DNA of 64,000 nucleotides from Fibrobacteria bacterium (lineage in GTDB: Bacteria > Fibrobacterota > Chitinivibrionia > Chitinivibrionales > FEN-1185): positions 92,701-156,700 of the forward strand of contig JBBIGR010000007.1 of assembly GCA_037447435.1 (NCBI GenBank), in the 5' to 3' direction. Position numbers and translations under genes: made by a program. Below, piece after piece: positions 1 through 64,000 of this stretch (within the stretch, counting starts at the first letter, position 1; every line of letters starts with the position of its first letter). Under the pieces are notes generated by a model, which was not told the DNA's origin, did not search any database, and saw nothing but the letters and a program-made list of their open reading frames with translations.

Positions 1-38
1 GAACTGTCGGACCGAAGCATTAAAATAATTCGTTAAAT

Positions 39-2330
39 TCAAGTTTTTTGAGAAATAACATTTTTCGCAGCTGCGACAACCAATTGACCGTACGAAATGC
101 TCTCGTCGTTTGGCGGCATGCGGCGATGCAGAACCGGTATGAGCCCGGATTGCCGTAACAAAGGCACAAGACGCGAAACAAGCATCGCATTTTGAAAAAC
201 CCCGCCGCATAAACATACGTAGTTATTCCGGCATTGTTGCGCGCAAATTGTCGCCGCCGCAGCGGTTGCCTGTGCAAGAGTCGTATGAAAACGGGCTGCA
301 ATAATGGGTATGGCTACCTTATCTTTTAAATCGTACCAGATTTCCCCAAGCATCGCCTGCGCATCGATCGAAATTCCGTTTTCGTCAAAACCCAAAGGCG
401 AACCGTATGCGCCGCTTTCATGTTCATCGGCTATTCCCTCGAGCAATATTGCAGGCTGCCCTTCATAGTTGCGATACGTGCAAATGCCCAGCAAAGCGGA
501 CACCGCATCAAAGAGCCGTCCCATACCGCATGATTGAGGGCTGTTCGTTTTTGATGCGCATAAGTCCAGGACCGCTTGCTTTTCACCGTCAGGCATCCAA
601 GGCATGGTTTGGAAAATGTCTTTTCCCAGTATCGGGGCAAGACCGGCCACGGCAATGCGACCGGGATTTTTTATCGCCTCATCGCCGCCGGGTAAAGATA
701 AATACGACATATGCCCGAGTCGCGTATACGACGCATAGCTCGCGTGCAAAAATTCGCTGCCCCAAATCGTCCCGTCGTCGCCGTAGCCGGTGCCGTCGAA
801 AACGATGCACAGGGCATTGTCGGGAATTTCGTTTTCGGCCATGCAGGCCGCGGCATGGGCATGATGGTGCTGGACGGTCGCAACCGGTACCCCTTGCTGG
901 TTGGCATACGATAAAACCAGGGATTGGGGATGCATGTCGCAAATAAACGCTTTTGGCAACACGTTTAGCGCATGCGTCAAATGGCGCACGGTGCGGTCCA
1001 TTGCGTCGAGGTCTTCGAGCGTTTCCACGGTACCCAGGTACTGGGAGCAATAACAATTCGCTCCTCTGCCGACCGCTATGGTGCTTTTGAGCACGCCGCC
1101 CAGCGCTACAAGTGAATCGACCGGTATCGGGGACGGCAATGCCTGCGGCACGAAACCGCGCGAGCGGCGCAACATCATCGGCGCATCGCCGATCGTCCGC
1201 ACAATGGAATCGTCGTTGCGTATGTAAATGTCGCGGTCGTGTGTGAGAAACGCGTCGGCAATGCCGGAAAGCGACGCGAGGGCGTCGCTATTGTCAAAGC
1301 ATATCGGCCTCTCCGAACTGTTTGCGCTTGTCATGACCAGCGGCACATCGATGCCGCCGCCGGAGGCAAACAGCAGATGGTGTATGGGCGTATAGGGTAG
1401 CATGATGCCCAGGGTCGTCATATTCGGCGCGACAGCATTGCTTATAGATAAAGGTCCGGGCTTTTTCCTGAGAATAACGATGGGGTTTTCCCTGCTTTGC
1501 AGCAACCGGAGTTCATCGGCGGAAATATCGGCGAGGCTTTGCGCCTGTTTTGCCGAACCCGCCATAAGCGCAAAAGGCTTTTCTTCGCGATGCTTTTTCC
1601 ACCGAAGCCTTTGCACCGCCTCGTCGTTATCGGCCCTGCATGCCAAATGAAAACCGCCGATTCCTTTTATCGCGACGATATTGCCTTTTAGCAATAAATC
1701 CGCTGTTTGTAAAATCGGGTCCCGGCCCGCGATGGGAAAGCCCTGGGAATCTAAAAGCGATAGTGTGGGGCCGCAAAAGTTGCAGCAAATGGGCTGGGCA
1801 TGGTATCGCCGGTTCGTCGGATCTTCGTATTCTTTTTTGCAATCGTCGCACAGGGGAAATTGCGCCATGGTGGTGCTGCAGCGGTCGTAGGGCAATTCCC
1901 TGATAATGGTATAACGCGGACCGCAATCCGTGCAATTGATGAACGAATGACGGTACCGTCTGTCAGCCGGATCGAACAGTTCGGCGCGGCACGAGTCGCA
2001 TAGTCCGGTGTCGGCGGTAATGTCGATGCAAAGCGGTCCGTCGTTTTCACTGGCAACGATGCAAAATTCCGCGGGAACGTCGGCAGGAAAAAATTCTTCA
2101 ATATCAATTTTATTGATGCGTGCCAAGACCGGTGCTAGCGACCGTATGGTGTCGATAAAGCCGTCGATATCCGTTTTGTTTCCATGCGCGCAGACGGTCA
2201 CGCCGCCCGTCCCGTTTGAAACTGAACCGGTAACGGCATGCGCAAGCGCGGCCCGGTATACAAAGGGCCTAAAGCCGACGCCTTGTACCGTGCCGCAAAT
2301 AGTGATTTTAACGGAAATAATTTGATTCAT
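39..2330 (-). CDS. hypF: Carbamoyltransferase HypF (NiFe hydrogenase maturation)
   Basis: Acylphosphatase motif GTVQGVGFRPFVY, zinc fingers CDSC/CTDCGPRY/CDDC/CNFCGP, KGIGGFHLAC, QHHHAH, DGTGYG, PPNDESISYGQ. Confidence 0.97.
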   Translation of the reverse strand: MNQIISVKITICGTVQGVGFRPFVYRAALAHAVTGSVSNGTGGVTVCAHGNKTDIDGFIDTIRSLAPVLARINKIDIEEFFPADVPAEFCIVASENDGPLCIDITADTGLCDSCRAELFDPADRRYRHSFINCTDCGPRYTIIRELPYDRCSTTMAQFPLCDDCKKEYEDPTNRRYHAQPICCNFCGPTLSLLDSQGFPIAGRDPILQTADLLLKGNIVAIKGIGGFHLACRADNDEAVQRLRWKKHREEKPFALMAGSAKQAQSLADISADELRLLQSRENPIVILRKKPGPLSISNAVAPNMTTLGIMLPYTPIHHLLFASGGGIDVPLVMTSANSSERPICFDNSDALASLSGIADAFLTHDRDIYIRNDDSIVRTIGDAPMMLRRSRGFVPQALPSPIPVDSLVALGGVLKSTIAVGRGANCYCSQYLGTVETLEDLDAMDRTVRHLTHALNVLPKAFICDMHPQSLVLSYANQQGVPVATVQHHHAHAAACMAENEIPDNALCIVFDGTGYGDDGTIWGSEFLHASYASYTRLGHMSYLSLPGGDEAIKNPGRIAVAGLAPILGKDIFQTMPWMPDGEKQAVLDLCASKTNSPQSCGMGRLFDAVSALLGICTYRNYEGQPAILLEGIADEHESGAYGSPLGFDENGISIDAQAMLGEIWYDLKDKVAIPIIAARFHTTLAQATAAAATICAQQCRNNYVCLCGGVFQNAMLVSRLVPLLRQSGLIPVLHRRMPPNDESISYGQLVVAAAKNVISQKT

Positions 2331-2357
2331 GCAAAGAAAAAAATCCGGTCGGAAAGG

Positions 2358-2389
2358 TTTTCCCTTCGGGCAACCCGAAAGGGAGAAAA
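2358..2389. terminator. Stem-loop between hypB and hypF
   Basis: Imperfect inverted repeat TTTTCCCTTCGGG-CAA-CCCGAAAGGGAGAAAA. Confidence 0.45.
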
Positions 2390-2401
2390 TATTTTTTTAT
2401 T

Positions 2402-3049
2402 TCATTTTCCCGAATTCACGACGTAATTGAAAAAATCGTCCACCCCCTGCCCGGTGGTGCATGATGTTTTTATGATTGTCGCGTCGTTCCTCAATTTCCT
2501 GATGTCGCTTTCGGCGCGTTCGACATTGAAGTTTACGTATGGTAATAAGTCTATTTTGTTGATAACCACGACCTCGGCCCGTATAAACAGGCTCGGATAT
2601 TTAATGGGCTTTTCGTCGCCTTCGGTGGTCGACAGTACGGCGATCTTCACGTCTTCCCCCAAATCGTACGACGATGGGCAAACCAGGTTGCCGACGTTTT
2701 CGATGATAAGGCTGCTCACGCCTTCCAGGGAAAGCTTTTTAAGCTCCACGTTGATCATATGTGCGGTCAAATGGCATGAACCGCGCGTTTCGATTTGTAT
2801 TGCCCGGGCGCCCGCCGCCTCTATCCTGTTTTTGTCAAGTTGCGTCTGGATGTCGCCGGTTATGACCAATAGTTTTTTGCCGAGCCGTTTTCCCAGCGCT
2901 TCCATAAGCGATGTTTTGCCCGATCCGGGAGAGCTTATCACATTAAGCACCGAAAGCCCGGCAGCTTTGAATATCGCACGGTTTTCCTGAGCGATTGCGT
3001 CGTTTATCGCGTGCGCGCTTTTTGCGAGCCTTATTTTTTCAATCATCAT
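2402..3049 (-). CDS. hypB: Hydrogenase nickel incorporation GTPase HypB
   Basis: SSPGSGKTSL P-loop, CHL, ENVGNLVCP, EGDEKPIKYP, NKIDL. Confidence 0.96.
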   Translation of the reverse strand: MMIEKIRLAKSAHAINDAIAQENRAIFKAAGLSVLNVISSPGSGKTSLMEALGKRLGKKLLVITGDIQTQLDKNRIEAAGARAIQIETRGSCHLTAHMINVELKKLSLEGVSSLIIENVGNLVCPSSYDLGEDVKIAVLSTTEGDEKPIKYPSLFIRAEVVVINKIDLLPYVNFNVERAESDIRKLRNDATIIKTSCTTGQGVDDFFNYVVNSGK

Positions 3050-3374
3050 CGACCTCTATGCTTTCTATGGTACAATCGTGTCCGGATTTAATCGAGCGGT
3101 TATATCCGTTGCATGCGGGGCATGTCGCGCCCATGCTGTTTGCCGTATATTCCGTATTGCAAACGCACAAAAACGTCGCGGGAACTTCCTTGGTTTCCAC
3201 CGTCACGTCTTCCATGCCGAGTTCGGGCAAAACGATTTCGAGGTACATAAGAAGGGAATCAACGAAAATGCCGCTCAATATCCCCACGGCAAGCGTGATT
3301 TTTTTTACCGGTCTGTTTTGCGCCGTTTGTCTGACGATTTCGGCGATTTCCGCTGCAACCGAATATTCATGCAT
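3039..3374 (-). CDS. hypA: Hydrogenase nickel chaperone HypA
   Basis: N-terminal MHEYS (ATG at 3374 overlaps upstream stop), CVC and CPAC zinc ligands; true start is internal to the 3039..3620 ORF. Confidence 0.93.
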   Translation of the reverse strand: MHEYSVAAEIAEIVRQTAQNRPVKKITLAVGILSGIFVDSLLMYLEIVLPELGMEDVTVETKEVPATFLCVCNTEYTANSMGATCPACNGYNRSIKSGHDCTIESIEVDDD

Positions 3375-4425
3375 CGATGGCGTCCGTCCTTTTTTCCGCA
3401 TTGTGAAGCTGCAGGCCCTTTTGGGAAATAATCGTTGACAATCGATCCGCATCGGCGCCTTCCGAGAGGCCGCGGCAGCCGGTGCAGGAAATATCGTTTT
3501 GCGGGCAGACGGCATTGCATCCCGCGCGGGTAACAGGGCCAAGGCAGGCATAGCCTTTGTCGAACATGCATTCCACTGCCTGCATTTTGCATTCGCTGCA
3601 CACCGGATAGCCGGGCACAAACGGGTCCGCTCCCACGATAACGGCCTTTACGATTTTCGATAATTCATGCGTAAAAACCGGACATCCGTATACCGAATGA
3701 TCGACGCGAATGAAGCGGCGAAGGCTTGTTGTATCATCCGTGCAGGAGTCGGCGGCGACAACAATGCGAGAGTTGCTTCGGAGTTCCTTGACAAAATCTT
3801 CTTGCGAAGGATACAAAACCCTGCCGATGAGTATCGCGATCGAATAACGGCCCACAGGACTGTTTGCATAGGAAACGGCGTCAAAAACGTCCATGGTGCC
3901 TGCCAGCACTCCGATTGCATCCTTGATTTCGGATAACTTTTTTAGACATCCGTCGCATTCATTCAGCATGCACAGCGCGATGGTCGGTTTTTTTTCGGTG
4001 TGGACAATGTTGTTACGGGAATAAAACGCTTTTGAGCGAGGATTTATTGCCGAATAGTTGTTGCCGAATACCGTTTGCAGCGAATCGTTTGCGCCAAACG
4101 GTCCGCGAATCCCGATGCCGCTTCCTATCGGCAAAGACACAATCGCCCGGCTCAAGGCCGACCGCTGCGCGACCGAAACGCGAAGGGTGTTGCTTTTGGG
4201 TGATTGAGTTAAAAAACATTCTTCGCCGATACCGGGAACGGATAAAAGCACTTTTTGATTTCCGGTTTCATCCGCAGGTGCGTCGTGAGGGAAGGGTTTT
4301 GCGGCGTCGGAGGAGTATGCGAGTTCGATTACCCATGCCATTCCTTGCTTTTCCCTGTTTGCAATGACGCACACGCCGGGCGTATACAACGATGGCGGTT
4401 GTTCGCAACCGCAGCCTTCACACAT
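3367..4425 (-). CDS. Fusion of a partial sulfhydrogenase gamma FAD-binding domain and a group 3b NiFe hydrogenase small (delta) subunit
   Basis: N-half VPGIGE...GIRGPFG; C-half ECDGC, GCP and CSEC...CLGPVTRAGCNAVCP...CTGCRG. Confidence 0.75.
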   Translation of the reverse strand: MCEGCGCEQPPSLYTPGVCVIANREKQGMAWVIELAYSSDAAKPFPHDAPADETGNQKVLLSVPGIGEECFLTQSPKSNTLRVSVAQRSALSRAIVSLPIGSGIGIRGPFGANDSLQTVFGNNYSAINPRSKAFYSRNNIVHTEKKPTIALCMLNECDGCLKKLSEIKDAIGVLAGTMDVFDAVSYANSPVGRYSIAILIGRVLYPSQEDFVKELRSNSRIVVAADSCTDDTTSLRRFIRVDHSVYGCPVFTHELSKIVKAVIVGADPFVPGYPVCSECKMQAVECMFDKGYACLGPVTRAGCNAVCPQNDISCTGCRGLSEGADADRLSTIISQKGLQLHNAEKRTDAIDA

Positions 4426-5422
4426 GATGTGCCTCCGTACCGGTACGTTCGATGTTGTCGAAAGGGAATGCGATGTCCGGCACGCAGGCGGTTTTACATC
4501 TTCCGCAGCCCACGCAGCCGGCTGTTTCGTATTTTTTTGGAACCTCTATTGCCTTGCATTGTATTCTATACTGCAATCGCGACGCGGCATTTGGCCCGCC
4601 ATTGTCCGTGTCATTTTTGTACAGACAGGAATCCCATTGGCGATACCGCAGTCCGTATTCAAGGGAAGCCGCGACCTCATCGTGCAGAGAAAAACAAAAG
4701 CAGGTCGGGCAAACCATGGTGCAGCTGGCGCAGGAAAAACATTTTTCCGCACGCGCATTCACTGTTTCCCCCAAAGGCATCGGCATATTCCGATACGAAT
4801 TTTTCTCGTTTCCATAAGGGGTTGCAAGCTTTTGTTTGCTTATAACGTCTTTCGCATCCGCGCTTGCCGGATCCAGGTTTACCGTTGAAAACAATTCTTT
4901 GCCCCGTTCGGTCACGATTTCCACGCCGTACATGGTTTCGCCGATGTCGAAAAGAATGACATCGGCAGCGGCATACGGCTCATGGCCTTTGAGCATGGTG
5001 TGCGAGAAATTGAATTGCGGGCGTTTCGTCGGGAAAATACCGATCAGCGTCGTCGCCTGTCTGCGGCTGCAATAATGCGGATCGTACCGATCGAGAGAAA
5101 ATACCTTGTCAAGTAACGCGACGGCTGCCAAATCCCACGGATGCATGCCCGCGATGATCTGGTCTTTTTGCGAATACGCGGGTTCGTACGAGCCGCTGAT
5201 CGGCGGCTCGTACGAAAGCAGCACTTCCTTGGGAGGAAGAAGAAAATGTTTCGGCGAAAAGACGGTTTGGGGAAAATCGAGCCGCAGGTCTTTGTGATTT
5301 TCCAGTTTATCGTAGGTAAAGCTGTTGCCTTTTTGCACCGGGGCAATAACATCCACCGGACCGGCCACCAGGTCCTTAACAAAATCAAGGAATTGCGATT
5401 TCCGTATTTGGGATAGTTCCAT
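4418..5422 (-). CDS. Sulfhydrogenase beta subunit-like 4Fe-4S dicluster protein (HydB/AsrA family)
   Basis: SPKHFLLPPKE, CFSCASCTMVCPTCFC, RQWDSC, CVGCGRCKTAC; start uncertain (5422/5446/5473). Confidence 0.85.
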   Translation of the reverse strand: MELSQIRKSQFLDFVKDLVAGPVDVIAPVQKGNSFTYDKLENHKDLRLDFPQTVFSPKHFLLPPKEVLLSYEPPISGSYEPAYSQKDQIIAGMHPWDLAAVALLDKVFSLDRYDPHYCSRRQATTLIGIFPTKRPQFNFSHTMLKGHEPYAAADVILFDIGETMYGVEIVTERGKELFSTVNLDPASADAKDVISKQKLATPYGNEKNSYRNMPMPLGETVNARAEKCFSCASCTMVCPTCFCFSLHDEVAASLEYGLRYRQWDSCLYKNDTDNGGPNAASRLQYRIQCKAIEVPKKYETAGCVGCGRCKTACVPDIAFPFDNIERTGTEAHHV

Positions 5423-5521
5423 AAAAGTTTCATGAAAATACTTCATTGGTATACCTGCGGCGTTTTGTGACAACTTATTTTATGGCTTCATTATTCTATA
5501 TATTGAAAGGAAAAAAAGGCA

Positions 5522-7198
5522 ATGGCCGAAAAATTCGTATACTACATGCATCGGATGACCAAAATTTATCCGCCCAAAAAAGAGGTGCTCAAAGACGTCT
5601 CTTTGTCGTTCTATTACGGCGCAAAGATAGGCATTATTGGTACCAACGGATCCGGCAAAAGCACGCTCATGCGCATCATGGCCGGAATCGACAAGGAATA
5701 TCTGGGCGAAGCATGGCTCGAACAGGGCCGTACGGTCGGGTATTTGCCGCAGGAACCAAAACTCGAAGAAACCCTTTCGGTGCGAGAAAATGTTGAAATG
5801 GCGGTAAAACACAAGCGCAACATGCTTTCGGAATTTGAAGAAATTTCCATGAAATTCGGCGAACCCATGGACGACGAAGCCATGCAAAAGCTCATGGACC
5901 GTCAGGCAAAATTGCAGGACGAAATTGACGCCTGCGATGCATGGGAGCTCGACCGTCATATGGAAATAGCGATGGACGCGCTTCGCTGCCCGCCGGCGGA
6001 TTCCCCGGTCAATACACTCTCCGGCGGAGAGCGCCGCCGCGTCGCGCTGTGCCGCTTGCTTTTAGAGGAACCCGATTTGTTATTGCTCGACGAACCAACC
6101 AACCATTTGGATGCCGAATCGGTCGCCTGGCTCGAGCGCACGCTTAAGGAATATAAAGGGTCGGTCATCCTGACGACCCATGACCGGTATTTCCTTGACA
6201 ATGTCGTTGGCTGGATTTTGGAAATAGACCGCGGCAGGGGAATACCGTGGGAAGGCAATTATACCTCGTGGCTCGAACAAAAAACCAAGCGGCTTGCCCA
6301 GGAGGAACGTGAAGAAACAAATCGTCAGGCTCGCTTGAAAAAGGAATTGGACTGGATTCATTTGTCCCAAAAGGCACGCCAGGCAAAAGGCAAGGCGCGA
6401 TTGAATGCCTACGAAGACCTCCGCAACCAGGAAGGGCTCGACAAATTAAAAACCGCGACCATTGTCATTCCGCAAGGTGAGCGGCTCGGCGATGTCGTTA
6501 TCAAGGCCGACAATCTTTCAAAGGCGTACGGCGACAAGCTCCTGTTCGAAAAAATGAGTTTTAATTTGCCGCGCGCAGGCATCGTCGGCGTGATCGGTCC
6601 AAACGGCGCGGGAAAATCCACGCTGTTCAAAATGATCACGGGCCAGGAAAAATCCGATAGCGGTACATTGCAGCTCGGCGATACGGTTCAGCTCAGTTAT
6701 GTCGATCAGACCCGCGACGCGCTCAACGGCGAGAATACCATTTTTCAGGAAATTACCGGAGGATTGGACATTATCGTCCTGGGCAAGCTTCAGGTAAATT
6801 CGCGCGCCTATGTGGGGTATTTCAATTTTTCGGGCGCCGATCAGCAAAAGCTGGTTAAAGATTGCTCGGGAGGGGAACGCAACAGGGTTCATTTGGCAAA
6901 ACTGCTGCAACGCGGCGGCAATGTCCTGTTGCTCGACGAACCGACAAACGATCTCGACGTGGAGACTTTGCAATCGCTCGAACAGGCAATTCTTGACTTT
7001 TCGGGATGCGTCGTGGTCATTACCCATGACCGGTGGTTTTTAAACCGCATCGCCACGCATATTTTGGCTTTCGAGGGAGACAGTCAGGCATATTGGTTCG
7101 AGGGAAACTTCGAAGAATACGAAGAAGCCAAAAAAGCTCGCCTCGGCATTACCGACGATCAGCCCAAAAGGATCAAATACAAACCCTTGGTACGGTAA
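5522..7198 (+). CDS. ettA: Energy-dependent translational throttle protein EttA (ABC-F ATPase)
   Basis: Two ABC cassettes (GTNGSGKST, LSGGE, GPNGAGKST), LSFYYGAKIG, C-terminal RIKYKPL. Confidence 0.96.
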   Translation: MAEKFVYYMHRMTKIYPPKKEVLKDVSLSFYYGAKIGIIGTNGSGKSTLMRIMAGIDKEYLGEAWLEQGRTVGYLPQEPKLEETLSVRENVEMAVKHKRNMLSEFEEISMKFGEPMDDEAMQKLMDRQAKLQDEIDACDAWELDRHMEIAMDALRCPPADSPVNTLSGGERRRVALCRLLLEEPDLLLLDEPTNHLDAESVAWLERTLKEYKGSVILTTHDRYFLDNVVGWILEIDRGRGIPWEGNYTSWLEQKTKRLAQEEREETNRQARLKKELDWIHLSQKARQAKGKARLNAYEDLRNQEGLDKLKTATIVIPQGERLGDVVIKADNLSKAYGDKLLFEKMSFNLPRAGIVGVIGPNGAGKSTLFKMITGQEKSDSGTLQLGDTVQLSYVDQTRDALNGENTIFQEITGGLDIIVLGKLQVNSRAYVGYFNFSGADQQKLVKDCSGGERNRVHLAKLLQRGGNVLLLDEPTNDLDVETLQSLEQAILDFSGCVVVITHDRWFLNRIATHILAFEGDSQAYWFEGNFEEYEEAKKARLGITDDQPKRIKYKPLVR

Positions 7199-7209
7199 CG
7201 AACAATTAA

Positions 7210-7236
7210 ACCTGCCGGAGACTGCATCCGGCAGGT
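7210..7236. terminator. GC-rich hairpin downstream of ettA
   Basis: ACCTGCCGGA-N7-TCCGGCAGGT perfect 10-bp stem. Confidence 0.55.
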
Positions 7237-7536
7237 ATCCACCATCACCTAAAGGAGGTTTCAAGATCCCAGAAAGCAGTCAATAATACTACGGGGTTCA
7301 TTGAAGGAAAATTGTGGAATAAAATGTTGTCTGTAAATAATATTGACCCGGAATTTGACGGGAAATAAAACTTCGGTTAATCTTTAAAAAATTTGATTTA
7401 AGGGGATTCTGCTGTCATTATTTTAACCCGAATTTGATTTTATTAAAGAATTTATTTATATTTATGGTATTATAACTAAATGATTTGTTTAATTATAAGG
7501 TCTTATATCTAAATTATAGCTCGGAAAAACTGATAT

Positions 7537-8850
7537 ATGAAACGATTTATCCTATTTGACCTAGAGGAGTGGGCAAAATCAGATCGCCGCAAGCCCTTGA
7601 TTATTAAGGGCGCAAGGCAGGTAGGAAAAACATGGGTAGTCAATGAATTTGGAAAACGGAGTTTTAAAAACTTTGTCAGCCTGGATTTTGAAAAAATTCC
7701 AGGCTTGAACAAAATCTTCGAAAAAGACAGTGAGCCGGTACGAATCATAGCCGAGTTGGAACTGTTTTGCGGACAACCCATTAAAGCAGGCGAAACGCTG
7801 CTTTTTTTTGATGAAGTCCAGGCTTGTCCCAAAGCCATCATGGCATTGCGCTATTTTTATGAAAACATGCCGAATTTGCATGTGGTTTGCGCGGGGTCCC
7901 TTCTGGAGTTCTCTTTGCAAACGATAAGTGTTCCGGTGGGCAGAGTGCAATTCATGTTTATGGGTCCGATGTCGTTTGCGGAATATCTTGCCGCAATTGG
8001 CCGGGAAGATCTGGCACTGGAAATTTTGCAGCCGCCGCATGAAATGCCTGATAGCGTGCACACGTTGTTATGTGACGAGCTTAAACGGTATTTTTTCGTA
8101 GGAGGAATGCCGGAGGCTGTCAAGGAATACTGTAAGACAAAATCAATACGCGATTCGTTTGCCGTTCAGGCGGAAATTTGCGAAAGCTATAGGCTTGATT
8201 TTGCGAAATATTCGCCGCATGTTGACAAACGATGCCTCGATTTGGTGCTTGGTGCTGCCATGCAGAATATTGGGACACAACTAAAATACACGCATCTATG
8301 TACCGACTTTTCCATCCCTACGGTAAAAAAAGCCTTTGACCTATTGTGTTGCGCCCGGGTTCTTTATAAAATTCCATCTGCGTCGCTTGCCGGATTGCCG
8401 TTATCGGCCAATGCGTCGTCCAAGATTTTCAAGGCAATTGCCGTTGATTCCGGGATCATGCGATATATGTCGCGGTTACCCGAGGATGTTGAATATAGCA
8501 AAGAATTGCTTGCAGTATTTCATGGGGCAATGGCCGAACAGTTTGTTGGGCAGGAAATGTTGTTGTCACAATTCCAGGATCTTTATTATTGGAATCGTGA
8601 GACCAATGGCAGTAACGCTGAAATTGATTTTATTGCTGTTTTTTCAGGGAAAATTTATCCCATTGAAGTAAAGGCCGGATCATCAGGACGATTACGGAGC
8701 CTGCATTTAGCATTGAAAACATATCCCCATTGCGAAGAAGGAATGGTTTTTTCTGCACGAAACTATTCAAAGTTACCGGAAGAACGATTGAGTTTTATCC
8801 CCCTTTATTTTGCATTTTCAGCAACCGGTGGAATAGGGCACCTACAATAA
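7537..8850 (+). CDS. AAA_14 family ATPase with C-terminal DUF4143 (PD-(D/E)xK-like) domain
   Basis: GARQVGKT, FFDEVQ, GGMPE, C-terminal YYW...AEIDF...PIEVKAG. Confidence 0.9.
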   Translation: MKRFILFDLEEWAKSDRRKPLIIKGARQVGKTWVVNEFGKRSFKNFVSLDFEKIPGLNKIFEKDSEPVRIIAELELFCGQPIKAGETLLFFDEVQACPKAIMALRYFYENMPNLHVVCAGSLLEFSLQTISVPVGRVQFMFMGPMSFAEYLAAIGREDLALEILQPPHEMPDSVHTLLCDELKRYFFVGGMPEAVKEYCKTKSIRDSFAVQAEICESYRLDFAKYSPHVDKRCLDLVLGAAMQNIGTQLKYTHLCTDFSIPTVKKAFDLLCCARVLYKIPSASLAGLPLSANASSKIFKAIAVDSGIMRYMSRLPEDVEYSKELLAVFHGAMAEQFVGQEMLLSQFQDLYYWNRETNGSNAEIDFIAVFSGKIYPIEVKAGSSGRLRSLHLALKTYPHCEEGMVFSARNYSKLPEERLSFIPLYFAFSATGGIGHLQ

Positions 8851-8890
8851 AAAAACCCTGCCGGGCTGCGGCGGCAGGTTCGCCCTTTTT
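8849..8890. terminator. Probable bidirectional intrinsic terminator
   Basis: A-run, CCTGCCG/CGGCAGG stem, downstream T-run. Confidence 0.55.
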
Positions 8891-9151
8891 CGATGTAGGA
8901 AGTACTGAGGAAAAACGTACTTAACTATTCGAACGAAACGAGTAAACGGCCGTAGGTCGCCTACTCACAGCCGTAATGAATACGCGATATTCCGCGATAT
9001 TATTGCCGATATTTATAATTATTATTAAAAAAAAAATCAAAACTTTATGCAAAACCGCTTTGAGATAATAGCGGTATTTCCACAGCATCGCTGCTGGGGC
9101 GTTTTTAAAAGTACCCGGGGGAGTTACGGAAAGGCTTTGAATGCGGTCCGA

Positions 9152-9502
9152 TTACTCCTTTTCAATGACCTGCTCGCTGAATTCCTCGTATGAATCGAAT
9201 AAAAAGCCGTCGAAAACGATATCGAATTTGAGCGTTTCAAGGATATAGTTCACGTATTCGTTTGAAGAAATTATGTACATTGCGCCGCCCATTTTCTTGA
9301 CCTTGTTCAAATTATAGACCAAGGCGCCGATGCCCCCGGAACAAATGAAGGTGACTTCGTCGAGGTTGAACACGATACGGGAATTGCCGCTGTCGATGAG
9401 CTGTTGAATTTCCTTGTCGAGTTGACGAGCGCTTTCCCAATCGACTTTGCCGTTGATCTTGATGATTTTATATGTCTTGATTTCCGTGACAGCCAAGTCC
9501 AA
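9152..9502 (-). CDS. STAS domain protein / anti-sigma factor antagonist
   Basis: GKVD...IVFNLDEVTFICSGGIGALV; TTG start at 9502 after AAAGGGGA SD. Confidence 0.88.
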   Translation of the reverse strand: MDLAVTEIKTYKIIKINGKVDWESARQLDKEIQQLIDSGNSRIVFNLDEVTFICSGGIGALVYNLNKVKKMGGAMYIISSNEYVNYILETLKFDIVFDGFLFDSYEEFSEQVIEKE

Positions 9503-9974
9503 AATAATCCCCTTTGTTAATGGGTTCGGTTTATAATTCCTTGAAATCCCCGTCGACCACCGTCGCTTTATCGTTTTTAAACCGCTGCGTTTTCGGCGGC
9601 TCGTTTTTTTTCTTGCCCGAAAGAGGTTTCCCCAAAAAGGAAAAAACCATTCTGACAATAAAGAATATAACTAAAAGGCGTAATCCCCAAATAATGAAGG
9701 CTATCATATGTGCTCCGTGTCAAGGAATGGAATACTTCGGTTCCGCTTGTGTCGCGACGATCAAAGGAAGTATGCCGTAAAATTACATTTCGCCCGGGCG
9801 GTTTAAAAATTTGCCGCGCCCGAATAAAAAAATCCTTTGCACGGTAATGCGATAATGCCTTCCTCTCGGGAGAAGAAAATAATTATCTTTGTTAAGCGTA
9901 CTCTTTCCCTATTACGTATAGTATCAAATACAATCCGGAAAAAATCAATCTCTTTGGTGCGAAAGGAATCGGCT

Positions 9975-10964
9975 ATGAGTGTGGACATTACGGCCTTGAA
10001 TGAAAAAATCAAAGAAGAAAGCAGTTTCGTAACATTGCTTCGCAACGAAATGGCGAAAGTCATTGTAGGCCAAACTAAAATGGTGGACAGGTTGCTGATC
10101 GGTCTCTTGACCAAGGGACATATATTGCTTGAAGGCGTTCCGGGACTTGCGAAAACCCTGGCCATTTCGACGCTCGCCAAAACGATAGATACCAAATTCC
10201 AGCGTATACAGTTTACACCCGATCTGTTGCCCGCCGACCTTGTCGGTACACTGATTTACAATCAGAAAACATCGGAATTCGTCCCGAAAAAAGGCCCGTT
10301 GTTCTCCAATATCATCCTTGCCGACGAAATAAACCGCGCCCCCGCAAAAGTGCAAAGCGCCCTGCTCGAAGCCATGCAGGAACGTCAGGTGACCATCGGA
10401 GACACCACATACCCGCTCGACGATCCGTTTTTGGTCCTTGCGACGCAAAATCCTATTGAGCAAGAAGGAACGTATCCGCTTCCCGAAGCGCAGGTCGACC
10501 GGTTCATGTTGAAACTGAAAATCGTCTACCCGACAAAGGAAGAAGAAAAGGCGATACTTTCCAAAATGGGAAAAGGCGACGTGCCCGACGTTGCAAAGGT
10601 GATCACCGTTGACAAGATAATAAAAGCCCGCACGGTTGTGAATGAGATTTACATGGACCCAAAGGTCGAAGACTATATCATAAACATCGTGTTTGCGACA
10701 CGGGAACCCGAAAAGACCGGGCTTAAGGACCTCAAAGACCTGATCGCGTTCGGCGCGTCGCCGCGAGCCACGTTGTTTTTGGCCCGCGTTGCCCGCGCCC
10801 ATGCGTTTTTGCGCGGTCGCGGCTATGTCACTCCCGAAGACATCAAATCCGTCGGCCTCGATGTTCTTCGCCATCGCGTGCTGCTTACCTACGAGGCTGA
10901 AGCGGAAAACGTCACGCCGGAAGACGTCATTCAAAAGGTTTTCGACAGCATAGAAGTACCATAG
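9975..10964 (+). CDS. moxR: MoxR family AAA+ ATPase
   Basis: LLEGVPGLAKT, RIQFTPDLLPAD, DEINRAPAKVQSALLEAM, GASPR; ATG after AAGGA SD. Confidence 0.95.
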   Translation: MSVDITALNEKIKEESSFVTLLRNEMAKVIVGQTKMVDRLLIGLLTKGHILLEGVPGLAKTLAISTLAKTIDTKFQRIQFTPDLLPADLVGTLIYNQKTSEFVPKKGPLFSNIILADEINRAPAKVQSALLEAMQERQVTIGDTTYPLDDPFLVLATQNPIEQEGTYPLPEAQVDRFMLKLKIVYPTKEEEKAILSKMGKGDVPDVAKVITVDKIIKARTVVNEIYMDPKVEDYIINIVFATREPEKTGLKDLKDLIAFGASPRATLFLARVARAHAFLRGRGYVTPEDIKSVGLDVLRHRVLLTYEAEAENVTPEDVIQKVFDSIEVP

Positions 10965-10968
10965 TATA

Positions 10969-11979
10969 ATGGTTGTAACCATGGGTATGCTTTTACGAAA
11001 AATTGATTGGTTGATTTGCGGTTGCGCCGTTGCGGCCGCGGCGTTGCCCGTTTTTGCGGAAAAAATCCTGATGTACGACGAGGAAAAAGGCATTATTTTC
11101 GTCGACAAAGACGCCGCGTCATCCAAGCCCGCGCTGCCGCAACCCGTGGACCCAAAAGTAAACGAAAAACCCGTTGTTAAAAAACGACCGCAGGCAACGG
11201 CGCCCCAGAGCGCCAATGTCAATAACGGACTCATTTACGGCAAGAAAAAAGACCCGTCGCACGTCTATTTGGAATCGGGCCTGCAGTATTTCAAGGCAGG
11301 CAATTACGATAATGCGTTGCAAATGTTCATTCACGCCGATTCGATAGACCCGCAACCGTTGTACAGTTTATGGATAGGTAAAACCTATCGCCAGCTCGGC
11401 AAAGGCGATCAGGAATTGTTTATCATGAAACGGATCCTTTCCACATACCCGGACAGCAGCGTGGCTGCCGATGCGTTGTTCGAAATCGGTTTTTATTACC
11501 AAACGTCCGACGATTACGAAAAGGCCGCCGCAACCTATACGCAATTGACAGAGCAATATCCGTTCGGCAAATCGTATTCGAACGGCGAGGAGTTCCGCGA
11601 TGTTGCGAAACGCCTTAAACAAATGATGCGGTCCGACATGATTTCGACCCTGCGCATTCTTGGATATAAAGGGAGCGAGCTGGAAGATTTGTATCAGAGC
11701 TTTCAAAAAGACCACGGTCTGGCCGTCACCGGTCTCGGCAACAAGGAAACGGTTTCGCTCATAAAACAGCAATATCGGGAATTTCAAAACAAAGAGGCGT
11801 CTTCGTCTGCAAAGCAGTCGCAGAACGAAAAATACGTTTCCCTGAGCATCGGGCTCTCGGGTCTGTGCGCTTTCCTTTGCATCATCATGGTGTTTGCCCG
11901 TATTTCGGCACGGGGGAAAAAGCGGCATTGCCTGGCGCTCGCTCAGACGCTTTCCGATCTTGACACGAGGAAAATATGA
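10969..11979 (+). CDS. Exported TPR protein with putative peptidoglycan-binding domain and C-terminal TM helix
   Basis: Signal peptide (AVAAAALPVFA), BamD/CpoB-like TPRs (YPDSSVAADALF), FQKDHGLAVTG motif, hydrophobic C-terminal segment. Confidence 0.65.
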   Translation: MVVTMGMLLRKIDWLICGCAVAAAALPVFAEKILMYDEEKGIIFVDKDAASSKPALPQPVDPKVNEKPVVKKRPQATAPQSANVNNGLIYGKKKDPSHVYLESGLQYFKAGNYDNALQMFIHADSIDPQPLYSLWIGKTYRQLGKGDQELFIMKRILSTYPDSSVAADALFEIGFYYQTSDDYEKAAATYTQLTEQYPFGKSYSNGEEFRDVAKRLKQMMRSDMISTLRILGYKGSELEDLYQSFQKDHGLAVTGLGNKETVSLIKQQYREFQNKEASSSAKQSQNEKYVSLSIGLSGLCAFLCIIMVFARISARGKKRHCLALAQTLSDLDTRKI

Positions 11980-12854
11980 TACCAAAAGAAGTGTTACAGA
12001 AAGTCAGACGAATCGAAATACGCACCCGAAGCATCGTCGAGTCTATTTTGTCGGGCGAATACCAGAGCGTGTTCAAAGGCCGCGGCATGGAATTCTCCGA
12101 AGTCAGGACCTATACGGACGGCGACGACATCCGGTCGATAGACTGGAACGTCACCGCCCGCATGGGACAACCGTATGTCAAGAAGTATACGGAAGAACGC
12201 GAGCTCACGGTCATGCTCGTGGTCGACGCGTCGATGTCGGGGCATTTCGGTTCGGTCGAGCGTTTCAAAGACGAAATCGGCGTAGAGTTGTGCGCGTTAC
12301 TTGCGTTTTCGGCGATAAAAAACAACGACAGGGTCGGCCTCATTATCTTTACTTCCGAGGTCGAGACCTATATCCCGCCCAAAAAAGGAAAAAACCATGT
12401 GCTGCGCGTGATCCGCGAGCTCTTGTACTTTAAGCCGCAAAAAAAAGGGACCAACATAGCCGAGGCGTTTGCGTATCTCAATCGGGTCGTTACAAAAAAA
12501 TCGGTCGTGTTCTGCGTTTCCGATTTCATCGCGACCGGCTACGAAGCCGCGCTTCGCGTTGCTGCGCGGCGTCACGATTTGATTGCGGTCACGCTTTCGG
12601 ATCCCCGCGAAAGCAGCCTGCCGGCCATCGGCCTGGTCGAACTGGTGGATCCCGAAACCGGTAAAACCGTGCTGGTTGACTCGCGCGACAAATCGCTGCA
12701 AAGCATTTTCGCAAACCAAACCGAAAAACGCCGCGGCAATCTCACGTCGTTTTTCAGGGCGAACGGCATCGACGAAATTCCTATCTCGACACAGGGCGAT
12801 TATGTCGAACCCCTGGTAAAATTTTTCAGGAAACGGGAGAAGATGATACGGTGA
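11976..12854 (+). CDS. DUF58 (vWA-like) MoxR-associated protein
   Basis: FKGRGMEFSEVR.Y..GDDIRSIDWNVTAR, EERE, DASMS, SDF. Confidence 0.93.
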   Translation: MIPKEVLQKVRRIEIRTRSIVESILSGEYQSVFKGRGMEFSEVRTYTDGDDIRSIDWNVTARMGQPYVKKYTEERELTVMLVVDASMSGHFGSVERFKDEIGVELCALLAFSAIKNNDRVGLIIFTSEVETYIPPKKGKNHVLRVIRELLYFKPQKKGTNIAEAFAYLNRVVTKKSVVFCVSDFIATGYEAALRVAARRHDLIAVTLSDPRESSLPAIGLVELVDPETGKTVLVDSRDKSLQSIFANQTEKRRGNLTSFFRANGIDEIPISTQGDYVEPLVKFFRKREKMIR

Positions 12855-14029
12855 ACGATTTCATAACGACGGAAGCAAAAAAAGCGTATCCTCTTGCCGT
12901 TTCGATACGGCGAAATTTGCATATGCACCCCGAACTTTCCACAAAAGAGTTCCGATCGGCCAAGCTGGTTTTCGATCATTTAAAGGAATTGGGACTCAAA
13001 CCGTCCTATTGCTGCGACAAGACCGGCGTCACCGCGACCATCGGCAACGGGGCGGGCAAAACCGCGGTCATCCGCGCCGATATGGACGCATTGCCGATTC
13101 ACGAAGAAACGGGGCTTGCTTTTTCATCAAAAGTCCCGGGCGTCATGCATGCCTGCGGTCACGACATGCACACGGGAATACTGGTGGGAGCGGCGCAGGC
13201 GCTTATTGCTTGTAAAGATCGTTGGAAAGGCAACGCGGTGCTTTTGTTCCAGCCGAGCGAGGAAATGGCTCCGGGCGGGGCGGTTTCGATGATACGCGAA
13301 AAGGCGTTTCCGCAGTCCGCCGATGCGGTGTTCGGATTGCATGTGAGCACCGATCACGCCTGCGGTACGGTCGGGCTCAAGAGCGGTCCCGATTATGCAG
13401 GAGTCGTGGATTTCGAGGTCGTTGTAAAAGTAAAGGGCGGTCACGGCGCGGCCCCGGAAACGACCGCAGACCCCATTGTCTGCAGCTGCGCGATAATAGC
13501 TCAATTGCAAACATTGGTGTCGCGCGAATCGCCGTCGCATGAGCCGTGCGTCGTGACCGTGGGTACGTTTCACAGCGGCACCAAACAAAACATTATTCCC
13601 ACCGAAGCGAAATTTTCCGGCACTATTCGCGCATTGTCGGATGCGCATTTGGAATTCCTCCGCGTCCGTCTCGGGGAAATCGTGCTGGCCATTGCGGCGT
13701 CATACAAAGCGCAGGTTGCCGTGCGATACGAAAAAGCCTATCCGCCGGGCTACAACGATCCGGCGTTGACCCAAAAAGCAAAGCAGGTCTTGTCGAAAAC
13801 GCTTGGCGAAAAAAAAGTGCATATGCGCGAAGCGCCGGTCATGCTTGCCGAGGATTTTGCCTATTATCAAAAAAAAGTACCGGGTGTATACGTGCATCTG
13901 GGGGTGCGGCCTTTGCAAAAAAAGAGCGTTCCGGGAATTCACACGCCGTTTTTTGTGCCTTGCGAGAGCGCCATACTGACGGGAATTGCTGTACATGTTT
14001 CGCTGGCAACTGATATTTTATCGGTATAA
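12851..14029 (+). CDS. M20D family amidohydrolase
   Basis: HMHPELS, RADMDALP, MHACGHD, FQPSEE, EDF. Confidence 0.93.
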   Translation: MNDFITTEAKKAYPLAVSIRRNLHMHPELSTKEFRSAKLVFDHLKELGLKPSYCCDKTGVTATIGNGAGKTAVIRADMDALPIHEETGLAFSSKVPGVMHACGHDMHTGILVGAAQALIACKDRWKGNAVLLFQPSEEMAPGGAVSMIREKAFPQSADAVFGLHVSTDHACGTVGLKSGPDYAGVVDFEVVVKVKGGHGAAPETTADPIVCSCAIIAQLQTLVSRESPSHEPCVVTVGTFHSGTKQNIIPTEAKFSGTIRALSDAHLEFLRVRLGEIVLAIAASYKAQVAVRYEKAYPPGYNDPALTQKAKQVLSKTLGEKKVHMREAPVMLAEDFAYYQKKVPGVYVHLGVRPLQKKSVPGIHTPFFVPCESAILTGIAVHVSLATDILSV

Positions 14030-14835
14030 TGGCCACAAAAAGACCCAAAAATCCAAAACAGGTTCTGGACGACATTGCCGATTCTTTCGGTGCGGCCCTG
14101 CGCGAGGCAATCGAGAATTTCGGCGCAATATGCATGTTTTTTTTTCAAACCGCTTTATCGGTACCTGCGTCGCTTAAAAAAACGAATCTGGTTCTGGAGC
14201 AAATGGTCAGAATCGGCATTCATTCGTTGTCCGTGGTTTTTTTGGCCTCGGTTTTCATCGGTGCGGTTTCGGTATGGCAGGCGCAACATCTTATCGGCGA
14301 TATTATCCCTAAAACGTACATATCGTTTGCGGTTGGAAAGGCCTTATTCACCGACCTGGGGCCGGTGCTTATCGCGCTGGTGCTCACCGGCAGGATCGGT
14401 GCGCGTCTCGCCGCCGAACTCGGCACCATGAAAGTGACCGAGCAGCTTGACGCAATGATATGTCTTTCCCTTAACCCGTATTCTTATCTGTTGTCGCCGC
14501 GTATTTTGGCAGGTTTCTTCATGACGCCGTTTCTTATGATTTTTTCCTTTTTCTTCGCGGTGCTCAGCGCACAGCTTCTCACGACGCTGGCGCTCGGCGT
14601 GAGCGTGGAATCGTTCTACAATTCCATGCGGATGTTGTTTCATGTCAACGATATCATGATCGGTATTGTCAAGGGATTCGTCTTCGGCGGCAGCATCGCC
14701 CTGTGCGGGTGTTATTACGGCTTTTTTACGCGCGGCGGCGCGGTCGGCGTCGGCGAAGCGACCAAGAAAGCGGTCGTCGGCGCGTCTATCCTCATTCTAT
14801 TCTTCAATGTCGTTGTCAATTTCATCATGATGTAA
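14029..14835 (+). CDS. mlaE: MlaE family ABC transporter permease
   Basis: LGPVLIAL...GRIG...AELGTMKVTEQLDAM, GGAVGVG. Confidence 0.9.
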   Translation: MATKRPKNPKQVLDDIADSFGAALREAIENFGAICMFFFQTALSVPASLKKTNLVLEQMVRIGIHSLSVVFLASVFIGAVSVWQAQHLIGDIIPKTYISFAVGKALFTDLGPVLIALVLTGRIGARLAAELGTMKVTEQLDAMICLSLNPYSYLLSPRILAGFFMTPFLMIFSFFFAVLSAQLLTTLALGVSVESFYNSMRMLFHVNDIMIGIVKGFVFGGSIALCGCYYGFFTRGGAVGVGEATKKAVVGASILILFFNVVVNFIMM

Positions 14836-14855
14836 ACGCCTCAATAGGGCGGGAT

Positions 14856-15728
14856 CTACGAAATCCGAACCCTGATGAATTCGGCCAGATCGGAAAGGAT
14901 TTGCCCTTTGTCGCCCAAAAAACCGATGTCGTTTTTCGCATTATCAATGAGTTCCTTGGCATAGCGTTTAGACTGCTGCATTCCCACTATCGACGGAAAC
15001 GTGGCTTTGCCTTTTTCCCGGTCGCTTCCCGCATCTTTGCCGATTTGTTCCGTGGTACCTTCTTCGTCGAGAATATCGTCGATTACCTGAAACGCCAGCC
15101 CCACATTGTCTCCGTACGATGATAATTTGTCTATGGCCGATTGCTGCGCATTCGCCAGCATTGCTCCGGCGCGAACGCAGGCGCGGATGAAAACGGCTGT
15201 TTTGTTCTTATGGATATATTCCAGTGTTTCGCGCGTCGCGACCGTACCTTCGCTTTCGATATCGACGACCTGGCCGCCGATCATGCCGCTTGTTCCCAAC
15301 GCGCTTGCTATTTCAACGATGATTTGCGGGTTTCCTATGCGTCCAAGGCATTCGAATGCGTAAATGCACAACGCATCGCCGCCAAGCACGGCAAGTTCTT
15401 CGTTGAACGCCTTGTGCGCGGTCGGTTTGCCGCGGCGGAAATCATCGTCGTCCATGCACGGCAAATCGTCGTGGATAAGCGAGAACGTGTGCAGCATTTC
15501 GACCGCCGACCCGGCAAGCAGCGCCTTGGATTCGCCGAAGGTGCCGCCGCAGGCCTCGTACGACGCCATGATCAGGCAAGGCCTGACGCGTTTGCCGCCT
15601 GCGAAAATGCTGTATCTCATCAGTGAATGCACCGATTGAGGATATGTTTTTTCCTGCGGCAACAATTTGTCGAGCTCCGCGTCGATTGCCGTCGCAACCG
15701 CTTTCATGTAGGTTTTAAGGTCGGTCAT
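14856..15728 (-). CDS. ispA: Geranyltranstransferase / farnesyl diphosphate synthase
   Basis: GGKRVRP, DDLPCMDDDDFRRG, FQVIDDILD; follows xseB. Confidence 0.93.
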   Translation of the reverse strand: MTDLKTYMKAVATAIDAELDKLLPQEKTYPQSVHSLMRYSIFAGGKRVRPCLIMASYEACGGTFGESKALLAGSAVEMLHTFSLIHDDLPCMDDDDFRRGKPTAHKAFNEELAVLGGDALCIYAFECLGRIGNPQIIVEIASALGTSGMIGGQVVDIESEGTVATRETLEYIHKNKTAVFIRACVRAGAMLANAQQSAIDKLSSYGDNVGLAFQVIDDILDEEGTTEQIGKDAGSDREKGKATFPSIVGMQQSKRYAKELIDNAKNDIGFLGDKGQILSDLAEFIRVRIS

Positions 15729-15732
15729 GTTG

Positions 15733-15984
15733 TTATTCCTCGTCAAGCGAGTCGGTAGAGGTATGTAAAACCGATTCAATGAATTGTCCGTCTTTTCCGG
15801 TCAAAAGCTCGGTCAGTTTTCCTTCGGCCGTCTTCAAATGCGTATTGCACGTTTTCATAAGGCCGATGCCCTTTTCGAAATATTCGAGCGCGCTTGTCAA
15901 GGTAAGGTCGGGGCTTTCGAGTTTAGCCACGATTTTCTCAAGGTCTTTAATTGCGGTTTCGAAACTCGGTTCGTTTTTAGGCAT
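15733..15984 (-). CDS. xseB: Exodeoxyribonuclease VII small subunit
   Basis: SFETAIKDLEKIV.KLE, FEKG..L...C...L..AE. Confidence 0.93.
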   Translation of the reverse strand: MPKNEPSFETAIKDLEKIVAKLESPDLTLTSALEYFEKGIGLMKTCNTHLKTAEGKLTELLTGKDGQFIESVLHTSTDSLDEE

Positions 15985-17217
15985 TTATGATAATTCCTTT
16001 GATTTTACGTCAGCCGTTGCCTTACCGGTATGAAAATATATCGTAATCTGGTCGTTGATAATAAGGTCGTCGGCATTTTTTACGGTATTGCCGTTTTTGT
16101 CCGAAACGATGCTGTAGCCGCGCGACATAACTCCAAGCGGGCTTAAAGCCTGCAAGCGGCCTGCGGCGTTGGCAAGCGTGCTTTTTACCTTGTCTAAAAA
16201 TACTCTCATTGCACGCTCGGCTCGGCCCGAAAAATCGTCGAGCGTTTGCGATGCGTCCGATAGCAGCCGCTGTGGTTGCCGCCAGGCCATTTTACGGGCC
16301 ATGGTCCGATGGGTTTGCCTGCATGCCTCGAAATAGGACATGAACGCGCCGTACATATGTTGACATAATGAAATAAAATACCGCGTGTTTTCGGCATCGT
16401 CGGGAATGATCATTTCGGCTGCTGCCGACGGCGTCGGCGCCCGAAGATCTGCGACAAAGTCGGCAATCGTAAAATCGATTTCATGTCCCACAGCCGAAAC
16501 AATGGGGATTTTCGACGCAAAAATCGCACGGGCCACTCTTTCGTCGTTAAAAGCCCAAAGGTCTTCTATGGACCCGCCGCCGCGCCCCAGGATAATGCAA
16601 TCCACTCCGGCGTATCCGTTCATGGTCTCTATGGCCTGCACGATTCTTTGCGGAGCGGCTTCCCCCTGGACCGGTATGTCCAAAACAACGATGTCGGTGC
16701 GGGGCGACCGGGAACGGACAACCTTGATAATGTCGAATAATGCCGCTCCCTGTTTCGAAGAGAGAACGCCGAGCCGGTTAATGGTCGCCGGGATGGGCTT
16801 TTTGCGTGTCGCGTCGAAAAGCCCTTCCTTTTCAAGTTTTTCTTTTAAGGCAAGGAATGCGGCGTATAGCGCGCCGAGGCCGGCTTCCTGCATTTTGTGT
16901 ATATCAAGCTGGTAATAGCCGCCTTTTTGATAGACGCGTATCGATGCGATGACCAAAACCTGCATGCCGTCCTGGGGCGAAAATTTCATTTGGGAAAACG
17001 TCTGTTTCCAAATCACGGCCGGGATTTGGGACGAATCGTCTTTGAGCCGCAAATAGCAATGACCGCTGGACGCCTGCTTGAAATTCGACAATTCTCCTTC
17101 GACCCAAACAAGGGTATTGCCGCTTTCGATGATGCGGCTTATTCCGTCGTTGATTTGGGAAATGGTATACGGTTGCTCCGACGTTTGGGGCGTGGCAAAG
17201 GTGAATGCCGCACTCAT
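15985..17217 (-). CDS. xseA: Exodeoxyribonuclease VII large subunit
   Basis: WVEGELSN, SGHCY, RGGGSIEDLWAFN, AVGHEID, APTPSAAAE. Confidence 0.96.
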   Translation of the reverse strand: MSAAFTFATPQTSEQPYTISQINDGISRIIESGNTLVWVEGELSNFKQASSGHCYLRLKDDSSQIPAVIWKQTFSQMKFSPQDGMQVLVIASIRVYQKGGYYQLDIHKMQEAGLGALYAAFLALKEKLEKEGLFDATRKKPIPATINRLGVLSSKQGAALFDIIKVVRSRSPRTDIVVLDIPVQGEAAPQRIVQAIETMNGYAGVDCIILGRGGGSIEDLWAFNDERVARAIFASKIPIVSAVGHEIDFTIADFVADLRAPTPSAAAEMIIPDDAENTRYFISLCQHMYGAFMSYFEACRQTHRTMARKMAWRQPQRLLSDASQTLDDFSGRAERAMRVFLDKVKSTLANAAGRLQALSPLGVMSRGYSIVSDKNGNTVKNADDLIINDQITIYFHTGKATADVKSKELS

Positions 17218-18002
17218 GGAAATTGCAGCCGTTCGTAAACGCGTTTAATGGACAATGCCTTGCCCGATGCATCATCAACCTCGATGACCACGTTGAGCAT
17301 GGGTCCTTTTTCCGACGGCTCGAACCGTGTGGGGGTTTGGAAAAGGAAGCGATGCAAAACGCCTTCCATTTTCATGCCGATCGCCGAGTCTTCGGGGCCG
17401 GTAAGCCCGGCATCGGAAATATAGGCGGTCCCGTTTTGCAAAATGATTTCATCCGCGGTTTGAACGTGAGTATGCGTTCCAATGACCGCGCTTACTTTTC
17501 CGTCAAGATACGCGGCCAAGGCCTTTTTTTCGCTGGTCGCTTCGGCATGAATGTCCACAAGAATGCACGGAGTCGTTTTTCGTATTTCTTCGACAGCGGC
17601 AAGCGCGGTGCGAAACGGGCAATCGAGATGTTCGTTGAAATATACCCTTCCCTGTACATTAATGACGCCGATGCGGCGATTGTCGGGCAGGGTAAAAACG
17701 GTTGTCCCTTTTCCAGGGTTGCAAGCAGGGTAATTGTGCGGCCTGAGAAAATAAGGGTTGGTTTTAAGGTCGTCCATGCAATCCTGATTGGAAAACGAAT
17801 GGTTTCCGCCCGTGACCACATGAACCCCGAATTTATGCAGCTTGGAAAGCAAATTACTGGTAACGCCGTGCCCGCCCGCGATGTTTTCTGCATTCGCAAT
17901 GCACACGTCTATGGCGTTTTCCGTATTGAATGTCTCCAGCCGTTCGGCGAGGATGCGTTTACCGATCGTACCGAAAATGTCTCCGATAAAAAATATTTTC
18001 AT
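17214..18002 (-). CDS. ymdB: YmdB/TIGR00282 family metallophosphoesterase
   Basis: MKIFFIGDIFG, NAEN, GGNH, DIHAEATSEK, GTHTHVQTAD. Confidence 0.93.
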   Translation of the reverse strand: MKIFFIGDIFGTIGKRILAERLETFNTENAIDVCIANAENIAGGHGVTSNLLSKLHKFGVHVVTGGNHSFSNQDCMDDLKTNPYFLRPHNYPACNPGKGTTVFTLPDNRRIGVINVQGRVYFNEHLDCPFRTALAAVEEIRKTTPCILVDIHAEATSEKKALAAYLDGKVSAVIGTHTHVQTADEIILQNGTAYISDAGLTGPEDSAIGMKMEGVLHRFLFQTPTRFEPSEKGPMLNVVIEVDDASGKALSIKRVYERLQFP

Positions 18003-18248
18003 AGGCCCGTAAAATACCCGATGGCTGCCCTGCCGTGCCACTCGGAATACTTGGGCAGGGGAAAAGCGATTAACCGATAGCCGTAGGATAAAATTTGTCA
18101 TATTTAGGAATGGATATTCCCAATATTACGAATCCGTTTCATTACTGAACAATCGTAAGCAATCGCACCGCCATTGACCTGCAATCGCTTTTCCGTTTTT
18201 TACCATTTCCCCTAAATCCTTCTTATGGCATGTGTTTTGCGAAAGACA

Positions 18249-19328
18249 ATGTCCATGTTTATTCCATTGCATACCATTCATTTTAATTTTGCCAAAACCT
18301 GCAGCCTTTCGTGCCGGTTTTGCTATATCAACACGACTAAAAACCATACGGATTATTTATCCATCGATGAACTTGGTTCGTTTGCGGACGATGCCAAAAG
18401 TTTGGGCGCAAAACGTTTGATACTTTCCCAAGCAGAACCGTTATTACGGGGCGATTGGAGAACCGTTGCCCAAATCGGTAACGACCATGGCCTGGAAATC
18501 TCACTGGATACCACGGCGACGCTGGTCACCGAACCCGACATTCTGTTTCTTAAAACGCTCGCGCCAACATCCCATTCGATTTCCATTGACGGAAGAAAAA
18601 CAACCCACGATTCGCTGCATGGCATCAACGGCGCATACGATTCGTCGATGGCGAGCATGTATCGTTTCAAAGAAGCAGGACTTCAATTCGACATAACCAT
18701 GGCTTTATTGAGAGCAACGATTCCCGATATTCCGCATCTGACCAAATTGGCAAGGACATTCAAAAGTACGGCAAGGTTATCGTTTCGTCGCCGAAGCGGT
18801 AAGGAAATAAGAAGGGGAAACGAATATCCGAATCCGCGGGAGATTTTGCAGGTAAGGGAATATTGCCATATCATGCGGAAAAACGGTATCGATATGTTCC
18901 TGAATCTTCCGCCGTTACTTCAGTATATCGATGGAAGCATCCCGACGCGGGAATCGGTTCGCGAATGGGCAGAACCCTTTTGCGGATTACTTGCCAACGG
19001 CGACGCATCCATTTGCGGCGTCAGCGACGGCGTGCCCCTGCTTTTTGTCGGAAACGTAAAAGCCGAACCATTCAAGGAAATATGGACAAAGGCCGATGCG
19101 TTGAAACGAAGCATCTCTTATGAGGGAAATCGGGTCAACGGGATATGCGGCCGATGTCCCTTTAATTCGTATTGCAATGGCGCATGCCATCTTTGGTCGC
19201 ATCAAGAAGACGATGGTTGCCTTGGATTGCACGGTTTGTGCCAGAACTTTTACGACGAAGGATTTATTCCCGAGAATATTTTAAACCCGCCGATCGCCGC
19301 CGTTGCAAACCTTGAGAAATGTTTATAA
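18249..19328 (+). CDS. Radical SAM/SPASM domain protein (divergent)
   Basis: CSLSCRFC motif, SIDG...HD, C-terminal CGRCPFNSYCNGAC...C; start uncertain. Confidence 0.85.
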   Translation: MSMFIPLHTIHFNFAKTCSLSCRFCYINTTKNHTDYLSIDELGSFADDAKSLGAKRLILSQAEPLLRGDWRTVAQIGNDHGLEISLDTTATLVTEPDILFLKTLAPTSHSISIDGRKTTHDSLHGINGAYDSSMASMYRFKEAGLQFDITMALLRATIPDIPHLTKLARTFKSTARLSFRRRSGKEIRRGNEYPNPREILQVREYCHIMRKNGIDMFLNLPPLLQYIDGSIPTRESVREWAEPFCGLLANGDASICGVSDGVPLLFVGNVKAEPFKEIWTKADALKRSISYEGNRVNGICGRCPFNSYCNGACHLWSHQEDDGCLGLHGLCQNFYDEGFIPENILNPPIAAVANLEKCL

Positions 19329-19453
19329 CAGGGGCTGTAGAAATTTAGACTACGCTTTTTTGCCCTAAACCTCTGTCCGGGCTTTTAAACGGGCCATTTT
19401 AATATATTTTCGTCAAAGGAATAGCCATTTACTTTTAATTGCGCGGAGGACTC

Positions 19454-21073
19454 ATGAATCGTTTGGGTTTTGCAATAATTGCAATTCTTTCCTGTTTTTT
19501 AGCCTCGTCTGCTCAAGACACCATCGATCTTCGGGCAAACTTCCTTAAAACAAACGGCAACAAAATTTGCAAGAATATGGGAGCCGGCCAAACCGTTTCG
19601 CTCAGGGGAGTCAATATCGGAAGCTGGTTGATTCGCGAGACCTGGGTCGATCCGGTCAACGGCGAAAAGGACGGAAGCGGCAATTACGTCGCGAATCCCA
19701 ACGATGCGGCTCGAAAAATCACCTGCGATTTGGCGGCCCGCGACTCGCTTGCCAAGCGTTTCGGCAAAGACAGCGCGGAAGCGCTTTACAAAGTGTTTCA
19801 AGACAACTGGATAACCGAATACGACTGGCAACTCATGAAAGCCGAAGGGTATAACTGCGTGCGGCTGCCGATATTCTATCTGATTCTGATGAATAAAGAC
19901 GGTACCTGGCGCAAAGACGCCCAAGGGAATATCGATTTTTCGCGGATAGACTGGGCCGTGAAGCAGGCGGCCAAAAACGGTATGTATACGCTTATCGATT
20001 TGCACGGCGCACCAGGTTCCCAAAACGGCAACATGCATTCCGGCGACATACAGTCCAAGCCGTTCCCCTTTTATTCGACCGCAAGCAATCAGACCAAAGC
20101 CGTGACCTGGTGGACCGAAGTGGCGCGTCATTTTAAAGGCGTTTCGGCAGTTGTCGGATACGATATTCTCAACGAACCGAGCGAAACCTACAGCAGCAAT
20201 ATGGGAAGCCAGACTGTCGACTTTTATAAAAAAGCGTACACCGCAATACGGGCGGTCGACACCGACCATATCATTTTCTTCGAAGCGATTTGGTCCCTGT
20301 CGACGCTGGCGATTCCCTCAAGCTACGGGTGGCAGAATGTCGTGTATGAGCTTCACCATTACGAATGGACAAATCAGACCGGGAGCGGCCAAATCGCATC
20401 CTGGAACACAAAACTCGCCGAAGTCGCCGCCAGTTCGAGCTGGAATGTGCCGATTGTTTTTGGCGAGCTGCAGCTTTTCAGCGATACGGTCGCCTGGCGA
20501 ACCGTGCTGAGCACCCTGAATTCGTCCGGGTACAGTTGGATGATGTGGTCGTGGAAAAACAAAAACACTGGCTGGAGTTGGGGCGTTTACACCGCTAAAA
20601 CGCCCGATGCGTATCATCCCTTTATCCTGACCGATTCCTACGATAAAATCAAGACGCAGTGGAGCTGTTGGACGACCAAAGATTACTTTACGCGTAATAT
20701 CCTGTATGCCGACGAACTGAAAAAACTATGCGCCGGCATTCTTAAATGCGATACGGTCGTGCCGGTTACCACGCCGGTGGCGCCGCCCATCCCGGCGGGC
20801 GACATGGCGAAACGTATCGGTATCATTCGCGCACATATCGACAACCAGGGTTATTCGGTCACGTTTTCCGCACGGCAGGGTGTTCTTGCAAAAGTAGAAC
20901 TGTACGATACGAAAGGGTGCCTTGTACAAGGACTTTATCGCGGCGCGGATCATGCGGCAGGTTCTAGGGAGGTGAGCGGTACCTTCAAGCAACCGCTTAT
21001 GCCCGGCAGCTATACCCTGCGGTTGACAAGCGAGGGAAATATCGCTTGTCAAACAATAAGCATCGTCCGGTAA
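19454..21073 (+). CDS. Secreted GH5 glycoside hydrolase with C-terminal sorting domain
   Basis: Signal peptide, LRGVNIGSWL, DLHGAPGSQNG, YDILNEP (acid/base), VFGE (nucleophile), ELYDTKG...GSYTLRL tail. Confidence 0.9.
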   Translation: MNRLGFAIIAILSCFLASSAQDTIDLRANFLKTNGNKICKNMGAGQTVSLRGVNIGSWLIRETWVDPVNGEKDGSGNYVANPNDAARKITCDLAARDSLAKRFGKDSAEALYKVFQDNWITEYDWQLMKAEGYNCVRLPIFYLILMNKDGTWRKDAQGNIDFSRIDWAVKQAAKNGMYTLIDLHGAPGSQNGNMHSGDIQSKPFPFYSTASNQTKAVTWWTEVARHFKGVSAVVGYDILNEPSETYSSNMGSQTVDFYKKAYTAIRAVDTDHIIFFEAIWSLSTLAIPSSYGWQNVVYELHHYEWTNQTGSGQIASWNTKLAEVAASSSWNVPIVFGELQLFSDTVAWRTVLSTLNSSGYSWMMWSWKNKNTGWSWGVYTAKTPDAYHPFILTDSYDKIKTQWSCWTTKDYFTRNILYADELKKLCAGILKCDTVVPVTTPVAPPIPAGDMAKRIGIIRAHIDNQGYSVTFSARQGVLAKVELYDTKGCLVQGLYRGADHAAGSREVSGTFKQPLMPGSYTLRLTSEGNIACQTISIVR

Positions 21074-21087
21074 TACCGCGTCGGTAC

Positions 21088-21124
21088 GGTTTCAAAGCCC
21101 ATTGTCGCAAGGGGCTTTGAAACC
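21088..21124. terminator. 13-bp stem hairpin after GH5 gene
   Basis: GGTTTCAAAGCCC...GGGCTTTGAAACC. Confidence 0.6.
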
Positions 21125-21407
21125 TGAGTCCGCTCGATATTGTTCGACACTTCCCAAAGGCCCTGGGCCGATTTCGCGACATTCTTTGCCACTTCCTCCA
21201 TTCCTTGGTCGCAATATCATTGATAACCTCGATATCTAACGTCATGCGTAAAAGAAAAGAATATATACCTGTTTTGAATCAGTTTAAATAAAACCATATG
21301 AGAAAAATTCCAATATTCATTTATATTAATGACACTGTTTCTTTTCTTCGGAAAATCGCCCTTTTTCGTGCCAATTCACCTGACAGTGCCTTACAGAGAG
21401 GAGAGCT

Positions 21408-22808
21408 ATGACATCCGGCAAAGGTTCGACAAATTTCTTTTTCATTATTCTTATTACCTTGGTTGCGACGATCGGAGGATTTTTATTCGGCTACGACAGC
21501 GGAGTGATAAACGGTACGGTCGAAGGGCTGCAAAAAGCTTTCCATTCGAACAGTATGGGTACGGGTTTCAATGTCGCCTGCATGCTTCTTGGTTGCGCGA
21601 TCGGCGCATTCATGGCCGGGTGGCTTGCCGATAAATTCGGCCGCCGAACCATTCTCATTATTGCTTCGCTCTGTTTTGCCGCAAGCGCCTTGGGCGCAGG
21701 CATCGCAGCATCATCGATACAATTTATCCTTGTTCGCGTACTCGGCGGTTTTGCCGTTGGTGCGGCAAGCGTGCTCGCACCCGCATACATCAGCGAAGTG
21801 ACACCTGCAAAATACCGGGGGGCTTTATCGTCGATTCAACAAATCGCCATCATCACCGGATTGACCGCATCCTTTTTAAGCAATTACACGCTAGCCCATG
21901 TTGCCGGCGGTTCAACCCAAATACTGGCCGGCGGTTTCGAAGCGTGGCGTTGGATGTTTTGGGTCATGATAATTCCTTCGGTCGCCTTCTTTTTCTCTTT
22001 GCTGTTCATTCCCGAAAGTCCAAGATTTTTGGTTGCGACCCGACAAAAGGAAAAGGCAATGTCGGTACTTAAAAAACTCATGGGAGAAGAAGCCCAGGCA
22101 AAATTCGATGAAATCGACGCCTCGCTTGTTTCCGACCATCATCGCCCGCGGCTTACGGACATCCTCGATTCCAAAACAATCGTCCGCCCTATCGTATGGA
22201 TCGGCATCGGACTCGCTACCTTCCAGCAATTGGTCGGAATCAACATCATATTTTACTACGGCGCGGTGTTATGGCGCTCCGCCGGTTTCACCGAAAACGA
22301 CGCGTTATTGATAAATGTTATTAGCGGTTCGGTCAGTATTGTGGCTTGTTTGGTCGCCACATTCACCATCGACAGGGTCGGGCGCAAGCCGCTTCTTATG
22401 ATCGGGTCAATCGGCATGGCCGTTACGTTGGGCACGCTTGCCGTGGTGTTCGGTACTGCTATTGTCAATAACGGTACATTGGAACTGACAAAGCAAACCG
22501 GTCCGATAGCCCTTATTGCGGCAAATTTGTACGTCATGTTTTTCAACTTTTCATGGGGGCCGGTCATGTGGGTCATGCTGGGAGAAATGTTCCCCAACCA
22601 ACTTCGCGGTTCGGGCATGGCTGTGAGCGGACTTGCACAATGGCTGTCGAATTTCGGCATCACCATGACCTTTCCCATTCTGCTTGCCAGCATCGGGCTT
22701 GGCGGGGCATACGGGTTATACGCGGTATGCGCCGTAATATCGATTTTCTTCATTATTAAATTCGTACATGAAACCAAAGGTAAGGAACTCGAAGAAATGA
22801 AGGGGTAA
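21408..22808 (+). CDS. MFS sugar porter (GlcP/XylE-like)
   Basis: GGFLFGYDSG, DKFGRR, PESPR, QQLVGIN, ETKGKELEEM; ~12 TM segments. Confidence 0.95.
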   Translation: MTSGKGSTNFFFIILITLVATIGGFLFGYDSGVINGTVEGLQKAFHSNSMGTGFNVACMLLGCAIGAFMAGWLADKFGRRTILIIASLCFAASALGAGIAASSIQFILVRVLGGFAVGAASVLAPAYISEVTPAKYRGALSSIQQIAIITGLTASFLSNYTLAHVAGGSTQILAGGFEAWRWMFWVMIIPSVAFFFSLLFIPESPRFLVATRQKEKAMSVLKKLMGEEAQAKFDEIDASLVSDHHRPRLTDILDSKTIVRPIVWIGIGLATFQQLVGINIIFYYGAVLWRSAGFTENDALLINVISGSVSIVACLVATFTIDRVGRKPLLMIGSIGMAVTLGTLAVVFGTAIVNNGTLELTKQTGPIALIAANLYVMFFNFSWGPVMWVMLGEMFPNQLRGSGMAVSGLAQWLSNFGITMTFPILLASIGLGGAYGLYAVCAVISIFFIIKFVHETKGKELEEMKG

Positions 22809-22838
22809 AACCTCCGGTTTCAGTACCGTTTGCTTTAT

Positions 22839-22868
22839 AAAAGGCGTCCGGAAACGGCCGCCTTTTTT
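22839..22868 (+). terminator. Intrinsic terminator
   Basis: AAAAGGCG...CGCCTTTTTT. Confidence 0.65.
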
Positions 22869-22959
22869 ATTTTGACACCGCCAAACAGGATCATAGTTCT
22901 CCCGCCGGGTAACATCATCTATTTTTGCATTCAGGAAACTTTGCAAAAAGGAAACTTCA

Positions 22960-23325
22960 ATGCTTGGATATTGTACCCTGATTCTGTTATGCCAATTAGC
23001 CGGCGAATGTATAACCTATACCACCAAAATCCCCGTTCCGGGTCCCGTGATCGGCATGGTCATTCTGCTCGGGATATTGATGCGTCGCAATCGCATGCCG
23101 GTGAACCTGGAAAAGGTCGCCGGGATTTTACATCGATACTTGCCCTTGCTGTTCGTACCCGCGGGCGTCGGCATCATTGCTAATGTAAATCTCCTGAAAA
23201 GATTCTGGGTTCCCATAGCCGGAGCCATATTCCTCGGCACGATTGTCACGATCGCCGTAACCGGCATTGTAATGCGGTCTTTTCATCGCTCTAAAATCCC
23301 TCTTGAAACCGAGGGGCGGCAGTGA
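22960..23325 (+). CDS. CidA/LrgA family holin-like protein
   Basis: QLAGE, PVPGPVIGM, LLFVPAGVG. Confidence 0.92.
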   Translation: MLGYCTLILLCQLAGECITYTTKIPVPGPVIGMVILLGILMRRNRMPVNLEKVAGILHRYLPLLFVPAGVGIIANVNLLKRFWVPIAGAIFLGTIVTIAVTGIVMRSFHRSKIPLETEGRQ

Positions 23326-24041
23326 TCGGGCATATAAAGGACCTGTGGATATATCTATCGGCCAGTCCGCTCGTATGGCTCACCGTTACCTTGATTGCCT
23401 ATCAAACAGGGTTACTATTGTATCGCAGGTTCAACGATAATCCGCTTTTGAGCCCGGTCCTATTTGCCATATGCCTATTGGTCGCTTTTTTAAAATTAAG
23501 CAATACCGGTTATTCGACGTATTTCAAGGGAGCGCAATTCATTCATTTCCTTTTAGGCCCGGCAACGGTGGCGTTGGCGATCCCTTTGTACCGTGAAATT
23601 ACTCTTATCCGGAAAGCATTCGTGCCGATTGCGATCACACTTATCGCCGGTTCGCTGACCGCCATAATCAATGCGGTCGCCATTGCCCGGTGCCTGGGAG
23701 GGAATAAACTGATCCTGCTGACGCTTGCGCCGAAAAGCGTCACGACGCCGATAGCCATGGGGATTTCGGAGAAAATCGGCGGCATACCGTCCTTGACAGC
23801 CGTGATCGTGGTGCTGACCGGGATTTTCGGGGCGGTTGCAGGTTCCTTTGTTCTTGACATCCTTAAAATCAAAGACGAGGCGGCCCGCGGAATGGCCTGG
23901 GGCGTTGCATCGCACGGCATCGGCACCGCGCATGCCCTGCAGAAGAGCCGGACATCGGGAGCCTTTTCCGCATTGGCAATGGCGGCAAACGGCTTGCTCA
24001 CCGCGCTTATTTTGCCTTTATTATTGGTATTGATCCGATGA
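23322..24041 (+). CDS. LrgB/CidB family protein
   Basis: LLGPATVALAIPLY, PKSVTTPIAM, SHGIGTA. Confidence 0.93.
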   Translation: MIGHIKDLWIYLSASPLVWLTVTLIAYQTGLLLYRRFNDNPLLSPVLFAICLLVAFLKLSNTGYSTYFKGAQFIHFLLGPATVALAIPLYREITLIRKAFVPIAITLIAGSLTAIINAVAIARCLGGNKLILLTLAPKSVTTPIAMGISEKIGGIPSLTAVIVVLTGIFGAVAGSFVLDILKIKDEAARGMAWGVASHGIGTAHALQKSRTSGAFSALAMAANGLLTALILPLLLVLIR

Positions 24042-24475
24042 AGACGACTGAAGAAAAATCCGTTCCTTTTTCGAACGATATTCTTGTCTTGTTGGCGGGG
24101 ATTGCCTGGGCCGGTGTCGGGATAATGCTTTTAACGTTTGCCTTTTCCTGGCTTGCAAGAATACCTAAAGTAAATATAGGACTGTTTGCCGGCGCAGGTT
24201 TTGCCCTGGGCCTGTTGGTGCATCATCTGGGATTCTTAAAAATTGTCGACAAGAATTTAGACCGAATCCGCTCGATGAATAAAAAGCACCCGCTATTCTC
24301 ATTCATTCCGTGGAAAAGCTATTTGATAATCGGTCTCATGATCGCAATGGGTTCGATTTTACGCCATTCGTCAATACCGAAGCAATACTTGTCGGTTGCC
24401 TATATTTGCATGGGCATGGCGCTCATACTGTCGAGCGTGAGGTATTTCAGGATTTATTTTCGGGGTTTAACATAA
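24038..24475 (+). CDS. Four-TM hypothetical membrane protein
   Basis: Hydrophobic helices; ATGA overlap with the lrgB-like gene. Confidence 0.75.
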   Translation: MKTTEEKSVPFSNDILVLLAGIAWAGVGIMLLTFAFSWLARIPKVNIGLFAGAGFALGLLVHHLGFLKIVDKNLDRIRSMNKKHPLFSFIPWKSYLIIGLMIAMGSILRHSSIPKQYLSVAYICMGMALILSSVRYFRIYFRGLT

Positions 24476-24539
24476 CCCCCCGCGATCCGGAGAAATTTTT
24501 CGCCTTTGCCTTGTTAAGTCGCCTTTATCGATTCGTATT

Positions 24540-26231
24540 TCAGTACCAATTTATTTTTGCGGTTAATTCCATCGACGGTCGACCGTCGGCATAGACTGCT
24601 TTCATTTTCAACAAATATAGTCCCTGAGCCGGTGGGATTGAATTTCCCAAAAAGATCGAATTGTTTCCCGGTAAGAAACCGCTTGCGACGGTGTTTTGCC
24701 ACACGCATTTACCCTGCATGGTAAATAACGATAAATTGATTTTCGATACGGATTTGTTTTGGACGGGAATGCTGTAGATAAGTCTTCTGTCTTTTCCAAC
24801 GCCGATTAAGCACAATGACGGTTGCGAAAGAGTTTTGGCATTATTGGGCGATTGCGCTGAGACAGTGGCAAAGCCGGTAACGGTAATATAGTCTACATTT
24901 TCACCGCCGGAACCGCCGATCAATTTAACGGTATTGGCAGTGCCGGCTTTTAGCGGGACCGTGAGGCAAGAATGCCCGGTATAACTGCTCCAACCGCCAC
25001 TCGACAGTGTGTTTATAAACGAAAAATCTGTATCGTTTACCATCAGTTTCATTTTGGCGGTTTCATTCGAACCGTAATACAGGTGTATCGTTGCTCTGCC
25101 GCCGTTTCCTCCGTTGACGTTATTGAATTGGAGAAATGATCCGGTCAAATGGAGATTTTGCACCACCTTCTTGCCGGAAGCCGCCGCGTCGTCGGCAACG
25201 GTCGCGCCGCCTCCCAGCACCGCATTCTCGGCTTCATAGGTCCCCAATACCGGTTGCGCGGGGGCAGCGGGTCCGGCAGCGGGCACACCGCTTGTCGTTT
25301 GCGTAACCAATTGGATGGTGCCGTCGCTGTTGTAATTGAGTTTGTCAACGCAAATCACCCGCAACCAGTCGTTTTTCGAGGTCGCGCTGGAGAAATAAAA
25401 CACATACCATTGACCCTTGAATTCGACGATAGACCCGTGTGCGCAATAGCTGTCGGTCGGATTCATGACAACGCCTTTGTAGGTCCAGGGGCCAAGGGGA
25501 TTGTTGCTTATCGCATAACACATGCGGTTGTCGCCCGTGGTATCGGAATGGTTGTCGGCATAGGAGAGATAATAGATATTGTTCCTCTTATGTACCCAGG
25601 TTGCTTCATGAAAATCGGTCAATCCCTGCATGGGCTGCATGGTGCCGTCGATTTCGGTCATATTCGCCTTAAGCTTTCCGCCTTTGCAAACGCCGCCGCC
25701 GCCGTAATAAAAATAGGCCTGTCCGTCGTCGTCCACAAATACGGCAGGGTCGATAAGCGATTCGAGACCGGCGATATAGCCTTGGCAAGTGAAACCGCTT
25801 GCCGGCTGCGTGCTCGTCGCGATGCCGATTTTCCAGGTGGAACCCCATGCCGCTCCGCTGCCGCTGGGGTGCGGAAAATACAAGTAATAGGTACCGTTTT
25901 TGTAGGCGCAATCGGGTGCCCACATGAATCCGCCTTCCGGCCTGCCCCACGGCACCTGGCTTGCGTTGAGTATTTCGCCTTCGTCAATCCAATTGACCAT
26001 GTCGGCGGTGGAAAACACATGATAACGGTCCATGAGATCGCAACCCTGGTTCGGATCGATGTCGTGCGAAGCATATACGTACATTCGACCGTCGCCCCAC
26101 ACATGTCCCGACGGATCGGCGGTATAAATGCTGTGAATAAAAGGGTTAACTGCAAAACAAGGCGATATTGTTGATAAAGCGATTAAACCGGCAAAGACAA
26201 TTCGGAACATGAAGCAACTTGCTTTTCCCAT
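24540..26231 (-). CDS. Secreted GH43 hydrolase with CBM6/CBM35-like module and C-terminal sorting domain
   Basis: YTADPS, MWAPD, IDP, FHEA, YEAENA...NVDY module, LSLFTMQGK...GLYLLK tail; ATG after AGGGAG. Confidence 0.9.
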   Translation of the reverse strand: MGKASCFMFRIVFAGLIALSTISPCFAVNPFIHSIYTADPSGHVWGDGRMYVYASHDIDPNQGCDLMDRYHVFSTADMVNWIDEGEILNASQVPWGRPEGGFMWAPDCAYKNGTYYLYFPHPSGSGAAWGSTWKIGIATSTQPASGFTCQGYIAGLESLIDPAVFVDDDGQAYFYYGGGGVCKGGKLKANMTEIDGTMQPMQGLTDFHEATWVHKRNNIYYLSYADNHSDTTGDNRMCYAISNNPLGPWTYKGVVMNPTDSYCAHGSIVEFKGQWYVFYFSSATSKNDWLRVICVDKLNYNSDGTIQLVTQTTSGVPAAGPAAPAQPVLGTYEAENAVLGGGATVADDAAASGKKVVQNLHLTGSFLQFNNVNGGNGGRATIHLYYGSNETAKMKLMVNDTDFSFINTLSSGGWSSYTGHSCLTVPLKAGTANTVKLIGGSGGENVDYITVTGFATVSAQSPNNAKTLSQPSLCLIGVGKDRRLIYSIPVQNKSVSKINLSLFTMQGKCVWQNTVASGFLPGNNSIFLGNSIPPAQGLYLLKMKAVYADGRPSMELTAKINWY

Positions 26232-26292
26232 TGAAAACTCCCTGGTGTTTGTCAGCAATAAATCAAAACTTTTCTACTTCAAAGCACCTTAA

Positions 26293-26559
26293 TTGTCGCA
26301 AAAAAGAGGGAACTTTTCAAGTAAATTAACTCGGTTTCAAATGACCTTAGACGATGATCTGGTAAGATCCGTTGACCAGGCAGCCAAGAAACTTCATATG
26401 AACCGGTCGGCTTTTACAAGGGCAGCCTTGCGCGATGCCTTAAAAAAATTGAATACTAAATTGTTGGAGCAAAAACAAATCAGCAGCTATCGGAATCATC
26501 CGTCAAAAAGTGACGAATTCAGTGTTTGGGAAAACGAACACGCATGGGGTGATAAATGA
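26293..26559 (+). CDS. CopG/RHH antitoxin
   Basis: QMTLDDDLV...MNRSAFTRAALR, C-terminal Y..HP...DEF..WE; overlaps toxin start; start 26293 or 26341. Confidence 0.82.
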   Translation: MSQKRGNFSSKLTRFQMTLDDDLVRSVDQAAKKLHMNRSAFTRAALRDALKKLNTKLLEQKQISSYRNHPSKSDEFSVWENEHAWGDK

Positions 26560-26867
26560 AACGCGGGGAGATCAGATGGTATGGTTTTTCCGCACCCGAC
26601 AAGAAACGGCCGGTGCTTATTCTTTCCAGGAATTCGGTGATTCCCTACCTTGGCGAAGTTACCGTTGCTCCGATTACCCCGACAATACGCGATATTCCAA
26701 GTGAGGTCGTACTGTCGGAAAAAGACGGTATGAAAACCGATTGCGCGGTGAATTGCGATCATTTGCAAACCGTTTCGAAATCCAAACTCGGTCCTGTTCT
26801 CACGAGTCTTACCACGGAAAAAATGAACCATGTTTCGTCTGCTATCGGATTCGCGCTGGACTTATAA
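26556..26867 (+). CDS. mazF: PemK/MazF family toxin
   Basis: MKRGEI.W, KKRPVLILS, VAPIT, AVNCD. Confidence 0.92.
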   Translation: MKRGEIRWYGFSAPDKKRPVLILSRNSVIPYLGEVTVAPITPTIRDIPSEVVLSEKDGMKTDCAVNCDHLQTVSKSKLGPVLTSLTTEKMNHVSSAIGFALDL

Positions 26868-26891
26868 GCCTTTTCGCAGAAGTTAATTTTC

Positions 26892-28868
26892 TTAGCGGGC
26901 CAAATATGTTTTTAAGAAAAGTGCCTGCGCGCATTCCTAGTAATCGTTATTGGATTTTTTTCTGAATCCATGTCCCTCGTCCGCGGCAAACAGGGTCCAG
27001 ACCGGGATGAGGTTCGATCGTGTTGCATCCGCGATTTGCTGCGATTCGCCGAGAGGAACACGGGGGTCGTTTGCGCCCTGCAGGATAAACAGCGGCGCTT
27101 TGATTCGGGCGGCTTGCGAAAGCGGCGATATGCGGACAAGAAAATCATGCATCGCAGGTACGCGTTCGTCACCGTATTCGACACGGCGAAGTTCTTTACG
27201 ATATCCGGCCGTATGGTCGAGGAATGTGATGAAATTACTGATACCGTACATATCGATTCCCGCGACGATTTTGGTGTTATAGGTTTCCATGGTCGCAAGC
27301 GACAGGAATCCGCCGTACGAACCGCCGAAAACGGCGACGCGGTTTGGGTCGAGGTCTTTTTGTGCGGCGATCCAGTCGAGCAGGCAGCCGACATCCTTAA
27401 TTGCGCCTTCGCGTAAAAAACCGTTGTCAAGCGATAGCCAGGTTTTTCCGTATCCGCCCGACCCGCGCACATTCGGGGCGACGACGCACATGCCGAGCTC
27501 GTTGACATAGTATTGGATTTGCGGGTTGAAATAGGGCCAGAATTGGCTTTCCGGCCCGCCGTGCAGACTAATGAGCACGGGGAAACGCCTGCCGTCACTT
27601 CTTGGTTTGTAAACAAAACAGGGAATAGTACGCACTCCGTTATTTACCGAATCAAACGTCGGGTAATGAATGAGCTTTGGCGAGGCATATCGAAGGGCTT
27701 TCGCATCGTGTGGGCCTTGGAATGTCCATTGTTCAAGGGCGAAATCCGACAATCGAATCGTAAACGCCTCTTCCGAATGTTGCGGCGTGGCGATAGTGAC
27801 GCCGAGGAATTCCCCGGTAAAGTCAAAGTGCAGTCCGTAAATTCCTCCTTTCGGAAGGGGGGTGATTTCTTTGAATGAAAATGTCGCTGTATTCATGAGG
27901 TAAAGGTGCGAAAATCCGTTTTCATTTGTTTGGAACGCAAGGGTTTTCCGGTTTTTCGAGAGGGCGATTTCCCGCACGTCCCATCCGAGTTGCGGAGTAA
28001 GAATCGAATCGTGATGTGTTTTAATATCTACATACCTAAGGGTCCGGACGTCGGTGTTTTTGTCGGATGTCAAAAAAACGCCGGTTCCGCGGTCGCCGAA
28101 GGCGGCGCATTCCTGCGAAACCGTGTCCGATTCGTTAAAAAGCGGAAAGAGTGTGCCGTGTGCCACCTCGCAGAGATAAAAAAACGACGCGGTACGGGAC
28201 AAATAATGCGAAACAATGATGCAACTGTCGTTTGGGGACCAATCGAGGGCCGACCAGGATCCTTCTTTGGAGAGAAGGGTCTTTACGGAATTTCCGTTTT
28301 CAATGTCGCATATGCGAATGTCGAAGTCTTTTCCGTTGCGGCCATTGGTTTGAAATGCAAAACGGTTGCCGCTGTTCGACCAAACGATATCGCTGTTTTG
28401 AAAATTGCCAAAAGTAATTTGCTCGATACGCAACGAATCGAGGTGCAATAAATAAATTTGGAAATTTTCGTTTCCACCTTTGTCCTGTGTAAAGGCGATT
28501 AAACGCTTTTTCGGGTCAGGACAAATGACGGCTTCGGTAACCGGCTCGGGAAGGGACGTCAGTTTTTTCGGTTGCGCAAGGGGTTTTTCGATATAAAACA
28601 GCTGATTGATATCGGAATCCCTTGAAACCGCGATAATGCCTTTGTCAAAGGGGAACCATCCGGCAAAGGTTGCAAAATTCCAGTTTTCGTATTCCAGCAC
28701 CGTGCGGGAAAAAGATGCGGGAATCCCCGGTATGCCGGAAACCGAAATCGAGGGCGGAACCGGCAATGAGTTGGGTTTGTTGGAACAACCGCAGCCGCAG
28801 ATAGTGATTGCGCAGAAAAGAGCAAGAATGATACGGCTATGGACAATACGGCCAATGATTTTATACAT
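26892..28868 (-). CDS. S9 prolyl oligopeptidase family lipoprotein; in-frame TAG at 26937-26939, 14 codons before the likely natural TAA
   Basis: Signal peptide with Cys, beta-propeller, HGGPE, GGSYGG, NDPRVP, DEGHGF; frame continues ECAQALFLKTYLAR after TAG. Confidence 0.85.
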
Positions 28869-28915
28869 GATAATAAAATGGTTGATTCAATGAAGGCGGG
28901 AGAAAATATTGTTTC

Positions 28916-28940
28916 ACACAAATAGATGTGTTATATTATG
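28916..28940 (+). promoter_or_regulatory. Putative vapBC operator/promoter
   Basis: ACACA-N6-TGTGT inverted repeat next to a TATTAT -10-like hexamer upstream of the antitoxin. Confidence 0.4.
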
Positions 28941-28982
28941 TGTACGATGGGATCGTGTGAAATAGAAATATTGGAGGGCAAA

Positions 28983-29180
28983 ATGGCAACGAATTTAGCA
29001 TTGGATGACAATTTAATTATTGAAGCGCAAAAAATCGGTCATCATAAATCGAAGAAAGATGCAGTGACAACAGCTTTAAAGGAATATATTGCACATAAAA
29101 AACAGATAAAAATTCTTTCATTATTCGAAAAAATCGATTTTGATGCAAGTTACAATTATAAAAAAGCGAGAATGCGATGA
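28983..29180 (+). CDS. vapB: VapB family antitoxin
   Basis: MATNLALDDNL, SKKDAVTTALKEYI; GGAGG SD; ATGA overlap with PIN gene. Confidence 0.9.
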   Translation: MATNLALDDNLIIEAQKIGHHKSKKDAVTTALKEYIAHKKQIKILSLFEKIDFDASYNYKKARMR

Positions 29181-29569
29181 AGGTATTGGTTGATACCTGC
29201 ATTTGGTCTCACGCGCTTCGGTATAAAAATCCTACCAAAACTATTGAAGAAAAGCTAAGGGAAATAATTAAGGACGGGAGATTGGCCATAATCGGACCCA
29301 TTCGTCAAGAATTACTTTCAGGAGTATCGAGACCGGCGCAGTTCGATATGCTTAAAGAGCATTTATCCTCTTTTGAAGATATACCTTTGACCTCGCTGCA
29401 TTTTGTGAAAGCTGCTGAATTCAGCAACAGTTGTATGGGAAAGGGAATTCAGGGGTCAAATACGGATTTCTTAATTTGTTCCGTTGCATATATAGAAAAT
29501 CTTAAAATATTTACTACTGATTTGGATTTTAAGAATTATAAAAAAGTCCTGCCGATAGACCTGTTTTAA
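29177..29569 (+). CDS. vapC: PIN domain toxin VapC
   Basis: VLVDTCIWS, QELLSG, TDFLI, TTDLDF. Confidence 0.92.
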   Translation: MKVLVDTCIWSHALRYKNPTKTIEEKLREIIKDGRLAIIGPIRQELLSGVSRPAQFDMLKEHLSSFEDIPLTSLHFVKAAEFSNSCMGKGIQGSNTDFLICSVAYIENLKIFTTDLDFKNYKKVLPIDLF

Positions 29570-29602
29570 AATTGAGAAAAAGCACTAAAGGTATTTTGAT
29601 CT

Positions 29603-30457
29603 TCATTCAAACACGACTGTTTTGTTTTCGTATCTGATGATCCGGTGTTCGAGCTGTGCACGAATTGCGTTTGCCAAGGCAACGGTTTCGAGGTTGCGTC
29701 CTTTACGCTTGAGCGTATCGACGTTGTCGCGATGCGAAACGCGTTCGACCGCCTGTTCGATTATCGGCCCTTCATCGAGATCGCTGGTGACGTAGTGCGC
29801 GGTGGCGCCGATGATCTTGACGCCGCGTTTGAATGCCTGCCGGTAGGGGTTAGCCCCTTTGAACGAGGGCAGAAAGCTATGATGGATATTGATGATTTCG
29901 CCGGGATACGCGGTAACGAAATCGTCCGAAAGTATCTGCATGTAGCGGGCAAGCACCAGAAAATCGGTCGTGCGATTGACAAGAGAAAGAACTTGCTTTT
30001 CCTGAACCGTTTTATTTTCGGGTTGCACCGGAAGAAACATGAACGGAATTCCATGTCGCGTTACTTCCTCGGCAACGTCCTGGTGATTGCTGATGACCAG
30101 CGGTATTTCCGCATGAAGTTCGCCGATTTTCCACCGGTACAGGATATCGAACAGGCAATGGTCCTGCTTCGAAACTAGTATGCCCATTCTATCGGGCTTG
30201 CTTGCATAATGCATGCGCCAGGTCGCGCCGTTGAACGTTCGCGCAAGCGCGGCGAACCGTTCTTCCAGGAGTTTGGGCGGCGAGGCCAATGGGTCAAAAC
30301 AGAATTCGAGCCGCAAGAAAAACCTGCCGTTTGCAGGGTCCGTGGAATGCTGATCCGAGGCGATGATGTTGGCATCGTGACGAAATGCAAAATCCGATAT
30401 TTTTGCGACAATTCCCTTTTGGTCGGCACATTGGATAAGAAGTACTGCTGTTTCCAT
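29603..30457 (-). CDS. purU: Formyltetrahydrofolate deformylase
   Basis: ACT domain CADQKGIVA, VSKQDHCL, LARYMQIL, INIHHSFLP, LDEGPII. Confidence 0.96.
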   Translation of the reverse strand: METAVLLIQCADQKGIVAKISDFAFRHDANIIASDQHSTDPANGRFFLRLEFCFDPLASPPKLLEERFAALARTFNGATWRMHYASKPDRMGILVSKQDHCLFDILYRWKIGELHAEIPLVISNHQDVAEEVTRHGIPFMFLPVQPENKTVQEKQVLSLVNRTTDFLVLARYMQILSDDFVTAYPGEIINIHHSFLPSFKGANPYRQAFKRGVKIIGATAHYVTSDLDEGPIIEQAVERVSHRDNVDTLKRKGRNLETVALANAIRAQLEHRIIRYENKTVVFE

Positions 30458-30484
30458 GAAGGACAAAATACTTTGTTCCAAAAT

Positions 30485-30520
30485 AAAAAAGCCCCTGCTT
30501 TGAAAAAGCAAGGGCTAAAA
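30485..30520. terminator. Intrinsic terminator (minus-strand T-tract)
   Basis: A-run followed by imperfect stem AGCCCCTGCTTT/AAAGCAAGGGCT. Confidence 0.6.
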
Positions 30521-30542
30521 AGCGGCGTTAAATCGGGATTTG

Positions 30543-32192
30543 CTAATTGTTTACGATGACCTTTGTCGATATCTGACGCGTTGTTCCGTCCCGATTTTGT
30601 ATGGAAACCGAAGCAATGTAGGTTCCCTGGCTAACGGGGCGGCCGAAATAATCGCGCATGTCCCAGGAGGCCCTTCCCTTCGAGTCGTTCGGGCATGCTT
30701 TTGTCAGAATAGTGCGACCCGCGACATTCTTGACTTGCAGTAATGCGGAGCGCATGGCGTCGCTGCCGGCGAAACTAAAAATTACCGTTTTTTCACCCGG
30801 AACGATCGACGCGATGAGGCCGTTGCCCTGGTGATTCGCCGCTGCTTTTTGCATGTCGATTTTCGAGGGAATCGCTCCTGTCCAGGGAACGCTCATGAGA
30901 ATTGTTCCGCCGATCGCCTGATTCGTTTTTGTACAGGCTATTTCTCTGACTGTGGCGCCGGTGTAATCTTCGAGCGCCAGCGAATTGACCTGTCCCGTGC
31001 CTCCCTTGGAAATGATTTTCAAAAAGAACGTTCCCTGTCCGCCGTTTACAACGGAAGAGAAATCGGTGAGGTCGAGCCCGATTTCGATCGTGGAACTTTT
31101 CCCGCCTCCGCACATGGGCAGGGAACCGCCGGCATAGTTAAATGCGCCGGCATAGTCCATGGTCGCGGTCGGCGCGGTCGCGGTAGCGGAATTTGCCGCA
31201 CCGGTCATGATGCAGATCTGGTTGCGCTGATTATGCGTCAAGCTAATCTTAAAAGTAAATTTTGGAGAATAATCTTTTTTAAGCCTGCAAAACATGACGT
31301 GATTGTTGCCGGAAGGATTGTTATACCATGGTGCCCCCGAATGCAGCATCGAATAGGGAAGCCAGTAATCCCCGGTTCCCCAATGCGCCTGGCACAGCCA
31401 GCATCCGCCGTTGAAATTGTCGTCGTAACCGCAAATAGAAAGCGCATGACCGCCGCCGCCGCCGAGTCCGGTAAGTACTTTTCGGCCGCCGATCGTTGAC
31501 GTGGGCATGGATTCGGAATTGGCTTGGAAAGATAGTATCGCACCGGCCGGTGAGCCGTCTGCATAATCATAAACGATCTGTTTGATAAGATTGTCGCCGG
31601 CCGTTGTGCCCGGGTCGATCTTGTAATATTGATCGACGCGGATTTTCATTGCCTTGTAATATTTATCGTAACCGCTCATCCAGACCGATGCCGGATCAAC
31701 GGTGTTGTCCCCGTCTGCCCCAAATCCGCCGAAATCAGTTGACGTGGGACACCCGGTTGCCTTTAAAATGTCGAATGCTTCGACATACATCCATCCGTCG
31801 CCACCGGTTGCCTGGTTTGCATTATCAAGAAAATGATACGTGTAGTTATAAGTATAAAGCGGATACTGACCGGAAGAGGCCACTTTCTGATATGTCTGCA
31901 CCGCATAATCGTAGCTGAAACTTACTGCGCTTGCATTGGCGCAACTCCACCCGTCTATGCACCAGCCAACCGGCGGCATATATGATTTTGCCGCAGCATC
32001 GGTTTCGTGGTTTACTACTGCAGGAAGAGGATGTGCGGTGCGGTCTTTATAAATATCGGGCAAAACGAAATCAGGAATCGAAGCGATTTTGGCTGATGTC
32101 ATTGTTCCGAATTGTCCGCGAATCTGGGTTTGTGCCATGGCTGATGCAAGGAGACAAGATAGGATCAATGACATTCGAAAAACGGCTTTCAT
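30543..32192 (-). CDS. Secreted papain-like (C1) cysteine peptidase with FlgD-Ig/T9SS-like tail
   Basis: Signal peptide, LPAVVN, GWSCA (Cys), GHALSICGYDD (His), WD.RDYFGRPVSQGTYI tail. Confidence 0.72.
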   Translation of the reverse strand: MKAVFRMSLILSCLLASAMAQTQIRGQFGTMTSAKIASIPDFVLPDIYKDRTAHPLPAVVNHETDAAAKSYMPPVGWCIDGWSCANASAVSFSYDYAVQTYQKVASSGQYPLYTYNYTYHFLDNANQATGGDGWMYVEAFDILKATGCPTSTDFGGFGADGDNTVDPASVWMSGYDKYYKAMKIRVDQYYKIDPGTTAGDNLIKQIVYDYADGSPAGAILSFQANSESMPTSTIGGRKVLTGLGGGGGHALSICGYDDNFNGGCWLCQAHWGTGDYWLPYSMLHSGAPWYNNPSGNNHVMFCRLKKDYSPKFTFKISLTHNQRNQICIMTGAANSATATAPTATMDYAGAFNYAGGSLPMCGGGKSSTIEIGLDLTDFSSVVNGGQGTFFLKIISKGGTGQVNSLALEDYTGATVREIACTKTNQAIGGTILMSVPWTGAIPSKIDMQKAAANHQGNGLIASIVPGEKTVIFSFAGSDAMRSALLQVKNVAGRTILTKACPNDSKGRASWDMRDYFGRPVSQGTYIASVSIQNRDGTTRQISTKVIVNN

Positions 32193-32456
32193 GACGGTTC
32201 CTCCTTTACACATTGGATATTTTAGCGATTAAACATTCGTTCAATATGGTTGTATATATTTATATATACAAATAAAGGCTGCACTCATATAATAACAAAC
32301 CCATTTGAATTGCGCTGAAAATATTATTCGTCGTTTTTGACAAAACAGGCAAGTTGTCTCTATACGAACAGATTTTAAAGGAAGAAAAAACCGTATCCTG
32401 ATTGTATGCGGGGAAATGAAAACGCCGGATTAAGAGACCGCTTCGGGCATAAAAGC

Positions 32457-32482
32457 AAAACCCTGCCGAAACATCGGCAGGG
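32457..32482 (-). terminator. Intrinsic terminator of the large lipoprotein gene
   Basis: CCCTGCCGA/TCGGCAGGG stem followed by TTTT on the minus strand. Confidence 0.65.
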
Positions 32483-32526
32483 CTCATAAAAGTTTTTTAC
32501 AGTAAGCAAATCGGCGAAAACCCGAA

Positions 32527-35500
32527 TTAAAAGATCAATTGTACGGGTGTTGTTTTGGATGTCGTGGTTCCATCCCCTAATTGACCATAAGAGTTCGATC
32601 CGGCCGCCCATACGGTATTGTTGGTTTTAATGTAAAATGTAAAGGTGCTGTTGGTCGGCGCGGCGATTGCCGAGACGCCGGTGGTCACCTGTACGGGAGT
32701 ATAGGTGGTAGACAGGCTTGCACTGCACAATTGGCCATAGCTGTTTTGTCCCATTGCCCACAGGGAATTGTCGCTTTTTACATATAGGGAATGATAAGAA
32801 CCTGCGGTAATAGACACCACATCGGTCGCGACCTGTACGGGCGTCGATTTGGACGTTGTTGAGCCGTCTCCCAATTGGCCGTAGGAATTATATCCCGACG
32901 TCCACAATGTTTTGTCATTTTTCAATATCAATAAATGGTAATATCCCGCGGAAACGGTAGCGACGTTTGTCATTACCTGGGCAAGGGTATATGCGGTGCC
33001 GGTTGTTCCGGTTCCAAGTTGACCGTAGGTATTGTATCCTGCAACCCATAACGTGCTGTCTGCCTTTACAATGCAAGAAACCATGTACCCGGCGATCGCC
33101 GATTTTACGCCGGCCAGGACTTGGGTCGGCGCGTATTTGCTTGTTGTCAATCCGTCGGCCAATTGGCCGTAGGTGTTTGACCCGGTTGTCCACAGCGTAC
33201 CGTCGTTTTTCAGGATGAGAGTATGGTTGTATCCTGCGGAAACGGACGCCACATTGGTCATGATTTGTACCGGACTGGTTTTGGTGGTGGTGGTCCCGTC
33301 ACCCAATTGTCCGTAGCCGTTGTATCCCATTGCCCACAAGGTCCCGTCGCTTTTTAGAGCCATTGTAAATTCATAACCGCAGGAAACCGCAACAACGCCG
33401 GACATGACCTTGACCGGCAGGGTTCTGCTCGTTGTCGTTCCGTCGCCCAATTGTCCGTACGAATTATCCCCTGTCGCCCATAAGGTACTGTCGGTACGCA
33501 AAAACATGGAATGATCGGTTGCGGCGGCAACGGATTTGACCGGGACGTATACCGTCTGGTTTACCTTGACGGTATACGGTCCCATATACGAAGCGCTTTG
33601 CGAGTATTGGGTGATTTGTATGAAAAGCGTGTCGTTGGCAACCGGCGTGATCGACAGGATATTTGACGAACCATAATTATATGCGCTATATGAAACCGAA
33701 GATCCGAGATACGCGTAGGTATAATGCATGAAGAGCGCCTGAGTCGTGATCTTGTAATTATTGCCCGCAGTCACTGGTATTTTTACCCAGTCGGTATCGA
33801 ACATGGCCAATGTTCTTGATTGTATGGAATCGGGCATTATGGATTTCGCAAGGCTCCGGATATTGTCGTTTTCATAGGCGTCCGGATTTGGCGGCAATAT
33901 GCGGCTCATTGACACGGTATAACGTTGTACCGGCGTCAATGACGAAGACGAGGTTATACGGTAATAGAGCGTGTCGTTTTTAAGCGGCGTATACGTGAAA
34001 GTATTCGTATAGCTCGATTTACTCAGAATCAATGAATCCCTTGAGTTGAATTCATAGACGTACAAGTAATTCAGCGAACTCGAACTGGTCATGGTAACGG
34101 TGTATGTCGCACCCACAAGAACCGGGAACGCAACCCAGTCGGTATCGTTTATGGTAAGCGAATGGTTTTCACTTGTAAGCGCCGTATCTTTTATGATGCG
34201 TGCTTTCAACTTGGTGTTGTCGTTCTCAAGCGAGTCTGCGGCGACCAACGTGCCGTTCAAAACGCTGAGCGCCTGCAGGGAATACGACCCGGTCACTGCT
34301 GCGGTTTTTCCCGTCACCCGGATATAATACGTACCGCCCAAAACGCTCTTCCAAGAAACCATTGCGTTCTTGTCGCCGTTGCCGATATCGTCGTTTTCCA
34401 TAATCGGTGTCGATCCGCTGCTCGAAAATAACGCGAGCTTGGTGTCGGTACTACCGGTCGTCACTATTGCGATCGAATCGCCGGGTGTGGCGGTATACAT
34501 GACCCAATCGGTATCCGCAGGCAACAGGATACGGCTTTGTGCCGAGGACGAAAGCAGAGACGCCTTTGTTCGAATGGAGTCGGGTTCGTAACTGTCGTTA
34601 TAAAACTGTCCCTGCACCGAAAGCGTATAGGAAACGGCGGTATAACCGTTCGGTCGATAAATCATGAGATAGGCGGTATCCGAAGTCGTGGGGGAATAGG
34701 TAATCGACGAGTTCGTACTGGAGGTATAGTTGATATAGCTTGATGACGTGTTATTATAGAGATACATATACACCGTTGTCGACAACGAAGCGATTGTCCG
34801 GATAGTGTATTGTTTTCCTGCGATTACGGGGAAAGCGACCCAATCGGTATCGCCAACGGAATTCACGACCGTAAGCGTACGGTCTTGCAGAAGCGAGTCT
34901 TTTGGAAAGTATTTGGCTTTTGCCTGGGCCTTTGTATTATCGTTTTCAAATTCATCAGGTACCGTCGGTTGCAGCATGACCGAAAGCGACAATATATAAT
35001 TGAGCGCCGTAGAATAAGAGGAGGTCACGCGAACATAAACCGTGTCCGTTGCAGAGCTATTGAGGCTTAGCGTATAGGACGGACCTTGCAATACGGTCCC
35101 GTCTTTTGAAAACATTGTAGCGGAAACGTACGATGTATTTGAACAGGTCAAGGTATATTGTCGCCCCTCAACCACCGGGAGTTTTACCCAGTCGGTATCG
35201 CCGATTGTCAGGCTGCGGGTTTGAACGGTGCTATTTCCGGAAATGAGTTTTGCCGTTGCACGGGTATTATCGTTTTCATAAATATCGGGAGTGACCAATG
35301 TCCCGGTGCTGTTCGTTTGCATGGAAAGCCGGTATGAACCGGTTGCTCCAGGTGTTTGAGCGGTAATCTTGACAAAGTAATATCCCGATGCCGTTATATG
35401 GTAACGGATTACGGAAATCGAATCGGTTTGGGACGATGTTGCCAATCGTGTGGTGGTATCGACATCGTATAAGGACAAGGTGGTCAGGCAGTTTCCGCTT

Positions 35501-36099
35501 GCGCTGAATAAAACGGAATCGCCAGATGTTATGTAACACGAGACCCAATCCACGTCGTTCTCGCGTATCGTACGGCTTTGATAGCCGCTTGTCGAAATCG
35601 ACCGTGCGGCCTGGGCAACCGAATCGGGCTCATAGCTGTCGGGTCCTATCGACGATACGATCGCAAGTTCATACTGCCCGGCTATGGTTTCGTTATTTCC
35701 CGACACGCAAATGTAATACGTACCCGAAGAAGTGCAATTGAATTGCACGAGGGCATTAAGACTTCCGGGAGAATCGTCGCCCGAAACAATGGCCGACGAA
35801 CCGCTGTAAGAAAAGACGCTGATGCGGGTATCGGTGCTTCCCGTCGTGTAGATTTTGTAGGATTTTCCGGCAATCGCGCTAAAAGACACCCAGTCGGTAT
35901 CCTGTACTTTCAACGTTCTTACTTGCGGCGCGCTGTCGGGCTTGATTTGCTTTGCACTTGACATTGTATTGTCCGGTTCATACTGATCGGCAATTACTAT
36001 CGAACCATCGATGGTATTATTCGTGCCGGTCAGATTGGTACAGGTTCCTATGAAAACCGAGGCAATCAAAATTCCCAATAATAATAATTTAGATGACAT
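32527..36099 (-). CDS. Large lipoprotein: seven PPC-like beta-sandwich repeats plus RCC1-like beta-propeller
   Basis: Lipobox-like FIGTC, 7x D.(Y/F/L)E.D...D.DWV repeats, repeated LW..G.N.YGQLG.G; ATG after AAGGAG. Confidence 0.85.
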   Translation of the reverse strand: MSSKLLLLGILIASVFIGTCTNLTGTNNTIDGSIVIADQYEPDNTMSSAKQIKPDSAPQVRTLKVQDTDWVSFSAIAGKSYKIYTTGSTDTRISVFSYSGSSAIVSGDDSPGSLNALVQFNCTSSGTYYICVSGNNETIAGQYELAIVSSIGPDSYEPDSVAQAARSISTSGYQSRTIRENDVDWVSCYITSGDSVLFSASGNCLTTLSLYDVDTTTRLATSSQTDSISVIRYHITASGYYFVKITAQTPGATGSYRLSMQTNSTGTLVTPDIYENDNTRATAKLISGNSTVQTRSLTIGDTDWVKLPVVEGRQYTLTCSNTSYVSATMFSKDGTVLQGPSYTLSLNSSATDTVYVRVTSSYSTALNYILSLSVMLQPTVPDEFENDNTKAQAKAKYFPKDSLLQDRTLTVVNSVGDTDWVAFPVIAGKQYTIRTIASLSTTVYMYLYNNTSSSYINYTSSTNSSITYSPTTSDTAYLMIYRPNGYTAVSYTLSVQGQFYNDSYEPDSIRTKASLLSSSAQSRILLPADTDWVMYTATPGDSIAIVTTGSTDTKLALFSSSGSTPIMENDDIGNGDKNAMVSWKSVLGGTYYIRVTGKTAAVTGSYSLQALSVLNGTLVAADSLENDNTKLKARIIKDTALTSENHSLTINDTDWVAFPVLVGATYTVTMTSSSSLNYLYVYEFNSRDSLILSKSSYTNTFTYTPLKNDTLYYRITSSSSLTPVQRYTVSMSRILPPNPDAYENDNIRSLAKSIMPDSIQSRTLAMFDTDWVKIPVTAGNNYKITTQALFMHYTYAYLGSSVSYSAYNYGSSNILSITPVANDTLFIQITQYSQSASYMGPYTVKVNQTVYVPVKSVAAATDHSMFLRTDSTLWATGDNSYGQLGDGTTTSRTLPVKVMSGVVAVSCGYEFTMALKSDGTLWAMGYNGYGQLGDGTTTTKTSPVQIMTNVASVSAGYNHTLILKNDGTLWTTGSNTYGQLADGLTTSKYAPTQVLAGVKSAIAGYMVSCIVKADSTLWVAGYNTYGQLGTGTTGTAYTLAQVMTNVATVSAGYYHLLILKNDKTLWTSGYNSYGQLGDGSTTSKSTPVQVATDVVSITAGSYHSLYVKSDNSLWAMGQNSYGQLCSASLSTTYTPVQVTTGVSAIAAPTNSTFTFYIKTNNTVWAAGSNSYGQLGDGTTTSKTTPVQLIF

Positions 36100-36346
36100 T
36101 GGCCATACTCCTTTGTTTTGTCTATTGATTTGCTGAAAAGGGCTGTTTTGTCTTTGGATAATAAAGTATAGCATAAGGAAAGTCATTTTGCAATAGCCGG
36201 GATACGGAATGTTGCAGAAAGCGTATCATGGCATGATACGGCCTTTGCGGGACGAGTAAAATGTTTCGGGGTTGGGAGGGAAAAATTAAGTATACTTAAA
36301 AGGGAAACCGGCACAATAAAAAACCACAGCCCCCAAAGGAATACTC

Positions 36347-36547
36347 ATGAACGGACAAAATCGGGCGCATATCCGGCCCGGACTCACGGTAAATATTATT
36401 TTGAAAAAAGACCAAAAAACAGGCACTTTGACAAAAGGTATCGTAAAAGATCTTTTGACCAAATCCCCGCATCACACCAGGGGCATTAAGGTGCGCTTGA
36501 CCAGCGGTGAAATCGGACGCGTCGCAGAGGTGCTCGGCATTGACTGA
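36347..36547 (+). CDS. YwbE family protein (DUF2196)
   Basis: MNGQNR..I.PGL.V.IILK.DQ.TG.LT.G.VKDLLT.S..H..GIKVRL..G..GRV. Confidence 0.9.
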
Positions 36548-36821
36548 CATCAATAAATCTCAGGAGAACAATCCGCTGCACGGTATAACCCTTGAAACGA
36601 TACTTACCGACCTGGTGGCGTATTACGGATGGCGAGAATTATCTAAAATCATCGAAATACGATGTTTTTTCAATGACCCGAGCATTAAATCGAGCCTGAA
36701 ATTCCTACGGCACACGCCCTGGGCAAGGGAAAAGGTCGAAAAATTGTATTTGAACCTTCGATGGCATATTGAGCATAACGGCTCTGCCGAGGAAAAACGT
36801 CGTTTTAATTTCAAAAAATGA
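36540..36821 (+). CDS. VF530 family protein (DUF2132)
   Basis: [41 protein letters not shown] start after GAGG. Confidence 0.9.
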
Positions 36822-36842
36822 ACCTACCGCAAGGAGGCGTTC

Positions 36843-37250
36843 ATGGCAAAAATCGGTGCGTGCGGAGACAATTGCGATTATTGCCCGCGGTTTCATGCGA
36901 CCCAATCGGGGAACAAAAGCGAATTGGAAAAGGTAAAGGATTTGTGGGTACGCGTCGGGCTGCGGGACGGTTTGTTTCCTGCGGAAAATCTTGCCTGCAA
37001 CGGGTGCTCCATGGATCATCAATGTGCGTATGCCGAATTGCGGCAATGCGTGTTCAAAAAGGGCATCGAGAATTGCGGCGCCTGCGATTTGTATCCCTGC
37101 ACCATCGCTTCGGGGGTCATTAACAAATCGGAAGACTGGTTGACTCGCAGTAAAGAGAAGTGCTCTGCCGAGGAATACGAACTGCTTAAAAACGCGTTTT
37201 GCATGAAAAAACGGAACTTGGACGCGGTATTCGAAAATCAGAGGACATAG
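36843..37250 (+). CDS. DUF3795 cysteine-rich protein
   Basis: CGDNCDYC, CNGC, C..KKGIENCGACDLYPC. Confidence 0.85.
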   Translation: MAKIGACGDNCDYCPRFHATQSGNKSELEKVKDLWVRVGLRDGLFPAENLACNGCSMDHQCAYAELRQCVFKKGIENCGACDLYPCTIASGVINKSEDWLTRSKEKCSAEEYELLKNAFCMKKRNLDAVFENQRT

Positions 37251-37251
37251 G

Positions 37252-37280
37252 CCAAGAGCGCATTGGTACGCGCTCTTGGT
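37252..37280. terminator. Hairpin between convergent genes
   Basis: CCAAGAGCGC-N8-GCGCTCTTGG stem. Confidence 0.55.
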
Positions 37281-37325
37281 AAGTTTATCCTTTACAACAA
37301 AACATTTTTCTTCGAAACAACGCCG

Positions 37326-39428
37326 TTATTTATATAAAACGATTTTCCTCGTGACGCGTTGGGCGTTGTTTTTCAAAATAACCAAATAGGTGCCGTTGCT
37401 TACGGGCAGCTTGCTTTCCCACCGTATTGTATGAGCGCCCGCGCTCATATTCTCGCTTGCATATTTCCACACCTTTACTCCGGATGCCGAATAGACTTCC
37501 AGAGAAATTCTTCCGGTTTTCGGTACAACGATATCGAATTGGGGTACCATAGACATCGGTGCGCGCAGCGATACTCCGAGGGAAAGCTCCGGACGTTTAA
37601 TGGAAAACGGGATAACGGGTGAAATGTCGACTTTGTTCACGACCCGCTCATACGTTACGCCTGCCGCGGATACGGCCCGTACTATTAACATCGTGTTATC
37701 GGTCGATACCCCACCCACGTCGATTGATCCTTTCCAGGTACCGCTACCCTGATAAACAAGAGTAACGACTTTCAGGGTGTCGCTCGAAAGGAAACAGCTC
37801 ACCGATTTGAGTGAATCGCTGCCGGAAAAAACCTCGACCGGCACGACGCCGTGAAGCGAGTCTGTGCTTGCGGGTTTGACGATTTGGATAAACGGTCCAC
37901 CGAGTTGGAGGTTAGTCCATCCCGTTGCAAGATAGATATCGGGGTTTTCGAGAAGTTGGGCGTCGTTATTGGTCGTATATTCCCAATAGAAATTGGAACG
38001 CGCGCTATCTTTCATGTCGCCGTCGTGATACCGGACGAGAAATCCCAGCAAACCGCCTTTGGGCATATTGATATTGTATAATCCGCCTTTCCTTTGGATT
38101 TTAAACTCGTAGTCCGTATACCCCGAAGCTTCGCCCGCCTTTGCGGTCTGGGAATCGGATTTTACCGGGTCAATGGTCCAGCCGCGATTACTGAGGCTCC
38201 AGTGCATGTCGGAAAATTGGTTCCCGTTTGTAACTCTTGCCGAGTTTTCCGAATTGTCGTCAAGATAGTAATTCCTGGCCATGCTCAACGAATCGGCCCC
38301 GTTTCCTTCGAAGTATATTTGGCAATAGTCAAGAGGATTATGGGTTTTGTCGTATACCCTGACGCCGATGTAAATGTTGTTTTGCGCCGAATCTTCAAGG
38401 CACCATATTTTGCTGCGATATGTCTCGTAATGAAAATTTGACAGCACGAGTTCTCGTTGATACGCTCCGTTCCAGGCGGATTCCTGTATCGAACCGTCGA
38501 TGACGGGCGGCGGGTTCGACGATCTGCCGGTGTAAAATGTAAAGTATTCGCGTTTTACGGAGAGCTGAATCCTGGCCCAGAACGGGAATGAATCGGGCTT
38601 TGAAACATTGCCGTTGGTTTCGATCCAATGGTACGTTCCCGCGCCGGCGCCTGTTTTAACCACTTCCAAATAAAAACCGAGGTTGTCTATTGAATTGACG
38701 TTCAAATCGGAATTTGTCGAATCGAATTTTTTATTGTTGTGAAGGGGGATCGCAAATTCGCTGTGATGTACCTTGACGCTTGTGCTGAGAAAATAGCTGG
38801 CACCTTGGAAATCGGTTTGGGTATCGCCGTCGGCGATCCAGGCTTTGCCGTTCCAGCACATGTCTTGCAGGATGAATGATCCGCCGGACTTTGCAATTGC
38901 GCATGCCTGCTCGTTTGCCGTATGGTTGGGCGCGGTAAGTTTCATGTCGCCTGACCCGTGATAGAGAGAGGGCGGGACATTGTCGCCCTGATCGAAATAA
39001 AGCCGCACGCCGCTGCCGTCGCCGTTATTGTTGTGCTCGTATGTCAACCCGACATACAGCGTGTCGGGGCTGTTGGTCAAAAAAAGCTGCACAACGCCGC
39101 TATCGTCGAGAATAATGGTTCTTGAACAAGCGGCCTTCCACTCGTCCATGGCTTCGAACGACTAGGGCTGTCCGTCGCGGCTGCACAAAGAGCCGTCGAC
39201 GACCGGTGCCGGCCCTTTCAGCTCGTAGCTGAAAAGGTATAGCGGGTTGCCTTGTCCGGTGATGACGTCTTTTACCGTCGTATCGATCCCCAAACATCCT
39301 TCCGCAACGCAGGCAGCCTGACTTATTCCTGATTTCATGCATTCCTGAATGCACTGCGTATAAGCGTTTTGCGAAAAGGCAACGGAAGCCATTGCGAGCA
39401 TGAATAGCAGTACCGCAGTTTTCTTCAT
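37326..39428 (-). pseudogene. Secreted protein (two CBM9/DOMON-like domains, Ig domain, sorting tail) split by one in-frame TAG at 39162-39164
   Basis: 88-aa ORF with signal peptide and SD is in frame with the 607-aa ORF via TAG-TCG-TTC-GAA-GCC-ATG; PVVDGS..EW and PVIDGS..W duplicated motif; GTYLVIL..VTRKIVL tail. Confidence 0.75.
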
Positions 39429-39783
39429 TGAAATCCTCCACCGGTTAAAACGACAAATGTTTCTTAAGAGAGCCTTGGGCTGCCCAACAATATCATATCA
39501 TCAAATTGTAAGTTAATCAAATAATCGAAAATTTACTCAAAAAAAGAAGCTGGCGCTTTTGAAATAAATTGTCGGTTCCGCTCCGCATAGGATGTCGAAA
39601 CGGGTCTACCGTTTATCACGTCATTTAAATGACTGCGCGTGTTGGGGATTTCAAGCCTTCTGGAAATCGGCCCAAAAGGCGGCACCGGTTCAAACTCGAT
39701 ATGACAAAAAAAAAATTGTCAAATAAATTGACAATAATAAATTTGTTAACTATATTTTTGTGAAATTCGAAAAGGGAGGATAA

Positions 39784-40962
39784 TTGGCTATAAAAATTGT
39801 TGTAGGTCAGGTGGCCAGCGGAGAGGACTTCTTTAATCGAAAAGAAGAAATTAAAATCCTGTGGCAACGGATTTTATCCGGCAGCAATATTATCCTTGCT
39901 GCACCTCGAAGGGTGGGGAAGACTTCTCTTTTGTGCCATTTGAGGGACAACCCAATAAGTGATTTTCATGTTATTTATATGATTACGGAATCGGTGAATG
40001 ATGAAAATGAATATTATAAGAAAATGTACAAACAAGTGATCTCCGAATTGAAAAACTTTAAAAAATTTTCCAAATATTTAAAGCATTGCACGCAAGAAAC
40101 ATTAGGCCGCATAGAAAAAATATCCATATCGGAAGTTAACGTTCAATTAAGCAAAACCGACCTTAATTATTACGATGAATTTGTTTCACTAATCAAAACG
40201 CTCGATTGCGACAATGAAAGAATTCTTCTGATTGTCGACGAATTTGCCCAAACATTATTAAATATTTCAGGTGATCAAGATGAATCCGCTGCAGTTCACT
40301 TTTTGGAAAGCAACCGGACACTACGACAAATGCCCGAAATCCATAATAAAATCCAATTCGTTTATGCGGGGTCAATCGGACTTGAAAATATCGTGAGTAA
40401 AATGAATGCAATACAAACCATCAATGATTTAAATCATATGCCGATCGGGCCCTTTAGTCACGAACATGCTGGTGAATTGATAAAGGCATTGGCAATGAGG
40501 CCCGGTTTGGTAATTTTGCAGGAACAGATTGAATATATCCTGAAAAAAATCGAATGGCTTATTCCGTATTACATTCAACTCATTGTTCAAGAACTTGACA
40601 CTATGACGATTGACGCAAAAGGGCAAAAAAATATTACCGATGAAATGATTGACTCGTCGTTTAAGCGAATTATTGACTATAGAAATTATTTCGAAAATTG
40701 GCATACCAGATTGAGGGCCGCATATAAAAAGGAGGAGTATAATTTTGCAAAGGAAGTATTAAATAAAATTTCCGAATTAGGATCCATGAAATCCAATGAA
40801 ATATACGATTGTGCAATAAAGCATTCGATGGAAGACGAATTTAAGGATATTGTCAATGCATTGAAACACGATGGTTATATAAATAACAGTCAGACCCCAC
40901 AAATATATCGGTTCAATTCACCCATACTCAAAGCGTGGTGGTATTCGAATGTCGCAAACTAA
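39784..40962 (+). CDS. P-loop ATPase (archaeal-ATPase/STAND-like) with C-terminal winged helix
   Basis: FFNR, APRRVGKTS Walker A, LLIVDEF Walker B, PYYIQ, YRF.SPILK.WW; TTG start after AGGGAGG. Confidence 0.85.
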   Translation: MAIKIVVGQVASGEDFFNRKEEIKILWQRILSGSNIILAAPRRVGKTSLLCHLRDNPISDFHVIYMITESVNDENEYYKKMYKQVISELKNFKKFSKYLKHCTQETLGRIEKISISEVNVQLSKTDLNYYDEFVSLIKTLDCDNERILLIVDEFAQTLLNISGDQDESAAVHFLESNRTLRQMPEIHNKIQFVYAGSIGLENIVSKMNAIQTINDLNHMPIGPFSHEHAGELIKALAMRPGLVILQEQIEYILKKIEWLIPYYIQLIVQELDTMTIDAKGQKNITDEMIDSSFKRIIDYRNYFENWHTRLRAAYKKEEYNFAKEVLNKISELGSMKSNEIYDCAIKHSMEDEFKDIVNALKHDGYINNSQTPQIYRFNSPILKAWWYSNVAN

Positions 40963-43357
40963 TCTCATCGCTCACACATACAATCCGCATAATCAAACGC
41001 AACAGGAATTGATAGACGGTTTTGTCGTACGTAAAAAAGAGTTCGAAGCGTTATATAACGACATTAAAACCGACCCCATGAAACACCCGCCGCAGCATGT
41101 GATTATTCAGGGACGACGCGGCATCGGCAAAACCACATTCCTATTGCGGTTATACTATGAAGTTAGGCAAGATGTTAATGTAAATAAATGGCTTGTGCCT
41201 CTCATTTTCAACGAGGAACAATACAATGTCAGAACGTTGTATAAACTTTGGGAAAACATCGCAATAGAATTGGAAAATGACCAAGAAGAATTTCTAAACT
41301 TGCCGGACGAAATGCAGGCAAAAATCGAAGCGATAAATTATGATGATCTGTGTTTTGAAATTCTTATGAAATCGTTAAAAAAAAACAAAAAGAAACTGCT
41401 TTTGTTGATAGACAATTTTGGAGAAATGCTTCACAAATTCAATGAAAAGGAACAGCATCGTTTTCGTGAAATCCTTATGACGAGCCCGGACATTAAAATT
41501 ATAGGAGCATCATCCGTCGCACTTGAATCGACTTACGATTATTCAAAGCCGTTTTTTGAATTCTTTAAAATCATCGAACTTTCCGGATTGAATAAAGAAG
41601 AAACAATCACCTTGCTGCTTGCACTCGGCGAGCACTATCATAAACAGGAAATAAAAACAATAGTTGAGGAAAACCCAGGAAAAATAGAAGCGTTGCGAAG
41701 GTTGACCGACGGTATTCCACGGACCATGATATTGCTTTTTGAAATTTTCATCGATGATGCGGCAGGTGATTCATTCAAAGATCTTGAAATGGTTCTGGAT
41801 AGGGTGACGCCGTTGTATAAACATCGAATGGACGAACTCTCGCCGCAACATCAGGAGCTTGTCGATATTATTGCCCTGCAATGGGACGCTGTAGCAGTAA
41901 AGGAAATTGCCGCTAAAGCGCGTATGGAAAGCAAGGCGGTATCCGCGCAATTGCGAATGCTCGAAAAAAATAAAATCATCATTAAAAAAGAAACTTCTAC
42001 AAAAAATCATTTGTATCAAATAAGTGAACGGTTTTTCAATATTTGGTATTTGATGCGATATGGAAGAAAAAAGGAAAAAAACCAAGTCCGATGGCTTACG
42101 AGATTTTTGGAAGAATGGTGCAACAGGGAAGAGTTGGTTGAACGGGCGCATAGTCACATGAAAGCCTTGCGAACAAATACAGTATACGAAAATTGTGCTT
42201 ATTACATGACTGAGGCACTTGCGAAAACCGACCTTCCTTATGACGTTCAAGATTCACTTGTGAAGGAAACAAGAAAATATTTAAGGGAAAAAGGAAGTCG
42301 TTTGACCAAAGACTTAAGTGAGTCGGATAGGGAATTGTCAGAAATTGCAAAACAGTGTTTTGATGAAAAAAAATATGATATGACTATTAAAAAGCTAATG
42401 TCAATCCGAACTGTAAATAAAAGTGAAGAATATAATATAGCTTTGTGCCATGATAAGTTAAACAATTATTCACAAGCTGAAAAATATTATAAAATAGCAA
42501 TTAAGAGTGGTCATATTGGAGCAATGAATAATCTCGGAATGCTCTATGAAAAGCATAATGAGTTCGTCAAAGCTGAAGAGAATTATAAAATGGCATGTGA
42601 AAATGGAAATCCAGTGGCTTTGAATAATCTTGCAATTTTTTATGAAAATAAAAAAAAGGATTATATCCAAGCAGAAAAATATTATAAAATATCATCCGAA
42701 AAAGGATATAGTAGCGCGATGTTTAACCTTGCATTATTATATCAAAACTATAAAAAGGATTTAATTAAGGCTGAATATTATTATAAATTGGCTATCGAAA
42801 AAGGGCATGCTGGTGCAATGAATAATCTCGCTATTTTTTATGAAGAACAGAAAAAGGATTGGGTCCAAACTGAATTGTATTTTAAAATGGCATGCGAAAA
42901 TGGCAACAAGTTATCCTTTAGGAATTTAGCGTGGTCATATTTCTTACATGGTGTAAAAAAGGAAATAGCACTTGATTATGTAAAAAAAGCCGTGGAACAA
43001 AATGATGATATAAAAACAAAACTCACCTATGCAATAATTCTTATTTGGAATAATTTAGTTGAAAGTGCTACTGCTATCGCAAAACCAATTTTTGAGGATG
43101 GGGAAATATATAAATTCGAATTGTTAACAAAAACATATTTAATGTTAATTTTGGCAAAAAAGCAATACAGCTTTGCGCATAAACTTTTCACCGAAAGTAA
43201 AATTGAGCTGCGCGAAAGGCTTAAACCAATTTACTATGCACTTATGTATTTCATGAAAAACGAATATCCCGATGAAATGAAGAAAATGGGAAGCGAACTT
43301 GAACAAACCGTTATGGAGATTGTGGAAGAAATAAAGGAAATGGCAAAGACAATGTGA
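40949..43357 (+). CDS. STAND-like ATPase with winged helix and SEL1/TPR repeats
   Basis: YNP, GRRGIGKTT, LLIDNF, GIPR, ERFFNIWYLMR, five AE.YYK.A...G...AM.NL repeats. Confidence 0.85.
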   Translation: MSQTNLIAHTYNPHNQTQQELIDGFVVRKKEFEALYNDIKTDPMKHPPQHVIIQGRRGIGKTTFLLRLYYEVRQDVNVNKWLVPLIFNEEQYNVRTLYKLWENIAIELENDQEEFLNLPDEMQAKIEAINYDDLCFEILMKSLKKNKKKLLLLIDNFGEMLHKFNEKEQHRFREILMTSPDIKIIGASSVALESTYDYSKPFFEFFKIIELSGLNKEETITLLLALGEHYHKQEIKTIVEENPGKIEALRRLTDGIPRTMILLFEIFIDDAAGDSFKDLEMVLDRVTPLYKHRMDELSPQHQELVDIIALQWDAVAVKEIAAKARMESKAVSAQLRMLEKNKIIIKKETSTKNHLYQISERFFNIWYLMRYGRKKEKNQVRWLTRFLEEWCNREELVERAHSHMKALRTNTVYENCAYYMTEALAKTDLPYDVQDSLVKETRKYLREKGSRLTKDLSESDRELSEIAKQCFDEKKYDMTIKKLMSIRTVNKSEEYNIALCHDKLNNYSQAEKYYKIAIKSGHIGAMNNLGMLYEKHNEFVKAEENYKMACENGNPVALNNLAIFYENKKKDYIQAEKYYKISSEKGYSSAMFNLALLYQNYKKDLIKAEYYYKLAIEKGHAGAMNNLAIFYEEQKKDWVQTELYFKMACENGNKLSFRNLAWSYFLHGVKKEIALDYVKKAVEQNDDIKTKLTYAIILIWNNLVESATAIAKPIFEDGEIYKFELLTKTYLMLILAKKQYSFAHKLFTESKIELRERLKPIYYALMYFMKNEYPDEMKKMGSELEQTVMEIVEEIKEMAKTM

Positions 43358-43367
43358 CGGGTGCAAT

Positions 43368-43399
43368 AAAAAAAGGGTGCGCAAGAACGCCCCCTTTTT
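43368..43399. terminator. Bidirectional terminator
   Basis: A-run GGGTGCG...CGCCCCC T-run between convergent genes. Confidence 0.6.
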
Positions 43400-43422
43400 C
43401 GAGATACTAAAAACGGAACCGT

Positions 43423-45000
43423 TTACTTTGCGTATTCCGTAAAGCGGCTTTCGCGGATGATGGTCACTTTGATCTGGCCGGGATATTCCATTTCATCCTG
43501 AATGCGCTGGGCGATTTGCCGTGCGAGTTCTTCGGATTGCGCGTCGGATATCTGGTCGGGTTCAACGATGCACCGGATTTCGCGACCGGCCTGGATCACA
43601 TAGGTTTTCGAAACGCCGCGGAACGAGTCCGCGATTTCCTCAAGCTTGGTGAGCCGGTTGACATAATTTGTCAATGTCTCGCGGCGGACTCCCGGGCGCG
43701 TGCTGGAAATCGTGTCGGCAGCCTGGATAAGAATCGGGTAAACCGATATCGGCGCGACGTCTTCATGATGCGCCGCAATGGCATTGCAGACGATGTCGTT
43801 CTCACCGTTTTTGGAAGCAAGGTCGGCGCCGAGCTGCGAATGCGTGCCCTCGGTTTCGCGGTCGATCGCTTTTCCGATATCGTGAAGCAATCCGGCGCGA
43901 ATCGCAAGTTTGGGATCGAGTCCCAGTTCGCTTGCCATGAGCCCTGAAAGCATGGCCACTTCTTTACAATGCTGAAGCACGTTTTGGCCGTACGACGTAC
44001 GGTATTTGAGCCTGCCGATGAGTTCGACGATTTTAGGCTTAAGACCGTGCACGTCGAGTTCGAAAATCACTTCTTCGGCAGCTTCCTTCATTTTCTTTTC
44101 AAGTTCTTTTTCGCTTTTCTTGATGACTTCTTCGATGCGGCCCGGATGGATACGGCCGTCCACGATAAGCTTTTCGAGCGACATGCGCGCTATTTCGCGC
44201 TTAATGGGGTCAAATCCCGAAAGAATGACCGCTTCCGGCGTGTCGTCGACGATAACGTCGATGCCGGTTGCTTCTTCGAAAGAACGGATATTGCGTCCTT
44301 CACGACCGATAATCCGGCCTTTCATTTCGTCGTTGGGCAAATGCACGACAGACACGGTAGATTCGACGGTCGCGTCTGCGGCGCACCGTTGAATCGCCTG
44401 GACAACGATTTCTTTCGCCTCGTTTTCGGCTTCCGATTTTGCGGTATCTTTGATTTCCTTGATCATTTGCGCGGCCTCGTAACGAACCTGGCCTTCGAGG
44501 TTTGTCATGAGGATTTTTTTAGCTTCTTCCTGAGTCATATGAGAGATTTTTTCAAGCTTTTCATTTTCCATAGCAACGAGTTTCGTCAATTCATTGTCTT
44601 TGTTGCGAAGCGTTTTTTCCTTTGAATTGAGAAAACTTTCCCGCGCTTCGAATTCCTGTTCGCGTTTGCCGATGACATCGTCGCGGCGCTTGAGATCGAG
44701 TTCCATTTCCTTGAGCTTTTGCTGCTCGCCGCGAATCGCTTCGCGTGTTTTTGCAGCTTCTTTTTCAAATTCGGTTTTTGCTTTAAACCATTCGTCTTTA
44801 GCTTCCAACAGTGCGGTTTTTTTGGAAAGTTCCGCTTCTTTTTGCGCCTCGCGCAGTAAACGTTCCGCTTCGTCGCGGCCTTCGGCAATAACCCGTTCCT
44901 TATACTTTTTGTCTGCAATGGTACGCCACATATAGCCAAGCACGAAGGCTGCGGCGCTGCAGACAACACAACCAATTACCAAAATCAATTGCAATGTCAT
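43423..45000 (-). CDS. rny: Ribonuclease Y
   Basis: N-terminal TM and coiled coil, KH domain KGRIIGREGRNIR, HD domain LLHDIGK; ATG after GGAGG. Confidence 0.97.
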   Translation of the reverse strand: MTLQLILVIGCVVCSAAAFVLGYMWRTIADKKYKERVIAEGRDEAERLLREAQKEAELSKKTALLEAKDEWFKAKTEFEKEAAKTREAIRGEQQKLKEMELDLKRRDDVIGKREQEFEARESFLNSKEKTLRNKDNELTKLVAMENEKLEKISHMTQEEAKKILMTNLEGQVRYEAAQMIKEIKDTAKSEAENEAKEIVVQAIQRCAADATVESTVSVVHLPNDEMKGRIIGREGRNIRSFEEATGIDVIVDDTPEAVILSGFDPIKREIARMSLEKLIVDGRIHPGRIEEVIKKSEKELEKKMKEAAEEVIFELDVHGLKPKIVELIGRLKYRTSYGQNVLQHCKEVAMLSGLMASELGLDPKLAIRAGLLHDIGKAIDRETEGTHSQLGADLASKNGENDIVCNAIAAHHEDVAPISVYPILIQAADTISSTRPGVRRETLTNYVNRLTKLEEIADSFRGVSKTYVIQAGREIRCIVEPDQISDAQSEELARQIAQRIQDEMEYPGQIKVTIIRESRFTEYAK

Positions 45001-45142
45001 GAATTCCTCCTGATAAACAAAAAATATCGCCAATATTCAACGGACAAAAAGAAACTATAGAAAAATAAAATCATGCATGAGGGATGAAGCTCATCGACAG
45101 ACAATACGAGCGAGGCGAGGACGTAGGCGGAAAATGCATCTA

Positions 45143-45448
45143 TTACAAAACAAGCACCTTCTCATCGATTTTCTTGTTCAAAACTCCCAGTTTTTCCTGC
45201 ATTTCATTGAGTTTCTTTTCGTATGCTTCGCATTTGCTTTTGTAATCGATGAGCTCCCCCGCGATATTCATTGCGGTGAGAACGGCTATTTTAATTCTTT
45301 CCCGTGATGGAACTCCTGCCTGCATTTCTTCCATCTTGATGTTGACGTATTCTGCAACCTTTTTCGTGATATCGCTATCGACATCACCTTTGATTGAATA
45401 TTCGTCGCCAAGTATAAACACTCGCGTACTGTCTGCTTTTGGGCTCAT
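45143..45448 (-). CDS. zapA: Cell division protein ZapA
   Basis: V.ILG.EY.I, VAEYV..KM, AVLTAMNIA.E; pheT-zapB-zapA-rny synteny. Confidence 0.9.
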   Translation of the reverse strand: MSPKADSTRVFILGDEYSIKGDVDSDITKKVAEYVNIKMEEMQAGVPSRERIKIAVLTAMNIAGELIDYKSKCEAYEKKLNEMQEKLGVLNKKIDEKVLVL

Positions 45449-45499
45449 GCGACCCCCATATTACCTGCTCGGCTTCATTGTTGCCGCTAACAACAACGT

Positions 45500-45763
45500 T
45501 TACGCCGCTGATTCAAGTTTAGAAAGCATTCCCTGAATCTTTTCGATTGCGCTATCAAGTTTTGTCTGCTTGTCGTTTACTTCATTCTTCGATGATTCCA
45601 AATCACTTGTCAGAGACTGATTTGCAGTTTCAAGGTCCTGGATTTTCTGTTTGGTTTCGGCCAATTCCTGTGAAAGCTTGGAATTTTCTTCTTTGAGCGA
45701 TTTAACGGATAATAAAACTGTATCGATTTTTGTTTCAAGTTCTGATAATAATTCGACAGCCAA
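45500..45763 (-). CDS. zapB: ZapB-like coiled-coil protein
   Basis: ELL..LE.KI...L.....LKEEN coiled coil directly upstream of zapA. Confidence 0.75.
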   Translation of the reverse strand: MAVELLSELETKIDTVLLSVKSLKEENSKLSQELAETKQKIQDLETANQSLTSDLESSKNEVNDKQTKLDSAIEKIQGMLSKLESAA

Positions 45764-45930
45764 GGCAAACTCCCTTTCTTATATATGTACGGATATAAAC
45801 AGTTTAAATGTATGTAAAAAACGAACCGAATTTTCCGGTAACAATCTGCACGATAATGCAAAAGACAAGGACATTACTAATTAACAGATCATTATATCAT
45901 AAAAGCAAATGCTTGGCAAATAATTTTATA

Positions 45931-48318
45931 TTACGTGCGAAGCGTTGCCTGGAATTTCTTTTTCATCGTTTCAATGATTTGCGCACAAACGTCTTCCGCT
46001 TCTTTGTCGGTAAGTGTTTTGTCCTTCGAACGCATGCGCACGGAAAAGGCTATGCTTTTAAGGCCTTTACCGAGTTTTTCGCCGCGATATACGTCGAAGG
46101 GGACGACCTCTTCGACAAGGCCGGACAACGCGGCAAATTCGGCACCTAAAAGAGACGACGCAATACTATCCGACAATACGAAACAGAAGTCGCGTTCGAG
46201 AGCCGGATATTTCGGCAACGGCGAATACAGCGGCATTACCGGGTTTTGACCGATGAATTCGGTGATGTCGAGTTCGGCATAAAACACCGGTTCCTTAATA
46301 TCGAAAGCAAGACATACATCGGGTTTCACTTTGCCCATGCGGCCGGACACCGATGTTGCACTGAGCAAACACGCCTGTTCTAAAACGGCGTCGCCGTTTG
46401 GCGGCGTATAGGAAAACGATTGCAACCCGATATCGGAAGAAAGTTTTTCCAGTATGCCTTTGAGCACAAAAAAATCGCTTTTCGTCGCCTGGGTATTGTT
46501 CCATGCGTTTGCAAAGAACCTGCCGCACAAAACGATGGCGAGCATGTCGCGTTCGCGCGGTAAGGCCGAAGCGGTTTGGGCCGAAAATACCCTGCCTATT
46601 TCGAAGTAATTATTGTCGAGATTTTTACGGTTGATATTGTGCGCGCAGTTTTCAAGGCACGACGACAGCATCGACGTACGCATTTGCGCCATGTCCGGAC
46701 TCAGCGGGTTCAAAAGCGGCACCGGCAAAGCGTCGGGCGCAACCAGCTTGTTCTTTTTCTCTGATGTTAAACTGTTGGAAACCGTTTCGCTCATTCCTAA
46801 AAACGCCAGCGACCCGCGAATGGCGTCAACACGGTTTTCCACGACGGACGGCAGGGCGTTTAAGCTCACCTTCGCATATTCGGCCGAAGGAATGTTGTCG
46901 TAACCGTAAAACCTGCCGATTTCCTCAATGAGGTCCGCCTCGCAAAAAATGTCGTGACGATAGGCTGGGGCGGTGCACGAAAGCGAATCGGGACCGGTTG
47001 CGACGTTTGCGATTTGCAAACGCGTGAGCGTGTCCTTGATGTCGGTCTGGGCGATTGCGACGCCCAGTAAACGGTTCACGCGCGACGGTCGCAAAACAAT
47101 TTCTTGTTTGGCAAGAGGCGCCGGATATTGGTCTATGATGCCCGGTACGATAGTGCCGCCGGCCACCCGGCGTAACAGCTCCGCAGCCGTGTCGAGCGCC
47201 CATAAGAGCGCGTCGGTCGAATCGACGCCGCGTTCAAAACGGTACGACGATTCGGTCGAAAGCCCGAGACGTTTTGCAGTTTTGCGGATTTGGCCCGGAT
47301 TGAAATACGCGCATTCGAGGAACACGTCGGTGGTGGCATCCGAAATTTCGGATCCCGCGCCGCCCATGATTCCCGCAAGCGCAACAGGACCGTTCCCGTC
47401 GCAAATGAAAAGATCGTCGCCCACGATGCTGCGTTTTACTTGGTCAAGCGTAACGAAATCGCGGGAAACGCCGCTTTTTTTGACGATGATTTTTTTATGG
47501 CCAATGCAATTGTAATCGAAGGCGTGCATGGGCTGGCCGTACTGCAACATCATATAGTTCGTAATATCGACGACGTTGTTGATGGGCCTGACTCCGGCGT
47601 CTTGCAGGCGTTGCGCCATCCATTGCGGCGACGGCTGAATCCGCACATTCCGAACGAGCCTCCCGCCGTAACGCGGACAAAGTTCCGGAGAATCGATGGC
47701 AACGGAAATATATTCCGAAACGGGATTTCCGGACGATTCCTGCGGAGCAAGTGCCGCGTTTTTAAGCGGCTTTTTCAGTTTCGCCGATACTTCGCGCGCA
47801 ATGCCCAATACGCTTTGGCAATCGCCGCGGTTCGGCGTCAGTTCCACTTCGATGACGCAATCGCTTGGGAAATATGTGGAAACCTCGGCGCCGATTTTCA
47901 TGGTGTCGGGGAGTGCAAGCAATCCCGCGTGATTGTCGGATAGGCCGAGTTCCTTTTCGGAACAAAGCATACCGAACGATTCGACGCCGCGAAGTTTCGC
48001 TTTTGTAATAGTAAATGATTCGTCGAATTTGGTCCCGATCGTTGCGAGCGGGGCGATCATTCCCGCACTGACATTTGGCGCACCGCACACAATGGTAAGC
48101 GGCGCCGCCTCACCGGCATCGACCATGCAGACATGGAGCTTATCGGCATTGGGATGCTTGGCGACCTCAAGGATTTTGGCGACCTTAATTCCTTGAGGAA
48201 TATGACGTTTCTTTATTGATGCGACTTCCAGCCCAAGGGACGTGAGAAGCGGTTCGATGTCCTCTGCCGGGATATCGACATCGACAAAATCTTTGAGCCA
48301 GGATAAAGAAAATTTCAT
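45931..48318 (-). CDS. pheT: Phenylalanine-tRNA ligase beta subunit
   Basis: HPNADKL, CGAPN, TPNRGD, DL.EEI.R.YGY, FDVY.G, RSKDKTL. Confidence 0.98.
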   Translation of the reverse strand: MKFSLSWLKDFVDVDIPAEDIEPLLTSLGLEVASIKKRHIPQGIKVAKILEVAKHPNADKLHVCMVDAGEAAPLTIVCGAPNVSAGMIAPLATIGTKFDESFTITKAKLRGVESFGMLCSEKELGLSDNHAGLLALPDTMKIGAEVSTYFPSDCVIEVELTPNRGDCQSVLGIAREVSAKLKKPLKNAALAPQESSGNPVSEYISVAIDSPELCPRYGGRLVRNVRIQPSPQWMAQRLQDAGVRPINNVVDITNYMMLQYGQPMHAFDYNCIGHKKIIVKKSGVSRDFVTLDQVKRSIVGDDLFICDGNGPVALAGIMGGAGSEISDATTDVFLECAYFNPGQIRKTAKRLGLSTESSYRFERGVDSTDALLWALDTAAELLRRVAGGTIVPGIIDQYPAPLAKQEIVLRPSRVNRLLGVAIAQTDIKDTLTRLQIANVATGPDSLSCTAPAYRHDIFCEADLIEEIGRFYGYDNIPSAEYAKVSLNALPSVVENRVDAIRGSLAFLGMSETVSNSLTSEKKNKLVAPDALPVPLLNPLSPDMAQMRTSMLSSCLENCAHNINRKNLDNNYFEIGRVFSAQTASALPRERDMLAIVLCGRFFANAWNNTQATKSDFFVLKGILEKLSSDIGLQSFSYTPPNGDAVLEQACLLSATSVSGRMGKVKPDVCLAFDIKEPVFYAELDITEFIGQNPVMPLYSPLPKYPALERDFCFVLSDSIASSLLGAEFAALSGLVEEVVPFDVYRGEKLGKGLKSIAFSVRMRSKDKTLTDKEAEDVCAQIIETMKKKFQATLRT

Positions 48319-48332
48319 AGATTACAATTCGA

Positions 48333-49367
48333 TCAAAATTGTTTCAGGAACCGGACATCGTTTTCGAAAAAAGTCCGGATATCATCGATACCGTATTTTA
48401 AAAGTGCGATGCGTTCTATGCCCATGCCGAACGCAAAGCCCGTGTATTTTTCATTGTCTATGCCGCAATTGGCAAGCACATTGGGATGCACCATACCGGC
48501 GCCCAATATTTCGAGCCAACCGCTTTGTTTGCACAAATAACAGCCTTTTCCTTTACACAGGAAACAGGCAACGTCGACTTCGACGCTGGGTTCGGTAAAT
48601 GGAAAAAAGCTCGGTCTGATTTTAATTTTCGTTTTTTCGTCGAAAAAACGTTTGGCAAACGATAACAGCGTGCCTTTAAGGTCGGCGAAGCTCACCTGCT
48701 CGTCGACATACAGGCCTTCAACCTGATGAAACAGGCAATAACTGCGCGCGCTGACTTCTTCATTTCTGTAAACGCGCCCCGGCATGATGCAGCGAATGGG
48801 CGGTTTGCGGTCGAGCATGACGCGCACCTGGACCGGCGAGGTATGCGTGCGGAGCAGTACCTGTTCGGGCGTCACGTAAAACGTGTCTTGCATATCGCGG
48901 GCCGGATGATTGTCCTGAAAGTTAAGCATGCTGAAATTGTACGTGTCGCGTTCAACTTCGGGGCCGTAGGCGATATCGAAGCCCATGGAGAAAAAAATGT
49001 CGCGTATGCGGTTTCGTATCTGCATGAGCGGGTGCAGGCTGCCTTTGGGGAACGGAAATCCCGGGAGAGTCGGGTCGAACCCGGCGTCCTGGGCGTTTGC
49101 CGCCGCGACAAGCCACGGCGCAGCCTTGAATTTTTCCTCGATGTTTTTGAACAGCGAGTTGATTTTAGCGCCAATGACCCTCTTGTCGTCGGGCGAGAGA
49201 TCTTTGACGCCTTTGACAAGCGATGCGATGGATCCTTTTTTTCCGAGATACTTGAGCCGAAACGCCTCGGCCTCGGCGTCCCCCGCAATTGCCGCGAGGG
49301 ACGCAAGCGCGTCTTTTTCAACGGACTCAAGATACTCGATGCTTAATACGTTGCTTTCGGATGTCAT
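48333..49367 (-). CDS. pheS: Phenylalanine-tRNA ligase alpha subunit
   Basis: [43 protein letters not shown]. Confidence 0.98.
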
Positions 49368-49375
49368 GGAAACTC

Positions 49376-49723
49376 TTATGCCTTTACCGTTTCGACCAAT
49401 TTCTTGAACGATTCGGGTTCGTGCAATGCGAGTTGGGCAAGAACTTTCCTGTCGAGTTCGATTGCCTTTGCCTTTAATCCGGCAATGAGCTTACCGTAGG
49501 TCATGCCATTTAAACGGGCGGCGGCATTGATACGGGTGATCCAGAGCGAACGGAAATCGCGTTTTTTTGCTTTTCTGTCGCGATACTGGTACTTACCGGC
49601 TTTCCAGTAAGCATCGTGTGCGGTCCGGATACAACTTTTTCTTTTTCCAAAATAACCGGCATTGGCTTTAAGAATCTTTTTTCTGCGGGCGCGGGACGCT
49701 ACCCTGGATTTTGCGCGTGGCAT
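49376..49723 (-). CDS. rplT: 50S ribosomal protein L20
   Basis: [36 protein letters not shown]. Confidence 0.98.
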
Positions 49724-49813
49724 TGAATGCTCCTTTATAAACAGTAATTATTGTCTCGTAAAAACGGCCCCGAAACGTCGACGGGCTTCTTTACATGTAA
49801 TCTTCTATCTTTT

Positions 49814-49862
49814 AATCTTCAATCTTCAATCTTCAATCTTCAATTTTGAATTTTGAATTTTG
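49814..49862. repeat. Tandem heptamer array (AATCTTC)4(AATTTTG)3
   Basis: Read directly in the rpmI-rplT spacer. Confidence 0.9.
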
Positions 49863-49865
49863 AAT

Positions 49866-50063
49866 TTAAATTCCGCTCATCATCATTTTGAGCTTTTTGC
49901 CCTGCACCGGGTTTACAATAGCCTTGCGTCCCAGACGGCGGCGACGTTTCGCGTTTTTGCCCGTAAGAAGGTGGCGAAGGTTCATTTTTTTCCGTTTTAC
50001 TTTTCCGCTGGGGGTGACGCGGAAGCGTTTCTTGACCGTGCTGCGTGTCTTCATTTTTGGCAT
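49866..50063 (-). CDS. rpmI: 50S ribosomal protein L35
   Basis: MPKMKT...KRF.VT.SGK, RHLL..K..KR.R.L. Confidence 0.97.
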   Translation of the reverse strand: MPKMKTRSTVKKRFRVTPSGKVKRKKMNLRHLLTGKNAKRRRRLGRKAIVNPVQGKKLKMMMSGI

Positions 50064-50078
50064 GATATATCCTCTTTT

Positions 50079-50732
50079 CTAGTTTGTTATTGTCGGTTTT
50101 GTGGCTGGCTCGGTCGGCTGCGCTCCGTCTTTTTTCATTTCCTGTTCAAGACGGCGACGCTCCTGATCGAGCTTACGGGTTACTTCCTTAATTTTGGCTT
50201 TGTCGGGCACGAACATGGAAATCATGTTGCGGCCTTCCATTTTGCCCGCAAATTCGACCGAGCAAAGATCGATGATGTCGGCCTCGAAACGCTCGAGGAT
50301 TTTCCTTCCAAAGTCAATATGCGCTATTTCGCGGCCGCGGAACACGATGGTGGCCTTGACGCGATCGCCGCGCAAAAGGAATTTACGCGCATGGTCCATT
50401 TTGAAATGGTAGTCATGCTCTTCCGTTTTTGGGTGCATCTTGATTTCCTTAAGATGCGAAACATGTTGCTTTTTACGGGCCTCTTTTTGCTTTTTGGATT
50501 TTTCGTATTTAAATTTGCCGTAATCCATGACTCTGCACACCGGCGGATCCGCGGTAGGTGCTACTTCGACAAGATCAAGACCTTCCATTGTTGCACGTTC
50601 GCGTGCCTCGGCAATAGTCAGGATGCCAAGAATTTCGCCCGAACCGCCGACTACGCGGACCCGGGGAACCCTGATTTCTTCGTTTACTTTCGGCATGTCT
50701 TTGTCTTGCTTGGACGGCATGAATCTATTGAT
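50079..50732 (-). CDS. infC: Translation initiation factor IF-3 (probable ATC start)
   Basis: NEEIR..., LDLVEV, PPVCRVMDYGKFKY, FRGRE; GAGGAGG SD lies 5 nt before the in-frame ATC at 50732. Confidence 0.95.
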   Translation of the reverse strand: MNRFMPSKQDKDMPKVNEEIRVPRVRVVGGSGEILGILTIAEARERATMEGLDLVEVAPTADPPVCRVMDYGKFKYEKSKKQKEARKKQHVSHLKEIKMHPKTEEHDYHFKMDHARKFLLRGDRVKATIVFRGREIAHIDFGRKILERFEADIIDLCSVEFAGKMEGRNMISMFVPDKAKIKEVTRKLDQERRRLEQEMKKDGAQPTEPATKPTITN

Positions 50733-50773
50733 ACGTTCCTCCTCACGTAAAGTTTATGGACAATGGAACAAGG

Positions 50774-52675
50774 CTATAGGGCAAGGCTCTTGACTTCTGC
50801 CCGTACCTGTTCCACAAAGCGATCGAGCGCCATCGCACCCTTGTCGCCGTCTTTATGACGCCGTACCGATACGGTTTTTGCTTCGGATTCTTTTTCGCCG
50901 ACAATTGCCATATACGGGACTTTTTTGGTTTCCGCTTCACGAATTTTATACCCGATTTTTTCCGAACGGTCGTCCATTTCGACGCGAAGTCCGGCAGCCT
51001 TGCAGGCGTCGAAAACCTGTTTTGCGAAATCCATGTATTTGTCGGAAATGGGCAATACCCTGATTTGTACCGGCGACAGCCACAAGGGCAATGAACCGCC
51101 GAAATGTTCGAGCATGATGCCGATGAACCGTTCCATGGACCCGAACAAGGCGCGATGCACCATGACCGGTCTCTTTTTTGATCCGTCAACATCCGTATAT
51201 TCGAGCTCGAAACGTTCGGGCATCTGGAAATCGAGTTGAACCGTTCCGCATTGCCAGCTGCGTTTCAAACAGTCTTTAATGTGAAAATCGATTTTAGGAC
51301 CGTAAAACGCACCGTCGCCCGGATTGATTTTGTAAGGAAGTTTTTTTGCATCCAGCACATTTTTCAATGCCGCTTCGGCCTTGTCCCACAATTCGGGCGC
51401 GCCCATGAATTTGTCGGGGCGCGTCGAAAGCTCCATTGCGAAATCGGAGAACCCGAAAGTCTTATACATATTCATGATGAAATCGATGACTTCCATGATC
51501 TGAGGCTCGATTTGTTCGGGGAGGCAAAAAATATGCGCGTCGTCCTGGGTGAATTGACGGACGCGGAAAAGCCCGTGCAATACGCCGGCTTTTTCGTGAC
51601 GATGCACGAGGCCGAATTCACAAAATTTAATGGGGAATTCCTTATACGAATGCGCATTGTTTTTATAAATGAGCAATCCGCCCGGGCAGTTCATGGGTTT
51701 TACCGCATGGGTGACGTCGTCGATGGTGGTGAAATACATGTTCTCGCGGTATTTGTCCCAATGTCCGCTTCGATGCCAGAGTTCTTCGTTTAAAATGATG
51801 GGAGTCTTTACTTCCTGATATCCCGATTCGACATGTTTGGACCGCGAATAATCCATAACGGTATTGTAAAGAATCATGCCTTTGCCGTGCCAAAAGGGAA
51901 ATCCTGCGCCTTCGTTATGGAACGAAAACAAATCCAAGTCTTTGCCTAAACGGCGATGGTCCCGCTTTTGCGCTTCTTCGAGCAATGTAAGATATTCTTC
52001 GAGCATCGATTGCTTGGGAAAAGAAATCCCGTAAATACGGGTGAGCATTTTGTTCTTTTCGCTGCCGCGCCAATACGCGCCCGCAATGCTTGTGAGTTTA
52101 ATTGCCTTGACATAGCCGGTATCGGGAATATGCGGGCCGCGGCACAGGTCGCGCCAGTCGCCCTGCACATACATGCTCGGCCGGCCTTCGATGTCCTGAA
52201 GCAATTCTACTTTATAGAGTTCGCCTTTTGCCGCGAAGAAACTTTCGGCCTCCTGCTTGGAACATTCCTGACGCACAAACGATGTTTTTGTACGTACGAT
52301 TTCCATGAATTTTTTCTCGATGGCAATGAGATCTTCGGGCGTTATCGGTTTATCGGTGTCGAAGTCATAATAAAAACCGTTGTCTATGGACGGACCGATG
52401 GCGATTTTAACGGAAGGGAATAGCGACTGTACGGCCTGTGCCATGATATGCGACGACGAATGCCAGAATACCGATTTGCCTTCCGGGGAGTCGAACGTTA
52501 TGATCGACACGTTATCGCCTTCACAAAGCGTTGTGCTCAGGTCGACAAGCTTGTCGTTGACTTTCGCTGCTATTGCTTCTTTGGCCAATCGTGGAGAAAT
52601 GGCATTTGCAAGGTCTAAAGCTGTGGCGTTATCAGACAGCGCCTTTTGGCCGCCGTCGGGCAGAATAATATTCAC
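50774..52675 (-). CDS. thrS: Threonine-tRNA ligase
   Basis: TGS domain, HSSSH, DLCRGPH, RDHRRLG, KPMNCP, GAFYGPKID, HRALFGSMERF. Confidence 0.98.
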   Translation of the reverse strand: MNIILPDGGQKALSDNATALDLANAISPRLAKEAIAAKVNDKLVDLSTTLCEGDNVSIITFDSPEGKSVFWHSSSHIMAQAVQSLFPSVKIAIGPSIDNGFYYDFDTDKPITPEDLIAIEKKFMEIVRTKTSFVRQECSKQEAESFFAAKGELYKVELLQDIEGRPSMYVQGDWRDLCRGPHIPDTGYVKAIKLTSIAGAYWRGSEKNKMLTRIYGISFPKQSMLEEYLTLLEEAQKRDHRRLGKDLDLFSFHNEGAGFPFWHGKGMILYNTVMDYSRSKHVESGYQEVKTPIILNEELWHRSGHWDKYRENMYFTTIDDVTHAVKPMNCPGGLLIYKNNAHSYKEFPIKFCEFGLVHRHEKAGVLHGLFRVRQFTQDDAHIFCLPEQIEPQIMEVIDFIMNMYKTFGFSDFAMELSTRPDKFMGAPELWDKAEAALKNVLDAKKLPYKINPGDGAFYGPKIDFHIKDCLKRSWQCGTVQLDFQMPERFELEYTDVDGSKKRPVMVHRALFGSMERFIGIMLEHFGGSLPLWLSPVQIRVLPISDKYMDFAKQVFDACKAAGLRVEMDDRSEKIGYKIREAETKKVPYMAIVGEKESEAKTVSVRRHKDGDKGAMALDRFVEQVRAEVKSLAL

Positions 52676-52788
52676 ACTGTGCCCTGTCTTCTACGCAGCC
52701 TTTCGGCTGCTCGGTGATTGCTTTCCTCTTCCCTTTAAAATCTTTTTTTAGAAAAACCAAAAAAAGCGGTGGAGGAGCAGGGATAAAA

Positions 52789-52862
<74 letters not shown>

Positions 52863-53020
52863 TTTTTTGTTGTTTTTGAGAGCGGAAAACCGCGTCCCGA
52901 AAGCAACAAACCGTTTATTTTTTAAAGCTTTGTTTCCAAAACTTTTGACATAACTATCTAAAATACGACAAAAACGGCCATAAAGTCAATAGTCGTTTTC
53001 ACATCAGCACACGAGTAAAT

Positions 53021-53049
53021 AAAAAGGAGACCTTTTACCGTCTCCTTTT
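53021..53049 (-). terminator. Terminator after tRNA-Glu
   Basis: AAAAGGAGAC...GTCTCCTTTT inverted repeat. Confidence 0.65.
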
Positions 53050-53124
53050 GGTAGCCCCACGGGGAATCGAACCCCGGTTTGCTGGATGAGAACCAGCTGT
53101 CCGAAACCACTAGACGATGGGGCC
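53049..53124 (-). tRNA. tRNA-Glu(CTC)
   Basis: GGCCCCATCGTCTAGTGG...GCTGG-TTCTCAT-CCAGC...GGTTCGATTCC...GGGGCTACCA. Confidence 0.96.
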
Positions 53125-53205
53125 AAAAAATCAAAAGTAAAAATTGGGAGTCGGCGTTCAGGACTAATCTTTACCCTTTAATCTTGAATCTTTACTTTGT
53201 TAAAG

Positions 53206-53279
53206 TGGCTGGGGCGCAAGGATTCGAACCTCGATAGCTGGAGTCAGAGTCCAGAGTCCTACCGTTGGACGACGCCCCA
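53206..53279 (-). tRNA. tRNA-Gln(CTG)
   Basis: TGGGGCGTCGTCCAACGG...CTGGA-CTCTGAC-TCCAG...GGTTCGAATCC...GCCCCAGCCA. Confidence 0.96.
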
Positions 53280-53422
53280 ACAAAAGCGTACACCAAAATA
53301 TATTATTTACCTAAATTAGACAAGCGTAGTGCAGGATAAATAATTATTTTTAGCAGGATTAACGTGATAATTTCAGGATTTTACTGCTTCTAACTATAGA
53401 AAAAGCTGTTTTTTTCTCACCT

Positions 53423-55216
53423 ATGAATACAATAGCAATTTTAGATTTCGGCGGCCAATATACCCATCTCATCGCGAACCGCATACGAAGACTCGGCGTA
53501 TATTCGGAAATTCTTCAAAGTGACGTTGCGGCGGAAAAGTGCTCGCACTATAAAGGTATAATACTGTCCGGTAGTCCGCATAGTACGTTGAATTCCACAA
53601 AACCCGGGTTCGATGAAAACATTCTTAAGTTGAACAGGCCCGTTTTAGGGCTTTGCTACGGGCATCAGCTTATGGCATTGTCGCTGGGAGGAACTGTTGT
53701 TCCGGGGAAATATAGGGAATACGGCAATGCGGTTCTCAACGTTTCCCGAAAATCGCCTTTATTCAAAGGGCTTTCGGATAACGAACAAATTTGGATGAGT
53801 CACGGCGATTCCGTTGAAACCGTTCCAAGCGGTTTCGAAATCATCGGTTCCACCGATCGCTGCGCCGTTGCCGCAATGGGCAACGATGCAAAAAAAATGT
53901 ACGGATTGCAATTCCATCCCGAAGTGACCGATACGCCCAAGGGCATGACCATACTCGATAATTTCATTTCCATATGCGAATGTCCCAGAGACTGGAACAC
54001 CGACACGTTTGTGCGCGAAATGGCGGAAAACATAAAAAAAACGTGCAAAGGAAAGAAAGTCTTTTTGCTTGTATCGGGCGGCGTCGATTCCACCGTTGCA
54101 TTTACTTTGTTGAATAAAGTGCTTGGTAAGGAGAACGTTTTCGGTTTGCACATCGACAATGGATTGATGCGGCACAAGGAATCCGGCCTCATTATCGATT
54201 ATATGAAAGAACACGGTTTCGACAACCTTCGCATAATAGACGCTACCGACACGTTTTTGTCCGCATTAAAAGACGTTTCCGATCCCGAGGAAAAACGGCG
54301 GATCATCGGCACGGTTTTTATCGAAGTTAAGGAAACCGCGATAAAACAATTCGGCCTTAATCCGTCGGAATGGATACTCGGCCAGGGTACGATTTATCCC
54401 GACACCATAGAAAGCGCCGGCACTAAGCATGCCGAACGCATCAAGACGCATCATAACCGGGTCGACGCCATCATGGAATTGCTTGAAAAAGGGGAAATCG
54501 TCGAACCGCTTGCGCTTTTATATAAAGACGAAGTGCGCGACCTCGGCAAGGCATTGGATTTGCCGCGAGAGTTATTGTGGCGCCATCCGTTTCCCGGTCC
54601 GGGCCTTGGGGTCCGGTTATTGTGCTCCGACGGGGCTCCGTATGCTGCCGATGAACAATCGCAGAAGTCGGTTAAGGAAATTTCCCAAAAAGCAGGATAT
54701 GAATCGATAGTGCTGCCGCTTAAAAGCGTCGGGGTTCAAGGCGACGGCCGGACCTATGCCCATCCCGCGCTTGTTTTGGGCAAACGGGACTGGAATGCAC
54801 TTGAAGAATTGTCGACAAAAATTACGAACCTGGTAAAACCCGTCAATCGCGTGGTGTACGGCCTAAAGGTCGACCCTGCGCCCGCATATTCTCTTGTTAA
54901 GGCGTTCGTCACGAAAGACCGGCTCGAAATCCTTCGCGCTTTCGATGCGCTTGTCACCGAGTCGCTGCTTAAATTCGACGAATACGACGTGGTATGGCAA
55001 ATGCCCGTGGTGTTGTTGCCGTGCGTCAATGCCCGCGGCAATCAATGCGCCGTGCTGCGGCCCATCATGTCGCAGGAAGCAATGACCGCCCGCTTTGCCC
55101 GGCTAAAAGACGCCACGCTGGATTATATTGTCACCGAAGCCGCAAACGTCAAGGGCCTCGGCGATTTATTCTACGACGTGACGCACAAACCGCCGGCAAC
55201 CATCGAGTGGGAATAG
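53423..55216 (+). CDS. guaA: GMP synthase (glutamine-hydrolysing), long form
   Basis: LDFGGQY, GLCYGHQ, QFHPEV, SGGVDS, IKTHHN, PFPGPGL, KPPATIEWE. Confidence 0.97.
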   Translation: MNTIAILDFGGQYTHLIANRIRRLGVYSEILQSDVAAEKCSHYKGIILSGSPHSTLNSTKPGFDENILKLNRPVLGLCYGHQLMALSLGGTVVPGKYREYGNAVLNVSRKSPLFKGLSDNEQIWMSHGDSVETVPSGFEIIGSTDRCAVAAMGNDAKKMYGLQFHPEVTDTPKGMTILDNFISICECPRDWNTDTFVREMAENIKKTCKGKKVFLLVSGGVDSTVAFTLLNKVLGKENVFGLHIDNGLMRHKESGLIIDYMKEHGFDNLRIIDATDTFLSALKDVSDPEEKRRIIGTVFIEVKETAIKQFGLNPSEWILGQGTIYPDTIESAGTKHAERIKTHHNRVDAIMELLEKGEIVEPLALLYKDEVRDLGKALDLPRELLWRHPFPGPGLGVRLLCSDGAPYAADEQSQKSVKEISQKAGYESIVLPLKSVGVQGDGRTYAHPALVLGKRDWNALEELSTKITNLVKPVNRVVYGLKVDPAPAYSLVKAFVTKDRLEILRAFDALVTESLLKFDEYDVVWQMPVVLLPCVNARGNQCAVLRPIMSQEAMTARFARLKDATLDYIVTEAANVKGLGDLFYDVTHKPPATIEWE

Positions 55217-55219
55217 TAG
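55196..55219 (+). repeat. attL-like direct repeat (guaA 3' end)
   Basis: Identical to 57724-57747. Confidence 0.92.
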
Positions 55220-55226
55220 TTAGCCG

Positions 55227-55260
55227 ATAAAAGGGGATAATAAAATCCCCTTTATTATTT
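55227..55260 (+). terminator. Terminator after guaA
   Basis: AAAGGGGAT...ATCCCCTTT followed by T-rich run. Confidence 0.6.
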
Positions 55261-55369
55261 CTAAACCTCATTTTTGTTTTTTTATCATATTCTTTTAAAT
55301 TGTGGTAGATAATAGGCTTCTCATGTTTTTTAACAGTATGCGTACTTTTCTTTTATTGCCGAATGGGGT

Positions 55370-55520
55370 TTTGCATTTTGCCTGTCGGCAGTGTCACAAC
55401 CTGACATATGAAAGCTGCAATGAAAGCCATAAATTTGATTCTCTTTTTAGGTCGATAGCTTTTAGCCAAGGGCTTTCTATGAAAGAAGCAAAACAAGCTT
55501 TATTGGATAAGATTTTATAA
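55370..55520 (+). pseudogene. Remnant of a mobile-element zinc-ribbon gene
   Basis: FACRQCHNLTYES motif with no credible N-terminal part. Confidence 0.45.
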
Positions 55521-55887
55521 ATACTGCCTCAGAAATCTGCTTAAGGTACTCCCAAAGCTTTTTTAAATCAGGTTGTAGTCGTAGCCTCAGAGTTTTTGTG
55601 TGAGAAAATTTGAAAATTGGGAAAAACGTAATTTTTAATAAAAGTATACTTTCTGATGAAAAGGGCAGCCTTGTAAAACTGTTGATTATTTAAGGCAATA
55701 TCATATAATTTAGAAAAGACAGATAAAATTCAAATAAAACACACCTACCCAACGGATTATAGTACTAAGCTGTTTTTTTTATTTTTGCTTTTAAATATCA
55801 ATGAATATTAAAGAAATAAAAAAACACTTATAAACCTTATTATTCCATTTAGTATTGAAAATCTAAAATTATAAATAAAGGAAAAAT

Positions 55888-56586
55888 ATGTCCAGGAACA
55901 AAGTGGTTATACCCGTAGCTGGAAGAAAAGCTTTGTTGAGCCTATTACAAATTGGAAACGAAAAAAGAGAGAAATTACACCAACTTCTTTCTACTATTGA
56001 GCCTGCTATGTTTGCAGAAAAAATTGTAGACCAAATTATCAGTAAAATTGATTTAGGAAAAAAACATCTTGAAGATATAATAAGCACAATTTTTGATCTT
56101 TATTTTAATGCTTGGAAATCTGGAAAAGAAATTAGCAATTTTATAACTTTAGCAATTAATAGCATAAATGACGAATGTTCTAGCCCTGATGATAAAATTG
56201 TAACAAGCGAACAACAAAAAATATTAATTGATTATTTACAAAAAGTAGTAGCTTTGGATCAAACAGTTGGGATTTCTGCAAAAGGTATAGCTCTTTCAAT
56301 AGGAAATGCAAAATTGTTTTCAACTGCAAATGTGTATACTGATATTCGACCATGTTTTCCTGTAGGTTTTGAAAAGGAATTTTTAGGTGGAATAATATTG
56401 CATCAGCTTGAGATAAATTATTATGAAGAGGGTGGTTCGAAACAAGTGTATTTGACGCTTGATACTTGTGATGTTGCTGCTTTAAAAGAGCAATTAAATA
56501 GAGCGGAAGAGAAAGAAAAGTATCTACGAAGTAAAAAGAATTTAAATAACTTTTGCTTCATTGATAATGATATTCCTAAAGATTAA
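55888..56586 (+). CDS. Hypothetical protein, predicted COMMD-like (helical N-domain plus COMM-like C-domain)
   Basis: 232 aa, AAGGA SD; helical N-region then VYTDIRP / IILHQLEINY / QVYLTLD strands and amphipathic helix DVAALKEQLNRAEEK. Confidence 0.55.
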   Translation: MSRNKVVIPVAGRKALLSLLQIGNEKREKLHQLLSTIEPAMFAEKIVDQIISKIDLGKKHLEDIISTIFDLYFNAWKSGKEISNFITLAINSINDECSSPDDKIVTSEQQKILIDYLQKVVALDQTVGISAKGIALSIGNAKLFSTANVYTDIRPCFPVGFEKEFLGGIILHQLEINYYEEGGSKQVYLTLDTCDVAALKEQLNRAEEKEKYLRSKKNLNNFCFIDNDIPKD

Positions 56587-56627
56587 TTAGTATAAAAATT
56601 AAAACAAATTTACCGAAAGCTTTCTAA

Positions 56628-57266
56628 ATGGAAAATTTATCGACTTTGCTTGATTATGAAAATAAAAGAAGCAATGATGTCGTTAATCAAATCTTAGAAA
56701 AAGAAGGAAATTACCAAAGCTTTAGCCCTAAGAACTATTTAGAAACTTACAAAAGTCCTAGATTCAGAGGCTTTTTCCAAGTTGTTCCTATTCCAATTGC
56801 AAAAGATTGGATGAAAGCAATAACCAAAGAACCTTCAGGAACTTTTAGGTGCGATATTCTTATGGCAGATGAGAGTGAAATTTTAAAAGTGATATCTGAA
56901 GCCGAAGAGTATCTAGATTGGAAAGAAGATTGGGACGATAATGGTGCTAAACCTTTTGAAAGAAAAACATTTGAGAGAGCTAAAAAGTTTCTTTTAGATT
57001 GTAACAGATATATCCGAAATAAATTTAATTTTAAAATTAAAGCACCAGATATTTTGCCAGGTCAAAATGGATCGTTTAAAATTTTTTGGGATATATCTAA
57101 TTTTAAGCTTCTTTTAACAATCCCTGAAAATGATTTAACAGCTATTTCTTATTATGGAGAAGATAATACTAAAACGCAAACTATTGAGGGGAAATTTACT
57201 GAAAGTGTACATGCAACCGGCCTTTTCATTTGGATATATGAAGAAATGAAAAATGTCACTCTTTGA
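56628..57266 (+). CDS. Hypothetical protein, antitoxin/immunity-like
   Basis: LDWKEDWDDNGAKP...PDILPGQNGSFKIFW pattern; overlaps the next gene. Confidence 0.55.
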   Translation: MENLSTLLDYENKRSNDVVNQILEKEGNYQSFSPKNYLETYKSPRFRGFFQVVPIPIAKDWMKAITKEPSGTFRCDILMADESEILKVISEAEEYLDWKEDWDDNGAKPFERKTFERAKKFLLDCNRYIRNKFNFKIKAPDILPGQNGSFKIFWDISNFKLLLTIPENDLTAISYYGEDNTKTQTIEGKFTESVHATGLFIWIYEEMKNVTL

Positions 57267-57624
57267 AAAAGAGAATATCCTTGATAAATGCCACGTTTTT
57301 TACAGGCTGCACCAATCTTTTTTTAATAAGAAAGGAAAGCTTTCACCAGGTGTTTTTCAGGATAGGGGTAATGGAATGTCGGTGGATTGGAAAAAATATT
57401 CCACACCAGAAGAAACCCAAATGAGAGCTCCTAAAAACCCAAAATTAAATAAAATTGGAGAATTGAATGTTGGAGAAATTAGGAAAATTGAATTAAAAGT
57501 TGAGCATACGCCTGATGAATTAACTAGAAATAGAGCCCATTCAGATGTTTTTGGTACCAAAAGCGAAAAAGTACAATTGGCACTATGGGAACTTTGTCAA
57601 AATAAAATTTATACTATTCAGTAA
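57253..57624 (+). CDS. Small putative ADP-ribosyltransferase-fold (Tse2-like) toxin
   Basis: VFYR, GMSVD, NRAHS motifs in R...S...H arrangement; 123 aa. Confidence 0.55.
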   Translation: MSLFEKENILDKCHVFYRLHQSFFNKKGKLSPGVFQDRGNGMSVDWKKYSTPEETQMRAPKNPKLNKIGELNVGEIRKIELKVEHTPDELTRNRAHSDVFGTKSEKVQLALWELCQNKIYTIQ

Positions 57625-57723
57625 TATACTTAGATTCAATCTTGCTTTAAAACTAAGTTTTTGTTACCCACATGTTACTCGCCTAAAATAATCCTTCTAT
57701 AAATCAATTGCTTAAGCAATACA

Positions 57724-57747
57724 GCAACCATCGAGTGGGAATAGTAG
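57724..57747 (+). repeat. attR-like direct repeat (copy of guaA 3' end)
   Basis: Identical to 55196-55219. Confidence 0.92.
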
Positions 57748-57899
57748 CGAAAAAACACGATTAAATTTCATTCGTGTAATTTCTGTTCTTCAAATAAAAT
57801 GCGATTGCATAAAAACCATTGCACAGATATAATTTATTAATCAGCCAATAATCGGCATTCAAAAACCGTAGCGCTTTGTAATGAAGTAGGGAATGTGCT

Positions 57900-58097
57900 A
57901 TGAAACTGCAAAGAGTTCTTTCCGTTGGCAATATGAATGATGGTTTCCGGGGAGCGATAGCAACGAAACATTTGACCCCAAGCCAGAGGCTTTCACATTT
58001 AGAAGACTTGCGCCGGGACGCAGCAAGAATATTTAACTATGAATATCCAAAAAGACTTCGAAGAGTTCTTGAAGTTGTTGAACAAAAAAAAGGTTGA
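57900..58097 (+). CDS. Small hypothetical partner of the nucleotidyltransferase
   Basis: LTPSQRL..LE.LR...RL.RVLEVV; overlaps the downstream gene. Confidence 0.55.
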   Translation: MKLQRVLSVGNMNDGFRGAIATKHLTPSQRLSHLEDLRRDAARIFNYEYPKRLRRVLEVVEQKKG

Positions 58098-58491
58098 ATA
58101 TGTAATTGTTGGTGGTTATGCAGTTGCATTTCATGGCTATATTCGACTGACAAAAGACCTTGATATTCTATTCAGGAACACCAAATTAAACATTCTTAAT
58201 CTCCGAAGTGCCTTAAATCACTTTGGTTTTCCTTCCGACAGCTTGGAGGACGTTGCTTTTTCAGAGCAAGGAAAAATTATTAGAATGGGCGTTTCTCCGG
58301 TCATGATTGAGCTGATTAATGCAATAAGTGGTGTGGACTTCGAAACTGCCTGGAAAAATCGGATAATAGGCCCCTATGGCAAAGTAGAAACTTTTTTCCT
58401 ATCAAAGCCCGATTTGCTGAAAAATAAAAAAGCATCAGGAAGACCTCAAGACCTTGCCGATATTGAGGAATTAAAAAGTATAGAAAACTAA
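58039..58491 (+). CDS. Pol-beta superfamily nucleotidyltransferase (DUF6036-like)
   Basis: YVIVGGYAVAFHG..R.TKDLD, K.ASGRPQDLADI. Confidence 0.85.
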   Translation: MNIQKDFEEFLKLLNKKKVEYVIVGGYAVAFHGYIRLTKDLDILFRNTKLNILNLRSALNHFGFPSDSLEDVAFSEQGKIIRMGVSPVMIELINAISGVDFETAWKNRIIGPYGKVETFFLSKPDLLKNKKASGRPQDLADIEELKSIEN

Positions 58492-58585
58492 ACGTCGAGA
58501 AGCAAGAGGCGTTTTTGTTAAATTACGCCTTGGATACGGTGCAACCGAAAGCCAACCCGTATAAAAAACAATTCCTTGATTTTGC

Positions 58586-61500
58586 CTAAAATTCCGCGCC
58601 CAACGAGAAATAGTCTTTAGTCGGGCCGGCATAGCTGGTCCAGTCGGTTTTCCACGCATGGTCGTAGCGTAATACGAATATCCCCAGATTTGCCCGCAAC
58701 CCAAAACCGAAACCGCCGTAGATCTTTTTCGGCAGGGGAAAATTAGAAAATTCCTCGTCCCGGTTCCAGGCGTTTCCGGCATCGGCAAATACTGCGCCGT
58801 TGATATATCGGATGGCGATCGGAAGCGGCCAGGCAAGCGAAAATTCCTTTATAAACGGGAATCTGAATTCGGTGTTGAAAACGGCGAATTTGGTACCGAT
58901 ACGGTCCAGGTATTCCCAGCCGCGGAACGGGACAATCATATCGGAATAAAAGAAATTGCGGATGTTTTCCTTGTAGCCTTCGCTGTTTATGTCGTCTAAT
59001 CCGTAAAATACCCAGTTTTCATTTCCGCCAAGAAAAAATTTCTTCGACGAAGCCTCGTTGCCTCGAAGGGGAATGCTTGCGCCGAAGGCGACTTTATTCG
59101 CCCACACGAAACGGTGCCACAAATGGAAGTATTTTCGAAAATCAAAATCCAGCGAGGCAAACGCCGCCTCGATGTCTTTGATCGGCGGAGACACCTGGGC
59201 CCGTACCTGTCCGCGAATGCCGTTGAGCGGCCCGGTTATTCCCCAGAGCGTATTGTCGAACACATAGGAGAGCGTCGGAATGAAAATATTGACGGTATAC
59301 GGCCCCATGGTCGTATCGGTAACATATCCCGTGGAAGCGTTATATACGTACGGCGTGCGATACAGGTTCTCGTAATACGCGGAAAAATCGACGCGCGACG
59401 TCATGCTGAACGGATAACGAAGCAAGAAGGTTCCGCCGCCGTTTTGGTCGAACGATATGGTGTCGCCGAAAATGCTTTGCGACGTGTATTCTCTGTTGTA
59501 AAAGAGCCCGCCGCCGTAATTGAGTTTGTGCTCCAAATTCGTGTACGAGGCGTACAAATGCATATAGTCGGCAACGTTACCCTGAATATCTCCCATGACC
59601 GCAATCTGATGATTGCCAAATAGGTCGGAAAAAACCGCCAGCCATTGCCCGGCTATGCCGTACCCGTAATACGCGTTGGTACCGACGCCGAGGGCGACCA
59701 TATCCGGGGCGAATTTAAGCTTATAGGGTTTTTTGGTCAACGAATCGAGGTTTATTTTAACCGGCGATGTTGCGACGATGTTTTTTTGCTTAGTCGAATC
59801 CGCTTTCGGTTTTGCAATTACAGCGCTGTCGACGCGGGAACTGTCTTTGACATGCGGAGCGGCTTGGGCGATTGGTTTGCGACCGGTTGCCGAATCGGGC
59901 AAAGCAGACAGGGTATCGGTTTCGAAAATATCCTCCGAAATCATGGACGATTCGGACGGTTTTTTCACCGAAGTATTTCCATATATTTCGGATTTACCGG
60001 TTTTTTCGGGCTTCGTTTCCGCGATTTCGTACTCGCTTTTTACGTATGCCGAAAAGTAAATGGCCGACGTATCGGTTAGGGATTCCATCCATTTTGTTTT
60101 TTCGAGCGGTTTTGCATAGGCTTTTTTAAGCGGGTCTCGCATCTGCCAAATATCCCATCCGCTTTTTTGAAATAGGCAATACACGACCAGAGCCGTGTCG
60201 GCCGCCCAATCCGGGTTCGAACATCCGCCGATGACATCGGTAAGCGCATGGCTGCTGTCCGGGTTTTCCACGGGTGCATAATAGAGATTGTCTATGCCGT
60301 TTTGGTCGGACACGTACATAAGATTTTTGCCGTCGTTACCGATCGAGGGGCTTTTTTTATTCCACGGTGTAAAGGTCAGCTGCGATGCATGCCTCGACGC
60401 GATATCGTATTTCCACAGTTGCGACATAGTTGAAAATTTGTTTCTGGATGTCCTGCTTGCCAGGCCGCAGGTGTCCTGACATGCAAAGTAAATCGCAGTG
60501 CCGTCTTTTGAAAAATGAGGGTCCGATTTCGATTTGATATCCGATGTCAATTGGGTGCACGCGTCGGTTTTTAAGTCGTACAAGAACAGGTCGCTTTCCC
60601 CGTTGTTAATCGCGCAGAAGACGATTTCGTCCCTACGCAGCGACCAGTCGGGTGCAAAGATCGCCGTCACATTCGGAGATATTGTCCGTACCCGTTTTTT
60701 TGACCGCAGGTTGAAAATACTGATGACGTCCTTGCCTTTTTCCGATGATACGAAAGCAAGATTATCGCTGTGCGGCGACCAGCACATGCCGCTTCGAAAC
60801 GGATGAAATGATTCGAAACTACCGCCGAAACCGGTTTCGTCCAATTCGAATTCGATGTTTTTTTCCCGGTCGACGATGAGAATTTTGGTGTAGTCGTGCA
60901 GGTCGCTGTAATAGGCGATATGCTTGCCGTTGGGTGAAATCCTCGGTTTGAGGTTGAAGTTGCTGTGGTCCTTGACATGTGAAGTTATTGCCGCACTGTT
61001 TTTTGTAGGCTCGGTCCTGCGGCCGATTTCGGGCCAATACAATTTCCGCAATTCGGTTTTCCAATCGTCGCCAAGCTCCTCCGGGGTTTTATCGTATACC
61101 GATTTGAAACTCGCTTCAATGTTTTTGGTTTCCTTAAATTTGGATAAAAGCCGGGAAAACTGTTTTTCCCCGCGCGAAGACGCAACATAATACAGAAAGC
61201 TTTGCCCGCCTTTATAGGCCATGTAGCCGTCGAGTTCGGGGCCGGGAAGCGGTATGGAACCGAAAATCGTTTGGTCCATAAGAAACATGTCGGCCTCGGT
61301 GTTCCAGCCGCTCGAAAGGTATTCTGCCAACCCTTCGGCAAACCAAAGAGGCATTTGCGCCTGGCCGCCGGACAAAAGAGAACTGCCCAATTGGTCGTAT
61401 AAAATAGCGTATTCGAACCCATGAACCAATTCATGGTGTAGTACGTGTCGAAGGACATCGTAGGATCCGTCGAACGGGACAACGATTCGATTTCGTATTT

Positions 61501-61885
61501 GGGTTGTGAACCCGCCGACGCCTTCGGGTAAGATTTCGTTGATTACATTCGTTTGGCCGAAAGAAGCGGGGCTGTCGAATAGTATGAGCGGAAGCCGATC
61601 TTTAGGTGAAAGTTGAAAATCCCGGCTCAGGGAAAAATAGGCGTTTTCTATCCACTGCGAGGCGATGGTCGGCAAGGGTCCCTGGTTTTGGGAAAAATAA
61701 ATGTCGAAATTGGGAATTTGATACGATTGCCAATTAAAATGCCGGTATTCGACTTTATTTTTTCCGAATTGCTGGCAAAAGCCCGGTTGCACAATTGTAA
61801 ATAAACAAACCCCTAACAAAGACAGCAGGCCGATTCGAAACGAAGGGGATCTGAAAGTAAATAGCATAGTATTGTATAGCCTCAT
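58586..61885 (-). CDS. Exported protein: MA-clan metallopeptidase, PD40 beta-propeller and Omp85/BamA-like barrel
   Basis: QFGKNKV, HELVH and WFAEGLAEY, P.WSP repeats, FRFP...FADAG.AW, C-terminal SLGAEF; start uncertain. Confidence 0.85.
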   Translation of the reverse strand: MRLYNTMLFTFRSPSFRIGLLSLLGVCLFTIVQPGFCQQFGKNKVEYRHFNWQSYQIPNFDIYFSQNQGPLPTIASQWIENAYFSLSRDFQLSPKDRLPLILFDSPASFGQTNVINEILPEGVGGFTTQIRNRIVVPFDGSYDVLRHVLHHELVHGFEYAILYDQLGSSLLSGGQAQMPLWFAEGLAEYLSSGWNTEADMFLMDQTIFGSIPLPGPELDGYMAYKGGQSFLYYVASSRGEKQFSRLLSKFKETKNIEASFKSVYDKTPEELGDDWKTELRKLYWPEIGRRTEPTKNSAAITSHVKDHSNFNLKPRISPNGKHIAYYSDLHDYTKILIVDREKNIEFELDETGFGGSFESFHPFRSGMCWSPHSDNLAFVSSEKGKDVISIFNLRSKKRVRTISPNVTAIFAPDWSLRRDEIVFCAINNGESDLFLYDLKTDACTQLTSDIKSKSDPHFSKDGTAIYFACQDTCGLASRTSRNKFSTMSQLWKYDIASRHASQLTFTPWNKKSPSIGNDGKNLMYVSDQNGIDNLYYAPVENPDSSHALTDVIGGCSNPDWAADTALVVYCLFQKSGWDIWQMRDPLKKAYAKPLEKTKWMESLTDTSAIYFSAYVKSEYEIAETKPEKTGKSEIYGNTSVKKPSESSMISEDIFETDTLSALPDSATGRKPIAQAAPHVKDSSRVDSAVIAKPKADSTKQKNIVATSPVKINLDSLTKKPYKLKFAPDMVALGVGTNAYYGYGIAGQWLAVFSDLFGNHQIAVMGDIQGNVADYMHLYASYTNLEHKLNYGGGLFYNREYTSQSIFGDTISFDQNGGGTFLLRYPFSMTSRVDFSAYYENLYRTPYVYNASTGYVTDTTMGPYTVNIFIPTLSYVFDNTLWGITGPLNGIRGQVRAQVSPPIKDIEAAFASLDFDFRKYFHLWHRFVWANKVAFGASIPLRGNEASSKKFFLGGNENWVFYGLDDINSEGYKENIRNFFYSDMIVPFRGWEYLDRIGTKFAVFNTEFRFPFIKEFSLAWPLPIAIRYINGAVFADAGNAWNRDEEFSNFPLPKKIYGGFGFGLRANLGIFVLRYDHAWKTDWTSYAGPTKDYFSLGAEF

Positions 61886-62381
61886 TTTGTTTAAAGACCG
61901 TTTGAATTAATGCCGTTACTGTATTAAAATACGGAATGACTGATAAAAGAATAAAAAAAATTATGCTTAAAAACGGTGCGTGAAATAACTTATATAGAGA
62001 AATGTCTTGCATTTTACCTTTGAAATATTTTATTTGATATCTTCTTGCAGTTTTCCGATTCGTCGTCGAACGATTTCGTTTGAATCGGTCTGCAATTCAA
62101 ACAATTGTGGTGGGATGCATTTTTTCCTGTTTCCTGATGTGCGTACTCAGCGAAATTTCAGTCGATAGGGCGGCTTTTAGCAGTATCTTTTATCTCAGAC
62201 AATTTGATTTGGAAAAAAGGTGTCATTTGTTCAATAATTATTTAATGTCAGAGCTTGTGGCAAAACTTGACTCTAATAGTCACCAAAAGTATTTTGATTC
62301 CGATTGAATCCTTAAATTCTTTGATTTAAACAGTGCTACTCATTTAAGCCCTTAATAATTTATAAAAAAGAATAGGACGAT

Positions 62382-63929
62382 ATGAACTGCAGAAAAATTT
62401 CTCCGGCATTATTTCTGTATTTTCTTGTTGTTTGTGTCGGTGTTTCGATGGGTGGGAGAAAGATCGTCGTACCGCATGACTTTCCTACCATTCACGCCGC
62501 ACTTGGTGAAGCAGATGAAGGTGATACCGTATTTGTTTCCAACGGTACGTATCATGAGCATATCGCTTTGGCCGACAATGTGGTTCTTATGGGACAAGAT
62601 ATGCGCAAAACGATTATCGACGGCGACCGGACCGGTCCTTGTGTTCTCGGTGCGGATAACGCGACGATAACAAATTTTACAATTATTAATGGTAAAACCG
62701 GAATACTCTGTAAAAACACGCGTCCTATAATTTCTCGAAACCTCATCATAGACAACAAGGGCGCCGGCATACATGCCCTGATTTCCCTTCCCGATATCAA
62801 TAACAACATTATTTATCGAAACGAATGGACCGGCATTTTCCTTGAATCGAGTCGCGGTACCCGTACATCCATAGACCATAACGTCATACTCGAAAACGGG
62901 TATTGTGCCATTTTCTGCGCTCACCGTACGGAAGTCCTGGTTCGCAACAATATCCTCATGGACAATAAGCAATACGGCATTTATATTGCCCCGGGCTCGC
63001 GCAAGACCCGAATCATTTATAATAATATTTTTGGAAATCGCGCGCCGTTTAACGCTCTTGCGGTTGTCAATGAAACCAATATTTCGCACGATCCTATCTT
63101 CATTTCTGCCGATTATCCTGAATTCAATTATTTCGTAAAACCGGTTTCCACCTGTAAGGCAAAAGGCGAGAATGGGACCGATATCGGTCTTATCACGGAA
63201 AAAATGATTGAGGCAATGGGAACCGATCGCGATGGCGACGGAATTCCCGACGATATCGACCAATGCCCCGATGTTCCGGAAGACAAGGACGGATTTGAAG
63301 ATGAAGACGGTTGTCCGGACTATGACAATGATAAGGACGGGATTTACGATGCGCAGGACGAATGTCCGAATGATCCTGAAGATCGCGATGGATTCCAGGA
63401 TGCGGACGGTTGCCCTGACCCGGATAATGACAAAGACGGGATTTGCGATCCTTGGGTGTCTGAAAAAGGTTTGCAAGCAAAATATGCCAAGATTTGTAAA
63501 GGTACGGATCAATGTCCCAATCAGCCGGAAACATTCAACAACTTTAAAGATGAAGACGGTTGCCCGGACGAAAAGCCCATGGAAATCAAGCAAACGCTTA
63601 CTTTGCGCGGTGTGAATTTTAAAACCGCCAGCGCGGAATTGCTTGAAGAATCCTATTATATGCTTGAGCAAGTTTACAATAGTCTCGAAGCCTATCCCAA
63701 TGTGAAAGTTGAAATCGGTGGACACACTGATAATCAGGGCGGAGCACAATACAATCTCGTATTGTCGTATCAACGTGCCAAATCGGTTATGGATTATCTT
63801 ATTATGAGAGGAATTTCGGCAACGCGTCTGGTTGCAAAAGGTTATGGACTCGAAAAACCTGTTGCTTCCAATAATACTGCTGAAGGAAGAGCTCTTAATA
63901 GGCGAGTTGAGGTTGTTCCGATTAAATAA
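62382..63929 (+). CDS. OmpA family protein with right-handed beta-helix and thrombospondin type 3 repeats
   Basis: VPHDFPTI, Asn-rich beta-helix, DGDGIPD..D.CP/DEDGCPD repeats, GHTD...LS..RA...NRRVE. Confidence 0.92.
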   Translation: MNCRKISPALFLYFLVVCVGVSMGGRKIVVPHDFPTIHAALGEADEGDTVFVSNGTYHEHIALADNVVLMGQDMRKTIIDGDRTGPCVLGADNATITNFTIINGKTGILCKNTRPIISRNLIIDNKGAGIHALISLPDINNNIIYRNEWTGIFLESSRGTRTSIDHNVILENGYCAIFCAHRTEVLVRNNILMDNKQYGIYIAPGSRKTRIIYNNIFGNRAPFNALAVVNETNISHDPIFISADYPEFNYFVKPVSTCKAKGENGTDIGLITEKMIEAMGTDRDGDGIPDDIDQCPDVPEDKDGFEDEDGCPDYDNDKDGIYDAQDECPNDPEDRDGFQDADGCPDPDNDKDGICDPWVSEKGLQAKYAKICKGTDQCPNQPETFNNFKDEDGCPDEKPMEIKQTLTLRGVNFKTASAELLEESYYMLEQVYNSLEAYPNVKVEIGGHTDNQGGAQYNLVLSYQRAKSVMDYLIMRGISATRLVAKGYGLEKPVASNNTAEGRALNRRVEVVPIK

Positions 63930-64000
63930 GATTGCTAATAACGTAATAAACTTTGCGAGGTAGGCAGTGGAAACAAAGCGAGAATCAATAGGAGCCAGAA

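Follow-up and report, generated by a model that had tools for sequence, protein, structure and literature searches.

A bacterial COMMD-like protein heads a three-gene cassette with a swappable toxin-like pair in an islet behind guaA

In the 64,000-nt stretch of Fibrobacteria DNA that was analysed (the window), an islet behind guaA was found to carry three consecutive genes, the first of which encodes a protein that, as judged by sequence comparison and a structure model, is a true bacterial relative of the ring-forming COMMD trafficking proteins and adds a member to a family described only recently. What is new is the context, namely a cassette in which this gene stands before a toxin-like pair. 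By analogy with known systems, the cassette is rather likely to be a tripartite toxin–antitoxin system, in which a COMMD ring would control the pair through the tail of the antitoxin and so take a SecB-like role. It is probably a new variant of such systems and would give the COMMD-like family a testable function. The three genes are as follows:

55888..56586, + strand: gene 1, COMMD-like protein of 232 aa, with an HN domain (residues ~10-139) and a COMM domain (143-215)
56628..57266, + strand: gene 2, putative antitoxin of 212 aa, with a variable N-terminal tail of ~86 residues and a conserved ‘WD..GA’ core
57253..57624, + strand: gene 3, putative toxin of 123 aa, with a modelled ADP-ribosyltransferase (ART)-superfamily fold; overlaps gene 2 by 14 nt

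Gene 1 starts with ATG, and an AAGGA motif ends 5 nt upstream. When an exhaustive HMMER search was performed (E ≤ 0.001), relatives aligned over nearly the full length were found in 2418 clusters at 50% identity, which argues that the ORF did not arise by chance; 149 of the best 150 relatives were similar in length. According to the AlphaFold2 model, computed from a 150-sequence alignment (pLDDT 93.3, pTM 0.83), residues 10-139 are helical and form the HN domain typical of prokaryotic COMMD-like proteins, and the C-terminus consists of three strands (143-156, 167-180 and 183-191) and a long helix (193-215), as in a COMM domain. The first-pass annotation, made from the letters of the window, had claimed a helical N-region, three strand peptides and a long C-terminal helix; both helical parts were modelled at the residues just given, and the peptides (147-155, 167-178 and 185-192) lie inside the modelled strands. 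Within the family, the COMM part was better conserved (0.51) than the helical part (0.32).

The search of the PDB by sequence gave a single match, the COMMD-like protein MBK5214510 (9q6a; phmmer E 3.8e-14), which the gene 1 profile matched with E 3.2e-43. When the model was searched with Foldseek, the check that the first-pass annotation had proposed, 9q6a came first (TM 0.75) and human CCC/Commander chains came next (E 4e-6 to 5e-5). The same order was obtained with VIA-align against 48,161 chains, where 9q6a (Z 15.1, rmsd 3.2, 212 residues aligned) was followed by human COMMD chains (Z 7.1-8.1). Isolated COMM domains were matched by the COMM domain of gene 1, with Z 7.9 for 8esd_S (rmsd 2.5, 69 residues) and Z 7.1 for 6bp6. 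Pur-alpha and PC4 gave weak matches (Z 3.7-4.7). Two candidates for the closest fold were rejected: CT584/Cpn0803 (Z 5.3, rmsd 13) and Pur-alpha.

No Pfam family was matched by gene 1 (neither COMM_domain nor COMM_HN), nor any NCBIfam or PADLOC entry, and weak COMM_HN matches were seen in 2 of 150 relatives (best E 0.009). In the ESM Atlas, the clusters matched at 0.94-0.95 carried no name, and a cluster with COMM_domain in 23% of its members was matched at only 0.79; a word-based protein search found 2 proteins. No plasmid match was found for gene 1 or for the gene 2 core, and no significant viral fold match was obtained. The homologue is present as a single copy in the genome, which is 99.6% complete.

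Prokaryotic COMMD-like proteins were published in 2025-26 with their function left open (Liu et al., Nat Commun 2026, PMC13392464). The first-pass annotation had presented gene 1 as a prokaryotic COMMD homologue, and the homology was borne out by the MBK5214510 sequence match and by the COMMD folds in Foldseek and VIA-align; the family itself, having already been reported there, is not a new discovery. Octamers and decamers of MBK5214510, a direct homologue of gene 1, have been solved (PDB 9q6a/9q6c/9q6d; PMC13392464), and by inference from them the gene 1 protein may form strand-swapped dimers and 8- or 10-membered rings. MBK5214510 resembles gene 1 in sequence, in its HN plus COMM fold and in being a single copy per genome. 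Eukaryotic COMMD1-10 share the two-domain fold at 10-14% identity; they are ten genes forming a hetero-decamer, whereas the window genome gave one match, and, unlike them, the cassette has a toxin-like pair as its partners. The context analysis in PMC13392464 covers Myxococcota (with T6SS-like neighbours), Chlamydia and Haloarchaea, which carry other subfamilies than that of the window, and reports no predicted complexes with neighbours there. The words ‘toxin’, ‘phage’, ‘defence’ and ‘defense’ have 0 occurrences in its main text, from which the toxin-pair cassette is absent. COMMD homologues of Asgard archaea are reported in the available part of PMC12962969. In literature covering few of the subscription journals, no report linking COMMD to antitoxins, or by its title or abstract to toxins, was found, and no mention of DUF7689, TIGR04255 or PF24738; PDC-M32 is mentioned in passing.

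The gene 2 tail, of ~86 residues, could not be aligned between relatives, and the conserved core is C-terminal. In the window this tail has a single Trp and several Phe/Tyr. The core matched the C-terminal part of PADLOC PDC-M32A (E 2e-4, profile positions 267-352 only), and such a match was obtained for 18 of 29 members of the core family. PDC-M32A has 375 aa, with an N-terminal domain of ~250 aa fused to the core, a domain that gene 2 does not have; PDC-M32 and cassettes led by TIGR04255 share with the window the WD..GA core and a related ART-like gene. Gene 2 had no Pfam match above the cut-off and no NCBIfam match. No solved structure was found by sequence with the gene 2, gene 3 or TIGR04255 profiles.

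Gene 3 was modelled with pLDDT 95.4. Its top VIA-align match was the NAD domain of Tpt1/KptA (Z 8.9, rmsd 3.1, 96 residues aligned), followed by AvrPphF (Z 6.8) and by DarT, Tse2, Tne2 and TreX (Z 5.2-5.5); ART-fold proteins made up nearly all of the 50 matches listed, and the model has the split sheet of the ART fold. Foldseek gave no match for gene 3 under E 0.001. ART catalytic triads follow the pattern R-S-E or H-Y-E. In the gene 3 family, S43 and H96 are conserved at 90% or more and R18 and H20 are majority residues; no conserved Glu was found, and the family appears to fit neither pattern. On the strength of the modelled fold, gene 3 may be a toxin with an NAD-using activity.

The cassette lies in an islet with the following features:

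55196..55219, + strand: left direct repeat of 24 nt, attachment-like, covering the last codons and the stop of guaA
57724..57747, + strand: right direct repeat of 24 nt, 100% identical to the left copy, at a spacing of 2528 nt
55220..57723, no strand assigned: inserted islet of ~2.5 kb, 30.3% G+C against 45.6% in the genome
55302..55520, + strand: ORF of 72 aa with a CxxC motif, the only other + strand ORF of at least 70 aa in the islet
55682..55709, + strand: best sigma70-like site upstream of the cassette (10/12 positions), not above chance

No copy of the repeat other than these two was found in the genome. The islet was searched for an integrase-sized ORF, and none was found; the 72-aa ORF, which has a weak zinc-ribbon match below the cut-off (E 0.04), is probably the remnant of a mobile-element gene. 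Sigma70-like sites were at chance level (11 observed, 11.9 in shuffles). In G117, a genome of the same genus, 290 nt separate guaA from the downstream DUF6036 gene, which in the window adjoins the islet on its right; 294 nt would be expected with the islet removed, and the two spacers align, so that an empty site is seen in the relative. The cassette was absent at guaA from all four relatives with a guaA match. Of 251 genomes from the phylum, two were found to have gene 1, and the second (G121, locus L002) has the same three genes next to a different neighbour gene. The islet is spanned without mismatch by a contig of the probable source run, which is not independent evidence; no joint across the islet was found in three contig sets, an uninformative result. 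The DUF6036 nucleotidyltransferase gene lies at 58039-58491 of the window, and the conserved spacer before it may hold a small partner gene. A second low-GC stretch (37-39%) is present at positions 40001-44000 of the window.

The arrangement recurs throughout the family. Two short motifs, used in three collection scans, led to 159 loci, to which two genome loci were added; a COMMD ORF was present in 160 of the 161, and the context was counted for the 127 of these 160 with at least 1100 nt downstream. A helical ‘HPAY’ protein and a DUF7689 protein, the latter read as a putative Cys/His papain-like enzyme, follow COMMD in 71 of the 127 loci, and WD..GA plus ART, as in the window, in 31, so that one of two main pairs is present in 102. 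In 8 further loci the third gene is of a toxin type by its Pfam label (PIN 2, Fic 2, and one each of MazF, RES, aspartyl protease and HEPN, the last below the cut-off). The others are membrane pairs (2, classified by eye), partial pairs (6) and other arrangements (9). At 50% identity, 54 clusters were obtained, with HPAY plus DUF7689 in 20, WD..GA plus ART in 19 and a toxin-type third gene in 5. Among the hosts are members of Acidobacteriota, Planctomycetota, Nitrospirota, Pseudomonadota, Actinomycetota, Cyanobacteriota and Myxococcota, together with one Thermoplasmata archaeon. Different pairs were found behind COMMDs that are 61% identical. In a quick tree of 65 rows, built without metagenome loci, short ORFs and the loci counted as partial or ‘other’, 12 label changes were counted, and one swap was nested under SH-aLRT 97-99. 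COMMD is always the first gene of the cassette, and a DNA-binding domain could not be recognised in most gene 2 products. A single cluster of 123 gene 2 products was rejected as a linkage artefact, since it splits into two unrelated families.

The first-pass annotation had placed gene 1 beside a toxin and had suggested an immune role. The toxin-like gene is in fact two genes downstream, with gene 2 between them. The putative immune role is favoured by the family-wide linkage to toxin-like pairs and by the ART fold of gene 3; against it stand the missing PADLOC match of gene 1 and the fact that most relatives lie outside defence islands, with housekeeping genes around them. When 150 of 168 flanking ORFs picked were scanned, with no control set, no defence-island signal was found: the labelled ones were mostly housekeeping genes, and about a dozen were transposases, toxins or nucleases. 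tRNA genes were present in 9 of 57 loci (again with no control set), and 1 locus on a viral contig was found among 63 candidates. An IS1595-family transposase adjoins the COMMD cassette at L040, L053 and L056 and is a possible vehicle.

The reverse searches, performed with the cores of the second genes, returned other leaders, fusions and stand-alone cores, and COMMD can therefore be said to fill an exchangeable first slot. In 452 genomes, the gene 2 core was found at 24 loci. Their first gene is TIGR04255 in 16, COMMD in 1 (the seed) and unlabelled in 1; one core is fused as in PDC-M32A, one is fused to TPR, and four stand alone with short N-termini (16-38 aa before the core). Of 151 genomes, 7 were found to have the HPAY core; among six loci examined, one is led by COMMD, one is a COMMD fusion, one is an IrrE/PAS fusion, one lies behind a small gene, and two are stand-alone genes in which 60-86 residues still precede the core. 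TIGR04255, which leads the same WD..GA plus ART pair at the 16 loci within L170-L190 with a Ser/Ala-rich tail type of its own, is probably a second and commoner keeper family; no profile similarity between it and COMMD was found (probability 0.5%). At L195:1965-2318, an unlabelled beta-rich gene of 117 aa stands before an HPAY plus DUF7689-like pair and is a candidate keeper. At L194:1498-3264, the HPAY core is fused to an IrrE-like metallopeptidase and PAS domains, and a DUF7689-like gene follows.

The tails differ with the leader. Behind COMMD, their median length is 76-78 aa, and Trp makes up 3.6% (n=27) and 3.2% (n=76) of them in the two core families, which are unrelated. Tails led by TIGR04255 have a median of 54 aa and contain 1.3% Trp (n=15 of 16; L182 was left out, its boundary being unusable). 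In long ORFs of the genome from which the window comes, Trp amounts to 1.2%. The contrast between COMMD-led and TIGR04255-led tails (p ~3e-4) is overstated, as related loci do not count as independent, and the choice of start codons was mechanical. Tail type tracks the first-slot gene and not the core. Beyond Trp, no linear motif common to the tails was found.

When the N-terminal part of the L193 fusion was used as the query, which favoured fusions containing the HN domain, 33 proteins were obtained, and 7 of them are in-frame COMMD–HPAY fusions. Four junction types were seen, at COMMD residues ~121, 138, 139 and 155, with these examples:

L193:1048-1761: COMMD–HPAY fusion upstream of a DUF7689 gene
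P0160, P0179, P0182 and P0186: further COMMD–HPAY fusion proteins

In all four types the HN domain is intact and most of the COMM domain is gone; the tail is mostly gone in three and nearly whole in one (P0179/P0180). Intact cassettes of the same lineage are present at L200 and L201. The fusions fit a physical link between COMMD and the HPAY protein; they all come from one lineage and could also be simple decay.

The known systems nearest in design are CmdTAC and HigBAC. As the available sections of PMC11618068 and 10.1101/2024.02.24.581848 describe them, a SecB-like tetramer binds aromatic residues of the antitoxin's disordered tail, and a phage structural protein competes for binding, and with the antitoxin lost the toxin becomes active; in the latter source, TAC antitoxins depend on these aromatic residues. 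To the extent of these sections, the window cassette shares with them three genes, a putative toxin of ART fold (as CmdT is), a putative antitoxin whose long tail would be aromatic and disordered, a probably oligomeric third protein and swappable toxin modules, and the COMMD–HPAY fusions, mostly tail-less, recall the tail removal that frees the TAC pair from its chaperone (10.1101/2024.02.24.581848). There the chaperone is a SecB tetramer, whereas in the window a COMMD-fold protein comes first in the gene order; the TAC tail is C-terminal, whereas the variable tail of gene 2 is N-terminal and its C-terminus is the conserved core; and the H-Y-E pattern of CmdT appears to be absent from gene 3. 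No SecB-like chaperone candidate was found in the islet. Since both the SecB fold and the C-terminal tail are missing, the cassette is not a TAC member.

In the proposed mechanism, gene 3 would be an NAD-using ART-fold toxin that the conserved core of gene 2 neutralises. The COMMD ring would keep the antitoxin stable by binding its N-terminal tail, which would be disordered and rich in aromatic residues. A competitor protein, most likely phage-derived, or a stress signal would displace the tail from the ring, the antitoxin would then be lost, and the toxin would be released. Tripartite control is supported by the linkage to two pairs and to toxin-type third genes, the pair swapping, the exchangeable first slot, the tail trend, the fusions, the low-GC islet with its direct repeats and the empty site in a relative, and the dependence of TAC antitoxins on aromatic tail residues. 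Counting against it, Tpt1, the best fold match of gene 3, is a non-toxin, no Glu is conserved in the gene 3 family, gene 1 has no PADLOC match, and the flanking genes give no defence-island signal. The single Trp of the window's gene 2 tail, the lack of a common tail motif beyond Trp, the two stand-alone HPAY genes with 60-86 residues before the core, the single lineage of the fusions and the negative complex predictions of Liu et al. for other subfamilies count against it as well. An anti-phage trigger in particular is possible, at somewhat below even chances.

Other readings of the same loci were weighed. The ring might make direct contact with the folded antitoxin core or with the toxin, as a scaffold or trigger, or might itself be the sensor that turns the pair on; the tails would then be protease or degradation handles for host enzymes and not ligands of the ring. 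Such a role would suit the HN domain kept next to the core in the fusions, the P0179/P0180 type with its almost whole tail and the lack of a common tail motif; it is nevertheless judged unlikely, given that behind COMMD the cores have unrelated folds, with the tail type alone in common. Of still lower probability is a selfish addiction or stress module of the same wiring, which would stabilise the islet or slow growth with no sensing of phage. Stand-alone insertions among housekeeping genes, an integrase-free islet kept at guaA and the one viral-contig locus among 63 candidates speak for it, whereas 2418 clusters at 50% identity, toxin swapping and a pair common to PDC-M32 are typical of defence genes.

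The least probable reading, an improbable one, makes COMMD either the transcriptional regulator of its operon, in line with the likeness of COMM to the nucleic-acid-binding folds of Pur-alpha and PC4, or a passenger of the pairs. COMMD being always the first gene, the weak fold matches (Z 3.7-4.7) and the rarity of recognisable DNA-binding domains among gene 2 products would agree with it. However, the composition of the tail follows gene 1, the surface required for binding nucleic acids appears to be missing from COMMD-like proteins (PMC13392464), and a passenger would not be linked as tightly as COMMD is, in 110 of 127 loci.

That a COMMD protein heads a mobile three-gene cassette with a swappable pair, in the window and in many other microbes, points to control of a bacterial toxin by the ring, and the cassette offers a small, soluble, three-gene test system with the prediction that the ring holds the antitoxin tail. 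If true, a non-SecB class of tripartite toxin–antitoxin systems would extend over many phyla (2418 clusters at 50% identity), and a central trafficking complex of eukaryotes would have its ancestry tied to bacterial conflict systems. The HN domains of eukaryotic COMMDs engage CCDC22/CCDC93, according to the available part of 10.64898/2026.02.02.703414. A joint proposal, which we hold to be doubtful, is that most rings of the window's COMMD-like subfamily are phage- or stress-sensing keepers of toxin–antitoxin pairs through disordered aromatic tails; that the Commander ring descends from a conflict-system scaffold, with the binding of CCDC22/CCDC93 by the HN domain re-using the tail surface; and that TIGR04255 is a second keeper family for the same toxin modules.

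P0192 is a COMMD of 165 aa in which the HN domain is internally deleted and the COMM domain is intact. The third genes of L093, L135 and L140, behind COMMD, encode a third, unlabelled effector family of ~225-237 aa, with a His...Cys pattern and no Pfam match. At L161, a cassette of COMMD, an unlabelled gene and Fic is carried on a 64-kb IMG/VR contig.
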